From the NCBI GenBank assembly GCA_043784925.1, contig JAYVXU010000058.1, positions 1,171 to 65,170 on the forward strand: DNA of 64,000 nt, in the 5' to 3' direction. Under the pieces are notes generated by a model. That model had not been told where the DNA came from and ran no database searches. It saw only the letters and a program-made list of their open reading frames with translations. A program made the translations under genes and the position numbers. Numbering within the stretch: the first letter of the stretch is position 1; each line of letters begins with the position of its first letter. Shown piece by piece: positions 1 to 64,000 of this stretch. This DNA is from Candidatus Adlerbacteria bacterium. GTDB taxonomy: Bacteria; Patescibacteriota; Minisyncoccia; Phycocordibacterales; SBAW01.

Positions 1-492
1 AGTAACTGCTCCGATCACAAACAGAAGTGTTGGAAAAAATTGAAATATAATACTATCCATAATTACCTCGAAGGATCGCGAGATCTGCTTAATTTTGTGT
101 GTGAGAGATCCTGCAAAGTTAGAAACAAAAAAATTGTTAGAGTGTCCCAATGTATAATCAAAAGCTTTCACTTGAAGGGCTGTCATTACCCTTGCTTGCA
201 AATAATTATTTGAAAAACCTTGCATGCGTTTTGCAATCCAGTCTAGACACCACATAGAAACAACAACAAAAAGTATGGCTATGAGTGCATGAACATTTCC
301 ACTTGTTGGATTATTTGCGACCAGGATATTAATGAGCTTCCTCATATATAGAGGAGTCACAAGATTTGCCACTTGCAACAAAAGAGCCCCACTGATTGTA
401 ATAACAAGAAGTGTCGGGTATTTTTTAACTTGGTCCCAGTAAGTTTTCAGTATTACAGAAACCCTATGTTTATGTTTTTTGGGTTTTTCCAT
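1..492 (-). CDS. ABC transporter, fused permease/ATPase type; N-terminal transmembrane domain only, gene runs off window start
   Basis: Not in ORF track (no stop inside window). Own translation from ATG at 490-492 (minus): MEKPKKHKHRVSVILKTYWDQVKKYPTLLVITISGALLLQVANLVTPLYMRKLINIL...FAGSLTHKIKQISRSFEVIMDSIIFQFFPTLLFVIGAV. Layout is typical of the ABC_membrane (MsbA/ABCB-like) TM domain. Confidence 0.6.
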   Translation of the reverse strand, partial: MEKPKKHKHRVSVILKTYWDQVKKYPTLLVITISGALLLQVANLVTPLYMRKLINILVANNPTSGNVHALIAILFVVVSMWCLDWIAKRMQGFSNNYLQARVMTALQVKAFDYTLGHSNNFFVSNFAGSLTHKIKQISRSFEVIMDSIIFQFFPTLLFVIGAVT

Positions 493-735
493 AGAAATTA
501 CAATACCACAAATACTCAGCTTTGTCACAAACCCCTCTTATTAGGGTTAGAACGACTTTTGTGTTATTTTATTTTTGGAAGCGAAGTAATGCTTTCAGGG
601 AGAAAACAAAATGGATCTAACGCATCCCCAAGCCGTTATGATTGGAATTGCTGCACTGATGTTCGTGCTGGTGACACTGGGGCTTATACTCAGGAGCCCC
701 TTTATTCCACCAGATACTAACTTAGATACCTGAAG

Positions 736-2655
736 TTATTTCTGCTCCTGCGTTGGAGGAGTCTCAGCTTCAGGAGGAGTTTGAGAATCCGGCCCTGGAG
801 CATCTTGCTCTGGGGCTTTTTGCTCGCCACTAGCAGCAGTAGACTTTTGAATTGCTTCGTACATTTTTGACATCTCGCTTGAGAGCGCTTCGGTCGCGGT
901 TTTAATGTCGGCCACATTGTCTGAATTCTTTTTAGCTTCAACGTCAGAGATCTTTTCGGTAATTGAAGTGCCTAATTCGGCTGGTATTTTATCCTTGTTG
1001 TCGGTTAGAGATTTGCGAGCTGAGTATATTGTTTGCTCGGCAATGTTTCGAGCCTCGGCAATTTCAACTTTTTGTTTATCAGTTTCGGCATTTGCTTCAG
1101 CATCTTTGCGCATTTTTTCGATATCCGCGTCTGAGAGTCCTGAGGACGCTTCGATGCGGATTGACTGCTCTTTGCCGGTGGTTTTGTCTTTGGCTTTAAC
1201 CGAAAGGATGCCGTTTGCGTCGACGTCAAATGTCACTTCAACTTGTGGGAGCCCACGAGGCGCTGTTGGGATGCCGTCGAGTACGAAGTTACCCAAAAGC
1301 TTGTTGTCAGCGGCCATCGCACGCTCGCCTTGAGTGATGTGGATGTCTACCGAGGTTTGGTTGTCACTTGCAGTTGAGAATACTTGCGAACGGCTTGTAG
1401 GGATAGTTGTGTTGCGCTCAATTAGTTTTGTCGAGACGCCGCCCATTGTTTCGATGCCGAGAGAGAGCGGGATAACATCCAACAAAAGGATATCGCGCAC
1501 CTCACCACCCAAGATGCCTCCTTGGATTGCAGCCCCAATTGCCACCACTTCGTCAGGGTTGACCGACATGTTTGGTTTTTTGCCAAAGTACGCCTCTACT
1601 GCGGCCTGGAGCGCAGGCATGCGAGTTTGACCACCCACTAAAATGATTTCGTTGATATCGGCCACTTTAAAAGGAGATGCCTCCATCGCACGTTTGGTGA
1701 TGTCCATGGCACCTTTTATAAACTCGGCCGAAAGTTCTTCAAGTTTGGCACGAGTCATTTTGACAAGCAAATGGCGAGGGCCCGAAGAATCTGAGGTGAT
1801 AAAAGGAATATTAACCTCGGTGTCCATTGCAGTTGAGAGTTCTATTTTTGCCTTTTCTGCTGCCTCGTCAAGGCGTTGGCGCGCCAGCGGGTCATTACGC
1901 ACGTCAATGCCGCTTTCTTTATGAAACTCGGTTGCAAGCCAATCAATTATTTTTTGGTCGATGTCTTTGCCGCCCAAGTGAGAGTCGCCGTCGGTCGAGC
2001 GGACTTCAATCGAGCCCTCTTCGCCGCCGGCCATCACTACTTCCAAAACGGAAATGTCAAAGGTGCCGCCGCCGAAGTCGAACACGACTACTTTTTCGTC
2101 TTTCTTTTTATTAAATCCATAGGCAAGTGCCGCCGCCGTTGGCTCGTTAATGATACGTTTGACGTCGAGGCCCGCGATTTTCCCGGCATCCCGTGTTGCA
2201 GCACGCTGTGCGTCGTTAAAGTATGCGGGCACAGTGATCACCGCCTCAGTAATTGGCTCGCCCAAGCGCTTTTCCGCGTCTGCTTTGAGTTTGCCTAAAA
2301 TCATTGCCGACACCTCTTCAGGGCGATACCACTCCTCGCCCATCTTCACTTCTATGCCGCCATTTTGCGACTTTCGAATTTCAAATGGCACAACCGCCTT
2401 ATCTTTTTGCACTGCCTCTTCGTCAAACGAGTGCCCGATGAAGCGCTTTATTTGATAGACCGTGTTTTTAGGGTTGGTGACTCCTTGGCGCCTTGCAATA
2501 AGCCCGACAAGTCGTTCGTTTGTTTTAGAAGTTGCAACCACCGACGGAGTCGTGCGTGCCCCTTCTGAATTTTCCAAGATCTGCGGCTCGCCCGAGCGAA
2601 TGATCGCCATTGCTGAATTTGTAGTGCCCAAGTCGATTCCTAGTATTTTTGCCAT
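736..2655 (-). CDS. dnaK: Chaperone DnaK (Hsp70)
   Basis: Motifs GIDLGTTNS and FGGGTFD, full-length Hsp70 pattern. ATG at 2653-2655 ([10 protein letters not shown]) preferred over the upstream start in the track. Confidence 0.97.
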
Positions 2656-2744
2656 CTGATTTAGCGAAATCATGCCGCGTCGACGTCCATTGGGACGCGG
2701 CTAAATTTCAAAATTAAATAAATAATAATTACTTTGTTGAATTC

Positions 2745-3311
2745 CTACTCCTTCGTATACGTATACACAGAAACTTGAGCGGGCCGTATAAGTCTTCCTT
2801 CTACCTCTCCTGATTTTTCTATTCGATATCCCGGAGCATGGACTGATTCGATTGTATGATCCTGTTCGCGATTTTCAGTTGGGACCTCCCGCAAGGCTTC
2901 ATGGGAATGTGGACTGAATTTCTCTCCCTCCGGGTTAAAGCGGGTAATACCGATCCGCTCTAAGGATTTTATTAGATTACTATGCACTGCATCTATACCC
3001 TTTTTAAAGTTCGCATCCCCTGATTGGTAGTTCTGATCTTTAAGAACCATATCGAATGCATCAAGGGTTGGTATGAGAGCTTCCGCAAAATCTATTTTAG
3101 TACGGATCTCTCGATCTACTTCACGCTGCATTTCATCGCGTCTAAAGTTTGCTAAGTCAGCGCGTGCTCTTTGCCAGCCGTCCAGGCTTTCTTGTTTTTC
3201 CGCAACGGCTTTTTGGAGCTTTTCCCGTAATTTTTTTACCGAGGCTTCACCAGCTCCCCCTTCTTCTTCCTCGATAAACTCATCTTCAATTTGTTCATCT
3301 GAGCCATTCAT
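2745..3311 (-). CDS. grpE: Nucleotide exchange factor GrpE
   Basis: 188 aa with acidic N-terminus, coiled-coil and C-terminal beta domain pattern of GrpE. Lies directly upstream of dnaK. Confidence 0.9.
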   Translation of the reverse strand: MNGSDEQIEDEFIEEEEGGAGEASVKKLREKLQKAVAEKQESLDGWQRARADLANFRRDEMQREVDREIRTKIDFAEALIPTLDAFDMVLKDQNYQSGDANFKKGIDAVHSNLIKSLERIGITRFNPEGEKFSPHSHEALREVPTENREQDHTIESVHAPGYRIEKSGEVEGRLIRPAQVSVYTYTKE

Positions 3312-3351
3312 AATGAATGTATTCTACACAAAAAAAAGTCTCTGTCAAAGC

Positions 3352-3375
3352 AAAACCCGCACTGCTGCGGGTTTT
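3352..3375 (-). terminator. Intrinsic terminator after rpsI
   Basis: AAAACCCGCA-ctgc-TGCGGGTTTT perfect 10-bp stem. U-rich tail on the minus strand, 8 nt past the rpsI stop. Confidence 0.7.
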
Positions 3376-3382
3376 GGAGGAG

Positions 3383-3799
3383 TTAACGCTTAGACCACTG
3401 CTTGCGTTTGCGTGCTTTAACAAAGCCGGGCTTGCGACGTTCTTTTGCACGAGGGTCACGTTTAAGGAAGCCTTCTTTTTTTAGAGTTCCACGTAGAGTA
3501 TGGTCGATGTCGGTGAGAGCGCGTGAAATTGCGTGTCTGACCGCTACAGCTTGTCCCGCTATACCACCACCACTAACTATCACAGTGATAGTAAATTGTG
3601 TAGGTAGGGTCACTTTAAGAAATGGCTCCATTGCGGTGATACGGAGAGGTTCTGTAGAGAAATAGTCGTTTAAGTCTTTTTTATTGATAGTTACCACCAT
3701 GCTGGGAGCAGGAGTCAGGCGTGCGCGAGCAATAGCCGTTTTTCGTCGACCAATAGCCTCTGTGTATCTTTCTGTAGTTGTTGCTTTGGTGGTTGCCAT
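3383..3799 (-). CDS. rpsI: 30S ribosomal protein S9
   Basis: S9 pattern with C-terminal ...KARKRKQWSKR. ATG at 3797-3799 preferred over the TTG at 3811. Confidence 0.93.
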   Translation of the reverse strand: MATTKATTTERYTEAIGRRKTAIARARLTPAPSMVVTINKKDLNDYFSTEPLRITAMEPFLKVTLPTQFTITVIVSGGGIAGQAVAVRHAISRALTDIDHTLRGTLKKEGFLKRDPRAKERRKPGFVKARKRKQWSKR

Positions 3800-3800
3800 A

Positions 3801-4142
3801 TTAATTCTCAATTGTAAGCATTTTGATGCGCTCTTTTTGAAGTCGGTTTTTAGGAAGCATTCCTAGCACAGCTTTGCGAATTGCTTCCTTTTGACCTTTG
3901 CGCGCGGTTAGCATAGCATACGTTTCGATTTTTTGCCCGCCTGGGTACCCAGAGTAGCGAACATATTCCTTGTCTTGTTTTTTATTGCCTGAGATACGCA
4001 CGCGCAAAGCATTGATGATAGTTACTCCATCTTTTGCAACGACATTTTTAGCAAAGTCGGTGTCGTGTTTGCCTAAAAGCGCCTTCGCTGCTGCGCTTGC
4101 TACTCGGCCTAGTGTATTATCTGCTGCATCAATAGTTGTCAT
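3801..4142 (-). CDS. rplM: 50S ribosomal protein L13 (short form, 113 aa)
   Basis: GRVASAAAKALLGKH...ISGNK...YSGYPGG...GMLPKN matches the L13 core. Both termini are shorter than E. coli L13. Confidence 0.9.
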   Translation of the reverse strand: MTTIDAADNTLGRVASAAAKALLGKHDTDFAKNVVAKDGVTIINALRVRISGNKKQDKEYVRYSGYPGGQKIETYAMLTARKGQKEAIRKAVLGMLPKNRLQKERIKMLTIEN

Positions 4143-4172
4143 ACGTTTCTTTTTATAGTCTAAAATATACTT

Positions 4173-4520
4173 TTAGACAAATTCGATTATTGCCATGGGG
4201 CTTGCGTCACCTTTTCGTGGCGCCATTTTAACAATACGAAGGTATCCTCCAGGGCGTCCTTTATAACCCTCGGCCGTTTTTATAAGCTTTTGAGTTGTTT
4301 CGATGTCGCCAATGCGGCTTAAAATAAGTCGACGATTAGCAATCGTGTCTGTGCGGCCACGAGTAATGAGCTTCTCTACCAAAGGGCGAACCTCTTTAGC
4401 GCGAGCTTCTGTGGTTTGGATTTTACCTTCGAGCACGAGGCTTCGCGCAAGCGAGCGAAGGAGCGCCCGACGTTCGTCTGTCTTTCGTCCAAATTTCCTA
4501 TTTACATTACCGTGTCGCAT
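4173..4520 (-). CDS. rplQ: 50S ribosomal protein L17
   Basis: MRHGNVNRKFGRKTDERRALLRSLARSL is the canonical L17 N-terminus. Follows rpoA. Confidence 0.95.
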   Translation of the reverse strand: MRHGNVNRKFGRKTDERRALLRSLARSLVLEGKIQTTEARAKEVRPLVEKLITRGRTDTIANRRLILSRIGDIETTQKLIKTAEGYKGRPGGYLRIVKMAPRKGDASPMAIIEFV

Positions 4521-4526
4521 ATATAT

Positions 4527-5492
4527 TTATTTGAGCACTATACCAAAGTTTGCCAAAGCGCGCTTGATCTCTTGAATTGCTTTAGGACCGAGGCCGTCTA
4601 TCTCTAACAGATCTTCTTCTTTTTTGCGAGCAAGACCTCCTACAGTTCTAATATTAGCCTTCTCTAAAGCAGAAATAGTGCGGCTTGAAAGGTCTAGATC
4701 CTCAATACGAGTTTTCATAGCCTCTGAGTCTGCTGCAGAGTTTGCAGCTGCTGCTGACTCCTGTGCGGGAGGAATAGACATTGCAGGAGTTGCAAGCTCT
4801 TCTTCCTTAAAGCCCACAATAGCTTTAAGCTGAGTTATCATAACTTCAATTGACTGCTCAAGTGCGGAGCGTGGGCTAATGGTACCGTCGGTTTCAATTG
4901 TAAGACGGAGGCGGTTAAAGTCGGTTCGGTCACCAACACGCATATTTTCAACCTCATAGTTAACTCGACGAATAGGAGAAAAAATAGCATCAACTGAAAT
5001 TTCGCCAATATCCACACGGTCTTTCTTCAACGCTTCGCGAGGTACATATCCTAACCCTTTTTCTACACGAAATTCGGCTTCAAATTTTGTTGAGTCGGTA
5101 AGTTCACAGATATATGCGTTTGGGTTGAGGAGACGTACTTGTCCAGGAAGAGTCACATCTTCTCCCGACACTCGTTTTGGGCCTTTAACCGAAAGAGTTA
5201 CCACTTGTGGTTCGCTCGTGAGGACTTCAAATCGAAGTTTCTTGAGATTGAGTAAAATAGTAACTACATCTTCACGAACTCCGCTGAGAGTAGAAAATTC
5301 ATGTTCAACACCTTCAATTTTAACTGAGGTTATAGCTGCGCCAGGAAGGGAGGAGAGAATGATGCGGCGCAAAGAGTTGCCAAGAGTATGACCATAGCCC
5401 GGGTATAAACCGTCTATTTCGTAGGTGCCTGCGTGCTCCTCTTCCCCCACAACGCGTGGTTTGCTTGGCAATGTGATCGAATATTCCATCAT
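4527..5492 (-). CDS. rpoA: DNA-directed RNA polymerase alpha subunit
   Basis: 321 aa. N-terminal dimerisation domain plus C-terminal HhH domain (LDLSSRTISALEKANIRTVGGL). Alpha-operon position. Confidence 0.95.
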   Translation of the reverse strand: MMEYSITLPSKPRVVGEEEHAGTYEIDGLYPGYGHTLGNSLRRIILSSLPGAAITSVKIEGVEHEFSTLSGVREDVVTILLNLKKLRFEVLTSEPQVVTLSVKGPKRVSGEDVTLPGQVRLLNPNAYICELTDSTKFEAEFRVEKGLGYVPREALKKDRVDIGEISVDAIFSPIRRVNYEVENMRVGDRTDFNRLRLTIETDGTISPRSALEQSIEVMITQLKAIVGFKEEELATPAMSIPPAQESAAAANSAADSEAMKTRIEDLDLSSRTISALEKANIRTVGGLARKKEEDLLEIDGLGPKAIQEIKRALANFGIVLK

Positions 5493-5523
5493 AAATGAGA
5501 GTACAATTAATTATTTATAAATA

Positions 5524-6135
5524 TTAACGGCTATAAAATTGGATTATGACAGGAGCGCTAAAAGGTAATTCGGTTTCGACTACTCCTGGTTGTTGTACTA
5601 CTTTGACTCCCATGGCCCCTTCTTCAACTTGCATCCATGACGGAGTTTTAGTATCTGCTACTTGCTCGAGGCGGTTTGCGAACAATGGGCTGGTACGGCT
5701 CTCGGGACGCGCAGCTACAAGGTCACCAATAACCACCATGTGCGAAGGTACAGTCATGCGTTTCCCATTGACCATAATATGACCATGGGACACGAGCTGG
5801 CGAGCCATACGTCGAGTACGTGCAAATCCTGCTCTAAAAACTACGTTATCAAGTCGTGCCTCAAGACGATTGACAAGATTTGAGGCACTACTACCTCCTT
5901 TTTTCTCCATTGCCTCAAAAACATACCGTGAAAATTGACTCTCGGAGAGACCATAAGTAAAACGGGCTTTTTGCTTTTCTATCAACTGTGCACCGAAATC
6001 AGTAGCGCCTCCACGTTTACCTTTGGTGCGACGAGGAGCTCGCGCTTCGGCGAGTTGGTACTTAGGAGTTTGGCATTTTTCAAATACTGAAGCGCCAAGT
6101 CGTTTGCAAATTTTATATTTTGGTCCAATTATCAT
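5524..6135 (-). CDS. rpsD: 30S ribosomal protein S4
   Basis: MIIGPKYKICKRLG start at 6133-6135 and S4 RNA-binding domain RLDNVVFRAGFARTRRMARQLVSHGHIMVNGK. The track's N-terminal extension overlaps rpsK and is rejected. Confidence 0.93.
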   Translation of the reverse strand: MIIGPKYKICKRLGASVFEKCQTPKYQLAEARAPRRTKGKRGGATDFGAQLIEKQKARFTYGLSESQFSRYVFEAMEKKGGSSASNLVNRLEARLDNVVFRAGFARTRRMARQLVSHGHIMVNGKRMTVPSHMVVIGDLVAARPESRTSPLFANRLEQVADTKTPSWMQVEEGAMGVKVVQQPGVVETELPFSAPVIIQFYSR

Positions 6136-6148
6136 AAAAATAAAGTAA

Positions 6149-6574
6149 TTATACGCGTCGAGGTTTAGGTGGGCGAGGTCCGTTGTGAGGGACAGGTGTA
6201 GTGTCCTTAATGCCGCTAATATGGATACCTTTTGTGACAAACGCTCGGATAGAAGACTCACGGCCTGCACCTACTCCAGACACAATAACGGAGACTTCTT
6301 TCATGCCCATAGCTGTTGCTCTGTCCGCTAAAAGCTCACCTACTTTAGCAGCCGCAAAAGGAGTTCCTTTTTTAGCACCTGAAAAACCCAAGCTTCCACT
6401 AGAGGACCAGGCTACTACATTACCCTTTTCGTCAGCGAGAGATACTTTAGTGTTATTATAGGTGGCTTCCACGTATAAACGGCCTGCATCTAACTTTCGT
6501 TTTGACACACGACTTGCAGCCCCGCTACCGCGTGCCTCGTCTCCCCCTTTTTTTACTATTCGTTTCTTACCCAT
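6149..6574 (-). CDS. rpsK: 30S ribosomal protein S11
   Basis: S11 core NNTKVSLADEKGNVVAWSSSGSLGFSGAKKGTPFAA. Operon position. Confidence 0.95.
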   Translation of the reverse strand: MGKKRIVKKGGDEARGSGAASRVSKRKLDAGRLYVEATYNNTKVSLADEKGNVVAWSSSGSLGFSGAKKGTPFAAAKVGELLADRATAMGMKEVSVIVSGVGAGRESSIRAFVTKGIHISGIKDTTPVPHNGPRPPKPRRV

Positions 6575-6623
6575 AGGTGTTTTGTAGTTTTACAATATAT
6601 TTTTACTTTTGACCAGCTTCTTT

Positions 6624-7001
6624 TTAGGTTTTTTCAACCTTGCGGCGACCAGAGCCCATCGTCTTACGAACATTCCCGCGAACCGTACGAGAGTTTGTTT
6701 TAGTGCGCTGTCCACGCACAGGAAGGCGACGAGCGTGTCGTGAGCCTCTGTATGAGCCAATATCTTTAAGACGCTTGACGTTCCCAGCTACTTCACGCTT
6801 TAAGTCCCCTTCGAGTTTAAAGGATTCTATAACTGAGCGGATTTGATTCTCTTCTTCAGCAGTTAAGGTGTCGGCTCTTTTAAGTACGTCAATTTTAGCG
6901 GTACTGCAAATTGCAGTAGCACGAGAAAGTCCTATACCGTATAAAGCCGTAAGCGCATACGGAATTTGTTTATTTGGAAGTGTGATGCCTGAAATTCTCA
7001 T
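6624..7001 (-). CDS. rpsM: 30S ribosomal protein S13
   Basis: MRISGITLP... with basic C-terminus. ATG at 6999-7001 preferred over the TTG at 7010. Confidence 0.94.
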   Translation of the reverse strand: MRISGITLPNKQIPYALTALYGIGLSRATAICSTAKIDVLKRADTLTAEEENQIRSVIESFKLEGDLKREVAGNVKRLKDIGSYRGSRHARRLPVRGQRTKTNSRTVRGNVRKTMGSGRRKVEKT

Positions 7002-7013
7002 AGTATACAAAGG

Positions 7014-7127
7014 TTAGCCTTGTCGTTGCTTATGTCGTGGGTTTACGCAGATAACATACATTCTACCTTTTCGGCGTAGAAGTTTACAAGACATACAACG
7101 GGCTTTGATAGATGCTTTTACTTTCAT
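7014..7127 (-). CDS. rpmJ: 50S ribosomal protein L36
   Basis: Not in ORF track (37 aa). Own translation: [37 protein letters not shown]. Has the zinc-ribbon C..C...C...H pattern, between infA and rpsM. Confidence 0.93.
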
Positions 7128-7131
7128 TTGT

Positions 7132-7341
7132 TTATAGTCGTCTTGTGATTCGTCCTTTACCTCCGTATGGATCTAGTTTAAGTAAAACTTTATCTCCTAC
7201 TAGAACTTTGATTCGGTGAAGACGCATTTTACCAGCTAGGTAGGCTAGGATGACCTCTCCCCCTTCGAGTGATACTCGAAAAAGTGTATTGGGCAAGGCT
7301 TCCTCGACGGTGCCCTGCACTTCTTGTACTTCATTCTCCAT
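7132..7341 (-). CDS. infA: Translation initiation factor IF-1
   Basis: 69 aa S1-like fold: [43 protein letters not shown]. Confidence 0.95.
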
Positions 7342-7396
7342 TACCTGACAAAAGACATCATAGCAGACGGGTGTTTGTGCGTCAAATACTCGACTG

Positions 7397-8698
7397 TTAC
7401 TGGTTAATAATTACATCAATTTTGGACGGATTTGAGGGAAATGAAGACTTCCAAAATGGACGCACACTCGCTTCGGCCTTGGTTATAGAAGGTTGGAAAG
7501 TTTTGATGATCGATGGAAAGTTGGCCTTATCTTTTTCCAACAACGCTTTCTTTACTGCCTCTTTGTCAATTGGCCACACAAGAGTGGGTGTGCCAGAAAT
7601 AGTAAGAGAAATAGGGTCTCCATTTGAAATTGCAGTATTAGGTGGAAGAGAAATAAGAGTTTTTGAGAGGTCAGCAAAAACCACATCTTCGCCTGTGTAT
7701 TCTTTTACTGCCTGTTTTGCTAAAGTATGCGCTAACTCACTCACTCGCACAATTGCAAGTGCCGCAGTAGCACCCTGTGACATAGTAACAGAATTTCCTG
7801 CACCTTGGTTTTGAGTTATGGGAGTGTACGTAACATTTAATGATCCATTTATAGCTACAAAACCATTGGGAATTTGAGAAGAGGCTACTGTGCGAATATT
7901 GGCATCTAATTGCCGTTTTAATTCGTTTTGCGCTCCTGACATGTCGGAGGGAGAAATTGCAGGTTCGTCCCCCACGAACCCTCCAGTAATAGGATCCTTA
8001 CTTTGTCCTATAAGTTTGGTGTACTTGGCTGTGCCCTTAAAACTAGGAAGGTTAAACTGAGTAGGTGCAGATATGTTATACGTATCCCCCGGCTTATCAG
8101 CCAAAATGGTGGCGGATACTGTGCCTGGCACCAGGGTGCCATTAGCTTTTTTAACGACTCCGGGAACAGTTACAGCGTCTTTAAGGTGATAAATTTTCCC
8201 ATCGGAAGTACTGACCCGAGTAGTTGCTATTAATTTTTGAGGATCAACACTTATTGTGTTGGAAAAAGTTACTACTCCTGTTGCTACGCGAGAAACATGT
8301 TGCGTGCCATTAGCAGTAACTGCGGTGCTCGCATTTTGCGTTGCAATAATACTTTGATACGAAAAACCAGTTGCGGAACTTGCGGGTTGTGCGGTAATCA
8401 ATTGAGGAGTCGAAAGGGTTACTGTTTTTTGCGTAAGGGTTATTGTTGCGTTTTCAAACACAGTGGACAATAAAAGACCAACAATTGCACTAGCTACAAC
8501 TACTCCCCCAAGCCAAAACCACATAGCACCTCTTCTCCTACGAGGAAGTTTTGGGCGGTTAGGTGGAGGAATGCCTTTTTCATCATTTTCATAATCTGAG
8601 TAATCTTGTTCAACAGGAAGGTGACCGCGAATGGGATGTTTTTGACCATTAGAAACCGGAATATTACGAATGGAACGATCGCGTTGAGAGTCGGGCAT
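7397..8698 (-). CDS. Hypothetical single-pass membrane protein with large extracytoplasmic domain
   Basis: 433 aa. Basic N-terminus, one TM helix (WFWLGGVVVASAIVGLLLSTVF), then a Thr/Ser-rich beta-type domain. No motif recognised. Confidence 0.6.
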   Translation of the reverse strand: MPDSQRDRSIRNIPVSNGQKHPIRGHLPVEQDYSDYENDEKGIPPPNRPKLPRRRRGAMWFWLGGVVVASAIVGLLLSTVFENATITLTQKTVTLSTPQLITAQPASSATGFSYQSIIATQNASTAVTANGTQHVSRVATGVVTFSNTISVDPQKLIATTRVSTSDGKIYHLKDAVTVPGVVKKANGTLVPGTVSATILADKPGDTYNISAPTQFNLPSFKGTAKYTKLIGQSKDPITGGFVGDEPAISPSDMSGAQNELKRQLDANIRTVASSQIPNGFVAINGSLNVTYTPITQNQGAGNSVTMSQGATAALAIVRVSELAHTLAKQAVKEYTGEDVVFADLSKTLISLPPNTAISNGDPISLTISGTPTLVWPIDKEAVKKALLEKDKANFPSIIKTFQPSITKAEASVRPFWKSSFPSNPSKIDVIINQ

Positions 8699-8711
8699 AT
8701 AATTTAGTATA

Positions 8712-9692
8712 TCATTTTTGAAGATGTGTTTGCAGGTACAGTGTGTTTAATAGTAGAGGCATATCAGAAGTTGGACTTTGTAGAGTAATATGATCTTTAA
8801 AATGCTTAGAGCGAAGGATTCTGGTAGTGCCTCCATGAGGAAATAACTGAGATACGCCAAGATGAGCTACTACAGCTCTTGCAAACCAGTCGTCAAAAGG
8901 GGTCGGGGTAACGACAAAAATATTTTCTGCCTCTTTTCGGAGAAGTAGCTCTTCTAGTACACCTATAAAATGCCGCATTACGTGCTCTTCAGATGTTTTG
9001 ATGGGTTCGCGATGTACGGGAAAGGGTACGTTGTGACTATGTAGTCGTAAGGCTGAGGCGGCCTCTACAAGACTTATGTCACTGTGTGAGCTTATCGTGC
9101 GAATTGCGGTATGCGTCCCGACGGGGGTAGTTGCTCGCGCTTGAAGAGTGCCACCAGCAACCAACAGTACCTCAAGTACCTCACCCGTTAGAGAACATAG
9201 AATGGACGGAGCTGGGGTTAATAAAGATACGCCATGCGTAGCTGAGCGCGCGAAGGGATGACTCTCTATAGGGCGCTCTCCAAGAATTGTTTGGGCACTT
9301 TGGTGCACCTGATACAACATTTCGGGCTCAAATAAAAAACGAAAACGATTTTGCTCGAAAGTTGTCGTGACCCATGGAGCCCCAAAAAAAAGATGTGCAC
9401 TTTGAATATTTCCAAGCGGTGCACGAAGTGGGTCTTGCCGCAATGTTGCTGCAACTTCGCTTGTATAGGACAACGCTTCCTCAAGTGCGGTGTGCACCTT
9501 CTTTGCTATCTGATGGGCGTTAGTATTCGTGAATACAGGAAGAACAACACGATGTTCTGCATATAAGTGAGGAGTTGTTTTAGAAGAAAAGGTAGCTAAA
9601 GCAGTAGCTACACTACTATTTTCAATATCAACAATAAGGGTGGTATGTCCCGAAGGACGAGAGAACAAAGCCATGCATGTAGTATAACTCAA
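8712..9692 (-). CDS. Hypothetical protein, possibly actin-like (FtsA/PilM-like) ATPase fold
   Basis: 326 aa. N-terminal LIVDIENSSV resembles the phosphate-1 motif of ASKHA-fold proteins. This is a weak pattern-level guess only. Confidence 0.45.
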   Translation of the reverse strand: MSYTTCMALFSRPSGHTTLIVDIENSSVATALATFSSKTTPHLYAEHRVVLPVFTNTNAHQIAKKVHTALEEALSYTSEVAATLRQDPLRAPLGNIQSAHLFFGAPWVTTTFEQNRFRFLFEPEMLYQVHQSAQTILGERPIESHPFARSATHGVSLLTPAPSILCSLTGEVLEVLLVAGGTLQARATTPVGTHTAIRTISSHSDISLVEAASALRLHSHNVPFPVHREPIKTSEEHVMRHFIGVLEELLLRKEAENIFVVTPTPFDDWFARAVVAHLGVSQLFPHGGTTRILRSKHFKDHITLQSPTSDMPLLLNTLYLQTHLQK

Positions 9693-9734
9693 AAGTATCT
9701 CTACTCTGAAACAAAAAGAATATATATTGTGTCT

Positions 9735-11678
9735 TTACTCTAAAATCGCTCGAATTCTTCGGATGCCTTGGGAGACTGCTTCTTCTTTAATTATTTTAAA
9801 AGGATTTTCTTTAGGGCTGGTATCAGGTTCGCCTGTCCACGCCAACTCTCCAGTGTGGGATACGTGTGGGCCGCCACAAAACTCAAGCGAGAATGACTCA
9901 TGCAGATGAGGATCCTCCTCAGACGCGCCGTTGGGGCCAATGGCATACACCGAAACTCGGTCGGGATATTTTGCCCCAAACTCGTGTTCGGCACCAAGCT
10001 CTTCGGCAACTTCTTTGTCTAATTCGTTTCGAGTGACCGGTAAATCTTCTTTAATTTTTTCGTTTACAATACGCTCCACTTCTTTTTTTTGCTCCTCCGT
10101 CATTTTTTCTCCCCAATTAAAATCGATACGTAGTCGCTCTTGCGTGATGTTACTTCCTCGTTGTTTAACGGACGGTCCTAGTACTAATTGAAGCGCCTTT
10201 AGTAGCAAATGGTGTGCAGTATGGAGCCTCGTTGTCTTCTCCGACGTGTCTGCAAGCCCACCCTTGAACTTCTGCTCACTTCCCGCACGAGAAAGGTCCT
10301 GATGAGCCTTCAGAAGCTCTTTAAACCCTTCAGTATCGATCTGCTTGATACCCCGCTCCCCCGCTTCCTCAATTATGAGCTCAAGCGGAAAACCATAGGT
10401 GGTGAAAAGTTGGTAGGCATTTTGTGCAGTAAGAGACCCGTCACCAGCAAATCGTGCCAATTCTTTAACGCCGCGAGTTAGTGTTTGTCTAAATCGCTTT
10501 TCTTCGGCATCTATTACATCTGCAATTGCTTTAGCTTGTTCTGATACTTCAGGATATTGGTCCATGTACATTCGAGCGATAGGCTCTACCACTTGTGAAA
10601 AGGAGTTTTCGGGTATGCCAAGTTTGTCGGCCTGCATAACACTGCGACGTATAAGACGTCGCACGAAATATCCTTTGTCTGTATTTGACGGCAATACGCC
10701 GCTTGCAATAAGGAAGGTTGCTCCTTTCATATGGTCGGCAATGACGCGAAACGATTTGGTTTGTGCTGAAGCGTCGGATGAAAGATATTTTTTACCTGAA
10801 AGTTTTTCCAGCAACTCAATAATTAGCTCGTGATTGATGACAAAAATATCAGGGCTATCACTCGCAGCCATGTTCATACGCTCAAGCCCGCCGCCAAAGT
10901 CTACATTTTGTTTAGGAAGTAAAGAAAATGTTCCATCCTCATTCTTTATATATTGCATAAAGACTGAGTTTCCGATTTCGACAAATCGTCCGCAATCACA
11001 GTTGGGGTGGCAGTGTTCTCCCCACTTAGGGTCATGGACTATATTTGGGAATTCAAAAAATACTTCAGAGTCTGGCCCACCAGGCTCTCCTGCTGGCATA
11101 TTTTCAGGCACTCCGGCACGGCTCCACCAATTCTTTTTTGCATCATAGTAGAAAATTCTTTCCCCTGCCTGTATGCCACGTGTATACCCATCTTCCTCTG
11201 ACCCAATTTTGACGGGTTTGGCCTCAATGTTATGTTCGGCAAATAATTTTTGCCAAATTGCTACCGACTCATCATCTTGCGGGATGTTATATTTTGGCTC
11301 CCCAGCAAATACCGTTACAAATAAACGCTTCGGATCTAACCCTAGTTCCTTAGTTAAAAACTCAAAATACCAAGTGAGCTGCTCTTGTCTAAAATAATCT
11401 CCTAGTGACCAGTTGCCGAGCATTTCAAAGAAAGTGGTGTGTCGATTATCTCCTATTTCTTCGATATCAGCCGAGCGAAAACATTTTTGTGAATCTACTA
11501 TTCGTGACCCCGCTGGGTGGTCCTTGCCTAACAGGTATGGGACCATGGGCTGCATACCGCTGCCGGTAAATAAAGTTGTTGGGTCATTTTGAGGCACTAA
11601 GCTCGAGGATGGAATAATGGCGTGCCCACGAGCCTTAAAAAACTCCAAATACTTCTCTCGTACCTCATTAAGCATCAT
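9735..11678 (-). CDS. alaS: Alanine--tRNA ligase, short form (647 aa, no C-Ala domain)
   Basis: FTGSGMQPMVPYLLG catalytic core. Editing-domain motifs HTAHHLL and FCGGPHV. The protein ends just after the editing domain. Confidence 0.95.
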   Translation of the reverse strand: MMLNEVREKYLEFFKARGHAIIPSSSLVPQNDPTTLFTGSGMQPMVPYLLGKDHPAGSRIVDSQKCFRSADIEEIGDNRHTTFFEMLGNWSLGDYFRQEQLTWYFEFLTKELGLDPKRLFVTVFAGEPKYNIPQDDESVAIWQKLFAEHNIEAKPVKIGSEEDGYTRGIQAGERIFYYDAKKNWWSRAGVPENMPAGEPGGPDSEVFFEFPNIVHDPKWGEHCHPNCDCGRFVEIGNSVFMQYIKNEDGTFSLLPKQNVDFGGGLERMNMAASDSPDIFVINHELIIELLEKLSGKKYLSSDASAQTKSFRVIADHMKGATFLIASGVLPSNTDKGYFVRRLIRRSVMQADKLGIPENSFSQVVEPIARMYMDQYPEVSEQAKAIADVIDAEEKRFRQTLTRGVKELARFAGDGSLTAQNAYQLFTTYGFPLELIIEEAGERGIKQIDTEGFKELLKAHQDLSRAGSEQKFKGGLADTSEKTTRLHTAHHLLLKALQLVLGPSVKQRGSNITQERLRIDFNWGEKMTEEQKKEVERIVNEKIKEDLPVTRNELDKEVAEELGAEHEFGAKYPDRVSVYAIGPNGASEEDPHLHESFSLEFCGGPHVSHTGELAWTGEPDTSPKENPFKIIKEEAVSQGIRRIRAILE

Positions 11679-11870
11679 AATTAGAAGAGTATCGCTTCTT
11701 CATATAAAAGAAAAGAGGCAAAACGTGTTTTTAATTAAAGTAAAAGTTCAGTTTGTCAACCTTTTACTTCGGGGGTATTATCTGGTAGTACCAGACGGCA
11801 GGCAGTCTCTTTCTTGACTGTAAGGCCGCGTCTCAATGGACGGTACGCGGCACGATTTCGACTAAATCGT

Positions 11871-13847
11871 ATGAAGAAATCTAATCAAAAATCTTGGGGT
11901 TTTGACCTCACTAATATCGATCATACCGTTCGTCCTCAGGACGATTTTTACCGCTACGCGAATGGGGGGTGGATCAAGAAAAACAAGATCCCGGCCGATG
12001 AGTCTCGTTGGGGCTCCTTTATTGTTTTGCGCCACACAACCGAAAATCAACTCCATACGCTAGTACTTGACATAGTAAATAAAAAATCGCACAAAGCTGG
12101 CTCGCCCGAACAACTTATAGCCGACATGTACTCCTCTGCTATGGACTTGAAGCGTCGCAATGTTTTAGGGGTGAAGCCTATCCTCCCCTGGATCAAAGAA
12201 GTACGTGCAATTAATTCAACACAAGAGTTGCTCGATATGATTGGCCGCATGCATCGCCTCGGCATAGCAGTGCCTTGGGAGTTTTATATCGACCAAGATT
12301 CTAAAAACAGCGCAAAATACTTGCTCCACCTGACCCAAGACGGCATAGGAATGCCCGAGCGCGAATATTATTTAAGCCAAGCAGCCGAGCAAACTCGCGT
12401 TCGCGAAGCATATAAAAAGCATATTAAGAAAATCCTCACTCTTTCGGGGATGAAGACAAGTGCTGCACAAAATGCTTGCGACATTGTGATGAAAATTGAA
12501 ACCAAGCTTGCGAAAGCATCAATGCCAAAAGAAGATACGCGAGACTCAGAAAAAACGTACCACAAGTATTCTGTCTCAAAACTTCAAAAGGAAGTGCCAC
12601 AAATCCTTTGGGCGCAGTATTTTAAACAATTAGGAGCCTTAGGCATTAGCGAACTTATTGTGGCGCAGCCAGATTTTTTTAAAAAAGTGGGCCGCATGAC
12701 AAGCGAGGTGTCTCTTGAAGACTGGAAGATCTATTTAGAGTGGCACCTTATCAATGAGTCCGCATCTATTTTGTCCGAAAGTTTTGTGAAGGAAAATTAT
12801 GACTTCTATGGCAAGACTCTCACTGGGTCTAAGCAAATGCGCGCTTTATGGCGACGCTCACTTGGGGCGGTAAATGGCACCTTAGGTGAGGCGTTGGGTC
12901 AGATGTATGTCGAGCGTCATTTCACTCGTGAAGCGAAGCGAAGAATGGAGGCGATTGTGGCCGATTTATTTGTGGCTTATGAAGAACGAATCAAAAGCCT
13001 CGATTGGATGACGCCCCCAACCAAAAAGAAAGCAATTGCCAAATTACATGCGATGAATTATAAAATCGGCTTTCCTTCTAAATTTGATACCTACCGAGGT
13101 GTTGAGATTAAGCCTGATGATTTTTTTGGTAATTTTATACGAAGCCACGAGTACCAGCACAGTAAAGCTATGCGGCGTCTCAAAAAGCCAGTGGACCGTT
13201 CGGAGTGGTTTATGAATCCTCAAACGGTAAATGCGTACTGCCAATTTAATTTAAACGAAATTGTCTTCCCTGCTGCTATATTGCAGCCGCCATTTTTTAA
13301 TGTGGAGGCAGATGAAGCGGTCAACTACGGGGGGATAGGTGCAGTGATTGGTCATGAAATTACTCACGGCTTTGATGACCAGGGTGCTAAGTTTGATGGA
13401 CAGGGCAATATGAAAGGATGGTGGACAACTAAAGACAAAAATAGGTTTACAAAGAAGTCTGAAGTGTTGGTGACACAGTTTAATGCCTATGAAGTTGTGG
13501 ATGGTCTCAAAGCCAATGGTCAACTTACCTTGGGTGAAAATATTGCAGACTTGGGCGGAGCCTCAATTGCATTTGATGCATATATGAATCGACTTCAAAA
13601 AACTGGTCGCAAAGATATTGATGGATTTACGCCCGAGCAACGTTTTTTCCTTGGGTTTGCTCAAGCCGAACAAGAAATTGCCCGACCCGAGTTTACTAAA
13701 ATGGCAACACTCACTGACCCTCACTCATCTGCACAATTCCGAGTCAACGGCCCAGTTTCAAACCTCGACTCATTTTACACTGCATTCAACCTTAAAAAAG
13801 GAGACAAACTCTACCGAGATCCTGCCAAACGCGCCAAAATCTGGTAA
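11871..13847 (+). CDS. M13 family zinc metallopeptidase (PepO/neprilysin-like)
   Basis: HEITHGFDDQG (HExxH), GENIADLGG, C-terminal ...RVNGPVSN...W. ATG at 11871 (MKKSNQKSW) is more plausible than the track start. Confidence 0.9.
   Translation: MKKSNQKSWGFDLTNIDHTVRPQDDFYRYANGGWIKKNKIPADESRWGSFIVLRHTTENQLHTLVLDIVNKKSHKAGSPEQLIADMYSSAMDLKRRNVLGVKPILPWIKEVRAINSTQELLDMIGRMHRLGIAVPWEFYIDQDSKNSAKYLLHLTQDGIGMPEREYYLSQAAEQTRVREAYKKHIKKILTLSGMKTSAAQNACDIVMKIETKLAKASMPKEDTRDSEKTYHKYSVSKLQKEVPQILWAQYFKQLGALGISELIVAQPDFFKKVGRMTSEVSLEDWKIYLEWHLINESASILSESFVKENYDFYGKTLTGSKQMRALWRRSLGAVNGTLGEALGQMYVERHFTREAKRRMEAIVADLFVAYEERIKSLDWMTPPTKKKAIAKLHAMNYKIGFPSKFDTYRGVEIKPDDFFGNFIRSHEYQHSKAMRRLKKPVDRSEWFMNPQTVNAYCQFNLNEIVFPAAILQPPFFNVEADEAVNYGGIGAVIGHEITHGFDDQGAKFDGQGNMKGWWTTKDKNRFTKKSEVLVTQFNAYEVVDGLKANGQLTLGENIADLGGASIAFDAYMNRLQKTGRKDIDGFTPEQRFFLGFAQAEQEIARPEFTKMATLTDPHSSAQFRVNGPVSNLDSFYTAFNLKKGDKLYRDPAKRAKIW
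13794..13847 (+). repeat. Copy 1 of 54-nt duplicated peptidase 3' end (in-frame end of the CDS)
   Basis: AAAAAAGGAGACAAACTCTACCGAGATCCTGCCAAACGCGCCAAAATCTGGTAA encodes KKGDKLYRDPAKRAKIW*. Confidence 0.9.
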
Positions 13848-13866
13848 TAAAGTTGTAGGCCCGTGT

Positions 13867-13935
13867 GTCTTTGCGAGGCTTGCCGAAGCAATCCAGAATG
13901 TAGCCCATGGATTGCTTCACCTTGTTCGCAAAGAC
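13867..13935. other. 69-nt two-tier hairpin inside the inter-repeat spacer
   Basis: Outer stem GTCTTTGCGA(13867-13876)/TCGCAAAGAC(13926-13935). Inner stem GAAGCAATCCA(13885-13895)/TGGATTGCTTC(13908-13918). 12-nt loop. Confidence 0.6.
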
Positions 13936-14004
13936 GGAAACAGTAGTACCAGATAAGATAAATACTGGTTTCGAAACTAACGTAGTCAGACTGCGTTAAT
14001 TCGC

Positions 14005-14058
14005 AAAAAAGGAGACAAACTCTATCGCGACCCTGCCAAACGCGCAAAAATTTGGTAG
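14005..14058 (+). repeat. Copy 2 of 54-nt duplicated peptidase 3' end (orphan)
   Basis: AAAAAAGGAGACAAACTCTATCGCGACCCTGCCAAACGCGCAAAAATTTGGTAG. 48/54 identical to copy 1. All 6 differences are third-codon positions (5 synonymous sense changes plus stop TAA to TAG). Confidence 0.9.
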
Positions 14059-14077
14059 GAAAAAGCTTGCTTTAAAT

Positions 14078-14392
14078 TTATATCTGTATTGTTTCGATAG
14101 AAGGAGGAAGGTGCATATCTACTGTTGATCCAATAAGTAATTTTTCTAAATTGGCAGTCCTAATTTCTTCAATAGATGCAGGAGTTAGAGACTCATCCTT
14201 GCTCATTTCAAACCAATTAGCAGCTATACTTTTTTCTGCATTAGACGCTTGAATAATGTCAGGAGTATAAAGATCAAACTCTGCAGCATAACCGACTAGT
14301 TCCCCTTTCTTATTCTTTACAATAAAAAGATAATCACTTTGTTCAAAGTGATTTACGTCATGAGCCATAGTAACAAAGTATTTTTTATCCAT
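14078..14392 (-). CDS. Hypothetical protein
   Basis: 104-aa ORF. No recognisable motif. Confidence 0.5.
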   Translation of the reverse strand: MDKKYFVTMAHDVNHFEQSDYLFIVKNKKGELVGYAAEFDLYTPDIIQASNAEKSIAANWFEMSKDESLTPASIEEIRTANLEKLLIGSTVDMHLPPSIETIQI

Positions 14393-14422
14393 ATCTTAAC
14401 AATATCAGACTAAGATATTTGC

Positions 14423-15121
14423 TCAACCTAACCAATCAATCGTTTTTTTGTGGTGTTTGAGGAGGTATTCGTTTGCACGCTTGAAGTGATTGCAACCGAA
14501 GAAGCCGTTATGGGCAGAGAATGGTGATGGGTGGGCTGCTTCAAGGACGCAGTGTTTTGTGCGGTCAATGAGGGACCCTTTGTTTTTTGCGTAGTTGCCC
14601 CACAGCATAAACACTAAATGTTCACGCTCATCTGAAAGAGCTTTGATTGCAGCGTCGGTAAATTCCTCCCACCCTTTTTTCTGGTGCGAGCCGGGCTTGT
14701 GTGCCTCAACTGTTAGTGTTGCGTTTAACAAGAGCACGCCTTGTTCGGCCCATCTTGAGAGATCTCCTGACTTAGGTATAGATTTCTCGCGTACGATCGA
14801 CTTCGTTTCGACTTCGCCATATTCATTTTTTATTTCTTTAAAAATATTTTGTAGTGATGGTGGGAGTGCAACACCCTCGTTAACTGCAAAAGAGAGGCCA
14901 ATTGCCTGGCCCGGGCCATGGTACGGGTCTTGGCCAAGTATCACAACTTCGACCTTATTGAATGGAGTTAATTCGAACGCGCGGAATACATTTTTTGGGG
15001 CAGGAAACACGGTTGAGTTTTTATATTCCTCTCTCACAAATTTTGAGAGTTCTTTAAAATAGGGCTTTTCAAACTCATCCTGCAAATGTTTTTTCCAGGA
15101 CTCCTCAATTTTGACTTCCAT
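14423..15121 (-). CDS. ung: Uracil-DNA glycosylase (family 1)
   Basis: GQDPYHGPGQA water-activating loop and HPSPFSA Leu-intercalation loop. ATG at 15119-15121. Confidence 0.93.
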   Translation of the reverse strand: MEVKIEESWKKHLQDEFEKPYFKELSKFVREEYKNSTVFPAPKNVFRAFELTPFNKVEVVILGQDPYHGPGQAIGLSFAVNEGVALPPSLQNIFKEIKNEYGEVETKSIVREKSIPKSGDLSRWAEQGVLLLNATLTVEAHKPGSHQKKGWEEFTDAAIKALSDEREHLVFMLWGNYAKNKGSLIDRTKHCVLEAAHPSPFSAHNGFFGCNHFKRANEYLLKHHKKTIDWLG

Positions 15122-15126
15122 ACCCT

Positions 15127-15441
15127 TTACTCGCACTCCAGCGCTAATATTTTTTGTTTTTCTTCAGTGCCGCCTCGATTGTAGCCACCCATTTTGCCAT
15201 CACTCCTTATGACTCTGTGGCACGGGATATTTGGCCTATAGTTGTGAGACATGATAGTACCCACCGCGCGTGCTGCTCCGGGCTTCCCTGCTTTGACTGC
15301 AACTTCGCCATAGGTCATCGTTTTCCCCTTAGGAATTTTAGCCACGATTGCGTAGACTTTTTTTGCAAAGTCAGTTTCAAACACCTTCGGTGCTTTTTGT
15401 GGTTTTGAATTAGAAGAGTTGACCTGTGGTGATATTCGCAT
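15127..15441 (-). CDS. Methylated-DNA--protein-cysteine methyltransferase-like protein (C-terminal DNA-binding domain only)
   Basis: 104 aa with active-site PCHRVI and an HTH (TYGEVAVKAGKPGAARAVG). Confidence 0.85.
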   Translation of the reverse strand: MRISPQVNSSNSKPQKAPKVFETDFAKKVYAIVAKIPKGKTMTYGEVAVKAGKPGAARAVGTIMSHNYRPNIPCHRVIRSDGKMGGYNRGGTEEKQKILALECE

Positions 15442-16285
15442 GATTGTCCGGGAGATTAGTTGTTTTTGTTTCTTTCGTTGCTAGATGTGGTTTTGTGGGA
15501 AGAGGTGCCTCTTTTTTTACCTCAACCTTTCCCTTCTCAATAGATGCTTCTACCGCAGTGCGGTATGTACAGTAGTCACAATTTTCACCTGATGGTGGCA
15601 ATTCATTACTATCAAGACAAGCTTTAAGTTCGACAATTGTCGAGTCTATCCAGTCTGTTGATCCAGTATACGGTACTAGCGTTAATTCAAACTCGAGCTT
15701 GCCGTCAAAAGCTTCTCGGTCACGAAGAGCATTTGCATAAAACCAATATCCTGTATCACATACCGTAAAACCGTTTTGTCGGAGCAACCACTGATATATC
15801 TCGAGTTGCCTTTTGTATCCTCTATGCCAGTCTTCGTCTAAACTTTCGATACGGCCGTCCTTACTTGTCGCTTTGTAGTCTATGACTATGAGTTCGCCCG
15901 CTTTATTGACCCAGATATCATCTACCCCACCTCGGACCGTGAGCCCTGTTTTGGTATGTACACACCGTACTCCTTGACTAAGTGCATTTCGCCACTCATC
16001 CATACGCGCGTGTGCCAAGGGTATAGCATCAAGGCCGTAGCTTGCCGCAAGAGGATGTTTGGTACCCTGGGCGCGGTGGCTATCCAACTCTTTTTTAAGG
16101 AGTTCATCGACGGCGCTGTTGAGGTTAAATGGGAAGCCTGGGGGTCTTGGAGTGCCTAACTTGTTATCAATATAAAAACACTGACGACACTCCATAAAAA
16201 GGTCAATTTTTGAGCGCGACAGAGTCCATTTTTGGCCTCCGTAGTTCCAATTGGGATTTCGATGGGGTTTGTAGTATGAGCTCAT
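15410..16285 (-). CDS. PD-(D/E)XK nuclease family protein (RecB/Cas4-like, Cys-containing)
   Basis: GGVDDIW...VIDYKAT nuclease core. Cys pairs CRQC (N-terminal) and CDYC (C-terminal) suggest a metal/Fe-S cluster. Confidence 0.75.
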   Translation of the reverse strand: MSSYYKPHRNPNWNYGGQKWTLSRSKIDLFMECRQCFYIDNKLGTPRPPGFPFNLNSAVDELLKKELDSHRAQGTKHPLAASYGLDAIPLAHARMDEWRNALSQGVRCVHTKTGLTVRGGVDDIWVNKAGELIVIDYKATSKDGRIESLDEDWHRGYKRQLEIYQWLLRQNGFTVCDTGYWFYANALRDREAFDGKLEFELTLVPYTGSTDWIDSTIVELKACLDSNELPPSGENCDYCTYRTAVEASIEKGKVEVKKEAPLPTKPHLATKETKTTNLPDNHANITTGQLF

Positions 16286-16351
16286 AGTAGTTTTGGTTTG
16301 GGTATTGTATCTCGATTACGGTGTCTTGGCGAAAATACCATTTGTAATAAT

Positions 16352-16383
16352 AAAACCACTAACGTTGTGTAGTTAGTGGTTTT
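16352..16383 (-). terminator. Intrinsic terminator
   Basis: AAAACCACTAAC-loop-GTTAGTGGTTTT perfect 12-bp stem, U-rich tail, 20 nt past the stop at 16404. Confidence 0.7.
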
Positions 16384-16403
16384 ATTTTAGAAGTTACATC
16401 CAA

Positions 16404-17183
16404 TTACTGAGCGGTAAAGGATGAAAGCATTTGGTTACCGTTTTGGTCAGGCACTATTTTTTCATCAGCGCGAGAAAAGCTTCGCTTCCCATTATCAACG
16501 GCAGCTCCAACATAGTATTTTTTACCTGCTTCTGTTGAACGAAGGAGTGATATGGTTCCTGCTGTATCTCCTTTAAAGAAGAGTTCAGCACCCAAAATAC
16601 TTCCCGTTTTACCTTCTACATTGTCGTACACTATCAACCATGTAGGTTGAGCGATCGAAAGGTTAGAAAAAGCAACCGAACTTCCCGCAGGTTGTGTTGA
16701 AGCAACCGCAAAGCTTGCACTACCAGCCGCTGCCGACTCCGTGGGTTCTGGAGAGCTGGTTGGGGTTGTCTTTGGATTGACAGGCGCTGTGGGGACCGTT
16801 GTTGGAGTAACTGAACTAACTGGCTCAGGAGCTGGAGTGGGGTTTGTGTCCGAAGAGTCGGTAGTGTTTTCGTCTGAGGTAGTTGCGGAGTCCGTAAGGC
16901 TCGAATCTGTCGAAGTGGCGTTAGACAGCTCGTTTGAAGCTGAACGCTTATGCAAAGCTACAATTCCCCAAGCTGCTAGGGCAAATACAATAATAATGCC
17001 AACTACAATACCTAACACTCGACCCGTAGAGTCCTCTGGAGGAGGAAGAGTTGTTTTAGGAGTATTCTTTTGAGTTACAGAACCTGTTGGTTGATTCCAA
17101 GAAAGCCCTGGCTTCTGATTTGCGTTAGTACCCCCCTGCGGCTTGTTCTGATTAGAGTTGCCCTGAGAATTGCTGCCATCCAT
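16404..17183 (-). CDS. Hypothetical membrane-anchored protein with Thr/Ser/Pro-rich linker
   Basis: 259 aa. One TM (VLGIVVGIIIVFALAAWGIVAL), a low-complexity T/S/P stretch, then a C-terminal beta domain. Confidence 0.6.
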   Translation of the reverse strand: MDGSNSQGNSNQNKPQGGTNANQKPGLSWNQPTGSVTQKNTPKTTLPPPEDSTGRVLGIVVGIIIVFALAAWGIVALHKRSASNELSNATSTDSSLTDSATTSDENTTDSSDTNPTPAPEPVSSVTPTTVPTAPVNPKTTPTSSPEPTESAAAGSASFAVASTQPAGSSVAFSNLSIAQPTWLIVYDNVEGKTGSILGAELFFKGDTAGTISLLRSTEAGKKYYVGAAVDNGKRSFSRADEKIVPDQNGNQMLSSFTAQ

Positions 17184-17236
17184 AGAAAAATATAGTTAGA
17201 AAATAATTAGTGAGCACTTCTAAATACCCGCCAAGA

Positions 17237-18064
17237 TTATATATCTTTCCCTGGTATACACAATGCCCCCGCTTCTTCGAGCACCTGTTGGGCTCGTTTT
17301 CCATGAATACCGACACTTGTTAAGGTGTGGCTATTTTGCGCTACGTCGCTACACAGCACCATTTTTTTATTGATGAGTATATTTTTTTCGGCTCGCGTCA
17401 GCGTTGTGAGTGCGGTAATGGGATATAACTTAGCCATATGAATTCGAGTATGTAAATCTTTTCCTTCTGGATAATCCCAACCTAAAAGTTCGAGCCCCTC
17501 GCAGGTCGCATATTGAATGGCTTTAGAGGTAAATTTAGTATTTGTGACCACTAATCCTTCAACAGGCACGTTGGGCATTGCTTTTTGTATGTCAAGAATA
17601 CGAGCCTGCACATATAACACTGTTTTAAGATCAGTTTTATAGCCAGGGTTATTATGGAATTTTGCTTCTACAAATATTTTTTGTCTGCCTTTTGTAAGTA
17701 CTACGTCAACTTCATGTTCGACGCATCCGCCGACAATAATTTGGTCTATTTTTGTGCTATACCCTTCCCTCGTAAAGAGCTCACTTAAATACGCTTCGAA
17801 AGGAAATCCGGACGGCCCAAATTCATCCACGGCTCTTTTAAGTGAGTACCGTGCCGCTACACTTCGTCGATACGTGTGAAGTAATAAAAAAGCTCTGCGG
17901 TAAATATTGCTGGTAGAGATTCCTGAGTAGAGCTCCCCTTCTATAGTACTTTCAACTTTTTCTATAACATCCGGCCCGGCGCCAGCGCGAACTAAAGAAT
18001 GGTGAAGTTTAGACCTGTCAAAAGGCTCAGTTGTACCATCTGCTTTAGAAACATTTATATTCAT
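17237..18064 (-). CDS. ATP-cone domain protein fused to a PD-(D/E)XK (restriction-endonuclease-like) domain
   Basis: N-terminus NVSKADGTTEPFDRSKLHHSL... is ATP-cone-like. C-terminal half has HEVDVVL...FVEAKF (D...ExK). Confidence 0.7.
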   Translation of the reverse strand: MNINVSKADGTTEPFDRSKLHHSLVRAGAGPDVIEKVESTIEGELYSGISTSNIYRRAFLLLHTYRRSVAARYSLKRAVDEFGPSGFPFEAYLSELFTREGYSTKIDQIIVGGCVEHEVDVVLTKGRQKIFVEAKFHNNPGYKTDLKTVLYVQARILDIQKAMPNVPVEGLVVTNTKFTSKAIQYATCEGLELLGWDYPEGKDLHTRIHMAKLYPITALTTLTRAEKNILINKKMVLCSDVAQNSHTLTSVGIHGKRAQQVLEEAGALCIPGKDI

Positions 18065-18066
18065 GA

Positions 18067-18504
18067 TTATTTTTCCTGTTCAATAACAGAAAAGGCTGTA
18101 GCAGTATTGTTGACCGTAATGCTTTCAAGAACGGCTTCGGGAGAAGATTTTTTTGAAGCTACAGTAATCAAAAAGGGCTCGGGGGACATGTCGGCCGAGT
18201 CACATTTTTGCAGAGACGGTGTTATCGTAAACGCTAAACGCATGTGTGCCGGCATACCACTTGATACGGATACGCCAGTCAAAAAATTATCACATCCTGA
18301 AACGGCCATGCTCCCTTTGAAAGAGTGTGTACCATTCTTAAAAGAGTGAAACACTTGGAGTCTTGGTTTTTCGTGAACAGAAGGTCGCAGTAGTAGCGAA
18401 GAGTCAGTTTTTTCTAAAGGTTTAAATGCAAATACTGTGACACCTACACTCAATACTACAAAGCAAAAAATGATGAGAGAAAAAGAAGTAGTCTCTTTTA
18501 ACAT
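18067..18504 (-). CDS. Hypothetical membrane-anchored protein
   Basis: 145 aa with an N-terminal TM/signal anchor (FSLIIFCFVVLSVGVTVFAF). Confidence 0.5.
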   Translation of the reverse strand: MLKETTSFSLIIFCFVVLSVGVTVFAFKPLEKTDSSLLLRPSVHEKPRLQVFHSFKNGTHSFKGSMAVSGCDNFLTGVSVSSGMPAHMRLAFTITPSLQKCDSADMSPEPFLITVASKKSSPEAVLESITVNNTATAFSVIEQEK

Positions 18505-18553
18505 ATCTGCAGTATACGTTGAATTGGCATTGAGCGTGGTGACTTATCAACAC

Positions 18554-19645
18554 TTAGAAAAGCCTTGTCTGTTCTATTACTCCTCCTCCTATACATCGTG
18601 AGCCTCCATGAGGCTCTGATTTGTATAACACGAGCGATTGGCCAAGTGGAATATAGTGCGGCTCATGCAAAGTAACAACACCCTTCGACTTTGAAATAGT
18701 TAGAGTTGCTGGAATTAATTTTTGCCTGTATCTATACCGAGATTCGTATGTTCCTGAAGTTATCTTTCCAATCCAGTTGCATTCAGCTAACTGAACTTCT
18801 GTTCGTATAGCGTTTTGAGGAAAAGGATTTTTTGCTACAACCAGGGTATTGGTTTTGATATTTTTTTCTATAACAAACCACGGTGTGGAGTGCTCCGTAG
18901 ATGAGTCAATTAAAAAGCCATGCCGTTGCCCGAGGGTATATAATTGCGCGCCTCTATGTGTACCCAAAACAACTCCTTCTTCACTCACAACACCACCCTC
19001 TTTGGGGTGTAGTTCTTGAGTCAGCATGTCGTCCATAGAAATAGGACCAAGAAAACATAAGCCCTGGCTATCCTTCCGCTCTGCGTTTGGTAAATTATAT
19101 TTTCGGGCGAGTTGTCGCACAGTCGGCTTATCTTTGTCTCCAACGGGAAAGAGGGTGTATTTCAACAGTTCTTCTTTTACCATCCATAAAAAATAAGTTT
19201 GGTCCTTTTGGGTATCAACGCTAGCGTAAAGTTCAGTACCCCCGGCAGTTTTTTTTAATTGGGCATAATGCCCAGTTGCCACAAAGTCCGCCCCTGCCCC
19301 CCTGGCATATTCAAAAAATAATCCAAACTTAATTTCTTTATTGCACAATGTGTCAGGGTTCGGGGTCAAACCTCCTGCATATTCTCGAAGTGTATACTCA
19401 AAAACTTTTTTTGTGTACTCTGCCGACAAATCAATTTCTTGAAAAGGAATACGCAAATGTGCTGCAACGCGCATCGCTTCCTGTCTGTCTGTAACTGCAG
19501 TGCAAGGGTATCCAGGAATGGTAATTTTAATAAATACTCCTGTAACCTGATATCCCTGGCGCACGAGTAGCGCTGCACAAACCGCAGAGTCTACTCCTCC
19601 TGAGAGTCCAACATAAACATTTTGGTCGTGGCTGCGTAGTGTCAT
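18554..19645 (-). CDS. mnmA: tRNA 2-thiouridine(34) synthase MnmA
   Basis: PP-loop GLSGGVDSAV. Full-length MnmA pattern with catalytic Cys residues. Confidence 0.93.
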   Translation of the reverse strand: MTLRSHDQNVYVGLSGGVDSAVCAALLVRQGYQVTGVFIKITIPGYPCTAVTDRQEAMRVAAHLRIPFQEIDLSAEYTKKVFEYTLREYAGGLTPNPDTLCNKEIKFGLFFEYARGAGADFVATGHYAQLKKTAGGTELYASVDTQKDQTYFLWMVKEELLKYTLFPVGDKDKPTVRQLARKYNLPNAERKDSQGLCFLGPISMDDMLTQELHPKEGGVVSEEGVVLGTHRGAQLYTLGQRHGFLIDSSTEHSTPWFVIEKNIKTNTLVVAKNPFPQNAIRTEVQLAECNWIGKITSGTYESRYRYRQKLIPATLTISKSKGVVTLHEPHYIPLGQSLVLYKSEPHGGSRCIGGGVIEQTRLF

Positions 19646-19699
19646 AGGTACGTTATACCCCGATTATATTTTGTTGCAATGCGCACTCGTCTAAGAGTA

Positions 19700-20752
19700 C
19701 TAATTATTTAAATATTTTTTTTGATTAGCCAGTTGCTCTGTATAGGTTTCGCTAAAATGAAAGTTGCTCTGCATATCAGAGAGATAAAATAAATACTTCG
19801 TTTTAATTGGGGTAACGGCGGCCAATAGAGACGAGACGCCGGGGTTTGCTATAGGGCCTGCGGGGAGACCTTTGTTGGTATAGGTATTATAGGGTGAACT
19901 AGTTCGCAGGTCTGAGCGTGTTAATTGGAAGGTATTTTTGCCGATAATGTAGGGAAATACGGCATCAACCTGGAGGGGCATGTGGATTGAAATACGCTTC
20001 CATAATATACCTGCAATAATTTGTCGGTCATGCGTGTTATTAGCTTCCTTTTCGAGCAGGGAGGCCATGGTAACTATGTCGGCTAAAGGTAAGCCCGAAG
20101 TTGCTATTGCTTGAGCCAGAGTGGGCTCGCTAATTTTCTTTTTAAAATTTTCTTCAAGAGCTTCAATCACAAGTAGTGGGTCTTCGCCCGGAACAAAAAA
20201 GTATGTATCAGGGAATAAGTACCCTTCTTTCGGCACTGCGATGTCCAAGAACGCAGTCTTATCAAAGTCAGGAATTTTTCGAGCCAGTATGTCCGCCATT
20301 TGGAATGTGTTTATGCCCTCCGGTAGAGTAACTTTAAAGGGAATTAATTCAAAATCGCCTCTTGCAAACCTTCGCGCAAGTGTAACGACCGACTGAGACT
20401 CTGGAAAGAAGTACTCTCCATCTCGAGTGGAAGTACTAACGCCATATTTGTGTGATAGATATATAAAAATTTTAGTCGAGCGTATAATGTGCTTTTCTTT
20501 GAGGCGAAGCGCGACCGTTTCTACTGATTCATTTTTATGTACCTTAAATAATGTTGCGCTTGGGAAATCAAGCGGAGGGGTAAGGGTTAAAAAATATACC
20601 AAAAAACACAGCACTCCAAACAAAAAAGCGGTTGGGAGAAGGCGGTCATACAGTCGCCAAGTTCGGCAGGACTCATCACAGACACCGCTTTGCTTAAAAA
20701 TGTGGAGGTGAAAGCGTCTCTTTTGCGGTGGTTGTTGATTGTTTGGAGGCAT
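19700..20752 (-). CDS. mltG: Endolytic murein transglycosylase MltG (YceG-like)
   Basis: N-terminal TM, ASLLEKEA, SPYNTYTNKGLPAGPIANPG signature. Confidence 0.9.
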   Translation of the reverse strand: MPPNNQQPPQKRRFHLHIFKQSGVCDESCRTWRLYDRLLPTAFLFGVLCFLVYFLTLTPPLDFPSATLFKVHKNESVETVALRLKEKHIIRSTKIFIYLSHKYGVSTSTRDGEYFFPESQSVVTLARRFARGDFELIPFKVTLPEGINTFQMADILARKIPDFDKTAFLDIAVPKEGYLFPDTYFFVPGEDPLLVIEALEENFKKKISEPTLAQAIATSGLPLADIVTMASLLEKEANNTHDRQIIAGILWKRISIHMPLQVDAVFPYIIGKNTFQLTRSDLRTSSPYNTYTNKGLPAGPIANPGVSSLLAAVTPIKTKYLFYLSDMQSNFHFSETYTEQLANQKKYLNN

Positions 20753-20772
20753 GGTGGGTATAAGAAGAATGA

Positions 20773-22143
20773 TTACTCCCCTGTTGGTAGATTGCCTGGA
20801 GCTTCAGAGCTTCGAGACGGTACCCGGTTAAGGCCTGGAGTTTGAATACCGGAACTTGGGAAGTGCCATATGGTCGCTATTTCTTCGGTGTTCATAAACA
20901 CCGGAGTTTGGTCATAAGGAACATAAAAATACCCGCGGTTTTTATAGTGAAAGAAAAGATTTTCTTTTGCAATATTGTTTCTAATTTTTTTAAAATCTTG
21001 CCAAGGATAGTCAAAATTTACCAGAGGCCCTGACACGCCAAGCGCATTATATTCTCGGCTACTATCGTGACCCTTAAACGCGTCAAAAAATCGAATAATG
21101 GCTCCTGCATTAATCCCAACAAAATTTTCTTTCTTGGCGAGGTAGGCTACACGCACACCGCACTCAAACACAAGTTTTGACATCGACCGTTCAATCTGGT
21201 CAATACGTCGCTTCTCAGATTCACTTAAAAGAGTCTGACCTCGAGCAGCGACTTTTTTTGCTTCAGCTGGGTCGCCCACCAAGCCGGCAGTCCGTTTTGC
21301 TGCATCTTCAATTGTTTTTTTGATTATATCTTTTGCTGTGTCTTTGTACTCATCTTTCGTTTTGTCGCGAATGCCGTACCATTCGGACTCATCGCGACGA
21401 GCTTTGAGTATTATTTGCATCCAAAAGTGCTCATTTTTACCAATTTGGGCAAACAACTCCAAAATACTGCTTATGGGGTCAACCTTGAACTCCTCTTTTG
21501 GGTCTTTATCAAGCCCGTAGTCAATGTAAGTTTTGATGGGAAGAGCGTTTGGATTGCCTTTGCGGTATTCACAACCAAAAATATCGTACTCTTTTAAATT
21601 AAAAGGAATACGGGAGGCATAGTCATCTACTTGAAACACTTTTGCGTCAGGAAATTGTGCATATAGTCTTGCTTCCACTATATTACGCCAAGGGCTTCGA
21701 AGATGAATATAATATCCTATGCGTCCTTCGTTACTTGCAATTTCTAAAGCCCAAATTGGCCTGTAACTCCCCTTCCATACTCTTGCAATAAAGGTCGTCT
21801 CCCCGCCAGAGTTCCAAAATGTTGCTAAAAACGTTTCCATAGCAAGGGGTGACTTCGTTACTTCAAGTGGAAGTTGCACTTCAAGTAAAATATAATCTTG
21901 TGAAAACCAAAACATAAACCGAATATAGTCTATCCACGAAATCCAAAAATACACTACTAAGTATATAGGCATCCAAACAGGAGACATGGCAACGAGCATC
22001 GCCATGGCAGAAGAAAGAGTGAGAGGGTCATAGCTATCAACAACAAAAAGAAAACCAACAAACAAAAATGGCATTACAACCATTGGTTCAAACTTCCAAC
22101 TGTTTAGATAGTCTGTAATACTATGACCAACTGAATACCACAT
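20773..22143 (-). CDS. Hypothetical polytopic membrane protein with large soluble C-terminal domain
   Basis: 456 aa. About 3 N-terminal TM helices. No motif recognised. Confidence 0.6.
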   Translation of the reverse strand: MWYSVGHSITDYLNSWKFEPMVVMPFLFVGFLFVVDSYDPLTLSSAMAMLVAMSPVWMPIYLVVYFWISWIDYIRFMFWFSQDYILLEVQLPLEVTKSPLAMETFLATFWNSGGETTFIARVWKGSYRPIWALEIASNEGRIGYYIHLRSPWRNIVEARLYAQFPDAKVFQVDDYASRIPFNLKEYDIFGCEYRKGNPNALPIKTYIDYGLDKDPKEEFKVDPISSILELFAQIGKNEHFWMQIILKARRDESEWYGIRDKTKDEYKDTAKDIIKKTIEDAAKRTAGLVGDPAEAKKVAARGQTLLSESEKRRIDQIERSMSKLVFECGVRVAYLAKKENFVGINAGAIIRFFDAFKGHDSSREYNALGVSGPLVNFDYPWQDFKKIRNNIAKENLFFHYKNRGYFYVPYDQTPVFMNTEEIATIWHFPSSGIQTPGLNRVPSRSSEAPGNLPTGE

Positions 22144-22181
22144 CGTATGATTATGATATAGTATACAACAAGATTTTTACT

Positions 22182-22544
22182 ATGATTGATTTCTTATATT
22201 GGATATTTGCTAACCCTCTCTTTTGTGTAGGTTCAGTTATTGCATTTGTGGCCTGTATCGGTTTTCTTATTTTTTTGCGAGGAGTGTTGCTTGGTATTAC
22301 CCAAGTTTTTTACCTCGACGGACACGACGAACATGTGGGGCACGCCAGAGTAAACTCCGTGTGGGGAGTTGTTATTATGGTCAACATGTTTGCGCTTTGG
22401 GTACTAATTCGTGGCGTGGCGACAGTACTCAACTTCGACCACGCGAATTTGCCTGCAACAGGAAAAATCCTTGTTGCGTATGCTATTTTAGTATTTATCG
22501 CCTACTACAAAGAGTGGGCGTTTGCTAAGGGTGGACACCATTAG
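22182..22544 (+). CDS. Hypothetical small membrane protein
   Basis: 120 aa, about 4 TM helices. Divergent from 20773-22143. Confidence 0.5.
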   Translation: MIDFLYWIFANPLFCVGSVIAFVACIGFLIFLRGVLLGITQVFYLDGHDEHVGHARVNSVWGVVIMVNMFALWVLIRGVATVLNFDHANLPATGKILVAYAILVFIAYYKEWAFAKGGHH

Positions 22545-22554
22545 CTCCTATCCA

Positions 22555-23598
22555 TTATTTTACTACAGTAAATTTCCCGTCTTTAGCCTTTTTAAAATAT
22601 TTTTGGTTTTGGAGATTGACCACAATCGTGCCAGCTTTCACATGACGCTCCTTCAAAACTTTTTCGATTATTTCGTCTTTAGACATAGGTCCTTTGTCGC
22701 GCAGAACTTCGCGAATAACATCTCGAACTACACCTGAGGTGTATCCCCACTCTTTAAGAGCGTACATACCTCGTCCTACCAAAACAAAGCGACCATCTTT
22801 AATAAGTTCATTGTGAGTAGTTGCAATATGAGCTTTGCGGTTGAAAGTCTTCTCGATCAATTGAGCTACTTCTCGAAAATGCAAAGGACTTCCATGCTTT
22901 TTGACAGCCAAGTATGCATAGTCACGTACACCTTTTGTTTTAACATTTGGAGAAGCTGCATGACCCCACTCTCCTAAGGGATTTTTACCGATATTTTTGG
23001 AAATAGACAGCCAGCGTTTAAGCACTTCTTCGTTCCTGTATTTATTGTTGATGTTTTCAAGTTCTTTCAAAAAACGATCAATCATTTCTCCTTCAGGAAT
23101 AAGCTCTTCGTCTGAGAGTCCTTTGTAAAGCTTTTGCAGAGCTACTTGCACGTTTTCAGCAAGTTCGTGATCAACGTACCAGCAGCGCTCTGTCTCCTCG
23201 TCTTCTTTACGGTATTTAAAAGGATCACCTAATACGAGGAGGAAGTAGATGTTATTTTGCATGCTTTTGTCTTTCGACATAAACGCTAGCAAATCCTCTT
23301 CACACACAATACCTCCGAGCGAATCTATAACACGCTCGAGCTCTTGAAAGGCTACATGAGCCTCTCCAAAGGCAGGGGATTTTTTGAGCGAGGTTAGAGC
23401 GTGATTTTCGATCTGGCGCACACGTTCGCGGGTAATATCATAGCGCTTCCCTATAGACTCTAGAGTCACTCTTTCGGGTGATACTCCGAGACCAAAACGT
23501 GCCTCCAGGACGATACGGGATCGCTCGGGAAGTGAAGTTAGAAGTCGTTTTACAATTGCTTTTGGTTTGAACCCTGTTTTATCGGCTATTTGTTGCAT
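22555..23598 (-). CDS. Sigma-70 region-4 HTH protein with C-terminal HARE-HTH-like domain
   Basis: LPERSRIVLEARFGL...LESIGKRYDITRERVRQIENHAL is sigma region 4. The C-terminus (HFREVAQLIEK...FVLVGRGMYALKEWGY) resembles the HARE-HTH/RpoE-delta N-terminal domain. Confidence 0.75.
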   Translation of the reverse strand: MQQIADKTGFKPKAIVKRLLTSLPERSRIVLEARFGLGVSPERVTLESIGKRYDITRERVRQIENHALTSLKKSPAFGEAHVAFQELERVIDSLGGIVCEEDLLAFMSKDKSMQNNIYFLLVLGDPFKYRKEDEETERCWYVDHELAENVQVALQKLYKGLSDEELIPEGEMIDRFLKELENINNKYRNEEVLKRWLSISKNIGKNPLGEWGHAASPNVKTKGVRDYAYLAVKKHGSPLHFREVAQLIEKTFNRKAHIATTHNELIKDGRFVLVGRGMYALKEWGYTSGVVRDVIREVLRDKGPMSKDEIIEKVLKERHVKAGTIVVNLQNQKYFKKAKDGKFTVVK

Positions 23599-23683
23599 AA
23601 TTTATTCCTTATTTGTAGCACATGATACTTCTCTGGTCAATTCTTGTCAAATCTCCAAAAGGTTTGCCTTTCGTTAATTGTGA

Positions 23684-26599
23684 CTAGCCTTTTTCAGGGA
23701 TTCCTACAAAATTAATAATTTTTCCCGGTATATAAATAACTTTTTGTACAACCATTCCTTGTAACCAGGGTGCTATTTTAACGTCCTCCATAACTTTCCT
23801 CTCCACTTCTTCTCGGGGAGTACCTACAGAGACACTAAGGGTGCCGCGGACCTTACCATTAACTTGCACGGCTGTGACAGCATTGTCGGACCGGAGTTTT
23901 GACTCTTCAAATAGGGGCCACGGTGAAGTATGGATTGATTCTGGATCACTCAAGCGCTCCCAGAGCTCCTCAGTTGTATGCGGGGCAAAAGGTGCAAGTA
24001 ATTGAAGAAACAGTTTCCACTGATTTGTGCCTATACTCCCTTCTTTTTCAATAGCATTAAGGAAAATCATCAACTGGCTGACTGCAGTATTAAATTTAAA
24101 AGCCTCAATGTCGTTTGTTACTTTTTTTATAGTTTGATGCAATAGTGCAGTCAAAGAAGGAACATCCGCGGGCTTTAAAGTATCAGAAGTGCCAATACGC
24201 CATATACGCTCTACAAATCGTGTAGTACCTGCGATCGAAGCCGTGCTCCATGCTACTGTATTTTCAAAAGGGCCCATAAACATTTCGTATACTCGAAATG
24301 CGTCGGCTCCGTAGTTTGCAACAACTTCTGTTGGGTTTATAACATTCCCATAGCGCTTGCTCATTTTCCTCCCATCTTCAGCCAAGATAAAACCTAAAAA
24401 CTCTAAGCGTGAAAAGGGTTCGATAGTGCTCACCACTTGAATGTCATATAAAAATTTGTGCCAAAAACGTGCATAAATTAAATGACGCACAGCGTGGTCG
24501 CCACCAACGTAGACGTCAACTGGTGCCCAGTATTTTTCTTTTATGGGGTCAACTACATGGGAAGTGTTGCCCGGGTCCATAAAGCGCAAGTAATACCAGG
24601 ATGACCCGGCCCACTGTGGCATAGTGTTTGTTTCGCGTTTTGCCGGGCCGCCACAGGTTGGACACGTAGTATTGACCCACTCGGTAATAGTGGCTAGTGG
24701 TGACTCCCCTGTGCCACTAGGCTCATAAGAGCTCACTTCAGGCAATAACACCGGCAATTGACTCTCAGGGACCCCCACAGCGCCGTCTTTGGGGCAATGA
24801 ATGATAGGTATAGGTTCACCCCAATAACGCTGGCGTGAGAAAACCCAGTCTTTGAGTTTGTAAGTGGAAGTCATTTTACCGCCCACAAAATCGATTATTT
24901 TTGACTTTGCTTCTTCTGTTGAGAGCCCGTCAAATTGTCCCGAGTTTGTAAGTATACCGGGACCAGTATAGGTAAGTGATTCTCCTTTTTTTAAAAATTC
25001 AAGAATATACGGCATTTCAGCATGACGCATTGTGTTCTCTTCTAATTCTTCAATGCGTAGCCACCCTGCCTCATGTTGATTTTTTTCTTCAGGTGCAATT
25101 TCCTGCTGGAACTCGTTTTCAAGTTCAAAAAGAAGTATTGAACATTGCGCCTTTCTATTTTCGTCTTTATGTCCGGCAAAAAACTCAGTCCATGTGTCGA
25201 AGCCAATAGTCCGCACAAAACGAATATTTGTGTACCCCGTTTCTTCCGCAATTTCTCGTCGTGCTCCTTCAATAGGATCTTCTTCTTTTTCAATACCTCC
25301 TGTCACAAAGGTTTTCCATGACCACTCCTTCCAAGAGAGTGTTAAATATTTTTTTTGCTTTGGATCGTATACTATTGCAAGAATAATTCGCCTTTCAATG
25401 GTCTTCTTGCCTTCTCGTGGAGGATTGCCTGCGTCAATAAGATGAGGCATGACAACAAGTGTAACGGGAAGATCAAATTTTTTTGCAAATTCGAAGTCTC
25501 GCTCGTCGTGGGCAGGTACCGCCATAATTGCCCCGGTGCCATAGCCGCCAAGCACATAGTCTGCAACGAACATAGGTATTTCTTTTTTAGTTGCAGGATT
25601 AATAGCAACTACGCCTTTGAGCTCTACTCCTGTTTTCTCTTTATTTTCTCCACGTTCAATTTCGGTTTTTTTTGCCGTTTCTCCCACGTATTTTCGAACC
25701 TCTTCTTTATTTTCTAAAACATCATGTGCCTGGTTTATGGAAAGTGTGACCCAAGGATGCTCGGGAGCAAGTACGAGGTAGGTTGCTCCAAACAAAGTGT
25801 CAGGACGTGTAGTAAACACTGTCAGTTGTGCTTTTTCACCTTGAGGACCATGATTTTCGTTAGCTTCTGGGGTTTTTTTGAAAAAAAGCTCAAAGGAAAT
25901 TTCTGCACCCTCACTTTTCCCTATCCAATTTCGCTGCGCAGTTTTTATGTGTTCTGGCCACTGTAGTGTGCTGAGGTCTTCCAGCATACGGTCTGCATAG
26001 TCTGTAATTCGAAGCACCCATTGAGGAAGGCGCTTTTTCTCTACCACGCTGCCACAGCGCTCGCACTCATTCCCATCGAGATCTTCGTTTGCTAAACCCG
26101 TTAAACACGATGGGCACCAATTAATAGGCTCATTAGACTGATATGCTAAACCTTTTTTGTAGAGTTGGAGGAAAATCCACTGGGTCCATTTGTAATATTC
26201 GGGGTCTGTCGTATTTATCTCACGCCCCCAATCATAATCAAATCCAATACCTTCTAACTGCTCTTTAAAAGTTGCAATATTTTTCTCAACTGCAACTCTT
26301 GGGTGTACTTTATTTTTGATAGCATAATTTTCAGCAGGCAAACCAAAAGCATCCCAACCCATTGGGTGGAGTACGTTGTGGCCTTGCATGCGCTTCATGC
26401 GAGAGTATATGTCCGTTGCAATATAGCCCTTAGGGTGTCCTACGTGGAGTCCCTCACCCGACGGGTATGGGAACATGTCAAGTACATACGTTTTAGGTTT
26501 GCTCGGGTCTTCTTTTGTTTTGTATATTTTTGACTCAGTCCAGCGGGTTTGCCACTTCTTTTCTATTTTTTTATGGTCATACCGCTCGCTCATGGTCAT
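23684..26599 (-). CDS. leuS: Leucine--tRNA ligase carrying an inserted Nudix hydrolase domain (971 aa)
   Basis: HVGH, KMSKR, editing-domain TTRPDT and AVPAHDERDFEFA. A roughly 150-aa insert with a perfect Nudix box GGIEKEEDPIEGARREIAEETGY lies between the editing domain and GILTNSGQFDGL. Confidence 0.95.
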   Translation of the reverse strand: MTMSERYDHKKIEKKWQTRWTESKIYKTKEDPSKPKTYVLDMFPYPSGEGLHVGHPKGYIATDIYSRMKRMQGHNVLHPMGWDAFGLPAENYAIKNKVHPRVAVEKNIATFKEQLEGIGFDYDWGREINTTDPEYYKWTQWIFLQLYKKGLAYQSNEPINWCPSCLTGLANEDLDGNECERCGSVVEKKRLPQWVLRITDYADRMLEDLSTLQWPEHIKTAQRNWIGKSEGAEISFELFFKKTPEANENHGPQGEKAQLTVFTTRPDTLFGATYLVLAPEHPWVTLSINQAHDVLENKEEVRKYVGETAKKTEIERGENKEKTGVELKGVVAINPATKKEIPMFVADYVLGGYGTGAIMAVPAHDERDFEFAKKFDLPVTLVVMPHLIDAGNPPREGKKTIERRIILAIVYDPKQKKYLTLSWKEWSWKTFVTGGIEKEEDPIEGARREIAEETGYTNIRFVRTIGFDTWTEFFAGHKDENRKAQCSILLFELENEFQQEIAPEEKNQHEAGWLRIEELEENTMRHAEMPYILEFLKKGESLTYTGPGILTNSGQFDGLSTEEAKSKIIDFVGGKMTSTYKLKDWVFSRQRYWGEPIPIIHCPKDGAVGVPESQLPVLLPEVSSYEPSGTGESPLATITEWVNTTCPTCGGPAKRETNTMPQWAGSSWYYLRFMDPGNTSHVVDPIKEKYWAPVDVYVGGDHAVRHLIYARFWHKFLYDIQVVSTIEPFSRLEFLGFILAEDGRKMSKRYGNVINPTEVVANYGADAFRVYEMFMGPFENTVAWSTASIAGTTRFVERIWRIGTSDTLKPADVPSLTALLHQTIKKVTNDIEAFKFNTAVSQLMIFLNAIEKEGSIGTNQWKLFLQLLAPFAPHTTEELWERLSDPESIHTSPWPLFEESKLRSDNAVTAVQVNGKVRGTLSVSVGTPREEVERKVMEDVKIAPWLQGMVVQKVIYIPGKIINFVGIPEKG

Positions 26600-26629
26600 A
26601 CGATACCACTAATTTAAACAAAAGAAAGG

Positions 26630-27622
26630 TTACCGTGTTGGAGGAGATGGTATTTTTGAATTCGCAGGAGGATAGCGCTCTGGGTCGATTGTTCGCGTAA
26701 AGCACACACGGCCGGCGCCATGTTGCCAACTAATGTTACCTTTTATGCCGCTTGTGTCGGGATAGATATAATCAACTGCTTCATTTGGACCAAGAGTTCT
26801 TGTTGTTCGTGTCTCTTTATTAAAGTTCGCGCACAGACCAAATAGAGGCGTATCAGAACCACTGCCGTCCGTCACGCTGTACTCATATGGCTTCCCTGTT
26901 TGGGGGTCAGACGGAAGTTTAAAATACGATACTGGGTCGGCAAGCTCAGATAGATTTGCAGGCAATCTTTGCTTGAGTTGGTAGTAATTCACAATTTGAT
27001 ACTGGATACTTTGTAGGTCAGTTATTTTTTGCTCATCGAAACGGTACAGCCTTGCCGACTGAGGTGTGCCAACAATAAAGAACCCTGCCACAACCGTGAG
27101 AAGCGCGAGTACACCAACCCCGACCGAGACCGTTCTTTGTCGTGAGGGGTAGGTGTTCCAGTATCCCCAAAAGTCTGCTATGAAGTGCATGAAAGTTACT
27201 ACTGCAACAAGAAGGACAACAAGAACTTTTAAGATAAATGCGAGGGTGATTTCTTCACCACGAAGAAAGGTCGTGAGTAAAAGAATGAGATCGACAGCAA
27301 CTGTTAGGCCAGCTATAAAAAGAGTGAAGATGAGTGCCCAGCGGCGAACCCAAATGTCATTTCGTGAGTTGTCACGAGCGACGTCTCGACGGATGACCCA
27401 CATAATGCATAGGTAGATTGGAAAAAGCACAATAAGTGACGCCATCTCATAGGGTATGCCACTTTGATAGGGGTCGGCTGGATAGTACGAGAGCGAATTT
27501 GGAAGGGCGTAGTTTATATATTCAAATACTAGAAAAATAAAAGAAGCAATACTCCAATAAAAAGAGACGATAGCCCCAGCCCACAAAAAGAAATCCTTTG
27601 GCGTCATTTTTGCCTTTTCCAT
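26630..27622 (-). CDS. Polytopic membrane protein, DUF5671-like with pilin-like C-terminal domain
   Basis: 330 aa. Multiple TM helices, then ...RFDEQKITDLQSIQYQIVNYY...LP...DPQTGKPYEY...LCANF. I recognise this pattern from CPR DUF5671 proteins, from memory only. Confidence 0.6.
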   Translation of the reverse strand: MEKAKMTPKDFFLWAGAIVSFYWSIASFIFLVFEYINYALPNSLSYYPADPYQSGIPYEMASLIVLFPIYLCIMWVIRRDVARDNSRNDIWVRRWALIFTLFIAGLTVAVDLILLLTTFLRGEEITLAFILKVLVVLLVAVVTFMHFIADFWGYWNTYPSRQRTVSVGVGVLALLTVVAGFFIVGTPQSARLYRFDEQKITDLQSIQYQIVNYYQLKQRLPANLSELADPVSYFKLPSDPQTGKPYEYSVTDGSGSDTPLFGLCANFNKETRTTRTLGPNEAVDYIYPDTSGIKGNISWQHGAGRVCFTRTIDPERYPPANSKIPSPPTR

Positions 27623-27671
27623 ATTATATTATGTAATACTAAATATGTGGTATAGTATACCATTTATTTTG

Positions 27672-28787
27672 CTAGCTGTGAAGAAATTCCATCACATCTC
27701 CATCCTTCACAACATACTCCTTCCCTTCTGTTCGGACATAGCCTTTTTCTCTGGCTTTGGCATATGAACCTGCTTCGAGTAATTTTTGCCACTCAATGAC
27801 TTCGGCACGAATAAACTTATCTTTAAAATCAGTATGGATCGCTGCTCCTGCCATGGGTGCAGTCGATCCAACTTCAATAGTCCATGCTCGGGTTTCGTCT
27901 GGGCCGGTGGTAAAAAAACTATGCAGTCCCAGTAGTCTGTACCCTGCTTTTATAAGGTCGTTAATACCATCATCAAATACTCCATACTCACGCCTAAACG
28001 CTTCCTTGTCTTCTTGGTGTAACTCGCGGAGTTCGCTTTCCACATTTGCGTCAACGACGACGTAGGATGCCTTATTTTTTTCAATGTATTCCATGAGTTT
28101 GAGCCAGCGACCATCTGTTGTTTCATCAAGATTATGTCCACCTGATTCTCGATTGAGCACATACAGCATCGGCTTCATGGTAAGGAGATGCAAACCCTTA
28201 ATGGCGAATTTCTCCTCTGGCGTCAGGTTTGCTGTTTGTGCTAATTGCCCTTTGAGCAACATATCAAGTGCTTTAGAGACAGCGCTGTGCTCTATCACTA
28301 CCTCCTTAACTCCTCGTTTTACGTCGCGCTCGAGTGAATCGAAACGTTTTTCAGCTGTCTCTACGTCGCCTAACACAAGTTCGAGGTTAATGGTTTCGAT
28401 GTCTCCAACTGGGTCGATGCGGTCATCCACATGCAAAATGCTGGGGTTATCAAATACGCGCACCACTTGTGCAATTGCAGAAACTTCGCGTATATGGGAG
28501 AGAAATTTATTCCCCAATCCTTCGCCCTCACTAGCGCCTTTTACCAAGCCGGCAATATCTACAAACTCAATTGCAGCCGGAATTTTCGTTTTCGACTCCG
28601 AAAACGCGTCGAGCTTGTCGAGACGTTCATCAGGTACTTGCACTACCCCGACAGAGGGGTCAATAGTGGCAAAAGGATAATTTGCCGCTAGCACACTTTT
28701 TTTGGTGAGTGCATTAAAAAGCGTCGATTTTCCGACGTTTGGCAACCCTACTATTCCCATCGATAGTTTTGAATCCGACATATTCAT
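27672..28787 (-). CDS. ychF: Ribosome-binding ATPase YchF
   Basis: GIVGLPNVGKSTLFNALT P-loop. Full-length OBG-HflX-like YchF with a TGS-like C-terminus. Confidence 0.95.
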   Translation of the reverse strand: MNMSDSKLSMGIVGLPNVGKSTLFNALTKKSVLAANYPFATIDPSVGVVQVPDERLDKLDAFSESKTKIPAAIEFVDIAGLVKGASEGEGLGNKFLSHIREVSAIAQVVRVFDNPSILHVDDRIDPVGDIETINLELVLGDVETAEKRFDSLERDVKRGVKEVVIEHSAVSKALDMLLKGQLAQTANLTPEEKFAIKGLHLLTMKPMLYVLNRESGGHNLDETTDGRWLKLMEYIEKNKASYVVVDANVESELRELHQEDKEAFRREYGVFDDGINDLIKAGYRLLGLHSFFTTGPDETRAWTIEVGSTAPMAGAAIHTDFKDKFIRAEVIEWQKLLEAGSYAKAREKGYVRTEGKEYVVKDGDVMEFLHS

Positions 28788-28935
28788 TTACTTGGATAAA
28801 TCCATATATTTGTAGCTTTTCCTGCGTTCCGACGACTTTGTCGACAACACTAATGACTATTGCCCGTTTTTCATTAAAACTCAAGCCCCGGAGAGTTTCG
28901 GTCGCTTTTTTACTGAATGCATCAACGGTGATTTT
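28714..28935 (-). pseudogene. Possible C-terminal remnant of a second large serine recombinase
   Basis: Open frame without a start, directly after a TAG at 28936-28938: KITVDAFSKKATETLRGLSFNEKRAIVISVVDKVVGTQEKLQIYGFIQVNEYV... It resembles recombinase C-terminal tails (memory-based). The frame continues 72 nt into ychF in another frame. Confidence 0.3.
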
Positions 28936-29016
28936 CTATTTTGCATAAATTGTCGGGATACACAAAAGTCAGCCCCTTGTGGACTGGTCTTTGAAAACTT
29001 CAATATATACCCTTAG

Positions 29017-29199
29017 CTACTGTGCCTCTCTGAGGCGACGGGCCTGGGTGAATACTTCCATCTGCTCTTTGTTGGCGTGGCGGGCTGCTTCGGTGAGCAC
29101 TTCCTCTTTTACGTCAGCAGGGGCATGCAGAAAGAAGTCCGAAAAACGGTCATTGGTTTTTGGCTCTTTGCTCCAGAAGGTTTTGATCCAATTTTTCAT
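29017..29199 (-). CDS. Hypothetical small protein
   Basis: 60-aa ORF overlapping the upstream ORF by 4 nt. No motif. Confidence 0.3.
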   Translation of the reverse strand: MKNWIKTFWSKEPKTNDRFSDFFLHAPADVKEEVLTEAARHANKEQMEVFTQARRLREAQ

Positions 29200-29492
29200 G
29201 ATAGTAGGTTTTGTAAGTCACTTTCAGTATAGCGCTCGGGTAGGAAAGCGTCAATTCCGCTTTCGGTGGTGATTCGCACAGTCGTTTCGACGTCCATTTT
29301 TTCGAAATCTTTCTTCACTAAAAATATAGCAACTTGATCATTAAATTCCTTTGAAATACGGTTGATGGTGTCGCGGGCACCCAAGAACTGCTCGATGAAG
29401 GCGGTCTGTGGGACATTCCTGCCCTCAGCCGTTTCTCTTGCCTCAGTAAATTTCCACGCCAGCTCCGAGGACTGGACGATGTTAGAACCTGT
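29196..29492 (-). pseudogene. 5'-truncated ORF abutting the left end of the integrated element
   Basis: The frame is open from 29492 (TGSNIVQSSELAWKFTEARETAEGRNVPQTAFIEQF-LGARDT...), but the only start is an internal TTG at 29384. A TAA at 29493-29495 belongs to the element side. Confidence 0.35.
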
Positions 29493-29560
29493 TTAGTAGA
29501 AGGTAAAAGCGAGTTTTTCTTCCGATGCCCTAGCTTTGCGATGAGCGCATAACGATTACA

Positions 29561-29590
29561 TAAAGAAAAGCCGCGCTTGTGAGGCGCGGC
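29561..29590 (-). terminator. Intrinsic terminator closing the R-M/ASCH/GNAT cassette
   Basis: GCCGCGC-ttgtgag-GCGCGGC stem followed on the minus strand by TTTTCTTTA, 17 nt past the stop at 29607. Confidence 0.7.
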
Positions 29591-29606
29591 TAGTTTGTTT
29601 CGTTGG

Positions 29607-30989
29607 TTACTTCACCACACGAATTTGGAGAACATACACGCCCAACTTTTCCTTATCGGTCGGGTAGATGCTACGCAGCACACGGAGCGCCCCAGTAGGA
29701 TTGTCCGGGACAACATGTGCAGGGTTTTCCTTGGCGAGCATGTCCGCGAAGGTATCGTACACTCGGACTTCAACCACTTGGATGACGCCAGAAACTCGGC
29801 CGCATTCCAGTTTGATTTGCTCGCCCTGCTTTATTTTCTTGATGTTGTCGTAGCCGACCCGAACCTCCAGAGGTTTCGTTCCAGCCATGATGGCATCAAA
29901 GTATTGTCTTTTGACACGCATTGTTTTCATAACTTCACCTCCGAGGACCAGGCCCCATTGTTGTGTCACGATGCCAGGCTTGTATGCTTCGGGCATCATT
30001 GCTTCGATTTGCCACCGATGATGCTGGAGTATTTCTACCTCAACACTCGATGGCACCGTGTGCGTATAGAGCTTATGCCCATCTTCCACAAGAAGCCCGG
30101 GAAGCTCTGCTGCAAGCGCAGCGAAAGCCTCTATCGTTTCAGCCACAAACGGCATTAGCTTAATTGGTTGCCCCTTCTTTGGCGTCGCCGCAGCCACCGC
30201 CAGCACTTTCCCATCTGGCGCTTTCGCAACCCAAATGAGTTTGTACTTTTCGTTCGGGTCATTACTGTCCCGACGTAGATAGCCTGCGAATAGTGCATCA
30301 ACCCACGCATCGTTAACACCTTCAAAGTTTGGAGAAAGGCGCTCGATGACGAGCTTTCGTACTTGTGGTTCATCTTCGGGAGTTAGAGGCCGAACTGAAA
30401 TAATCGGCTCGTAAATCACCGTTCCCACATGCTCCACGATTTTATAGAGCATCACCTCGTCCAAGTCTGAGCGGTAGTGGTTTCTCGCCATTCCCGCCCG
30501 CTCGAAGCCATGTGCAAGGAAGTACCCAAGCGCAAGTGTATTCTTCGCTGACACGGTGCAGTAAATCTGACGCACAGAATTGGTGTGTGCGTATGCAAAT
30601 ACACGCTCGAACAGTAGGCTACTTATTCCTTGTCCGCGAGACTGCTCTGCCACAATAAGCGGACTTATCTTGAGTGTGCCCTGATGCTTCACAACGAAGT
30701 TAAGCAGTCCGACGGTGGTTCCATCGTCTTCGGCGACATACATTATCTGCGCCGCAGAGAAATGGCCTTTTGCATCCACACCACCCGCAGCCGCCGTTTC
30801 GACGATGCGTTTGGCGTGGGCTCTGTGGTCACCTCCATAGAACGGCTCGAGAGCGTTGTGCATCATCTCGGCGATTATGGGTAAATCGCCAAGTTGCACT
30901 TCTCGTACACTGATAGGCATTACAACGTACCCCTTCTCTGATTGTTGCTGGGTGGCAGGATTGCCAACTTGAGCAACGAAGGACGACAC
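29607..30989 (-). CDS. GNAT-GNAT-ASCH fusion protein (acetyltransferase with PUA-like ASCH domain)
   Basis: GNAT acetyl-CoA motif QSRGQGISSLLFERV in domain 1 and a degenerate second GNAT-sized domain. The C-terminal 110 aa (MRVKRQYFDAIMAGTKPLEVRVGYDNIKKIKQGEQIKL...) has the ASCH pattern. The true start may be the internal M at 30920. Confidence 0.75.
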   Translation of the reverse strand: MSSFVAQVGNPATQQQSEKGYVVMPISVREVQLGDLPIIAEMMHNALEPFYGGDHRAHAKRIVETAAAGGVDAKGHFSAAQIMYVAEDDGTTVGLLNFVVKHQGTLKISPLIVAEQSRGQGISSLLFERVFAYAHTNSVRQIYCTVSAKNTLALGYFLAHGFERAGMARNHYRSDLDEVMLYKIVEHVGTVIYEPIISVRPLTPEDEPQVRKLVIERLSPNFEGVNDAWVDALFAGYLRRDSNDPNEKYKLIWVAKAPDGKVLAVAAATPKKGQPIKLMPFVAETIEAFAALAAELPGLLVEDGHKLYTHTVPSSVEVEILQHHRWQIEAMMPEAYKPGIVTQQWGLVLGGEVMKTMRVKRQYFDAIMAGTKPLEVRVGYDNIKKIKQGEQIKLECGRVSGVIQVVEVRVYDTFADMLAKENPAHVVPDNPTGALRVLRSIYPTDKEKLGVYVLQIRVVK

Positions 30990-31029
30990 CCTTGGGTGCC
31001 GTCCTTATGTAATACAATAGAATCTATGT

Positions 31030-31371
31030 TTAGTCTAGGAGCTCTAGGCGGAAGCCAACCACACCGTATTTCTGTTCTTCTTCATCGGGGTAAAACTGCT
31101 TTATTTGCTCCAAAAGCTGCTCTGCATTTCGTTCCCCACCAAACATAGTCGAGTCGTGGTCCTGGAATAGCTGTTTGAACGTTTCGTAGCGCAAAAGGCC
31201 AATTACGCGCGTTTGGAGAGTGTTTTCTGGGTGGTCATTCTCTGAAAACTCTATCTCATCACCTAGAGCTATCTGCTGGCGTTTCTCATCGTACAGGCGG
31301 CTTTCAATAACCTTCCTACCCTCTTTAATCGCCACGAATGGTTCGGTCCCTAATTTCATTGAGTGCTGCAT
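31030..31371 (-). CDS. Stand-alone ASCH domain protein
   Basis: 113 aa. MKLGTEPFVAIKEGRKVIESRLYDEKRQQIALGDEIEF is the canonical ASCH N-terminal beta-barrel pattern. Confidence 0.75.
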   Translation of the reverse strand: MQHSMKLGTEPFVAIKEGRKVIESRLYDEKRQQIALGDEIEFSENDHPENTLQTRVIGLLRYETFKQLFQDHDSTMFGGERNAEQLLEQIKQFYPDEEEQKYGVVGFRLELLD

Positions 31372-31421
31372 ATGTGCCGAATATAGCTTTTAATTTGCTT
31401 TGGGTCAAAAACTTTTTGATA

Positions 31422-33968
31422 CTATATCTTCTTTATTTCCTCAAGAAGTCGAGCTTGCTCTGCTTGGAGCCCTGCATTGAAGACGATACGGTACTCAAAG
31501 TTCTTGTTCACTTTTCGGAACTCCTCAAAACCCACTTGTTTTGCGAACACTTCGTTCGTGAGTTCCTCGTTCTTGCCCTTGTAAGTCTTTTGGTTCGCTT
31601 CGTAATCGGTCTTCTCGGCGTTGCTCTTTACCTCCACGACGAGGTAGCGTCCCTTCGATGTCTCCACCAAGAAATCGGGAAAATACCGCGCGTAGCACTG
31701 ACGTTCGGGGTTCCAGTAATCAAAGTAGAAGTCATTGTGTATGGCATCCACAACACCGCCCGTAAAGTAGATGTCAATAATTGCCTCATCTGCATCAAGG
31801 TAGTCGCGGAGATAGCGGAACAAGTCTTTTTCATCGCCACTATCAAAGTTGTAGGGGTTGATGTGAAAACCGATACGGCTCTTTTGCCCGTCTTCTTCCT
31901 CCTGTTCCCTATACACCACGAGAGTGTTTTTGCCGCGCTGTACGCTAATTTTGAACGGATAGAGCTTCGTAAGTTCAAGCTCCTCCTCAATCGTCTCCTC
32001 GCGCCAATCGTATTGATACGCCTTATCAAGGATTTCCTGCACAGTGAACGCGATGAGTGCAGGAGTCTTGTTCGCGTCCTTTACAAACTCCTCGCGGGTC
32101 TTGCCGCTCCCTGCGACGATGCTCTCAATAATTGAGCACGACAGGTGCGTGCGGCGATTGATGATTTCAGTCACCTCGTAGAAAGTGAAGTTGTTTTCCT
32201 CCTTCATTTTACGGACCGCTCGTGCCTCTTTGTATCCTGCGCGTCCCTCATTCATGAAGATGCCACCCTCGCTCACATACGACTGGTACTCTGACGGCTT
32301 AAACTTCTTGAAGTCTATCTTGAGGTTGGCGACATCCACAGTCTTCGCCGCGACAATCTCCTTAAGTACCTTCTTCACCTTTACGGTCTTACGCTTCTCT
32401 ATCTTAAGCTCGTGGTCAATCGTCTTTTGGTCTTGCGCGGAGAGTTCAGCAACACTGGTATCAAAGTTGTTCTTGAGCTCACGGTCCAGTATTTGATAGT
32501 TTGCTTTAGAGAGAAAGATGCGAGCAACCGTTGAGTTGTCGCCGATGGAGCGCAAACAGCGCGTAGACGATTGAAGCACGAAAATAGTGCTTTTCGGCTC
32601 ACGGTACAGAGCGCACGCAACAAGCGAGCGACAGTTCCACCCCTCCGTCCCTTTGCCCACAAGAAAGACGAACTGCTTTTTGCTATCGGCAGTATCTAAC
32701 TTTTGGAACTCGTCTTTGTTCTCCTCGGCTTCGGTGTGATACTCAAGCACTTTATCAAGCGCGAAGCCCTTACGAGCGAGTATTTTCTCTACAATCTGCT
32801 TCAACCCCTGTGTACGCCCATCACCACGAAGGTCCGCGATGCTCGCCGCATAGAAAGCTATTTTAGGAAGCCGCCCCTCAAGACGCTTCTCACCATACTC
32901 CGTAAGGAAAGTCTCCACGACTTCTTCAACGAATTTCTCCTCGCGCACATTCCCGTAATCCAAAATACGCACCTGCTTCAAGATGCCTTTTTCAATGCCG
33001 CTTTTGAGCCCAAAATGATACACAACGTCGGCAATCATCTTGTTCTGCACATACGGTGTACCCGTAAGGTTCACTACGGAGACGAGCGGCTTGTTACCGT
33101 GGATGTACTCAATCGTCTCGCGCGTACGTTTTAGCTCTGCATCCATTGTCTTGCCGTAGCTGTGATGTGCTTCGTCTACAAAAATAGAGAGCCGCTCAAG
33201 CTGGCGTATCGCAGAGAGGCGCGAATTCTCGGTCATTTGCCGCGCTATTTTATTCTTCTCTCCAAAGAGGGACTTCGTAGGACTCTCGGTGTTCCTACGC
33301 TTGAGAATTATCTTCTGCGAGTTGGAGACGATGATGTTGTAGTTGCCGATAGGAATGAGCGGAGTATCGGTACTCTCAAGGTAATGATATTTGATATTGA
33401 AAACAATGTTGCGGTATCCCTTCGGAAGCACTTTGCTGTAATCAAAGGTTTTTATCTCTTTCAAGCTATCAATGATGGTAGTGTCTGGCGCAAACACGAG
33501 GATGTTCTTGGCGAACCGTTCGTCTTCGGGGTGATGGAACGAGAGCACGAAATCGTAGAGCATCATCGTTGCCATCAAAATCGTCTTGCCCGAGCCCATC
33601 GTGAGCGCGTACACCTGATTAGCGTAATCGGACCCGCCGAACTTCTCCTCAAGGATGTCCTGTATCTTCTCATCTTTTTTCTTATCAAATGCGAGTTCAA
33701 GCGCTTCTTTGTCTGAAACACCGAGCGCACGCAAGAACTCAAGCTCGTTTTCAAATGACGAACGGAACACCTCAAGCGAGTGCTTGTTACCTTCAATCTC
33801 CTTGAGGTAAATGTATGTCTCAAGTGCCTCTATCTGCGGCTCATGGAGAAAACGCACTGTCTTGATATAACGAAGGATGGTGAGCGTTTCTTCTTGAGAG
33901 CCCTTGTACTCGGCAGCACGCCATACGGCTACTTTCTCTTTAATTTTCTGTAGGAAGGAACTGTCCAT
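31422..33968 (-). CDS. res: Type III restriction enzyme Res subunit (SF2 helicase + PD-(D/E)XK nuclease)
   Basis: Motif I TMGSGKT, motif II FVDEAHHS, C-terminal nuclease FPDFLV...LVVEVKS. 4 nt downstream of mod. Confidence 0.88.
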   Translation of the reverse strand: MDSSFLQKIKEKVAVWRAAEYKGSQEETLTILRYIKTVRFLHEPQIEALETYIYLKEIEGNKHSLEVFRSSFENELEFLRALGVSDKEALELAFDKKKDEKIQDILEEKFGGSDYANQVYALTMGSGKTILMATMMLYDFVLSFHHPEDERFAKNILVFAPDTTIIDSLKEIKTFDYSKVLPKGYRNIVFNIKYHYLESTDTPLIPIGNYNIIVSNSQKIILKRRNTESPTKSLFGEKNKIARQMTENSRLSAIRQLERLSIFVDEAHHSYGKTMDAELKRTRETIEYIHGNKPLVSVVNLTGTPYVQNKMIADVVYHFGLKSGIEKGILKQVRILDYGNVREEKFVEEVVETFLTEYGEKRLEGRLPKIAFYAASIADLRGDGRTQGLKQIVEKILARKGFALDKVLEYHTEAEENKDEFQKLDTADSKKQFVFLVGKGTEGWNCRSLVACALYREPKSTIFVLQSSTRCLRSIGDNSTVARIFLSKANYQILDRELKNNFDTSVAELSAQDQKTIDHELKIEKRKTVKVKKVLKEIVAAKTVDVANLKIDFKKFKPSEYQSYVSEGGIFMNEGRAGYKEARAVRKMKEENNFTFYEVTEIINRRTHLSCSIIESIVAGSGKTREEFVKDANKTPALIAFTVQEILDKAYQYDWREETIEEELELTKLYPFKISVQRGKNTLVVYREQEEEDGQKSRIGFHINPYNFDSGDEKDLFRYLRDYLDADEAIIDIYFTGGVVDAIHNDFYFDYWNPERQCYARYFPDFLVETSKGRYLVVEVKSNAEKTDYEANQKTYKGKNEELTNEVFAKQVGFEEFRKVNKNFEYRIVFNAGLQAEQARLLEEIKKI

Positions 33969-33972
33969 TGTT

Positions 33973-35802
33973 TTATTTCGTGTCTACCTCAAAGGTCTCA
34001 AAAAACTCCTCGCCTAGGACATCAATGATTTTTATCGCGACGGTATATTTACCCTTTTTCTTGTACTCCCACTCGTACTTCGCTTTTATAACATCCTTCT
34101 TTTCGGGCAGGTCCATAATTTCGGCATTGAACAGTTTGCCATTGTAATCCACATCAATGGCGACACTATCAACGATTTGCTTGAAATCCTTGACCTTCGC
34201 CTCATGCTCTTTCTTCAACATCTTGCCGTTCTCCAGCTCCAATTTGCGCATCAAGAGCGGTGAGTAAAACTCCTGTATCTCAACAGCGAGCTTCACGCCT
34301 TTTGTGGCCACCTTCACCTTGCTCTCGGGATATTGCTTGAAAATGAGGTCTTTCGTATCGGTGAGGATGTCATAGATTTTTACCTCAACACCTGTCTTGT
34401 TTTCTTTTTTGAGGAAGTCGTGTACGTCAAGCTCCATACCCGAACAGACGATAATAACGTTCTCATTGTAGACCGCCTCGCCATGCTTACTGACAGTCTT
34501 CTTGGTAAAGTTGTCCAGCTCGTCCTCTATGCCCTTGAGGAGCGAACGTGCATCCATCTTGCCGAGTACACGGTTGAGAGGAAGCACCTTCACAAAATTG
34601 CGGTCCAGTACGCCGTCAAAATAGGACCGCTTCATGGGCTCCACGCCATACATTTCCATCACTATCTCCTTCGCCTCAATTTCGTTCTTAAAGACATCGT
34701 ATTCGTTCACATTGAGCACCTTGAAGCCGAGTGAGCCCTTGAAATCCTTTGCCTTTTCTTTTTGTTGGTCTGCAACAATTTGCGCGAGGCGTCTTGTGCT
34801 CGTCTGTATCGCGCCGATGTTTATGTCGCAACCTATCCAGCGCCGCCCGAGCTTTTGCGCGACGGCAGCAGTAGTGCCTGAGCCCATAAAGAAATCCGCC
34901 ACAAGGTCACCCTCGTTGGAGGACGCACTTATGATGCGCTCTAGCAATTCCTCTGGCTTCTGCGTCGGATACCCAGTACGCTCATACGCGTTTCCACGTA
35001 TATATCTCACTTCCCACACATCATCTGTAGCCTTACCATTTGCCACAAGGTCCTCCTCATATTGCTTTGTGGTGCGGTCCATATTCATATCTGGCACTAG
35101 TAAATACCTTCTACCGTCTGTGTCGGTATGTATTTTTTCATGCCGAGATTTTGCGTATTCATCAAAATCAATAGTCTCAACAGGCAACGTAAACTTCATC
35201 TTGCCTGCGTTTTTTGCATAAAAAAGAATAGTGTCATGTTTGCGATTATAGGTTGAGACTCCATGCATCATTCTCCCACCGTAGTGCCATATAATCTCAT
35301 TCTGAAAATTTTTCTCACCAAATATTTCATCAAGCAAAACGCGTACATAGGAGACCTTTCTCCAATCAAGATGGACATACAAACTTCCTGTTTCTGAAAG
35401 AAGTTCTTTCATCACCAAGAAGCGTTCGTAGAGAAATTGCAAAAACTCGTCTTTCTCCCACATGTCGGCATATTGTTTCTCTTCCAGAACACTCATCTTC
35501 ACTCCTTCCACACGCTCATCTCGTAGCAAGATTTTTTTGAAATACTCCGCCGCACTATCAAAAGGAGGGTCAATGTAGATAAGGTCCACCTCGCCGCGAT
35601 ACTCCTTGAGCAAGTGCGAAAGCACCTGCAAGTTGTCGCCCCAAAATAGCTTATTGAAATCCTTTGCGGTCTTGTCGCCGTACACTTCCTTCTCCTGTGC
35701 AGGGAAATACTGCACGCTCTCAAGTGGATGCTTGCCAACCCACTGGAGAAGCGGGCGGCCCTTTGCCTGCTCTACTTTTTGAAATTCGTTTTTATTCGCC
35801 AT
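33973..35802 (-). CDS. mod: Type III DNA methyltransferase Mod subunit (beta-class, probably N6-adenine)
   Basis: Motif [12 protein letters not shown] precedes motif [25 protein letters not shown]. Has a roughly 270-aa C-terminal extension. Confidence 0.88.
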
Positions 35803-35838
35803 AGTAATCGTAATGTTTTGATAACGCGCCGCGCTCGC

Positions 35839-36039
35839 CTATCCGTCTGTCTGCATAAGCTTGCGGATGTCTTCCTTTCGGTATCTGCGAACGCGCCGCT
35901 CGCCGATACGCACTGCGGGGAGAATGCCCTTTTTGTCCCACGCTCGGAGCGTGTTTGGATGGACCTTGAGCAACTCGCACGCCTCCTTGAGAGTGAGGAG
36001 GCCTGTCATTTTATCGTTATTTCCCTTCGGTTCTTGCAT
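35839..36039 (-). CDS. Excisionase/MerR-type HTH DNA-binding protein (R-M controller or recombination directionality factor)
   Basis: 66 aa. LLTLKEACELLKVHPNTLRAWDKKGILPAVRIGERRVRRYRKEDI matches the excisionase-family HTH pattern. Confidence 0.75.
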   Translation of the reverse strand: MQEPKGNNDKMTGLLTLKEACELLKVHPNTLRAWDKKGILPAVRIGERRVRRYRKEDIRKLMQTDG

Positions 36040-36137
36040 ATTGCTTCACACCCTACATTTGATAACATTATCTTACAGTATGGGCTACCGTGAGCAAAAT
36101 CACGCGCTGTGGAAAGAGCCCCTTTATTACGATTACT

Positions 36138-37337
36138 ATGGCAAAAGAATACTCGGAAAAGAGCTTTTTGTTGGAGATAGACGACTACGCGCTCGTTGAG
36201 CAGTACCTACTTTCGCGCAACATCACTGATTTTTCATACACAAAACCTACGGGCAAGAAGAACACGGAGGATACAGTCATCCAGATTGAAGCGGCACTAC
36301 GCAAGCAGGGCGAGACACACCAGCAAGAGATTGAGCGCGACTTTCAGCGCATCAGTCATCTCTCAAATGAAAAGGGTTCACAGAACTTGATGACGGAAGC
36401 CGCCGAGCAAAGCATCGCACTCGCCCCCGCGCAAACGATTGAACAGAACCCGCATGACAGAGCCTTTTGGTTTTTCCTCAATCATCCAGATGTCTTTGAC
36501 CAAGCGGATGCGGTCCAACAGTTCTATGACCTAAATGGGTGGAAGCGCGTGCCTGTACCATCAAAGAGCATTGACTTTGTACAAAACAAAAAGGGCGCAC
36601 TCTTAGAAGCACTCAAAAAGCACTACGGCGAGAAAGAGGCGCGCGGCAAGTATGGCGATGTTGATGTGTATCCCAAAAAAGACCGCGTGTATGTAGTGGC
36701 GCGGCTCACCGATTACGCCGAAAGCGACTTTACGCCAGACGAGAAAACGGGAGGGCTCAAAAAGGGCGGTACGCGCCGCCCTACCTTTGAGGTCTACTAT
36801 CTTTACCGCCCAAATGAAGGCGATGAGGATAACGGCGGGGAGCTTGAGATAAAGGCACGGGGAGGATGGCAGAAGCAACGAGACCTCCTCGCCATCTTCG
36901 CAAAGTCCGTCTTTGAGCACGAGATGGATGATAGCAAACAAACCTTTAACCTTGAACTCCTCAAAAACCCCACCTTTGCGATGGTGGCAGACCCAAATGA
37001 CCAGATGGAATGGTGGTGGCTCAAGTCGTTGGAGCTGCGCACGAAAGACCGCTTAACTCGTGTCAAAATCACTGTAAGCAACGATAGCAGGGGTGGTGTA
37101 GCTCCAATGTGGGACCAGCTAGGCCACCTAAATCTTGCAGACAAAATCGGCGATATGCTCATCAACAGCGCAGATTTTCAAATCAAGTTCAAACCGAGCA
37201 AACAACGCCAGAAAGGAACAGCCTCTTTCAATATCAACTGGAAGGACAGTTGCTCACTAAACAGCATAGACGAGTTCAATATCAAAGCGAGGACGGTCCT
37301 CAAACAATCAAAACTGGACTGTGGCTTTGACAACTAA
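36138..37337 (+). CDS. Hypothetical protein (element cargo, no recognisable domain)
   Basis: 399 aa from ATG 36138 (track start is GTG 36090). Divergent from the HTH gene. Its 3' end overlaps the next ORF by 17 nt. Confidence 0.6.
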   Translation: MAKEYSEKSFLLEIDDYALVEQYLLSRNITDFSYTKPTGKKNTEDTVIQIEAALRKQGETHQQEIERDFQRISHLSNEKGSQNLMTEAAEQSIALAPAQTIEQNPHDRAFWFFLNHPDVFDQADAVQQFYDLNGWKRVPVPSKSIDFVQNKKGALLEALKKHYGEKEARGKYGDVDVYPKKDRVYVVARLTDYAESDFTPDEKTGGLKKGGTRRPTFEVYYLYRPNEGDEDNGGELEIKARGGWQKQRDLLAIFAKSVFEHEMDDSKQTFNLELLKNPTFAMVADPNDQMEWWWLKSLELRTKDRLTRVKITVSNDSRGGVAPMWDQLGHLNLADKIGDMLINSADFQIKFKPSKQRQKGTASFNINWKDSCSLNSIDEFNIKARTVLKQSKLDCGFDN

Positions 37338-38286
37338 CATTATTGCGCGGCAGGTACATTTCTACCCCGCCACCATAGACGGACAAGAAGCGGAGGAGAA
37401 CCGCAAGGAGTTTGATGCGCTTGTCGCGCTTGGTATCCTTGAGCGGACAACAACACCAACGCACCGCATTTGCCCAACCTGTAATGGCGAGACACTTGGG
37501 GTGCAGGTTGTATCAGAAACGCGGGCATACACACTCTGCGCGACGGACGAAGCGGCGGGACGCGATTACTTCAACCCAGAGGAGCTCAAACAATGGGTAC
37601 TAAATACCCCACGCCTTCTCTCACTGTTTCAAGAGGCACTCGGCATCACTACCCCAAAAGTGAACGAGAACGCACAGGGCTTGTTATGGGACTTCGGCAC
37701 GCAAGCAGTAAACATGGTGCATTACCATCTTTTCTTTTGTCGCAACATAGACGAGATAAATAAACCGCGCCTCTCAATCATCACCGCGCTTCCGCACAGC
37801 GTTGTCTTCTACTCTGGCACACCTCACACCTCGCTCCCCGAGAAAGTTCTACTCGTGCCGCTCGCGGACCTCATAAAGAGCATAGGAAAATCCATTATCC
37901 TTGAGAAAGCAATCGTAGAACTATACTTTCCAAAGGGTGTGTACGCCACGAAGGATAGCGACTTGGAACTTGATGACACTATCGTTTTACAGGGTGAGCA
38001 CCTGCTCTTTGAGCCCTTACGCGGTGGTGTGTACCAGAAGCAGAGCGCAAAAATCCGTCCACTCGGACAGCGCATTATTTCGCATCTCTATGGCATACGG
38101 AAATACCCGCAACACGCCAAGACGCTTGATGTGCTTGCGACGGCACTTTCAAGCACAAAGGTCTCGGTCTCAAACGAGATAAACCGCATACAAAAAATCT
38201 GTTCTGATAATGGATTGACTCCGATACTGCACAAGTTCGCTGGCAACAAATGGGGCATCAACTCTCAACTCAAATGCTGTAAATAG
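37321..38286 (+). CDS. Hypothetical protein, possible C-terminal OmpR/PhoB-like winged helix
   Basis: 321 aa with a GTG start. CPTC near the N-terminus. C-terminus IRPLGQRIISHLY...TLDVLATAL...VSVSNEINRIQKIC...ILHKFAGNKWGIN resembles the trans_reg_C layout (pattern-level only). Confidence 0.55.
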   Translation: MALTTNIIARQVHFYPATIDGQEAEENRKEFDALVALGILERTTTPTHRICPTCNGETLGVQVVSETRAYTLCATDEAAGRDYFNPEELKQWVLNTPRLLSLFQEALGITTPKVNENAQGLLWDFGTQAVNMVHYHLFFCRNIDEINKPRLSIITALPHSVVFYSGTPHTSLPEKVLLVPLADLIKSIGKSIILEKAIVELYFPKGVYATKDSDLELDDTIVLQGEHLLFEPLRGGVYQKQSAKIRPLGQRIISHLYGIRKYPQHAKTLDVLATALSSTKVSVSNEINRIQKICSDNGLTPILHKFAGNKWGINSQLKCCK

Positions 38287-38306
38287 TTCACCAGAGCGTT
38301 CACCAG
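38286..38306 (+). repeat. Tandem direct repeat GTTCACCAG x2 (12-nt period), with an inverted hexamer GGTGAA about 110 nt downstream (near 38410)
   Basis: GTTCACCAG agc GTTCACCAG, starting at the last base of the 321-aa gene's stop codon and upstream of the Rep/recombinase gene string. Confidence 0.5.
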
Positions 38307-38348
38307 GTTCGCTTCGTGAGTGGATAACTGCTCACTCACGCGCCAAAA

Positions 38349-38376
38349 GAACCCGAGAAATCGGGCTTTTTTATTT
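38349..38376 (+). terminator. Weak intrinsic terminator
   Basis: CCCGA-gaaa-TCGGG followed by CTTTTTTATTTT. Confidence 0.45.
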
Positions 38377-38480
38377 TCCCTATCTCGTCATTTGACACGT
38401 CCTTTCGGTGAACGCCACCAATAAGACAGTGACGCTTTCTTCAGAAGCTCACATATTACAAATCATTACGAGTTATTACT

Positions 38481-38756
38481 ATGGCTACGAAGAAAGCAGA
38501 GGTTCACTCCCCGTTTGAAGATAACACCAACTTCTTTCGCAGTTTTGACCTCGGTCTATCAGCCGCGCTCATCAGCGTCGGTTTTTCACTTGTATCGCTG
38601 GACCGCGAGGACTTTCGCAAAGTCCAGTTTGTCTTCCGCCGAGGCGACGGTATGGATGATGTCATTGATGCGTACTGGGCGAACCGTCTTGAGGTGAAGG
38701 CACGAACCTACTTTGACACGCTCAAGATGCTCAAGAACCGCCTCTACAGCGAATAG
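38481..38756 (+). CDS. Hypothetical small protein (DUF5659-like?)
   Basis: 91 aa. FDLGLSAALISVGFSL...FVFRR...YWANRLEVKARTYFDTLKMLKNRLY pattern recalled from CPR/phage small proteins. Low certainty. Confidence 0.5.
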   Translation: MATKKAEVHSPFEDNTNFFRSFDLGLSAALISVGFSLVSLDREDFRKVQFVFRRGDGMDDVIDAYWANRLEVKARTYFDTLKMLKNRLYSE

Positions 38757-38760
38757 GCGT

Positions 38761-38943
38761 ATGGGTATCGCGGATGAACATATTGCCGAGTTCCAGATGC
38801 TCTACAAAAAGCATTTTGGCAAAGACATCAGCAAAGACGAAGCTCTTGAAAAAGGGCTCCGTCTCATCCGCTTGATTGAGGTCGTGAGCCGCTCTATTGC
38901 AGATAAGCAAAACGCCGAGTCCGAAATCAACAGGGTTCCTTGA
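38761..38943 (+). CDS. Hypothetical small protein
   Basis: 60 aa from ATG 38761 (MGIADEHIAEFQMLYKKHFGKDISKDEALEKGLRLIRLIEVV). Confidence 0.45.
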   Translation: MGIADEHIAEFQMLYKKHFGKDISKDEALEKGLRLIRLIEVVSRSIADKQNAESEINRVP

Positions 38944-40160
38944 AATCTACCGACAACAACGTCAACCTTATGGATACAATCATTATCAAAATCAGCGGAG
39001 CAGAAAAATTCCAAATCAAGGGTTTTGCAAGGCCGTGGTTTCTGCCCGAACTCACGCGGCGGCGTTTTGACGAACTCTCCCCGACCGAAAAACAATCACC
39101 ACCAACGCGCCGATACTTGCGAGCTTTCCGTTTTGAGCCGCCTCCTCAAGATACCTATCTACCAAAGGTGGAGCTGTATGAGGCGCTAAATGCCGACCGA
39201 AACGAGGTACTGTACACGCTACAAGCGACATTATCGCTTCCAAAGCTCCTATACGGCAACAGTTTGCAAGAGGTATCAGAACTTGATTTTGAAAAGGTGC
39301 TCTCTGCACTCAAAAAAGCACTCTCTGGTGTCGGAATAACCCTTGAGAGCAACTCTCTTGAAAATGCTCGCGTCACAGCAGTACATTTTTGCAAAAATGT
39401 CCCTCTGCCTCCCGAGATACGGATGCAGGAGATACTCGCCGAGCTGGCTGGGGTGGATATAAGCAAAGTGGTGGACATTACTCTGAAAGAAGAAAAAAAC
39501 GGAGGACGCTGGCTCCATATCTACTCGGGCACGATAGAACGCGTATTTTACGACAAAGTCGCTGACGCAATGCGACCAAAGGTAAAGCGCAAGGACAAGG
39601 GGCGGATGGGACGCGAGCGCGGCATTATAGAGCGCCATAAGTTGCAGGACCGTGAAGTGTTTCGGTATGAGTACCGCATCAAAAAGTCGCAAACCGTGAT
39701 GCGTGAAATAAACATCGTCCTTTGCAGAGAGCCAAAAACATTTGTCGCACTCAAAGACCTCTTTGCACCCGACCTTTGCAAGGCGATATTGCTCAAGTCA
39801 TGGAGAGGTCTCATCCAACGACCTGAAAATCAGCTCGCACTTATCGGTCCAACTGACGACTTAGGACTATTGCTCCATATCATCGAGGAAGCCAAGAAAC
39901 GCGGCGGGGCGCATAGTATGAACCGCGCCCTGACCTCCTACGGGCTGGCGTGCGCCATACGCGACTATGGGGCAAAGGAGGTGCGTAGGGCGGTTTCAGG
40001 AGGATGGAACAAGGACCACGGAGAACGGCTTACCCAGAAGATACAAGCGGCAGCAGAACTGACTCGTGGCTTGCCTTATGCCAATAGTGTTGCCTTTGTA
40101 GATGCCGCTCTTGAGCGGTTTGAGTTACTCACTCCGAGATTACTGGAAGCCGCCGTATAA
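38940..40160 (+). CDS. Putative rolling-circle-type replication initiator (Rep_trans / phage gpII-like)
   Basis: 406 aa. RVFYDKVAD and FRYEYRIKK resemble the YDK / R-x-E-x-R strings of Rep_trans-type initiators (memory-based). Starts at TTG 38940 or ATG 38970. Confidence 0.4.
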   Translation: MKSTDNNVNLMDTIIIKISGAEKFQIKGFARPWFLPELTRRRFDELSPTEKQSPPTRRYLRAFRFEPPPQDTYLPKVELYEALNADRNEVLYTLQATLSLPKLLYGNSLQEVSELDFEKVLSALKKALSGVGITLESNSLENARVTAVHFCKNVPLPPEIRMQEILAELAGVDISKVVDITLKEEKNGGRWLHIYSGTIERVFYDKVADAMRPKVKRKDKGRMGRERGIIERHKLQDREVFRYEYRIKKSQTVMREINIVLCREPKTFVALKDLFAPDLCKAILLKSWRGLIQRPENQLALIGPTDDLGLLLHIIEEAKKRGGAHSMNRALTSYGLACAIRDYGAKEVRRAVSGGWNKDHGERLTQKIQAAAELTRGLPYANSVAFVDAALERFELLTPRLLEAAV

Positions 40161-41773
40161 TGACTATGGGTATGACTAAAACAGACAAAATCAAATACTT
40201 CGTCTATGTGCGAAAGTCCACCGAGGGAGAGGAGCGGCAAGCTCTTTCTATACCCGCTCAAAAGGACCAACTTATTAAAACCTTCGGACACTTGGACATT
40301 GAGTTTGTAGAGGATAAAGCAAGCGCATTCAAACCGTTCAATCGCCCCGCATTCGCTGATATGCTTGAGCGCATAATTAAAAAAGAGCGCACGGGGCTGA
40401 TTGCATGGCATCCAGACCGTCTCTCACGCAACGAGAAGGACGCTGGTGAAATAACCTATATGATACGCACTGGCGTGATAGCGGACCTCAAGCTCGCTAC
40501 CTATCAGTTTGAAAATACACCCGAGGGTATTTGGATGCTACAGATGGCACTCTCGCAGTCTCAATACGAAAGCGCAAAGAAAGGACGAGATGTTAAGCGC
40601 GGCTTGAACAAGAAAGCGGAAATGGGTGTTTACCCCGCACCTGCACCTCTTGGCTATATGAACGATAAGTACGCCGACAAAGGGTACAAGTCTATACACA
40701 CCGACCCCGAACGTTTTGACATCGTGCGGAAGATGTTTGACCTGATGCTCGCGGGCACGCACACACCGCCACGCATTTTAGATATAGCGACAAAAGAGTG
40801 GGGTTTGCGTATGCGCAATGGTAAGCCGTTGAGTAGAAGCAATGTCTACCTGCTCTTTACCCGCCCTTTCTACTACGGCGACTTTGAATACCCTGTAGGA
40901 AGCGACCAATGGCACAAGGGCATCCACAAACCGATGATTACGCGGGAGGAGTATGACCGCATCCAATTTTTGCTCGGGAGAAAGAGCAGTCCGCGTCAAA
41001 AACAGCACACGATTATGTATCGCGGTCCTATAAAGTGCGGCGGATGTGGCGCAATGATTACCGCTGAGGAGAAAGTGAAGCACCAGAAAAATGGCAATAC
41101 GCACCACTACACTTATTACCACTGTACGCGGCGCAAGGACCCGAACTGCAAAGAGCTAGCGATTGAGGAAGCGGAGCTTGAGAAACAGATTGCAAAAGAA
41201 ATCGGCTCAATAGAGATACCTGCGGACTTCACAGCTTGGGCACTGGCGCGGCTTCGCGAGATGAACGCACAAGAGGCATCCGACCGAGACCGCATCTATG
41301 GCGCACAAAGGCGCGAATACGAAACCTGTATACGTAAGATAGACAACCTCATTGATATGCGCGCTAACGGCGAACTTACCGAGGAGGAGTTCAAGGGCAG
41401 GAAGCAAACGCTTCTGTCTGAAAAAGACCGTCTCCAAGAGCTCCTCAAGGATACAGACAAGCGCGTGGAAAACTGGCTTGAGGTTGCCGAGCGTGGCTTC
41501 AATTTTGCGGAGAAAGCTGCGGCTGTTTTTGCCGAGGCGAAGGAAAACAACGACCTTGAGACGCGCAAGGAGATTTTTGCCGCGTTGGGTTCGGACCTGT
41601 TGCTAAAAGACAGAAAGTTGAGCATTGACTGGGATAATCTGCTATTCCCCATGCAAACAATGTCAAAAGAGGTCCGCTCAATTAAAGCAGGGTTAGAACC
41701 TGTAAAAAACAAAGTAAACACAAAGGATATTGGAGAAATCTACTCTCAAAATCCTATCTTGCTCCGGCGGTAG
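40160..41773 (+). CDS. Large serine recombinase (integrase)
   Basis: Resolvase catalytic domain YVRKSTEGEERQ...HPDRLSRN, recombinase domain, zinc ribbon CGGCG...YYHCTRR..C and coiled-coil. The stop TAG lies inside the tRNA-Asn T-arm. Confidence 0.9.
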   Translation: MTMGMTKTDKIKYFVYVRKSTEGEERQALSIPAQKDQLIKTFGHLDIEFVEDKASAFKPFNRPAFADMLERIIKKERTGLIAWHPDRLSRNEKDAGEITYMIRTGVIADLKLATYQFENTPEGIWMLQMALSQSQYESAKKGRDVKRGLNKKAEMGVYPAPAPLGYMNDKYADKGYKSIHTDPERFDIVRKMFDLMLAGTHTPPRILDIATKEWGLRMRNGKPLSRSNVYLLFTRPFYYGDFEYPVGSDQWHKGIHKPMITREEYDRIQFLLGRKSSPRQKQHTIMYRGPIKCGGCGAMITAEEKVKHQKNGNTHHYTYYHCTRRKDPNCKELAIEEAELEKQIAKEIGSIEIPADFTAWALARLREMNAQEASDRDRIYGAQRREYETCIRKIDNLIDMRANGELTEEEFKGRKQTLLSEKDRLQELLKDTDKRVENWLEVAERGFNFAEKAAAVFAEAKENNDLETRKEIFAALGSDLLLKDRKLSIDWDNLLFPMQTMSKEVRSIKAGLEPVKNKVNTKDIGEIYSQNPILLRR

Positions 41774-42088
41774 GACTCGAACCTACAACCAACTCCTTAC
41801 ATGTTACCCCTCATTACTGAGAGCATGGACTATATCATCATCCCAACCTAGAAAATAAGTTGTCGGATGCGAGGCGCTTCCGCTTTAATTGTTGAATTAA
41901 AGAGTACTCCCCTTCGGGATAGTCTCTACACCTTTTTTTCTCAATACTACTAGTGAGAAAAACTTGGCTCGGGATTGCCCCGCTGTTCGCGGGGTTTCCC
42001 CGAATTCACCTCGTTATTCGATCCAAATTACTTTGGAAAGCTGCGTTTATTGCCACAGGGAGCTGCTCTACCATTGAGCTACACCGGA
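41762..42088 (-). tRNA. tRNA-Asn(GUU) interrupted by a 255-nt group I intron
   Basis: 5' exon 42088-42055: TCCGGTG TA GCTC AATGGTA GAGC A GCTCC CTGT. 3' exon 41799-41762: TAA GGAGT TGGTT GTAGG TTCGAGT CCTAC CGCCGGA G. The spliced product is a 72-nt cloverleaf with anticodon loop CUGUUAA and discriminator G73. No encoded CCA. Confidence 0.85.
41800..42054 (-). ncRNA. Group I intron (IC3-like core with extra hairpins), no ORF
   Basis: Follows exon U and ends in G. Pairings by hand: P1 CUGU/GCAG, P2 CCAAA-GUAA-UUUGG, P3 CGAGGUG/CGCCUCG, P4 UCGGG/CCCGA, P5 CCCCGC/GCGGGG, P6 UUUUUCUCA/UGAGAAAAA, P7 GACUA/UAGUC, P8 CAUCC/GGAUG, P9 CUCUCA-GUAA-UGAGGG. Core strings AAUUCGGGGAAACC, CGAGCCAAG, AAGGUGUAGAGACUA and GAUAUAGUCC are present. 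Confidence 0.85.
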
Positions 42089-42173
42089 ATTTCGGCCAAA
42101 AATATTGACCAGTTAAAATTATACATGTTTATGATTCTCTCGCAAACATAACACTGGGTGTTATACTTATTAT

Positions 42174-42512
42174 ATGTTGCAGAAATTATGCAAAAAACAT
42201 GGCGAAACCAAACACTTCCCTAGAGTTGACGGTACATTCCGTTGCGGTAAATGTGCATCTGCGTGGGTTATACAGAACAGACGAAAAAAGAAAGAGCTGT
42301 TAGTAAAAGAGTTTGGGGGTAAGTGCTCACGTTGTGGATACGAAAAATACGCTGGCGCTCTGGATTTTCATCATACAAATCCAAAGAATAAAAGTTTCGC
42401 ATTAAGCGTAAAAGGACTCTCATATTCTTGGGAAAGTCTTTTACGTGAAGCTAAAAAATGTATTTTAGTATGCAAAAATTGTCATACAGAAATTGAAGCC
42501 GGTCTACAATAA
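42174..42512 (+). CDS. HNH endonuclease (free-standing, next to the intron-containing tRNA)
   Basis: 112 aa. CSRCGYE...LDFHHTNPKNKSF...LVCKNCHTEIE is the HNH beta-beta-alpha-Me pattern. Confidence 0.85.
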   Translation: MLQKLCKKHGETKHFPRVDGTFRCGKCASAWVIQNRRKKKELLVKEFGGKCSRCGYEKYAGALDFHHTNPKNKSFALSVKGLSYSWESLLREAKKCILVCKNCHTEIEAGLQ

Positions 42513-42574
42513 TTCTAGATTTTTCTCCAAATAAGCTTGGGCTTGGGTGTCAATATGTTTTATTGTCTCAATAG

Positions 42575-42940
42575 GTGGTTTTAGGTATGCTTAAACAAGA
42601 GAAGGAGTGTGTCATGTTCTCTATACTTCCAAGGATACGTAAGCAGGTATTCCCAACTACCACCACCACAAGCTCCCCACCCCCACCCAAACAAATTTGG
42701 ATCATTCTTTGCGTACGCATTCAACCTATACAATTCCGCGGTCGAAGCCTCCCCATCAGTAAAAAACATTTGTATATATGTGCTAATAAGTTGCCTAGTC
42801 TTGAAGAGGCAGAGGCAAGACGTTCAAAATTGCTAGAGAAAAAGTATAAGGGAGAAAATTTGCATATCTTCTCATACTCTGACGGTTACTTTATACCGTT
42901 TGTAATTAAAAACCGCATCCATAATGCCAAACCGCCCTAG
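42575..42940 (+). CDS. Hypothetical protein (start uncertain)
   Basis: The ORF ends inside a good terminator hairpin. The N-terminal half is low-complexity and may not be coding. Confidence 0.3.
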   Translation: MVLGMLKQEKECVMFSILPRIRKQVFPTTTTTSSPPPPKQIWIILCVRIQPIQFRGRSLPISKKHLYICANKLPSLEEAEARRSKLLEKKYKGENLHIFSYSDGYFIPFVIKNRIHNAKPP

Positions 42941-42958
42941 AGGTGGTTTTTATTTTTT
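42929..42958 (+). terminator. Intrinsic terminator
   Basis: AAACCGCC-ctaga-GGTGGTTT (one G-U pair) followed by TTTATTTTTT. Confidence 0.65.
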
Positions 42959-42997
42959 AAGATTGCCCTCTTGCCCTTCTTGCTTTATAACTTATAT

Positions 42998-43870
42998 ATG
43001 GACTACGAAGTAATTATCTACTACAAATACACCCCCATTCAAGACCCCGCCGCAGTTATGGCATGGATGCGCGCTACTTGCGAAGAGCTGCATATAAAAG
43101 GAAGGATTTTGATTGCAAAGGAAGGTATCAATGGGACCGCCGAAGGAACGAACGAAGCCATTGCTGAGTATGAAAAGCGCATGCGCGAGTTATCTCTCGG
43201 GGATTTCTCCGATATTTGGTTTAAACATAGTCCCGGAAATGGTAAAGCATTCCGGGACTTAAAAATAAAAGTACGCTCGGAAATTGTAACGCTCGGTTTA
43301 GGTGAGAAAGATGTAGACCCAACACAGTCGACCGGCACGCATATTGAGCCGCAAACACTCAAAGCATGGATAGAGTCTGGGGAAGATTTTGAGATTGTAG
43401 ACATGCGTAACGACTATGAGTTTAAAGTCGGGCATTTTAAAAACTCCATTCACCCTAAGCTCGAGAATTTTCGTGACTTACAAAAGGAACTCCCTCGCCT
43501 CGAGCCTCTAAAGCAGAAAAAAGTAGTTGCTGTGTGTACCTATGGAGTCCGCTGCGAAAAAGCATCTGCGTATTTAAAGTCAGAGGGATTTGAAGACGTG
43601 TATCAGTTAAAAGGTGGCATTGGGACTTACATGAAAACATACCCGGGTGAAGATTTTTTGGGATCACTCTACGTTTTTGATGAACGAATTTTAGAGCAAG
43701 AGTCTCCCACCTATGAAGTCGTGGGTAGATGTGAAATATGCAAAACCCCAAGTGAACATTTTGATAATTGTGCTTTTGGAGATTGCCACAAAAAGATGTT
43801 GCTGTGTGAAAATTGTCTTGAGCAAAAGTCCCCCATTTATTGCAACGAGACATGTGCGAGCATGCAGTAA
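42998..43870 (+). CDS. trhO: Rhodanese-domain protein TrhO/YceA (UPF0176; tRNA U34 hydroxylase family)
   Basis: IIYYKYTPI...IKGRILIAKEGINGTAEG N-terminal domain. Rhodanese active-site loop CTYGVRCEKAS. Cys-rich tail. Confidence 0.85.
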   Translation: MDYEVIIYYKYTPIQDPAAVMAWMRATCEELHIKGRILIAKEGINGTAEGTNEAIAEYEKRMRELSLGDFSDIWFKHSPGNGKAFRDLKIKVRSEIVTLGLGEKDVDPTQSTGTHIEPQTLKAWIESGEDFEIVDMRNDYEFKVGHFKNSIHPKLENFRDLQKELPRLEPLKQKKVVAVCTYGVRCEKASAYLKSEGFEDVYQLKGGIGTYMKTYPGEDFLGSLYVFDERILEQESPTYEVVGRCEICKTPSEHFDNCAFGDCHKKMLLCENCLEQKSPIYCNETCASMQ

Positions 43871-43933
43871 ACTTGCTAATTTTAAATTTATGAAAGCGAG
43901 CTCGGAGGATACTCGAGAGCCTTAGCACATCTT

Positions 43934-44200
43934 TTGAAGCAAGACCCTCAATTTGGGTCATCCGATGACACAGCTGTATGCATTATCTATGGACTGAGCC
44001 CTTATGCTTCGCTTAAAGGAACTCGCTACAATGAAGATGGCGTCGACCCGGATCGAAACTTTCGATGGGACTACGAAAACGTTAACCCGGACATTGGCCA
44101 ATACGAGACGTTGCTTCGTGCTGTGGTTTTTCTTTTCTTCATTAAACCCTCACCTATACAAAGTAAAGTAGAGCTTCTATGGCACTTTGGGACAAATTAG
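43934..44200 (+). pseudogene. Possible remnant of an M14/DUF2817-like peptidase gene
   Basis: YGLSPYASLKGTRYNEDGVDPDRNF resembles H-x-L-N-P-Y-G...RR-x-N-E-x-N-V-D-L-N-R-N-F of that family. There is no credible start and only about 30 aa of similarity. Confidence 0.3.
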
Positions 44201-45024
44201 GAAGTAGAGGAAATGTTGAAGACAGGCGCGCCATGGGCCCCACAGCGGTTGGCGGGGGCCTTGGGCTCACCGGCCTTGTTTTGTACCTGGTAATCAATTA
44301 CGCACTCACCGGCCAGGTGGACGTTGGTACTGCACTTAACCAATTACAACACGTACAAGTTGGGCAAACGCAAAATATTGACAAAAGCCAATTTGCAGGA
44401 CAAGACTCCTACGAAGTATTTGTGTCCACTGTCTTAGGTTCAACCAACGATATGTGGCAAAAAGTATTTACTGCAAATAATAAAACATACACACCTCCAA
44501 AATTAGTACTTTTTCGTGGCTCAACACAGTCGGCATGTGGAGGTGCAACCGCACAAGTAGGGCCCCACTATTGTCCTAATGACCAAACCATTTATTTAGA
44601 CGAAACATTTTTTGAGGAATTGACGAAGCGGTTTGGCGGCATTAAGGGTGATGTGGCGCAGGCATACGTTATTGCACACGAAGTTGGGCATCATGCGCAG
44701 CAGGAATTGGGAATTATGAAAGAGGTTGATACGCAAACTAACTCAAGCAATGCAAACGCTGAGTCGGTCAAACTTGAGTTACAAGCAGATTGTTTTGCGG
44801 GACTTTGGGCATATTCTATAAAAGACAAAGGTGTGTTTGAACCTGGCGAGATTCAAGAGGCACTCGACGCAGCTTCGGCTGTAGGCGACGATAATATCCA
44901 GAAGAAAACCCAAGGTTCAGTCAGTCCGGAAACATGGACCCACGGCTCTTCGCAAGAACGAACTTCTTGGTTTACGAAAGGATATGACACTGGGTCCCTC
45001 AGCTCTTGTGACACATTTCATTAA
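44179..45024 (+). CDS. Putative neutral zinc metallopeptidase (YpfJ family)
   Basis: MALWDKLGSRGNVEDRRAMG family-typical N-terminus, one TM, HEVGHH zinc motif. Confidence 0.85.
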   Translation: MALWDKLGSRGNVEDRRAMGPTAVGGGLGLTGLVLYLVINYALTGQVDVGTALNQLQHVQVGQTQNIDKSQFAGQDSYEVFVSTVLGSTNDMWQKVFTANNKTYTPPKLVLFRGSTQSACGGATAQVGPHYCPNDQTIYLDETFFEELTKRFGGIKGDVAQAYVIAHEVGHHAQQELGIMKEVDTQTNSSNANAESVKLELQADCFAGLWAYSIKDKGVFEPGEIQEALDAASAVGDDNIQKKTQGSVSPETWTHGSSQERTSWFTKGYDTGSLSSCDTFH

Positions 45025-46322
45025 ACATGCTTCGTATGCTCTGCTACCGCTTGTTCGGCATTTGATGCTATCGCTCCCGGAATTTTGGTTGAAGTATCTT
45101 TTTTAAGTAATGTGCTCATGCCATACAAAGCAGCAGCGACAGCGGCTACTCCCCCTATTGCAACGCCATAGCGGCCACCCATATATTCTCCTGCAAACCC
45201 AACCAAAGGGCCCCCAATCGGGGTTGAGCCCATCATAGCCATTGACCACAAAGCCATCACCCGCCCACGCATTGCAGGAGAGCTTTTGAGCTGAATCATG
45301 GTGTTCGCCAATGCTGTTACATTGATGGTAAAAAAACCAACGGCTGTCATAGAAACAACAGCAAGCAGAAGGGTTGGCATAATAGAAACAGCGAATAAAC
45401 TGAGCCCACTTAACCCCGCAAACACTATTAAATGACGTGGTGCAATGGAGCTGCGACCCGCCGAATAGAGTCCTCCGACAACGGACCCAGCACCAAGAGC
45501 GGACATAAGGAGAGCGTACTCAGGCGCTCCCCCATTAAAAACTTGTCGAGCTAAAATAGGTAGGCTAACCTGAAATTCAAAAACAAAGGTGCCGATGAGT
45601 GTCATCATAATAAGAGTATCTCGAATGAGAGGGGTGCGGGCGACGTATGCAAAACTGTCTCGTACTTGATGTTTTGTTACTTGTTGCGGTGCAGGGGTAT
45701 GAAGTTCGTCAGCTCGAATATACGCAAGGGTTATGAGGGCCCCGATAAAGGAGAAGGCGTTTACTAAAAAACAAAAAGCAATACCCACGCTGGCAACAAG
45801 AATACCACTTATAGTTGGGCCTATAACTCGAGCTAAGTTATTGACGGTCGAATTAAGACTTATAGCATTCTTCAAATGAGCGTTACCCACCATTTCGGCT
45901 AAAAAAGTTTGACGTATTGGATTATCAAATATACGGATAACCCCGAGCGCAAGCGCAAATACATACATGTGCCACAACTGCACAGCACCTGCAAATATAA
46001 GGAGGCTTAAAATTAAACTCATTATCGCTGACACTGCATTGGTGCAGTACAAAATTACTCGCTTATTGTAGCGATCTGCAACTACCCCACCCCATGGCCC
46101 CAAAAGTAACAGAGGCAAAAACTGAAGCGCCACCACAATACCTAACTGCGTGCCTGAGTTGGTAAGTTCGAGCACCAACCAGCCTTGCGCTATGGTTTGC
46201 ATCCACGTACCCGACAAAGAAATCGCCTGTCCGATAAAGTAGAGTCGATAATTTCGAATGCCAAGCGACGAAAAAGTTGTCTGCCCAATTTTTTTTATCC
46301 TATCCATATGCAATCTCTCCAC
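45021..46322 (-). CDS. MFS transporter
   Basis: 433 aa, about 12 TM helices. Loop motif GPWGGVVADRYNKR (MFS motif A-like). Confidence 0.85.
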   Translation of the reverse strand: MERLHMDRIKKIGQTTFSSLGIRNYRLYFIGQAISLSGTWMQTIAQGWLVLELTNSGTQLGIVVALQFLPLLLLGPWGGVVADRYNKRVILYCTNAVSAIMSLILSLLIFAGAVQLWHMYVFALALGVIRIFDNPIRQTFLAEMVGNAHLKNAISLNSTVNNLARVIGPTISGILVASVGIAFCFLVNAFSFIGALITLAYIRADELHTPAPQQVTKHQVRDSFAYVARTPLIRDTLIMMTLIGTFVFEFQVSLPILARQVFNGGAPEYALLMSALGAGSVVGGLYSAGRSSIAPRHLIVFAGLSGLSLFAVSIMPTLLLAVVSMTAVGFFTINVTALANTMIQLKSSPAMRGRVMALWSMAMMGSTPIGGPLVGFAGEYMGGRYGVAIGGVAAVAAALYGMSTLLKKDTSTKIPGAIASNAEQAVAEHTKHV

Positions 46323-46396
46323 TGTACGTTACTACAATGCAATTTACAAAAGCATCTCACTTGAACATCACACTTCCGTGCGTATACTAATGTAAT

Positions 46397-46777
46397 ATGA
46401 TTGAACACGTATCAGTACCGATTAGTAATTATGAAAAAAGCAAAGAATTTTACTGCAAGGCAATTACACCATTAGGATATTCACTCGTTCGAGATTATGG
46501 GCCTCAAGCCGCTGGTTTTTGTGAAAACGAATCCACGAGCTTTTGGATAGTAAAAAAGGATGAAAAAATTCAACCGATGCATGTTGCATTAGGTGCCACA
46601 ACCAAAGAAGCCGTGCAGAATTTTTATAAAGCTGGTTTAGAACATGGCGGACGCGACAACGGTGCTCCTGGTTTTCGAAAGGAATATGGAAGTAATTATT
46701 ATGCCGCATTTCTCCTGGACCCAGACGGCAATAATATAGAAGCCTGTTACTTTGGAGAAAATGCGCCACGAGAGTAA
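46397..46777 (+). CDS. VOC/glyoxalase family protein
   Basis: 126 aa. MIEHVSVPISNYEKSKEFY...HVALGA...LLDPDGNNIE. Confidence 0.85.
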   Translation: MIEHVSVPISNYEKSKEFYCKAITPLGYSLVRDYGPQAAGFCENESTSFWIVKKDEKIQPMHVALGATTKEAVQNFYKAGLEHGGRDNGAPGFRKEYGSNYYAAFLLDPDGNNIEACYFGENAPRE

Positions 46778-46786
46778 AATGTATTT

Positions 46787-47239
46787 ATGGAATCCTCCCC
46801 TCGTCCCAAAGTAGTGGCAGTGTCTGGTGGATTTGACCCCGTCCATATTGGGCATGTACGAATGTTTATCGAAGCTAGAGCACTTGGTGACGAGCTTGTC
46901 GTCATACTCAACAATAACAACTGGCTCAAGCTAAAAAAGGGCTACGCCTTTATGCCAGAAGAAGAGCGCAAGGAAGTGATCGAAGCCTTTGCAGCAGTAG
47001 ACAGGGTGTTACTTACCCATCATAGCGCCAACACGACTGACATGTCGGTTTGCCAGGAACTCCAAGAACTCAAACCTGATATTTTTGCAAATGGAGGTGA
47101 TCGAAAAGAGGATAGTGTGCCCGAGTATACACTCTGTGAAGAGCTCGGCATACAGATGGTATTTGGCACTGGCCACGGAGGTAAAGTCCAGTCGAGCTCC
47201 TGGCTTATCGGTAAGGCAAAAGAACAAGGACACTCCTAA
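46787..47239 (+). CDS. Cytidylyltransferase-like nucleotidyltransferase (RfaE domain II / TagD-like)
   Basis: VSGGFDPVHIGHVRMF (HxGH motif). 150 aa. Confidence 0.85.
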   Translation: MESSPRPKVVAVSGGFDPVHIGHVRMFIEARALGDELVVILNNNNWLKLKKGYAFMPEEERKEVIEAFAAVDRVLLTHHSANTTDMSVCQELQELKPDIFANGGDRKEDSVPEYTLCEELGIQMVFGTGHGGKVQSSSWLIGKAKEQGHS

Positions 47240-47262
47240 ATTGTTTTAAAAATTTTGACACA

Positions 47263-47289
47263 AAAAATCCGGCAGTGAGCCGGATTTTT
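47263..47289. terminator. Bidirectional intrinsic terminator
   Basis: AAAAATCCGGC-agtga-GCCGGATTTTT, between convergent genes. Confidence 0.75.
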
Positions 47290-47315
47290 ATGTCTATTAT
47301 TTCCTCTATCTCAAC

Positions 47316-47798
47316 TTAACGTGTGACACAGGTGACCGCAGGACTTCCGAGCGCCACTTCACTTGAATTAGGAGCACATACAGTGAACCTGCCTGTGGTA
47401 TCCATAGCGAGAGTATATTTAGTATCCGCAGCTATACCTCCTGTTGGGTCGGTTGGAATTGCCGCTGGAATATAGACTGGTACTAAACATCCAAGGTTTA
47501 CAAGTCCAGCGCCAGTCCCGATATTGGCTGCTGTTGCTCCCGGTGCGGTCCCAATTCCTGCACAAGTAAAGGTGCCTTTATTGTCGACAATGTTTTGGCC
47601 TATACCATTTAAAATGGTCGTAAGATTTGACTCCCGTTGCGAATTACGAGCTTGTGCAAAATGCCTTGCAGGATTGATGGCGATGATAACTACTGCCGCT
47701 AAAATAGCAATAATGCCGATCACTACTAAAATTTCTATAAGAGTAAATCCAGAACTGGGGCGAACGAGCCCTCGCACCTTTACAAAAAGCTTCTGCAT
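47316..47798 (-). CDS. Type IV pilin-like protein (prepilin N-terminal methylation domain)
   Basis: SGFTLIEILVVIGIIAILAAVVIIAINP class III signal peptide. 160 aa. Confidence 0.9.
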   Translation of the reverse strand: MQKLFVKVRGLVRPSSGFTLIEILVVIGIIAILAAVVIIAINPARHFAQARNSQRESNLTTILNGIGQNIVDNKGTFTCAGIGTAPGATAANIGTGAGLVNLGCLVPVYIPAAIPTDPTGGIAADTKYTLAMDTTGRFTVCAPNSSEVALGSPAVTCVTR

Positions 47799-47921
47799 AT
47801 GTTATTCAAATATTACATTAGTAAAGGAACCGCACTCGTTCTACCACGACTAGATTTGCGCACAACACTTGTATAAAATGAAACAGTACGCAAATGATTT
47901 TGTAAATAACTGATACGTGAA

Positions 47922-47957
47922 AGGGCGCTCTCTTCTGGTTACAGAAGCGAGCGCCCT
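47922..47957 (-). terminator. Hairpin downstream of the PEP-CTERM gene
   Basis: AGGGCGCTC...GAGCGCCCT with inner TTCTG/CAGAA. Weak U tail. Confidence 0.5.
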
Positions 47958-47978
47958 AGTTAGCAAAACAAAATCAAG

Positions 47979-48758
47979 TCAAGCTGAACGACGCCGAACC
48001 GCGGCCAAGCCCACGAGGCCCACCCCGAGAAGAGCGGCCGATATAGGCTCAGGTACATTTTGGTTTCCGCCATTCTGAAATACACCATGAAGCGATGCTT
48101 CAGGCGCGGTCCCATACAAGAAGTCAACACTCAGCGTTGCCAGATCGGCTCCGGCCAAGTTGCCAGACAGCACCAACACGAGAGTGTCTCGGATGAGTGC
48201 CTGGTTGGACAAGCCACCGTTGAAAGGTCCCGCAGCATTTGATACGATACCAAATTCGATACCGTTCAGGGAGACAGGGCTTTCAAGATTGACACCGCCG
48301 AAGTTGCCCAAGTTCCCAACAATACCGGTGGTCACATATCCGGCTGACCCGATGACTTGGGCGCCAGTGATGCCAAGTCCCGCCAGCGTCAGAAACTGCT
48401 GGTAGCCAACTTCGGCGCCCACGTTGACGCTGGTCCCGCCGCACGCATTGATGTTGCAAAAAGTCGACCCAAAAATTGCGGAAGGCGAGGTTGCGGACGC
48501 GGGGGTAAGAGCCACGGGGCCACCAGCAAATTTGAAGGCAAGACCCGTCAGCGTATTGGTAGGCGCCTCTAGCATATTGGTAGACGAGATGTTTTTGAGA
48601 GCAATGGTGAAATTACTCCCTGACACCTGGACGTCAGCCGATGCGGCGACATTATTACCGCCGATGACACCTGACGTAGTATAGAGGGCAGCTTTCGCCG
48701 GAGCGATTGTGGCTGCCAACAGCAGAGCAGCTGTCATGATTTTTTTAAAGAACGCCAT
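47979..48758 (-). CDS. PEP-CTERM sorting-domain surface protein
   Basis: Sec signal MAFFKKIMTAALLLAATIAPAKA. C-terminal VPEP + TM (ISAALLGVGLVGLAAV) + RRRSA. The gene is strikingly GC-rich (two hand-counted 60-nt samples, 63% and 65%). Confidence 0.85.
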   Translation of the reverse strand: MAFFKKIMTAALLLAATIAPAKAALYTTSGVIGGNNVAASADVQVSGSNFTIALKNISSTNMLEAPTNTLTGLAFKFAGGPVALTPASATSPSAIFGSTFCNINACGGTSVNVGAEVGYQQFLTLAGLGITGAQVIGSAGYVTTGIVGNLGNFGGVNLESPVSLNGIEFGIVSNAAGPFNGGLSNQALIRDTLVLVLSGNLAGADLATLSVDFLYGTAPEASLHGVFQNGGNQNVPEPISAALLGVGLVGLAAVRRRSA

Positions 48759-48832
48759 TGTACCTTATCCTTTATGGGTTGGGTTATGGATTTGGCGGAT
48801 CAGTATGTAAAACCATAGTACCCTTTCTTACG

Positions 48833-49333
48833 TCAGCGGTAGCGTGTGAGTAGTACTACGGTGAGGAGGTTGGGGCCTAGTTGCGAGTGCGGTAGGACCC
48901 CGGGTACTTCTCCCTCTACTAATTTCTTGCAGGAAGCACACCAGTGGTGCGTGATCGTCCACTGTGTCACTACCGGTTGCGGGGTAAGCACAATATCTTC
49001 AATGATAGGAGTGCGGGATGATTGCAGAGCGGAGACACTACCCTTGCAGTCCGGACAGGTAGTGAGAGAAAGTGTTTTGTGCTCAGTGATTGTTGGAGTA
49101 GGACGGTAGCTCTGGGGAGTACGCAGCTTTTTTTCGTGCGTGCGTTGTGTACGTGTGCGAGGTTGGTGTCGCTCAAAGAGGAGTTTCTGCAGCTTCTCTA
49201 CGGTTTCATCTTTCTTGTCTAGTTCTTCCTGGAGCTTATCCAATTTCTCTTGCAGTAGTTTGTTTTCTTGTGTGAGTGCTTTGTTCTTTTCCTCAACAAT
49301 CTCTACTCGATCCCGTGCTTTACGGTGCAACAC
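48833..49333 (-). pseudogene. Truncated IS66-family transposase (N-terminal leucine zipper + zinc finger only)
   Basis: LQEKLDKLQEELDKKDETVEKLQKLLF coiled coil, CPDCKG...CASCKK zf-IS66-like. Stops at 166 aa, before the DDE domain. Confidence 0.7.
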
Positions 49334-49508
49334 CTTGAGATTGTGCCATTCAATGAGACGGGCGTGGATGACCTGATGCGGAAAGTTTCAGAGCCATAGT
49401 ACCTCTAGTGTACTACTAGGGGTATGAGTCTGCTGTTAAAGGCTATTGCGGAGGTAGCTTTCAGGTGAGCAAATTCATTGACTTTATTCATATATTGTTA
49501 TCTTACAT

Positions 49509-49563
49509 GATTGCACTTCAAAAGAGAATTTTTGCTCCCTCAATTCTCGGCTGAAGTGCAATC
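49509..49563. repeat. Perfect 12-bp inverted repeat with 31-nt spacer in a roughly 500-bp non-coding stretch
   Basis: GATTGCACTTCA (49509-49520) / TGAAGTGCAATC (49552-49563). Confidence 0.6.
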
Positions 49564-49873
49564 AAAGCACTTGCGTAATGAACTAATGATACCACAAGCG
49601 AATGAAGCTTCATACGCACTCTTTCCTCCTGTAATTCCCAAATGAAAATCAACCGCCCACTCGGTTCCAAACATCCAAAACATGGTTTTGAATATCTGCT
49701 TAATTATGGATAAATTCCAAATACCATTTCTCCTGATTCAGAAGAGTTTGATGCTTCCTTACAATGACCAATTAGGCTCCCGTAGACCATCCTCGGGAGC
49801 ACTTTTCTGTGAGAAACTATACCTTAAATATTATCGCAAGTTAAAAAGACCCACAAAACCACTCTAAGATTAA

Positions 49874-50278
49874 CTATGATTTCTTTACCAAGAAACGGTC
49901 ATTATGATGGAAGTCGTATAAGAACCAGTAATAATTAATTACCCAGTGGCCTTCTTTGCAGCTCAAGAATGGGCACAGCTTATGACCAGTGACCGACGTC
50001 CATACAGTCTGTGGGAAAATAAGATTGTACTTTTGCCATTCAGACGGTATAAGTTCTTGGTTTTGCAAAAGGTATTTTGCATCTTGCTGAGAGCCAACAG
50101 CTTTATTTTCAGCAGCTCTCTGCATCATAGCTTCCCAAATCGCATATTCTTCAGAAGTTTCAACGAAAGCTTTTATATCAAGAGCGCTTAAGTTTAGTTT
50201 TGGGTTCGAAGATGAAAAAGACTGACTCTGCCAACCTAAGTTTTGAAGTGAATTTGTATGATTAATAGTATTTTGCAT
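49874..50278 (-). CDS. Hypothetical protein
   Basis: 134-aa ORF, Trp/Tyr-rich C-terminus. No motif recognised. Confidence 0.5.
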   Translation of the reverse strand: MQNTINHTNSLQNLGWQSQSFSSSNPKLNLSALDIKAFVETSEEYAIWEAMMQRAAENKAVGSQQDAKYLLQNQELIPSEWQKYNLIFPQTVWTSVTGHKLCPFLSCKEGHWVINYYWFLYDFHHNDRFLVKKS

Positions 50279-50299
50279 AAAAGAAAATTATATAGATTA

Positions 50300-51574
50300 T
50301 TAATTTCTGTAAGACACGAGAACCACTTTCTTACCAACACGCAATACTGCGACATTCTGCACAAGTTCTTCTGAGGAGAAAACCTGGTCAACAGAACTTA
50401 CTGTCTTGTCATTGATATACACACCTTTATTTTCTACCAAACGCCGACATTCTGATCTTGATGGAACAAGCCCTGATTCAGCCATAATTTCGATTACATT
50501 TACACCATTTTCGAATTGATGATTATTCAACGCATAACCAGGCATACCATCAATCAGAAAATTAATTTCTGATTCGCTTAAGGTAGTCAGATGCGAGATA
50601 TCTCCAAAGACTATTTCTGACACACGACTTGCAGCTTCGGCAGCCTCCTCGCCGTGAATGATTTTAGTGACCTCATACGCGAGCTTCTTTTGACCTAATC
50701 GGTTTTGAGGATTAGGCTCGTGATCAAGAAGCATCTGTGAGATTTCGTTAAGCGACAAAAAGGTGAAGATCTTAAAATAAGTCTCTAGACCTTCATCTGA
50801 TACGTTTAACCAGAATTGGTAGAACTTGAAAGGCGATGTTTTATTAGGATCAAGCCATACAGCATTTCCCTCGGACTTACCAAACTTCTTACCAGTTTTT
50901 TTGTCAGTAATGATAGGTGTTGTTAAGGCATACGAAGAGGCCCCCTCCTTGCGACGTATTAGGTCTATGCCTGAAATGATATTTGCCCATTGGTCTGAAC
51001 CGCCGATTTGTAGATTGACGCCCTCAGTCTTATACAGATGAAGGAAGTCATACGCCTGAAGCAGTGAGTAAGAAAACTCAGTGAATGAAAGAGGGTCTTC
51101 AGCATCAAGTCTGTTTTTTATGATGTCTCTCTTAATAAGCTGATTGACCGTGAAGTATTTAGCGATATCGCGGAGGAATTCAATAATGCCAAGCTTTGAA
51201 AGCCAGTCAACATTGTTGAAAATAACATATTCTTTTTTGCCAAAGATATTTTGAAGCTGCGAGCGGATGGTGTTTGTGTTCTTTTCAACCGTTTCCATAT
51301 CAAGCAACACGCGCTCACCACTCTCTCTTGGGTCACCAATCATGCCAGTGCCACCACCAACTAAGAACACGATCTCATGACCAGCATCAGCTAAATGCTT
51401 CATAAGAAAAACGGGTACTAAATTGCCAACATGCAGAGAGTCAGCAGTAGGGTCAATGCCTAGATACGCCTTACGCTTTTCGAACAAAATATCCGAGAGG
51501 TTGCCACCGCCTTCTTGCTCTACAAGTCCTCGATTTTTTAACTCCAGAGAGATGTTTTTTTGTAATGTATTCAT
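50300..51574 (-). CDS. tyrS: Tyrosine--tRNA ligase
   Basis: HIGH-type GIDPTADSLHVGNLV, KMSKS-type KFGKS, C-terminal S4 domain. Confidence 0.95.
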   Translation of the reverse strand: MNTLQKNISLELKNRGLVEQEGGGNLSDILFEKRKAYLGIDPTADSLHVGNLVPVFLMKHLADAGHEIVFLVGGGTGMIGDPRESGERVLLDMETVEKNTNTIRSQLQNIFGKKEYVIFNNVDWLSKLGIIEFLRDIAKYFTVNQLIKRDIIKNRLDAEDPLSFTEFSYSLLQAYDFLHLYKTEGVNLQIGGSDQWANIISGIDLIRRKEGASSYALTTPIITDKKTGKKFGKSEGNAVWLDPNKTSPFKFYQFWLNVSDEGLETYFKIFTFLSLNEISQMLLDHEPNPQNRLGQKKLAYEVTKIIHGEEAAEAASRVSEIVFGDISHLTTLSESEINFLIDGMPGYALNNHQFENGVNVIEIMAESGLVPSRSECRRLVENKGVYINDKTVSSVDQVFSSEELVQNVAVLRVGKKVVLVSYRN

Positions 51575-51586
51575 ATTGTTACTAAA

Positions 51587-52019
51587 TCACTTTTTAAGAA
51601 GTTGAAGTGCCCTTTTACATTCTAATATACCCTCGACCTTAGCGGCACTTGAAGAATTTACTCTTAGCTTAAACTCACCCATATTCTTTACAAGATGATA
51701 GTTTATAAAGCCGAAAACTTTTTCATTCTCAAGTTCTGTAAATGAGCCCTTCTTTGAATCCTTAAGCTTTTTCAACACCTTATCAGCAAACGTTTCTTTT
51801 ATATACTGACGTCGGCAACCATTCTGGAGCTGCTTGACGTACGCCCTTAGCATTGAAAAAAACCTTCACGTCGATATCAGAGCTGCTATCGACATGATTT
51901 CTTTTTCCGAGCCCGCCGAGAACCACAATCCCCTCAACATTATCTCTTTCTTTGAGGCGCTCAATAAATGGCAGAAGTATCTGCTCGAACTCTTTATTAA
52001 GACTTTTATCAGCTTTCAT
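51587..52019 (-). pseudogene. Nucleotidyltransferase-domain gene split by a frameshift at an A7/T7 tract
   Basis: The upstream half has GGLGKRNHVDSSSDIDV (G-x-n-DxD). The downstream half is in the -1 frame. The frames meet at the homopolymer 51856-51862, and removing one base gives one roughly 144-aa ORF. Confidence 0.6.
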
Positions 52020-52020
52020 A

Positions 52021-52449
52021 TTACTTTTGGAAGACAATATCTGCGACTTCATGCGTACCCGATGACGCCATAATCTCACGGTCAAAGTCATTTTTTATTT
52101 CAACCAACCGAAGAAGCGAGGCCTTTAGAGTTTCTTGTGTCGTACGGTAAGACATTGGATACAACTTAAAGGCTGGAATATCCAAACCTGTTTTGCTCTT
52201 TGTGTAATTTGATATATATCCTATGACAGGTATCGTGGAGTCAGAAGTTGCCGAGATTTTCTTAAATAGAGATAGGCAGTACTTTTGGATCTGTAGAATA
52301 TATTCTTCAGTCTGACTTATGAGCTCTGAATAAGTCAGACCGGATGACTTGGGGAATACGACGACTGGGAACCCAAGACCGTTAGGATTTATAAGTTCAT
52401 ACTGCGAAGTGTCGATATTTTGCTCAATGGAGTCGTGTATCTGCATCAT
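52021..52449 (-). CDS. Hypothetical protein (start uncertain)
   Basis: MMQIHDSIEQNIDTSQYELINPNGLGFPVVVFPK... The track's N-terminal extension crosses a 13-bp hairpin and looks non-coding. The start may lie between 52449 and 52560. Confidence 0.5.
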   Translation of the reverse strand: MMQIHDSIEQNIDTSQYELINPNGLGFPVVVFPKSSGLTYSELISQTEEYILQIQKYCLSLFKKISATSDSTIPVIGYISNYTKSKTGLDIPAFKLYPMSYRTTQETLKASLLRLVEIKNDFDREIMASSGTHEVADIVFQK

Positions 52450-52560
52450 TGTTGCAATGTATCTCTGGAAACCTTCAATGCCGATTTCTTGCAAGCACAC
52501 ATAAGCCGAGGCAGGACCTTCGCCACTTCGACTATGCTCCAGCGTGTAGTGTTGAAAGCA

Positions 52561-52591
52561 AACCACTCCCACCTGTAAGGTGGGAGTGGTT
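52561..52591. other. Perfect 13-bp hairpin
   Basis: AACCACTCCCACC-tgtaa-GGTGGGAGTGGTT. No strong U tract on either side. Lies about 150 nt outside the IS left end. Confidence 0.5.
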
Positions 52592-52738
52592 TGCTTCGAA
52601 GAAATCTTTTTGTTCTTTTGTAAGCATATGTTTTTTTGATTTATGACAAGAATGCAAATAAGGCTGAATTTAGAACGGCACATTGTGCTCGAAGCCCAAC
52701 TATACACCAGAGCCACCCTCTATGCACTCCCTCCAAAA

Positions 52739-54117
52739 TAGAAAGTTCACCCCCCCCCGTTTTGATCAGTCGCTATGATGAGCATACTAGCTCATCATTT
52801 TTTGCACCTATGGAACAATCACTCACCCCCGAAAGATCGGGAGCGATACGATATTATGAGGAAGTGTCTAGATACAACAATTACTAACAAAGAAGCTGCC
52901 GTACAACTCCATCTCACCGTACGACAAGTGCAAAAACTAAAGCGAAAAGTTGCAGAAGATGGTGAACAAGGAGTAGTACATGGAAACCGTGGGAGAGTAT
53001 CAAATCGTGCGCTTGCTGCAAAGAAAAAGAAAGAGGTTATCTCGTTTTTACATACAAAGAAACATCAAGACTTTGGTCCAACCTATGCCACTGAACAATT
53101 AGAAAAACAAAAAGATATTACCCTTAGTGTGAAGACGATGAGTAGTTTCATGGTACAGGAAAAACTCTGGAAGCCAAGGGGGAGACGCGGTGCAGACATA
53201 CGTCATGAATGGCGAGAGAGACGACCTATGTATGGTGAACTCATACAGTTTGATGGCTCGTACCATGATTGGTTTGAGGATAGTACGGAAGCCTGTTTGC
53301 TCGCTGCAATAGATGATGCTACGGGCAAACTTCAATTGGTCTTTGAGGATAATGAAGGAGTGCACGCAGTGTTTCGCTTCTGGTTAGCATATATTGAAGC
53401 GTACGGTCTTCCCAGAGCCATCTACCTAAACAAGTTCAGCACCTACAAGATTAACCACAAGAATGCCGTAGACAATGCAGAGCTCATGACCCAGTTTGAG
53501 CGCGCTATGGAAGCATTGAATATCGAAGTAATTTGTGCTAACTCACCACAAGCCAAAGGAAGAGTCGAGCGGTTGTTCAGGACACTCCAAGACCGGTTAG
53601 TGAAAGATATGCGACTGGAGGGTACCAAAGACAGAAAAAGTGCAAACGTCTTTTTGAAAGATATATACACTCCCGATCATCACACACGATTCTCTGTGGA
53701 GGCAAGACACAGGGGTGACGCCCATCGACCACTCACCCCTCAGTTGCGGGCACAGTTGTCATCGATCTTTTCGATACACATGGAGCGAGTGGTTAAAAAT
53801 GATTATACTGTTCAGTTTAAAAACAAGTGGTTACAGTTGAAACCAACGAAGGGAGTGACCGTGTACAAAAAAGATTTGGTTACTATTGAAGAGTGGTTGG
53901 ATGGAGTGCTGCATGTGCGATTGAAACAGACGTACCTTGCGTTTGAAGTGTTGCCACACAGACCCGTACCAACAAAGAAAAAAGTGACCGCACTTATCAA
54001 AAAGAAAACGGTGTACAAACCAGCTCCTACACATCCTTGGCGCAAATATGTAGCGCCACTTACTAACCACAAACCATGAGACCACAGAACACAGACCAGG
54101 ACTAGATGAACTTTCTA
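52739..54117 (+). mobile_element. IS element (rve DDE transposase; ISNCY/IS1202-like or IS481-like)
   Basis: An 11-nt inverted repeat TAGAAAGTTCA (52739-52749) / TGAACTTTCTA (54107-54117) brackets the single transposase ORF. The true ends and target duplication are not resolved. Confidence 0.6.
52775..54079 (+). CDS. DDE (rve-type) transposase with N-terminal HTH
   Basis: HTH LTVRQVQKLKRKV..., HGNRGRVSNRAL, catalytic triad context QFDGSYHDW / AAIDDATG / KGRVERLFRTLQD. Confidence 0.85.
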   Translation: MMSILAHHFLHLWNNHSPPKDRERYDIMRKCLDTTITNKEAAVQLHLTVRQVQKLKRKVAEDGEQGVVHGNRGRVSNRALAAKKKKEVISFLHTKKHQDFGPTYATEQLEKQKDITLSVKTMSSFMVQEKLWKPRGRRGADIRHEWRERRPMYGELIQFDGSYHDWFEDSTEACLLAAIDDATGKLQLVFEDNEGVHAVFRFWLAYIEAYGLPRAIYLNKFSTYKINHKNAVDNAELMTQFERAMEALNIEVICANSPQAKGRVERLFRTLQDRLVKDMRLEGTKDRKSANVFLKDIYTPDHHTRFSVEARHRGDAHRPLTPQLRAQLSSIFSIHMERVVKNDYTVQFKNKWLQLKPTKGVTVYKKDLVTIEEWLDGVLHVRLKQTYLAFEVLPHRPVPTKKKVTALIKKKTVYKPAPTHPWRKYVAPLTNHKP

Positions 54118-54156
54118 CTTAGCTGTAACAGACTTTTAATTACTGACAGTCAACCG

Positions 54157-54540
54157 TTACAGCACTTCACTCCAGGAGACAATTTTTCGACTAGAAGGCT
54201 CATATAAGACCTCAAGGTTGGTAATTATTTTTTGACCAGAAGTTGCCTGAATGGGTATACGAATTAAAGCTCCTAAAGGGGTGAGGAACCCAATACTACA
54301 TGAATCAAGAATATTGAGAGTACGCGTTTCTGAACCTAAATATTGAGAGTTAAAAGCAAGTGAGACAAGGGCTATGTCGGCGCAAGCGTCAGCCGCAGAA
54401 CTACTTCTTGCCTTAAGTTCCCCATCTGCGATAGTTCGCCTTGTATAAAACCCAAGCAAACTACTTGAAGCCACGACTACAAACAACACACTCGAAATAA
54501 GTATGGCAGATATTAGAGCAACAAATCCTCGTGGTTTCAT
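54157..54540 (-). CDS. Pilin-like minor pseudopilin (no Glu5)
   Basis: MKPRGFVALISAILISSVLFVVVASS N-terminus. Last gene of the pilus operon. Confidence 0.6.
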   Translation of the reverse strand: MKPRGFVALISAILISSVLFVVVASSSLLGFYTRRTIADGELKARSSSAADACADIALVSLAFNSQYLGSETRTLNILDSCSIGFLTPLGALIRIPIQATSGQKIITNLEVLYEPSSRKIVSWSEVL

Positions 54541-55019
54541 TTTCGTAAATATTTCTTAATATAAAAATCCGCACCATTTATAGTAGTGGACGCCTCTATC
54601 CCCTCGGGCTTTGCGCCTATAGCTTTAAGGTAGTGAAATTGCAGTGCTGAAACAATTACATTTGGCGTGGTAAGGGGTACGGGTGGAGCACCGTTTTGGC
54701 TTAATGTAATTGAGTGTGGCTGAGGAGCAAACGTTACCACAAAACTAGCGTTCGTTGCACTTACCACTTGTAGAGTCGAACTGTAGGGTGATACTTTATT
54801 TGGCACCACTTGTACGGAGACTCCATTAAGCACCCAGTCTAGTTTACGCAAGACAAAATCTCCCTCTTGTTGCACCCTAACACTTTTATCGCTCAGATGA
54901 GCGGAACTCAGCAACTGAAAGGAAGCGAGCACTACCCCACTCATGAGCATACTAAAAAGAGCGATGTACAATAGTACCTCTACGAGTGTAAATCCTTTAG
55001 TTTTCCTTTGAATATGCAT
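54537..55019 (-). CDS. Prepilin-type N-terminal cleavage/methylation domain protein
   Basis: KGFTLVEVLLYIALFSMLMSGVV. Confidence 0.8.
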   Translation of the reverse strand: MHIQRKTKGFTLVEVLLYIALFSMLMSGVVLASFQLLSSAHLSDKSVRVQQEGDFVLRKLDWVLNGVSVQVVPNKVSPYSSTLQVVSATNASFVVTFAPQPHSITLSQNGAPPVPLTTPNVIVSALQFHYLKAIGAKPEGIEASTTINGADFYIKKYLRK

Positions 55020-55021
55020 AA

Positions 55022-56560
55022 TTATTGTGGACTCAAAATATATAAGACTCCCTTGTCATTAGATTTTTGGTATCCCCCAACATATATATTTTGCCCCTCG
55101 CAACTGACTGCTGTAGCGGCATTAGCGTCATGAGACACATCAAACACAGGCCCGGGTGCCGGACTAGATTGGACTGAGATGTCATATATGTGCACACTAT
55201 TTGTGCCTACTATAAATACTGTATTTCCTATTGCAATAAGACCGTTCACACTTTCAGGGTTTATAGACGTACCAATATCAAGGGAGGTTATAACCGGGAG
55301 TGTTGAGCCGGGTGTGCTTGCGTCTAGTCCGTAGAACTCGGGTGCATTTCCTACATAATTTCTTCCTAAAAAGACCTCTTGTCCTAAAAGTGCAAGCGAA
55401 TACCCTGCACCAAACCCGGAACTTCCTGGTGCATTAAAAAGCCCGACCTGAACTGGAGTCGCGGGGGTATGTATATCAAGCATTAGTAGTTCTCGATTCA
55501 CATCACTAGTAGCTAAGTATGCATAACTCCCAACCACAGCAATTGAACTAATACCACGACCTACTGCAAAACTTCCAGCGTACACAGGGTTAAGTGGAGA
55601 GCCACTTTGTGCCCCAACGTCATATACGATAAACTCGGGACCGCTACTGGTTTTAGTAAGTCCAATATATAAGTAGCCGTTGCGATACGTGACAGCGTTC
55701 CCCACTGCCTGTCCACCCGACCCCAACACCAAAGGTGTTGCCCCAGATGGTATACGAATTACCCGTACAACTCCTGGATTTGCGGGATGAGTCACATCTA
55801 TAACAAGCACTTGTGCACACGAAGGCCCAGTTGTGCAGGTGCTCCAATTCGCTGGATGTGCATTTGCGACAAACGCATAAGTGCCTACGGGCGTTTCGTC
55901 TATTGCTATGGCATTAAGTCCCGGAGTTGTAGTGTTTGCATCTAAACTACTAAGGAGTATTGGGGTTTTTGGGTCCACCGATAGATCAAAAATGTTTAAG
56001 TCTGCGTTATGACCATGAGTATCACTACTGCTCACATATAATTTTTTCGCATGAGCAACTACCCCCGTGATTGGGTTCCCATCTGCATTTACTCCTACAG
56101 CGAAAGGCACAGATATTGCAAATGCTTTTTTACTACTAAGAGAAGGGTCGCACGTACTACCCCCTTGAACTCCTGAAATATCTCCAAGAAGTGTTGAAAG
56201 CACCACGCTCCTTAAGACTCCCCCTTGGGTCCAGGAAACAGTGCTGGTCGCTTGCATAACAAAAGGCTGTGTTTGCGAAAAAACTAAAGACAGAGTGTAA
56301 GGAATATTGCCCCGTAGTTGTGTGGTAGTAGTAGCCACAAGTAAAAATGAATCTAAGCGCGAGGTGGCACGTGCATCCTCAAGCTGTGCCTCGGCTATAC
56401 GGAGCGCCTCGAGGTTAAGCCTCGACATGACTGCCGCGTACTGATTTCCATACACCACCATAGCCGCAGCCGACAGTGCCAAGGTCAGTATTGCAAAAGC
56501 CAATAGGATTTCTAGTGTACTGGCGCCTCTATGGGTATTAGAAGCTGATAGTTCCTTCAT
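55022..56560 (-). CDS. Large pilin-like protein with LVIVD-type beta-propeller repeats
   Basis: N-terminus RGASTLEILLAFAILTLALSAAAMVV. Repeated blocks such as LYVSSSD...LNIFDLSVDPKTP, FVANA...VLVIDVTHPANP, AYLATSD...LLMLDIHTPATP and VFIVGTNSVHIYDIS. Confidence 0.7.
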   Translation of the reverse strand: MKELSASNTHRGASTLEILLAFAILTLALSAAAMVVYGNQYAAVMSRLNLEALRIAEAQLEDARATSRLDSFLLVATTTTQLRGNIPYTLSLVFSQTQPFVMQATSTVSWTQGGVLRSVVLSTLLGDISGVQGGSTCDPSLSSKKAFAISVPFAVGVNADGNPITGVVAHAKKLYVSSSDTHGHNADLNIFDLSVDPKTPILLSSLDANTTTPGLNAIAIDETPVGTYAFVANAHPANWSTCTTGPSCAQVLVIDVTHPANPGVVRVIRIPSGATPLVLGSGGQAVGNAVTYRNGYLYIGLTKTSSGPEFIVYDVGAQSGSPLNPVYAGSFAVGRGISSIAVVGSYAYLATSDVNRELLMLDIHTPATPVQVGLFNAPGSSGFGAGYSLALLGQEVFLGRNYVGNAPEFYGLDASTPGSTLPVITSLDIGTSINPESVNGLIAIGNTVFIVGTNSVHIYDISVQSSPAPGPVFDVSHDANAATAVSCEGQNIYVGGYQKSNDKGVLYILSPQ

Positions 56561-56984
56561 AATTTATAGAAATAGTTGACGTACTCAGTTGCTGACCAAG
56601 CATAAGTGTAGTGCTGCTTGTGGTAGCACTTAAACGGCTGAACACCAGACCTGCGTTGTTACAGTCAAAAAGCGAAGGAGACGAAGAAGCTAACACCCCG
56701 GCGGTCATTGGATACGGCGTACGCTGTGTGGACATGAGGTAAGGAGCAGTAAATAAAACATAAGTTTTTTGAGTTTTATCAGCACATACACCCCACGCAC
56801 GCCCGTCTACCGAAGACAGAGAATTGCTTCGTGCTTCTATTAATAAAGCCGTAACTGTATCCCGATCAAACCCAACGAGTGTCGCTTGATACATTCTCGT
56901 ACTCAGGAGAACTCCAATCGAGGCTAAAAACGTAAATATAGCAAGCGCTATTAGAGTCTCTAAAAGTGTAAACCCTTTACGCAT
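56538..56984 (-). CDS. Prepilin-type N-terminal cleavage/methylation domain protein
   Basis: MRKGFTLLETLIALAIFTFLASIGVLL. Confidence 0.8.
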   Translation of the reverse strand: MRKGFTLLETLIALAIFTFLASIGVLLSTRMYQATLVGFDRDTVTALLIEARSNSLSSVDGRAWGVCADKTQKTYVLFTAPYLMSTQRTPYPMTAGVLASSSPSLFDCNNAGLVFSRLSATTSSTTLMLGQQLSTSTISINYEGTISF

Positions 56985-58062
56985 GAAGATTTTGAGTGAT
57001 CCCGTATATCGGCGTAATAATAGACACCGCGATAAACCCCACCATTAAACCCATAACCAACATAAGTGCAGGTTCAATTAAGGTTGCTATATTTTTTGTA
57101 AACTCTTCTACTTCGCTGTCGTACATCCCGGATACATACACAAGAGTCTCTGGCAGAGTGCCACTTTTTTCACCAACAGCTATCATATGGCCCATCATTT
57201 CAGGAAACAGTCGAGTATGCTGCAAAATATAAGACGACATTTTTTCGCCTCGTCGAACAATCTTTGCAAGTTTCAAAAATTCTCCTTTGTATACTAAGTT
57301 GCTCATAGTTTCAGCAGTCACATCAAGCGCCTCTGAGAGAGGCAAACCACTTTGAAGCAGTAGCCCTAACGTCCGACAGGCATTAGCATTATTATAAAAA
57401 CGAAGCATTTTCCCAAAAAGCGGGAGGCGCAAAACAATTTTATGGGCGTACCAAGTTAGCACTACATACCGAGTAAGTAACCAAGAAGAAAATGCTACTA
57501 GAGCTCCACACACTAAAACCAAATATATCCCCCAGTGGGTCATAAAAGTACTTACCCCAATCATGATGCGTGTCGAGAGAGGTAGCTGTACATTAAGCGA
57601 ATTAAATACGGGCATTATTTTAGGAAAAAGATACATAGTCAAAAAAAGAGTGATACCAAAAGTCGCAGCAGTAATAAGAGCCGGGTATATACACGCACTT
57701 ATAACTTTACTTCGCAACGCTTGACGTTTTTTTAATTCGTCAGCTAAATACACAAGATTTTGCGACAAAGTACCGGTCGACTCGCCTACTTTTATAATTT
57801 GCACACTAAACTCGTTAAATATTTTTGGAAATTTTGCAAAACTTTTTGAAAGTGTCTGGCCCGCGAGCACGTCTTTGTGTATTGCTTGTAAAATATCTAC
57901 ATGTCCCCGGGCGTGCGTTTGCCCGACCAGTGTCTCTATACTTTCAGAAAGGGGCACGCCAGCAGTTATAAGAAAAGAAAGTCTTTTTGCAAAAAATGTC
58001 TGCTCCTTAAGAGAAAACTTTTTGGACTGAAAAATTCGTATGCGAGTAAGTATACTATTCAT
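56977..58062 (-). CDS. pilC: Type II secretion / type IV pilus platform protein (GspF/PilC family)
   Basis: 361 aa. Two T2SSF-type repeats with 3 TM segments. Between pilB and the pseudopilins. Confidence 0.88.
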   Translation of the reverse strand: MNSILTRIRIFQSKKFSLKEQTFFAKRLSFLITAGVPLSESIETLVGQTHARGHVDILQAIHKDVLAGQTLSKSFAKFPKIFNEFSVQIIKVGESTGTLSQNLVYLADELKKRQALRSKVISACIYPALITAATFGITLFLTMYLFPKIMPVFNSLNVQLPLSTRIMIGVSTFMTHWGIYLVLVCGALVAFSSWLLTRYVVLTWYAHKIVLRLPLFGKMLRFYNNANACRTLGLLLQSGLPLSEALDVTAETMSNLVYKGEFLKLAKIVRRGEKMSSYILQHTRLFPEMMGHMIAVGEKSGTLPETLVYVSGMYDSEVEEFTKNIATLIEPALMLVMGLMVGFIAVSIITPIYGITQNLHA

Positions 58063-59263
58063 AGAGTACGCGCAAAATTTCTTCTACTGTGGTGACTCCG
58101 TCGCGCACCTTTTGGAATCCGTCTTCAAGCATAGGAGTCATGCCCTGCGCTATTGAAGTAAGACGTATATCACTTGCTGATGCTTTTTTTAATATACGCT
58201 CTCGTATAGCATCGTCCGCCACGAGCACTTCGTTTACACTCACGCGCCCAGAATATCCTGAGTATTTACACGCCTCACACCCAACTCCGTGATACAACAC
58301 ATCACCTACAGATATTTTTTCGATCAAGGGTATGTCCGACAAGGCTTCAGTCATAGAAGTGGTAAGTGTCACCGCCTCCTTGCACTCTACACATATTTTT
58401 CGAACCAATCGCTGCGCTATTGCGATCGTGACTGTTGAGGCTACTAAATAGCGGTCAATTCCCATATCAAGAAGGCGTGGGAGTGTAGTTGCTGAGTCAT
58501 TGGTATGAAGCGTCGAGAGTAGCAAGTGCCCAGTGAGTGCGGTATTGATTGCAATAGAAGCAGTTTCGGCATCACGAATTTCGCCGACCATAATAATGTT
58601 CGGATCCTGTCGCAGCATAGATCGCAAACCATTCGCAAATGTGAGCCCGGTACGCGCATTAACTTGAATTTGTCTAATTTCAGAAATTGAATATTCAATC
58701 GGATCTTCAAGAGTGAGAATTGATACTTCGGGCCTATTGAGCATTTTGATAAGGGAATATAGTGTAGTGGTTTTTCCTGACCCGGTCGGACCTGTCGCCA
58801 GGATCATACCGTATGGCTTGCTCAGCGCGGTAAAAATCTTTTTTTGATCAGTTTTACTAAATCCTAACGACGTTAGAGAGTCTTCTTTTGCCCTGTTTGA
58901 AAGAATACGGATCACCGCATTTTCGCCATAATACGTTGGCATAATAGACACCCGCATATCAATAGAATCTTCTTTTGATATATTCAAATGAAACCTCCCG
59001 TCCTGAGTTGCCTGATGTTCGTCAGTTCGCAGTTGTGCAAGCACTTTAATACGCGAAATAATTTCTTCGTGTAGAGAAAGGGGCAGAATATATCCTTCCT
59101 GCAATACACCATCAATACGGAACCGCACTCTAAGATGTAGTGCTGTTGGGTCTATATGTATGTCTGAGGTGCGGCTTTCAAAGGCTTCTCGAGCTAGAGC
59201 CTCAACAAGCGAAATGATTGAAAGAGCTGGGCCTTTACTCAATTCATGGGCCACCGCAGTCAT
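58055..59263 (-). CDS. pilB: Type II/IV secretion ATPase (GspE/PilB family, short N-terminus)
   Basis: Walker A GPTGSGKTTTL, Asp box LTLEDPIEY, Walker B IIMVGEIRD, His box STLHTND, tetra-Cys CVEC...CEAC. Confidence 0.92.
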   Translation of the reverse strand: MTAVAHELSKGPALSIISLVEALAREAFESRTSDIHIDPTALHLRVRFRIDGVLQEGYILPLSLHEEIISRIKVLAQLRTDEHQATQDGRFHLNISKEDSIDMRVSIMPTYYGENAVIRILSNRAKEDSLTSLGFSKTDQKKIFTALSKPYGMILATGPTGSGKTTTLYSLIKMLNRPEVSILTLEDPIEYSISEIRQIQVNARTGLTFANGLRSMLRQDPNIIMVGEIRDAETASIAINTALTGHLLLSTLHTNDSATTLPRLLDMGIDRYLVASTVTIAIAQRLVRKICVECKEAVTLTTSMTEALSDIPLIEKISVGDVLYHGVGCEACKYSGYSGRVSVNEVLVADDAIRERILKKASASDIRLTSIAQGMTPMLEDGFQKVRDGVTTVEEILRVLYE

Positions 59264-59369
59264 GACGCTGTTATACTTGAAAAAAAGTTTTGCACCTATT
59301 GACTGAATTTTTAAAGATTGTATGATTTGCGTGGGTCACGGACAGAACTTACAAACAGTGGAGGGAAAA

Positions 59370-59702
59370 ATGTTAAAAACTGGACTGGTGATCATTTCAT
59401 TAATAATGCTCGCCGGATGCGTTGCCGAGGTTGGCCCGGCTGGATACGGCGGGGGTGGATACTACCCTCCCCAACGTACCTACGGGTATGGAGGGTACGG
59501 GAGTTACTACGGCGGACCGTCAGTATACGTAGCACCACCTCCAGTCGTAGTAGAGCGGCGCAGGTACTGGGGATACGAGGAAAATCGCAACGATTATCGG
59601 AGTTACAGAGGCTATCCACAGAGTGGATACAACCAGTATCGACAACCACACTATGAGCTGCGGCACTGGCACCCGCCCATGATGCCCGGGTATCGTCGCT
59701 AA
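59370..59702 (+). CDS. Gly/Tyr-rich lipoprotein
   Basis: ATG at 59370 preceded by GGAGGG. Lipobox LIMLAGC. GYGGGGYYPPQRTYGYGGYGSYYGG low-complexity region. Confidence 0.65.
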   Translation: MLKTGLVIISLIMLAGCVAEVGPAGYGGGGYYPPQRTYGYGGYGSYYGGPSVYVAPPPVVVERRRYWGYEENRNDYRSYRGYPQSGYNQYRQPHYELRHWHPPMMPGYRR

Positions 59703-59753
59703 GAGTTCGACGCACCAACAAACTTTGATGCGTTTTCGGGAAGTTAACACGCC

Positions 59754-59788
59754 ACAGCTGGCCCCCAAGGTCAGCTGTTTTATTTTTT
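59754..59788 (+). terminator. Intrinsic terminator
   Basis: ACAGCTG-11 nt-CAGCTGT followed by TTTATTTTTT. Confidence 0.65.
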
Positions 59789-60254
59789 AGGTGGAAGAGA
59801 CAGTTTTGTGTAGATCAGGGCTACACTTAACACATTTACATCCCTTTGGTTTTATATATTCATTATAAAATGACGATCCGTAGTCATACCCCAACTCCTC
59901 CCCTTCCTTTATATTTCGCTTCGCCATAACATACACCCTTTGTTTATAAATTTCTATCTCACAATTGGGCCGGTGCGTATGGTTAATATAGCGCGCAGTG
60001 TTGTACCGAGAAGAACCATCAATTGTTTTTGTTTTAGAAACCTCGAAAAGATACAAACTATTAATAGTCTCATCTTCACCCTTTTCAAGAATTCTCCCTA
60101 CGTACTCAATAATGCATACGCCTTTAGGAATTGCTTCTTGTGTATACAACCCAAGCCCGGCGCTTGAGCGTTTTATTTTAAGTTTAAAATCTCCTACTTC
60201 GAACTTCCCTTTTCGTTTCTTTTTTTGAGTTTCTTTTTTTTGTACTACTGTCAT
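59787..60254 (-). CDS. SET domain protein (putative lysine methyltransferase)
   Basis: GLGLYTQEAIPKGVCIIEYVG, RYINHTHRPNC, EELGYDY, post-SET CKCVKC. Confidence 0.88.
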   Translation of the reverse strand: MTVVQKKETQKKKRKGKFEVGDFKLKIKRSSAGLGLYTQEAIPKGVCIIEYVGRILEKGEDETINSLYLFEVSKTKTIDGSSRYNTARYINHTHRPNCEIEIYKQRVYVMAKRNIKEGEELGYDYGSSFYNEYIKPKGCKCVKCSPDLHKTVSST

Positions 60255-60303
60255 AACTTATAGATACTATCGCATCTTTGCGGTAGAACTCAACCCCACT
60301 ACA

Positions 60304-61044
60304 CTATTTAGGGCGAATATCGATATATTTTTTTGTATATGGTTTACCAAACCAGGTTATCCAAAAATAGTTGAGTGTGTATTTGATACTCATATGCACT
60401 ATTCCTTCGGCTTTAAGCCTTCGGCCGGAGGAATACACCGGAAGCGCAAAAGTCCATTTAACTTTCCCGACGGCACTGAGGCGTTTTGCAACGTCAGTAT
60501 CTTCCCCATAAAAACTAATGGACGTATCAAACCCTCCCGCTTTGACCCACGCCGCGCGGGCTATTATAAAATTCCCCCCTTGGAGCATCGCACCTATGTG
60601 GAAAACATATTGGTTAAGAAGATACGTCACATAGGCAATCCCATAAAAAAACTTAACCATAGCTCTTGTGGCGCGGGAGAGGTCGTAATATATAAAAGGT
60701 CCGGACAGCGCGACTAATTTTTTATCTTTTTCAAACTCAAACAACACTTTTTTAAGCCAGCCTTCAGGAAGAATAACGTCTGCATCAATATTGGCGACCA
60801 ACTCTCCTGTGGTTGCAGCAAACCCCGCGCTCCTCGCGGCTACGAGCCCCTTGATAGGTTCGTCTACTACTCGGACTTTGTCAAAAGCCAGGGCCACGTC
60901 TTTTGTTCGGTCAGTAGATGCATTATTAACAACCACCACTTCTGCGTCGCAAGGAGTATTTTGTAATTCTTTTTGGATTGCAAGCAAACACTCTGGAAGT
61001 ACCACTTCTTCGTTAAATGCCGGGATAACAAAACTTATTTTCAT
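60304..61044 (-). CDS. Glycosyltransferase family 2
   Basis: ISFVIPAFNEE, VVVNNASTDRT, NIDADV (DxD). Confidence 0.88.
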   Translation of the reverse strand: MKISFVIPAFNEEVVLPECLLAIQKELQNTPCDAEVVVVNNASTDRTKDVALAFDKVRVVDEPIKGLVAARSAGFAATTGELVANIDADVILPEGWLKKVLFEFEKDKKLVALSGPFIYYDLSRATRAMVKFFYGIAYVTYLLNQYVFHIGAMLQGGNFIIARAAWVKAGGFDTSISFYGEDTDVAKRLSAVGKVKWTFALPVYSSGRRLKAEGIVHMSIKYTLNYFWITWFGKPYTKKYIDIRPK

Positions 61045-61574
61045 TTATGACGCAAAGAAAATGCGTTATTTTGTATATCATGTATAAGCCCTAAAAGATA
61101 GGCACCAACCCCGATTAAGCTTGCAACCAGTGGCAAACCTATAAAAGGAGTGGTCATGACTTCAAGGAACAAATAGGTGCAAATACTCATTTGAACGACG
61201 CTATATATAAGATGAAATATGCCCACTTGTGAAATAACTCCCACCTTAGGATAGCCCGAGTCAGGCACATGGTCAGGCAACATACAACGCACATGGAGCA
61301 AGTATGTTCCTATAAACCCTACAAAGACGCTGACAAATACAAGAATTACATGCTCTGGCACAAATACCATACCAAATACGGCGTCTATGATAGACAGTCC
61401 TGCCCAATCCCCAAGCATGACTGTGCGCCAGTCTTTAAGATGGCGAAAATGTTTTTTAGGAGTTTTAGTTCGTTTTGAAATGCGACCCTGATGAAGTTCC
61501 GATTCTTCAACTAAAAACAACAGGGACAAATACAAGAGATTTAAAACCACAAAAAGGAGAACCGACGTATACAT
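61041..61574 (-). CDS. Hypothetical polytopic membrane protein
   Basis: 177 aa, about 5 TM helices. Overlaps the GT2 start by 4 nt. Confidence 0.55.
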   Translation of the reverse strand: MYTSVLLFVVLNLLYLSLLFLVEESELHQGRISKRTKTPKKHFRHLKDWRTVMLGDWAGLSIIDAVFGMVFVPEHVILVFVSVFVGFIGTYLLHVRCMLPDHVPDSGYPKVGVISQVGIFHLIYSVVQMSICTYLFLEVMTTPFIGLPLVASLIGVGAYLLGLIHDIQNNAFSLRHK

Positions 61575-61591
61575 GTACCCTAGTATAACAA

Positions 61592-61628
61592 TAAAAAAAC
61601 GCGTATCCGATTATACTGTGGATACGCG
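61592..61628 (-). terminator. Intrinsic terminator
   Basis: CGCGTATCC-11 nt-GGATACGCG followed on the minus strand by TTTTTTTAT. Confidence 0.7.
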
Positions 61629-61646
61629 CGTGAAAAATAAATGAAG

Positions 61647-61985
61647 CTAATCAGCTCCAAACAGGTGGCTTCGTGTAAAGAAGTTGCGAATAAAGGAAGG
61701 AATCAAATTCCCCAGAATCTCTAAAATTTGTTGAGGGTAACATGCCAGTACGCCAATTTGCGCTATTTCAATACATGCAAGTGAATAAAAATTTGGAAGC
61801 ACTAACCCCCACGCAGAACGATTAATACTGGAATACAGTACGATGAGCCATAGAGCTCCTACTGCAAAGTTTCCTTTGCTACCTTTTGAAGTTCTCCCGC
61901 TCTTCATGCTACTCACCAACATCACAGCAAACGCGGTGACTATAAGCAGAGTGAAAAGAAAGAGGTTATGGTATGTAGAGTACAT
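61647..61985 (-). CDS. Hypothetical membrane protein
   Basis: 112 aa, 3-4 TM helices. Confidence 0.5.
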   Translation of the reverse strand: MYSTYHNLFLFTLLIVTAFAVMLVSSMKSGRTSKGSKGNFAVGALWLIVLYSSINRSAWGLVLPNFYSLACIEIAQIGVLACYPQQILEILGNLIPSFIRNFFTRSHLFGAD

Positions 61986-62074
61986 CTACAGATCCCTTTT
62001 TGTTGTGTGAAAAGAGCATTGCCTGTCAGCGCCCCCTACTTATCGGTGTAACAAATTGTACAAGTGGTGTCAAA

Positions 62075-64000
62075 TTAATTTTGGGCCCAATGTCGAACAA
62101 CTATATAGTGCACGAGTGCAAATAAAATACTTACGACTCCCACTGACAAAAAAGTGGATATTGAGAGAGGCTCAATATCAAAAAAGAGCCTTAAGGAAGA
62201 ACTTGCAAAGGTGCCAACTAACACTAAACCAATAACTCCCATACACCCGAGGAGGGAGCGTACCTGCACCCGTCGATTGTCCGTTGTGAACACAAAAGGT
62301 GTCGCAAAAAAGAATATGCAATTAGTCAGCAAAAAACCAAGTAACACTGTCGTGTGCAAAGCTTGAAGAGAGAGTGAGGAATTATACAGCACCAGCCCCA
62401 TCAGGAGCACGCCAGAGAATGCCGAGCTGACACAAGAATAAATACCCACGCGCACAAGATACGATTTGGAAGAGCGCTTGATTGTTCCGATGTCACGCAT
62501 GGTCCAAAAAAAAGTTACAAACCCCGGTAGCGCCACTCCACAATAATTAAGAAGAAGTATATTTTGTGGGGATAAAGGATACTCTATACCAAGCAAGGTA
62601 GAGAGGGCGTATAATATGAGGCCGACACCCATTTCAAAAAAGTAGAGGCATGAAATGATGTATGCATTGCCAATAATCGTATCGGCCATTCGTACTCCTT
62701 CTGGCAGTGCACTAAAGCTATTGTTCATGAGTACGACCGAAGATAATTGCCGTGTTGCTTGCGCCCCTTCAAACATAGCTATTCCTAAGTCTGCTTGTTT
62801 GATAGCAAGCGCATCATTTGCCCCATCGCCAACCATAGCGGTAAAGCCTGTTTTTTGAAATTGTTTTATTAATTTTTCTTTAAGTTCAGGTCGAATGCGT
62901 GCAAACACGGTGTAGGTGTCAATCTTCTCTGCCAATTCTTCATCACTCCATTTTTCAATTTCGCTACCTTCGATTGCCTTGTCCGGTCTATCGATGCCCG
63001 CAGCCCTCGCTATCACCTGCACCGTTTCTGCTTTATCTCCTGAAATAACACGCACACGTACCCCCCGTTTTTGAAAAAACTCAATAATATTTCGCGTCCC
63101 ATCTCGAAGCCTACTTTCAAGCTCAAATACGATAAAAGGCTGGAGTGACACGCCTACCAATGTTTGAGGCGGAACTCGAGTTAGAGTTTTAGCTACACAA
63201 ACCAAACGTGTTCCTTTTTCAGCTTGCGAAGCAATATCTCGGAGCCACTCTTGCCCTTCGTGTACATGCGCGGCGAGCACATCAGGCCCTGCCATGACGA
63301 GCGAAAACGTTTTTTCTTCATACAGCACTTCTACTGCTCCAAATTGTCTTTGCGAAGTAAAAGGAAGAGATGCACGCACCAGTCCGACTCCCGCAAATGA
63401 GATAAAAGTGACTATAGCATGCGCTGTTTGAGATGAGTCACCCGAACCCACTAGGTACGTTTTAGTTAGTGCAAGCGCTTCTTTTTCGCTCATGTTCCCA
63501 AATATATGGATGTGTTTAACAGTCGGGGTTGTTTCAGTTAAAGTCCCTGTTTTGTCGATACAAAGATTTTTTATACTTCCCAATTTTTCGGTCGCATTGA
63601 CGTCTTGCATAAGTACATGCTCCTTGTACATGCGGATAGCACCGTAGGCAAAAAGTATCGTAACAGCAACAATAAGACCCTGGGGAACTAATGTCCCGGT
63701 AAGAGCAGCAGCTACTTTTATTGTGTCTACAAGGGGCTTATGAAGATACGAACCGCGAAGCAACACAAAACCAATTAATCCCAAAAGAAGATATCCCGAG
63801 TACACAATGATAGTTTGGATAGACTGTTGTATAGGGCTTCGACTAATGGCATAGCGCTTAATAGTGTTGGTCATTTGATACAAATGACTTTCTGCAAACG
63901 AGGTATCTATACGGGCAACACATGTTCCTGACATTATAATGTCGCCGGCAAACACTCGCTCTCCTTCCTTTTTTGCAAACGTGTCGGACTCTCCTGTACG
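62075..64000 (-). CDS. Cation-transporting P-type ATPase (N-terminus beyond window end)
   Basis: DKTGTLT phosphorylation site, GDGANDALAIKQADLGIAM hinge. The frame stays open to 64000 (the end of the window reads ...TGESDTFAKKEGERVFAGD). Confidence 0.9.
   Translation of the reverse strand, partial: RTGESDTFAKKEGERVFAGDIIMSGTCVARIDTSFAESHLYQMTNTIKRYAISRSPIQQSIQTIIVYSGYLLLGLIGFVLLRGSYLHKPLVDTIKVAAALTGTLVPQGLIVAVTILFAYGAIRMYKEHVLMQDVNATEKLGSIKNLCIDKTGTLTETTPTVKHIHIFGNMSEKEALALTKTYLVGSGDSSQTAHAIVTFISFAGVGLVRASLPFTSQRQFGAVEVLYEEKTFSLVMAGPDVLAAHVHEGQEWLRDIASQAEKGTRLVCVAKTLTRVPPQTLVGVSLQPFIVFELESRLRDGTRNIIEFFQKRGVRVRVISGDKAETVQVIARAAGIDRPDKAIEGSEIEKWSDEELAEKIDTYTVFARIRPELKEKLIKQFQKTGFTAMVGDGANDALAIKQADLGIAMFEGAQATRQLSSVVLMNNSFSALPEGVRMADTIIGNAYIISCLYFFEMGVGLILYALSTLLGIEYPLSPQNILLLNYCGVALPGFVTFFWTMRDIGTIKRSSKSYLVRVGIYSCVSSAFSGVLLMGLVLYNSSLSLQALHTTVLLGFLLTNCIFFFATPFVFTTDNRRVQVRSLLGCMGVIGLVLVGTFASSSLRLFFDIEPLSISTFLSVGVVSILFALVHYIVVRHWAQN

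Follow-up and report, generated by a model that had tools for sequence, protein, structure and literature searches.

A group I intron interrupting tRNA-Asn(GUU) in a Candidatus Adlerbacteria genome, and a neighbouring candidate tRNA-Asn-directed HNH endonuclease

Closest described systems and the split tRNA-Asn gene

The classical IC3 introns used here for comparison (Azoarcus tRNA-Ile(CAU), cyanobacterial tRNA-Leu(UAA), tRNA-fMet and Agrobacterium tRNA-Arg(CCU)) are small, ORF-less elements of the anticodon loop with a P3–P9 core; their P2 and P9 are capped by GNRA loops, and anticodon-loop nucleotides contribute to a P1 that is short. To our knowledge, none of them has been described with an adjoining HNH gene. 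An 'Asn.4Ug' class, with the seed Pam37.Asn.4Ug, has been catalogued by Williams (2020, bioRxiv 10.1101/2020.01.27.920355), as have Tyr, Asp and Lys introns at the same position. According to this preprint, whose Stockholm file was used for the seed comparison, Asn.4Ug introns come from metagenome-assembled CPR-type genomes; Pam37.Asn.4Ug has an additional hairpin inserted between P7 and P3′, whereas other seeds of its core type carry one or two. As for the association of an intron with a nuclease gene, parallels are provided by the cyanophage psbA intron and F-CphI (Zeng et al. 2009), gene 5.3 of T3 versus the intronic I-TslI of phage PhiI (Bonocora & Shub 2009), and T4 mobE and the nrdB intron (Wilson & Edgell 2009, PMC2790892). 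The path proposed by Bonocora & Shub, as cited in PMC2790892, leads from a free-standing nuclease to one residing inside an intron of the same target gene. The known cases concern phage protein-coding genes and include cleavage and cross-infection assays, whereas the locus described here is a cellular CPR tRNA gene studied by comparative genomics.

Analysis of the window, i.e., the whole 64 kb stretch of DNA under study, revealed a tRNA-Asn(GUU) gene that is split within its anticodon loop (Table 1). Its owner is a member of the Patescibacteria (CPR), probably of the class Paceibacteria. Exon 1 comprises the acceptor 5′ strand, the D arm, the 5′ strand of the anticodon stem and C32-U33-G34-U35, and exon 2 comprises U36-A37-A38, the 3′ strand of the anticodon stem, the variable loop, the T arm, the acceptor 3′ strand and the discriminator G. 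Upon removal of the intervening nucleotides, the exons join at anticodon positions 35 and 36 (U35/U36) into a 72-nt cloverleaf plus the discriminator G (G73), with CUGUUAA as the anticodon loop. The initial annotation had held that the halves fold normally only once 255 nt are taken out, and ARAGORN bears this out: a canonical tRNA-Asn(gtt) is reported for the spliced sequence and, with introns allowed, for the unspliced one (intron of 255 nt, cctgt-intron-taagg), whereas without the intron option no tRNA at all is found in the whole window. The gene is thus missed by standard tRNA finders. Because of such misses CPR genomes can seem to be devoid of tRNA-Asn, and inferences on completeness and codon usage should therefore take group I introns into account. 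Lui et al. 2021 (PMC8172020) report that the tRNA set of complete CPR genomes is full only if genes split by group I introns are included.

Table 1. Positions of the features at the tRNA-Asn locus, numbered along the window
Feature	Position	Strand	Support
Large serine recombinase gene of an integrated element, 537 aa	40160-41773	+	Pfam Resolvase, Recombinase, Zn_ribbon_recom
tRNA-Asn exon 2	41762-41799	-	ARAGORN; sequence reading
Group I intron, 255 nt, ORF-less	41800-42054	-	Rfam RF00028, ARAGORN, covariation
P9 hairpin, GUAA (GNRA) loop	41810-41821	-	compensatory changes in 4/4 pairs
P7, GAGACUA (41926-41920) with UAGUCC (41832-41827)	41827-41926	-	6 pairs invariant in 20/20
P8 hairpin	41839-41869	-	compensatory changes in 4/5 pairs, 100% paired
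P3, 42013-42007 with 41876-41870	41870-42013	-	compensatory changes in 4/7 pairs
P7.2 extra hairpin, CUUUAAUU-CAAC-AAUUAAAG, before P3′	41883-41902	-	compensatory changes in 8/8 aligned pairs
P7.1 extra hairpin, UCCC-GAAG-GGGA, directly after P7	41908-41919	-	compensatory changes in 4/4 pairs, 100% paired
P4	42003-41998 / 41974-41969	-	compensatory changes in 4/6 pairs
P2 hairpin, GUAA (GNRA) loop	42022-42037	-	compensatory changes in 6/6 pairs
P1, exon CUGU (42058-42055) with guide GCAG (42044-42041)	42041-42058	-	
tRNA-Asn(GUU) exon 1	42055-42088	-	ARAGORN, spliced and unspliced; sequence reading
HNH-type endonuclease gene, free-standing, 112 aa	42174-42512	+	intact ORF

The insert is almost certainly a group I intron of a known class. 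The Rfam model RF00028 (Intron_gpI) matches positions 41807-42130 of the minus strand over its full length (model positions 1-253) with 84.7 bits, well above the gathering score of 50 bits, and E = 4e-20, values far beyond chance; no other family was matched in the Rfam scan of the window. As had been noticed from the letters, the insert follows a U (U-1) and ends in a G, the omega-G at 41800 (3′ end ...AACAUG), and a final G precedes TAAGG in all 45 distinct introns collected. The core is of the IC3-like bacterial tRNA-intron type with the addition of P7.1 and P7.2, and the three core strings pointed out initially (CGAGCCAAG, AAGGTGTAGAGACTA and GATATAGTCC) are present. P3 encloses P4, P5, P6 and P6a and forms a pseudoknot with P7. 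The latter, which carries a bulged A, is the helix that binds guanosine, and its strings recur in seeds of the Williams 2020 file, that of Azoarcus included. Loop L1 has the sequence GGCAAUAAAC, and P9 is followed by UAACAUG, which ends in the omega-G.

Covariation was examined in a set of 20 related introns with 61 base pairs. Compensatory changes were detected in 40 of these pairs, distributed over P2, P3, P4, P5, P6a (5/5), P7.1, P7.2, P8 and P9. None were observed among the 20 introns in P1, P6 and P7; P1 and P7 are invariant (all four pairs of P1, including the U35-G wobble at the 5′ splice site, in 20/20 sequences), and P6 varies on one side only. Paired cells amounted to 96%, compared with 34–45% when the partners were slid, and none of 500 shuffles reached the observed values. 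The pairing of P7.2 in the window sequence itself was read by eye. Hence, the covariance model, the restored tRNA and the covariation agree on a group I intron at site 35/36 of the anticodon loop; the core helices of the proposed P1–P9 set are intact, and both extra hairpins placed between P7 and P3′ are confirmed by covariation.

The window intron is a member of the catalogued Asn.4Ug class, already known and widespread, so that the novelty implied by the initial annotation, which knew of no intron in tRNA-Asn or at 35/36, does not hold against the Williams 2020 catalogue. With the class as given in the Stockholm file it shares tRNA-Asn(GUU), insertion after the fourth anticodon-loop nucleotide (35/36), U-1, the omega-G, the core strings GGUGAAUUC..., AGAGACUA, AGCGCC and GAUAGUCC, and an extra hairpin between P7 and P3′; it differs from the seed in sequence and in details of P2, P5, P6a, P7.2 and P8. 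The strings CGAGCCAAG and AAGGUGUAGAGACUA are common to the window intron and the Azoarcus seed Aol6.Ile2.5Ug of the same file. The classical IC3 introns, on the other hand, reside in other tRNAs and are spliced at position 2, 3 or 5 in Williams' numbering (position 4 in the window), and P7.1 and P7.2 are missing from the Azoarcus, Leu, Arg and fMet seeds in that file. In a sample of species genomes, defined by tRNA-Asn genes with the TCCCTGT stem (exon-1 motif) and with flanks of uneven length, an intron occupies the site in 39 of 95 genes among the matches listed, nearly all of them from CPR (Patescibacteria). The Rfam group I model misses relatives with shorter core types (L001 and L008).

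The intron very probably still splices and leaves a functional tRNA gene, to judge from its intact anatomy. In the precursor, C32-U35 of the anticodon loop would pair with the intron guide GCAG (P1, with the U-G wobble), and exogenous guanosine held in P7 would attack after U35. The omega-G (41800) would then occupy the P7 site, and the freed 3′-OH of U35 would attack before U36. The exons would be held together by the anticodon stem of the tRNA rather than by a P10 helix, and splicing would restore the CUGUUAA anticodon loop.

The HNH gene and its association with tRNA-Asn

As the intron is an ordinary member of its class, the HNH gene is the more informative part of the locus. The initial annotation reported an ORF-less intron with an HNH gene 86 nt away, and an intact ORF is indeed present there, upstream of the tRNA gene and divergent from it, its start lying 86 nt from the tRNA 5′ end. 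The predicted protein has an N-terminal zinc ribbon (C6, H9, C24, C27) and a CxxC...D-x-H...CxNCH motif, in which the catalytic residues are framed by two CxxC zinc-binding pairs. The core residues C51, C54, D64, H66, C100, N102, C103, H104 and E106 are invariant in free-standing and intronic forms, and H67 shows full conservation in A2 and conservation of 90% or more in A3. The window protein itself scores below the Pfam thresholds (PF01844 (HNH), 18.2 bits against a cut-off of 21.4; PF21368, 16.8 against 23), and the NCBIfam profiles gave no relevant match to it; PF01844 is matched at E ≤ 0.01 by 10 of 20 family members (best E = 2.2e-6). In an AlphaFold2 model (pLDDT 95), the best Foldseek matches are all HNH nucleases, though weak (E 0.25–1). 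Together with the annotation of phage relatives, these data support the assignment of the ORF as HNH-like. More than 200 homologues with 65–83% identity were found, and this range applies across Nomura-, Wolfe-, Yanofsky- and Adlerbacteria.

In the survey of CPR alleles, the family co-occurs with the intron-bearing form: among the matches listed, it is present at 13 of 39 intron-bearing and 0 of 56 intron-less alleles (Fisher p = 2.3e-6). When only loci with flanks of at least 700 nt on both sides were considered, the counts were 8/22 and 0/28 (p = 6e-4, among the matches listed); the gene is accordingly missing from 14 of the 22 fully covered intron alleles. The first five homologue contexts fetched all contain a tRNA-Asn split at CTGT/TAA. 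Homologues also reside within the intron: a short form lies in L1 of introns of 532–560 nt at the same site (loci L026, L028, L104, L122, L125, L199, L212 and L217), and at locus L164, a tRNA array from outside the CPR, a full-length form occupies L5 of an intron of 591 nt. Several copies are degenerate: L024 has a stop codon, L121 is broken, L080 has a frameshift and L110 retains a 30-aa remnant. Loci L104 and L122 share 81% identity in the ORF part and 60% in the ribozyme part, with different core types. The HNH proteins of the window (type a) and L001 (type c) are sisters (82% identity) next to differing ribozyme types, in a tree computed by neighbour joining from about 110 residues and lacking support values. 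To judge from these comparisons, nuclease and ribozyme are a mosaic with discordant histories.

The family is also found beside intact tRNA-Asn genes, its members on high-GC soil contigs and in phage tRNA arrays being the more distant ones. Among 80 metagenomic relatives, about 73 lie within ~170 nt of a tRNA-Asn gene, and about 58 lie 10–90 nt from an intact one, often upstream and on the same strand. On three long high-GC soil contigs, the order is dnaG - HNH - tRNA-Asn, the tRNA being intron-less. Metagenomic locus L204 is an exception to the linkage described above: a CPR-like intron-less allele has a short HNH form 166 nt downstream. Since relatives occur beside intron-less tRNA-Asn, the intron is not needed for coexistence with the nuclease. 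Relatives were further found in 481 phage records, including crAss-like, jumbo and Certrevirus phages. Over its full length, the window protein is 40–50% identical to phage proteins that carry the annotation HNH endonuclease and are encoded between tRNA genes; HNH genes of this kind occur in the tRNA arrays of Cronobacter phage CR3 and Bacteroides phage DAC15, and in phages CR3 and LAh_6 the HNH gene directly follows tRNA-Asn at 19–27 nt. With the exception of metagenomic locus L164, the phage tRNA-Asn genes beside HNH relatives are without an intron. The T4 SegB, a GIY-YIG enzyme, is likewise a free-standing homing endonuclease of a phage tRNA gene cluster. We know of no target assay for the phage HNH relatives. 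The co-mobility of intron and endonuclease suggested at the outset receives genuine support from these comparisons: the HNH gene is linked to intron alleles and has intronic homologues, but its tie is to tRNA-Asn in general and not to the intron alone.

Proposed homing and alternative explanations

The best overall explanation, with a probability of roughly three in four, is that the locus combines an Asn.4Ug intron with what is most likely a free-standing homing nuclease that targets tRNA-Asn. Taken by itself, the claim that the HNH protein is a homing endonuclease directed at tRNA-Asn and moving together with the intron is slightly more probable than not. The intron would interrupt the target site of the nuclease and thereby protect the tRNA-Asn copy of the host. 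A double-strand break in an intron-less allele, repaired from a locus of the window type, would copy both the nuclease gene and the intron (collaborative or trans homing), and in other lineages the same nuclease would have moved into the intron itself. As in the described collaborative-homing systems, an ORF-less group I intron is found with an HNH-type gene within co-conversion distance, and, as in the case of Bonocora & Shub, nuclease homologues are both free-standing and inside an intron of the same target gene. Unlike the known collaborative cases, the family also adjoins targets without an intron, both in phages and in other phyla.

On a broader reading, for and against which the odds appear even, one HNH family tracks tRNA-Asn across CPR, high-GC soil bacteria and phages and is caught at all three stages of the Bonocora–Shub path. 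A free-standing HNH gene beside an intron-less target may represent the first stage, and the window, where the target is protected by an ORF-less intron, may represent the second. The third, an HNH gene inside the intron, may have been reached at least twice independently (the short form in L1 and the full-length form in L5). If this were true, the tRNA-Asn locus of CPR would provide a natural setting, cellular and based on a tRNA gene, in which to test how an intron and an endonuclease aimed at one conserved site are united, and the three-stage reading would account for the ~40% of split tRNA-Asn among the sampled CPR genes (matches listed). Taken as a natural series, the HNH and tRNA-Asn arrangements allow ideas on how mobile introns arise to be tested, and the HNH protein emerges as a candidate nuclease with specificity for a tRNA gene.

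The HNH-like protein might instead be a non-mobile host or phage partner of tRNA-Asn (a helper of maturation or splicing, a regulator or a domesticated nuclease) positioned for co-expression, next to an intron that remains a normal self-splicing one. Such a role would suit the linkage to tRNA-Asn with or without an intron, the spacing of 10–90 nt in most metagenomic relatives, as if co-transcribed, and the dnaG - HNH - tRNA-Asn order on the high-GC contigs; the identity of 65–83% within Paceibacteria is unusually high for a selfish gene and would also suit a domesticated protein or one of use to the host. However, among the matches listed, the gene is missing at every one of the 56 CPR loci without an intron and at 26 of the 39 with one and is hence dispensable, and pseudogenes and remnants occur. 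Its presence in two different loops of the intron is a hallmark of homing endonuclease genes, its nuclease residues are invariant, and tRNA-Asn is the sole common neighbour in unrelated hosts, which fits a site-specific mobile gene better than vertical synteny. Overall, a partner role of this kind seems unlikely.

It is highly improbable that the HNH gene and the intron are adjacent by coincidence or through synteny inherited in one clade, with no functional or mobility tie. Within Paceibacteria, the free-standing form makes up a single clade and is mostly transcribed away from the tRNA gene at a similar distance, as vertical inheritance could produce, but the difference between intron-bearing and intron-less alleles (Fisher p = 2e-6, among the matches listed), the changed HNH orientation in Wolfebacteria and Terrybacteria, and the intron-encoded members in L1 and L5 argue against it. 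In addition, four loci (L001, L003, L005 and L008) keep the HNH–intron pair among wholly different flanking genes, and close HNH relatives adjoin different ribozyme core types. An even more remote prospect is that the split gene is a decaying relic: the intron would have ceased to splice, the split copy would be a pseudogene, and translation would depend on an intact tRNA-Asn at another genomic site. The window covers 64 kb, beyond which a second copy could lie, and the gene borders on an integrated element at its 3′ end. Nevertheless, all core helices are intact, the exons give a perfect cloverleaf with the G73 discriminator, and the tRNA is not truncated by the recombinase ORF that overlaps it. 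Dozens of species keep this split arrangement under compensatory evolution, for which selection on the RNA structure is required, and the dependence of the full CPR tRNA set on intron-bearing tRNAs (Lui et al. 2021, PMC8172020) also speaks against decay.

A serine recombinase element at the tRNA 3′ end

The last codons and the stop of the large serine recombinase gene lie inside the 3′ end of the tRNA gene (overlap, 41762-41773). A flanking direct repeat of the integrated element was looked for and not found; such repeats are not expected for serine recombinases. The tRNA region had been regarded as the landing area of an integrative element, and this view is strengthened by the recurrence of the arrangement at eight other loci: in total, 9 of 83 loci, the window included, have a recombinase C-terminus on the opposite strand, no more than 120 nt from the 3′ end of tRNA-Asn. 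The tRNA-Asn gene thus draws three kinds of mobile DNA, namely the intron, the HNH gene and, recurrently at its 3′ end, serine-recombinase elements. Five of the nine recombinase-abutted tRNA-Asn genes are intron-bearing and four are intron-less.

The split tRNA-Asn gene and its group I intron

When the two tRNA halves are joined, ARAGORN calls a canonical tRNA-Asn(gtt), and with introns allowed the same gene is found in the unspliced DNA, with a 255-nt intron ('cctgt-intron-taagg'). In the default ARAGORN run, zero tRNAs are reported across the 64-kb window. The insert, which begins after U35 and has G as its last nucleotide, contains every one of the core strings listed in the initial annotation and is matched end to end by the Rfam group I covariance model (84.7 bits; gathering score, 50; E = 4e-20). 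This is the sole Rfam match within the window, where neither ARAGORN nor Rfam found any other tRNA or known RNA gene besides the split tRNA-Asn. An archaeal/eukaryotic bulge-helix-bulge intron is ruled out by the position of the insert and its complete ribozyme core, a group II intron or insertion sequence by the lack of any such match and of an ORF in the insert, and a chance match by the E-value together with the covariation. The HNH gene noticed nearby is a 112-aa ORF that points away from the tRNA and starts 86 nt beyond its 5' end.

The initial annotation had also proposed a hand-folded set of helices P1-P9 with two extra hairpins. RNAalifold analysis of alignment A1, which comprises 20 homologous introns with the window's core type taken from other genomes, recovered P1, P2, P3, P4, P5, P6, P6a, P8, P9 and both hairpins between P7 and P3', and P7 was added as a pseudoknot before the pairs were counted. 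Standard pairs fill 96% of the cells, as opposed to 34-45% after a shift of the 3' partners by 1-3 columns; compensatory double changes occur in 40 of the 61 pairs, and in 500 shuffles no observed measure was ever reached. All pairs of the extra hairpins P7.1 and P7.2 covary. P1 (CUGU/GCAG, with a U-G wobble) and P7 (GAGACUA/UAGUCC, with a bulged A), which are universal group I elements, are invariant in A1, and covariation is therefore neutral on both helices. The GNRA loops conserved at L2 and L9 are a feature shared with the Azoarcus intron, and the fold offers no convincing candidate for P10. Two exon-exon pairs drawn by RNAalifold (columns 1-410 and 2-409) correspond to the anticodon stem of the tRNA; this stem is probably what keeps the exons together. 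Based on the intact core, the structural selection evident in many species and the window's lack of any other visible tRNA, we infer that the intron still splices.

Coordinates of features in the window and in comparison loci (L numbers) from other genomes or metagenomes
Feature	Sequence	Position	Strand	Remarks
tRNA-Asn(GUU), 5' half	window	42088-42055	-
tRNA-Asn(GUU), 3' half	window	41799-41762	-
Group I intron	window	41800-42054	-	ORF-less
Rfam group I match	window	41807-42130	-
Hairpin P7.1	window	41908-41919
Hairpin P7.2	window	41883-41902
HNH gene	window	42174-42512	+
Large serine recombinase gene	window	40160-41773	+	537 aa; end lies inside tRNA 3' end, overlap 41762-41773
Gene next downstream of HNH	window	42971-43870	+	UPF0176, rhodanese and Rhodanese_C domains
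Type (c) intron	L001	3655-3919
Type (c) intron	L008	4277-4564
tRNA-Asn with HNH-encoding intron	L164	375-1039	+
Intron-less tRNA-Asn with short-form HNH	L204	2260-2740
HNH between two tRNA-Asn copies	L198	2403-2908		98-kb contig
HNH between two tRNA-Asn copies	L218	2361-2926		369-kb contig
dnaG, HNH, intact tRNA-Asn	L172, L213, L163	each about 200-3000
LOOT RNA (RF03000)	L005	734-854
LOOT RNA (RF03000)	L006	721-841
LOOT RNA (RF03000)	L007	734-854
LOOT RNA (RF03000)	L008	5411-5531
LOOT RNA (RF03000)	L009	5057-5177
LOOT RNA (RF03000)	L010	4187-4307

Occurrence of introns at the tRNA-Asn site

The novelty implied by the initial annotation, which named four classical settings for such introns, did not hold. 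According to a catalogue based on ~80,000 genomes, the number of intron/tRNA settings has risen from 4 to 21, and the seed alignment already includes 'Pam37.Asn.4Ug', an intron inserted in tRNA-Asn after the fourth anticodon-loop nucleotide, with U-1 and omega-G (Williams, bioRxiv 2020, 10.1101/2020.01.27.920355). The same source shows that this seed and the window intron both have the strings GGUGAAUUC, AGAGACUA, AGCGCC and GAUAGUCC, that the seed carries an extra hairpin after P7, and that the same position is used by the Tyr.4Ug, Asp.4Ug and Lys.4Ug introns. The intron is a typical representative of a class that is both catalogued and abundant. In the literature retrieved on group I introns in tRNA-Asn, only organelle genome papers were found, and that on tRNA introns of the candidate phyla radiation (CPR; Patescibacteria) yielded only a passing remark, in Lui et al. 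2021 (PMC8172020), that group I introns in CPR tRNAs conceal them from tRNA finders. According to the tRNAscan-SE 2.0 paper, that program was not designed for such introns.

One genome per GTDB species was scanned for the exon-1 motif GGTAGAGCRGYTCCCTGT, and the counts that follow apply to the matches listed (at least 120), about 20 of which are chance matches in unrelated genomes. They include 56 intact tRNA-Asn genes and 39 split exactly at CTGT/TAAGG; 4 further split genes, incomplete or outside the junction pattern, are not counted in the 39. Nearly all of these intact and split loci belong to Patescibacteria (Paceibacteria, Saccharibacteria, Microgenomates, Andersenbacteria and others). 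The ORF-less introns at this site are 179-307 nt long and, among the matches listed, have three core types: (a), that of the window, with P7.1/P7.2; (b), with GGCUAAUUC ... ACUAUAUACC; and (c), with GGGAUAWCGGU ... CGCCGUAGAGACUAGAUACC. In Williams' seeds, these types also occur in Lys/Phe, Asp and Tyr/Thr tRNAs, respectively.

Two type (c) introns at the same tRNA-Asn site, in L001 and L008 (192-215 nt), lie below the gathering score of Rfam Intron_gpI, and ARAGORN with introns allowed misnames homologous split tRNA-Asn genes as Thr(tgt) or His(gtg). The junctions of the homologous split genes were for this reason read by eye and pattern rather than from ARAGORN labels. Annotation pipelines will overlook or misname split genes that carry type (c) tRNA-Asn introns.

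The HNH family and its link to tRNA-Asn

The HNH protein of the window scores slightly below the Pfam HNH cut-offs, and PF01844 is matched by 10 of 20 family members (best E = 2e-6). C51, C54, D64, H66, C100, N102, C103, H104 and E106 are invariant in the family alignments, and for H67 conservation is complete in HNH alignment A2 and 90% or more in A3. The AlphaFold2 model of the window protein has a pLDDT of 95, and its top Foldseek matches in the PDB are all HNH nucleases (Cap5, Gme HNH nickase, T4 endonuclease VII and Cas9 HNH), with weak E-values. PDB sequence and profile searches gave a weak match to the zinc ribbon of ribosomal protein L31 and a marginal one to McrA (E = 0.085), and an NCBIfam search returned nothing useful. 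More than 200 homologues with 65-83% identity were found in Nomura-, Wolfe- and Yanofskybacteria and other Patescibacteria, and phage relatives are annotated as HNH endonucleases.

The intron is associated with the HNH family both statistically and structurally. All of the first five independent homologue contexts adjoin a tRNA-Asn split at the same site, with wholly different remaining neighbours. The survey of alleles with and without the intron, proposed in the initial annotation, bore out the co-occurrence: among the matches listed, the family HMM hits 13 of the 39 intron-bearing and 0 of the 56 intron-less loci (Fisher p = 2.3e-6), or 8/22 versus 0/28 when at least 700 nt is present on both flanks (p = 6e-4). 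Of these 13 HNH-bearing loci, 7 have the window's arrangement, with a full-length free-standing gene that lies upstream of the tRNA in divergent orientation, and 6 carry a short form, devoid of the N-terminal zinc ribbon, within introns of 532-560 nt. There is one clear exception to the restriction of HNH genes to intron-bearing CPR alleles: in the metagenomic locus L204, a short-form (intron-type) HNH gene lies 166 nt downstream of a CPR-type intron-less tRNA-Asn that differs very little from the spliced tRNA-Asn of the window.

The intronic ORF lies in loop L1, and its last codons (..CHRELEAGI(T/A)QLP) double as the internal guide sequence, ..GGCATAACGCAGCTTCC. The ORF-less intron of the window starts with GGCAATAAACGCAGCTTTCC; its first 20 nt, compared at window 42041-42054, closely resemble the 3' ends of the intronic ORFs of L122, L104 and L028, which encode G-I-T-Q-L-P. 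This resemblance suggests that the intron start may be either a stump left by deletion of the ORF from L1 or the point at which an ORF entered. Two traits point towards a selfish mode of life, namely decayed copies and mixed pairings of nuclease and ribozyme. Broken HNH copies are present at four loci (L024, L121, L080 and L110). The introns of L104 and L122 are 81% identical in the ORF part and 60% identical in the ribozyme part, which is of another core type, and the HNH proteins of the window and of L001 are sisters, with ribozyme cores of type (a) and type (c), respectively.

A metagenome scan with the HNH alignment picked out 545 relatives among 600 candidate stretches; 80 were retained. 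Among these 80, the window's arrangement recurs in the ten closest, the short forms include several intronic ones, and about 58 full-length relatives (41-54% identity) lie ~10-90 nt from an intact tRNA-Asn(GUU). In total, tRNA-Asn adjoins the HNH gene in ~73 of the 80 loci, the exceptions being mostly truncated contigs. Many of the ~58 full-length relatives near an intact tRNA-Asn are on high-GC (0.65-0.74) soil contigs, and others are in AT-rich tRNA arrays on contigs of 97-368 kb. The order dnaG (primase), HNH, intact tRNA-Asn is found on three independent long soil contigs with a GC content of ~0.70, and dozens of shorter soil contigs have an HNH gene followed by tRNA-Asn after 30-90 nt. 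On the contigs of L198 and L218, probably large phages, the two tRNA-Asn copies flanking the HNH gene differ in sequence and may stem from duplication of the target or from replacement by a resistant allele.

In cultured phages, tblastn detected HNH relatives in 481 records. The HNH gene has a tRNA-Asn 19-27 nt upstream in Cronobacter phage CR3 and Aeromonas phage LAh_6; its counterparts in Bacteroides phage DAC15 and Yersinia phage fHe-Yen9-04 are located among or adjoining other tRNAs. At L164, a tRNA array from outside the CPR (Thr, Asn, Gly, Phe, Ala), the tRNA-Asn is split at 35/36 (GACTGT/TAATC) by a 591-nt group I intron with a full-length HNH ORF in the P5 loop, not L1; Rfam makes no call for this intron at the gathering score. 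Here the HNH family has entered the intron a second time, independently.

Specificity of the HNH gene for the intron is ruled out by these metagenomic and phage relatives beside intact tRNA-Asn genes. Two further readings were weighed. The many HNH genes beside intact tRNA-Asn genes, as well as the strong conservation of the protein, would fit a cellular role tied to tRNA-Asn, which is the main rival and which we consider unlikely. The best explanation is that the protein acts as a homing endonuclease with the tRNA-Asn gene as its target, because tRNA-Asn is the only neighbour common to unrelated hosts, the gene is dispensable and sometimes decayed, two intron loops have been entered, and the histories of nuclease and ribozyme are mosaic. 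On the same grounds, the co-mobility suggested in the initial annotation is the favoured reading of the locus. As an observation, that annotation was correct, and as an interpretation largely so.

Under the homing-endonuclease reading, the HNH gene and intron would form a locus of 'collaborative' or trans homing, and would also fit the pathway by which introns and free-standing endonucleases aimed at one conserved site become fused later (Wilson & Edgell 2009, PMC2790892; Zeng et al. 2009; Bonocora & Shub 2009). The literature searched on free-standing HNH genes and tRNA introns contained nothing on such a locus type or on a link between HNH and tRNA-Asn; what is added here is comparative evidence for a tRNA-Asn-linked endonuclease family, both free-standing and intron-encoded.

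Serine recombinase and other neighbours

The tRNA region had also been regarded as the landing area of an integrative element, and the comparison agrees with this. Among the 83 loci with enough flank, 9 have a large serine recombinase gene that abuts the tRNA-Asn 3' end from the opposite strand (the window, L030, L033, L102, L126, L028, L031, L035 and L053). Judging from these sequences, serine-recombinase elements of Patescibacteria seem to integrate repeatedly at this 3' end, and their use of the site would be independent of the intron, since abutment is equally frequent with (5/43) and without (4/40) it. A search for att direct repeats in window 20000-42200 gave chance-level short repeats only; a flanking repeat is not expected for serine recombinases.

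The next gene downstream of HNH has a domain set that we take to be the architecture of a TrhO-like tRNA U34 hydroxylase, and it is probably a mere neighbour. LOOT RNA, of which there is none in the window, occurs in Yanofskybacteria and Wolfebacteria loci (66-73 bits) within a few kb of the HNH/tRNA-Asn pair.
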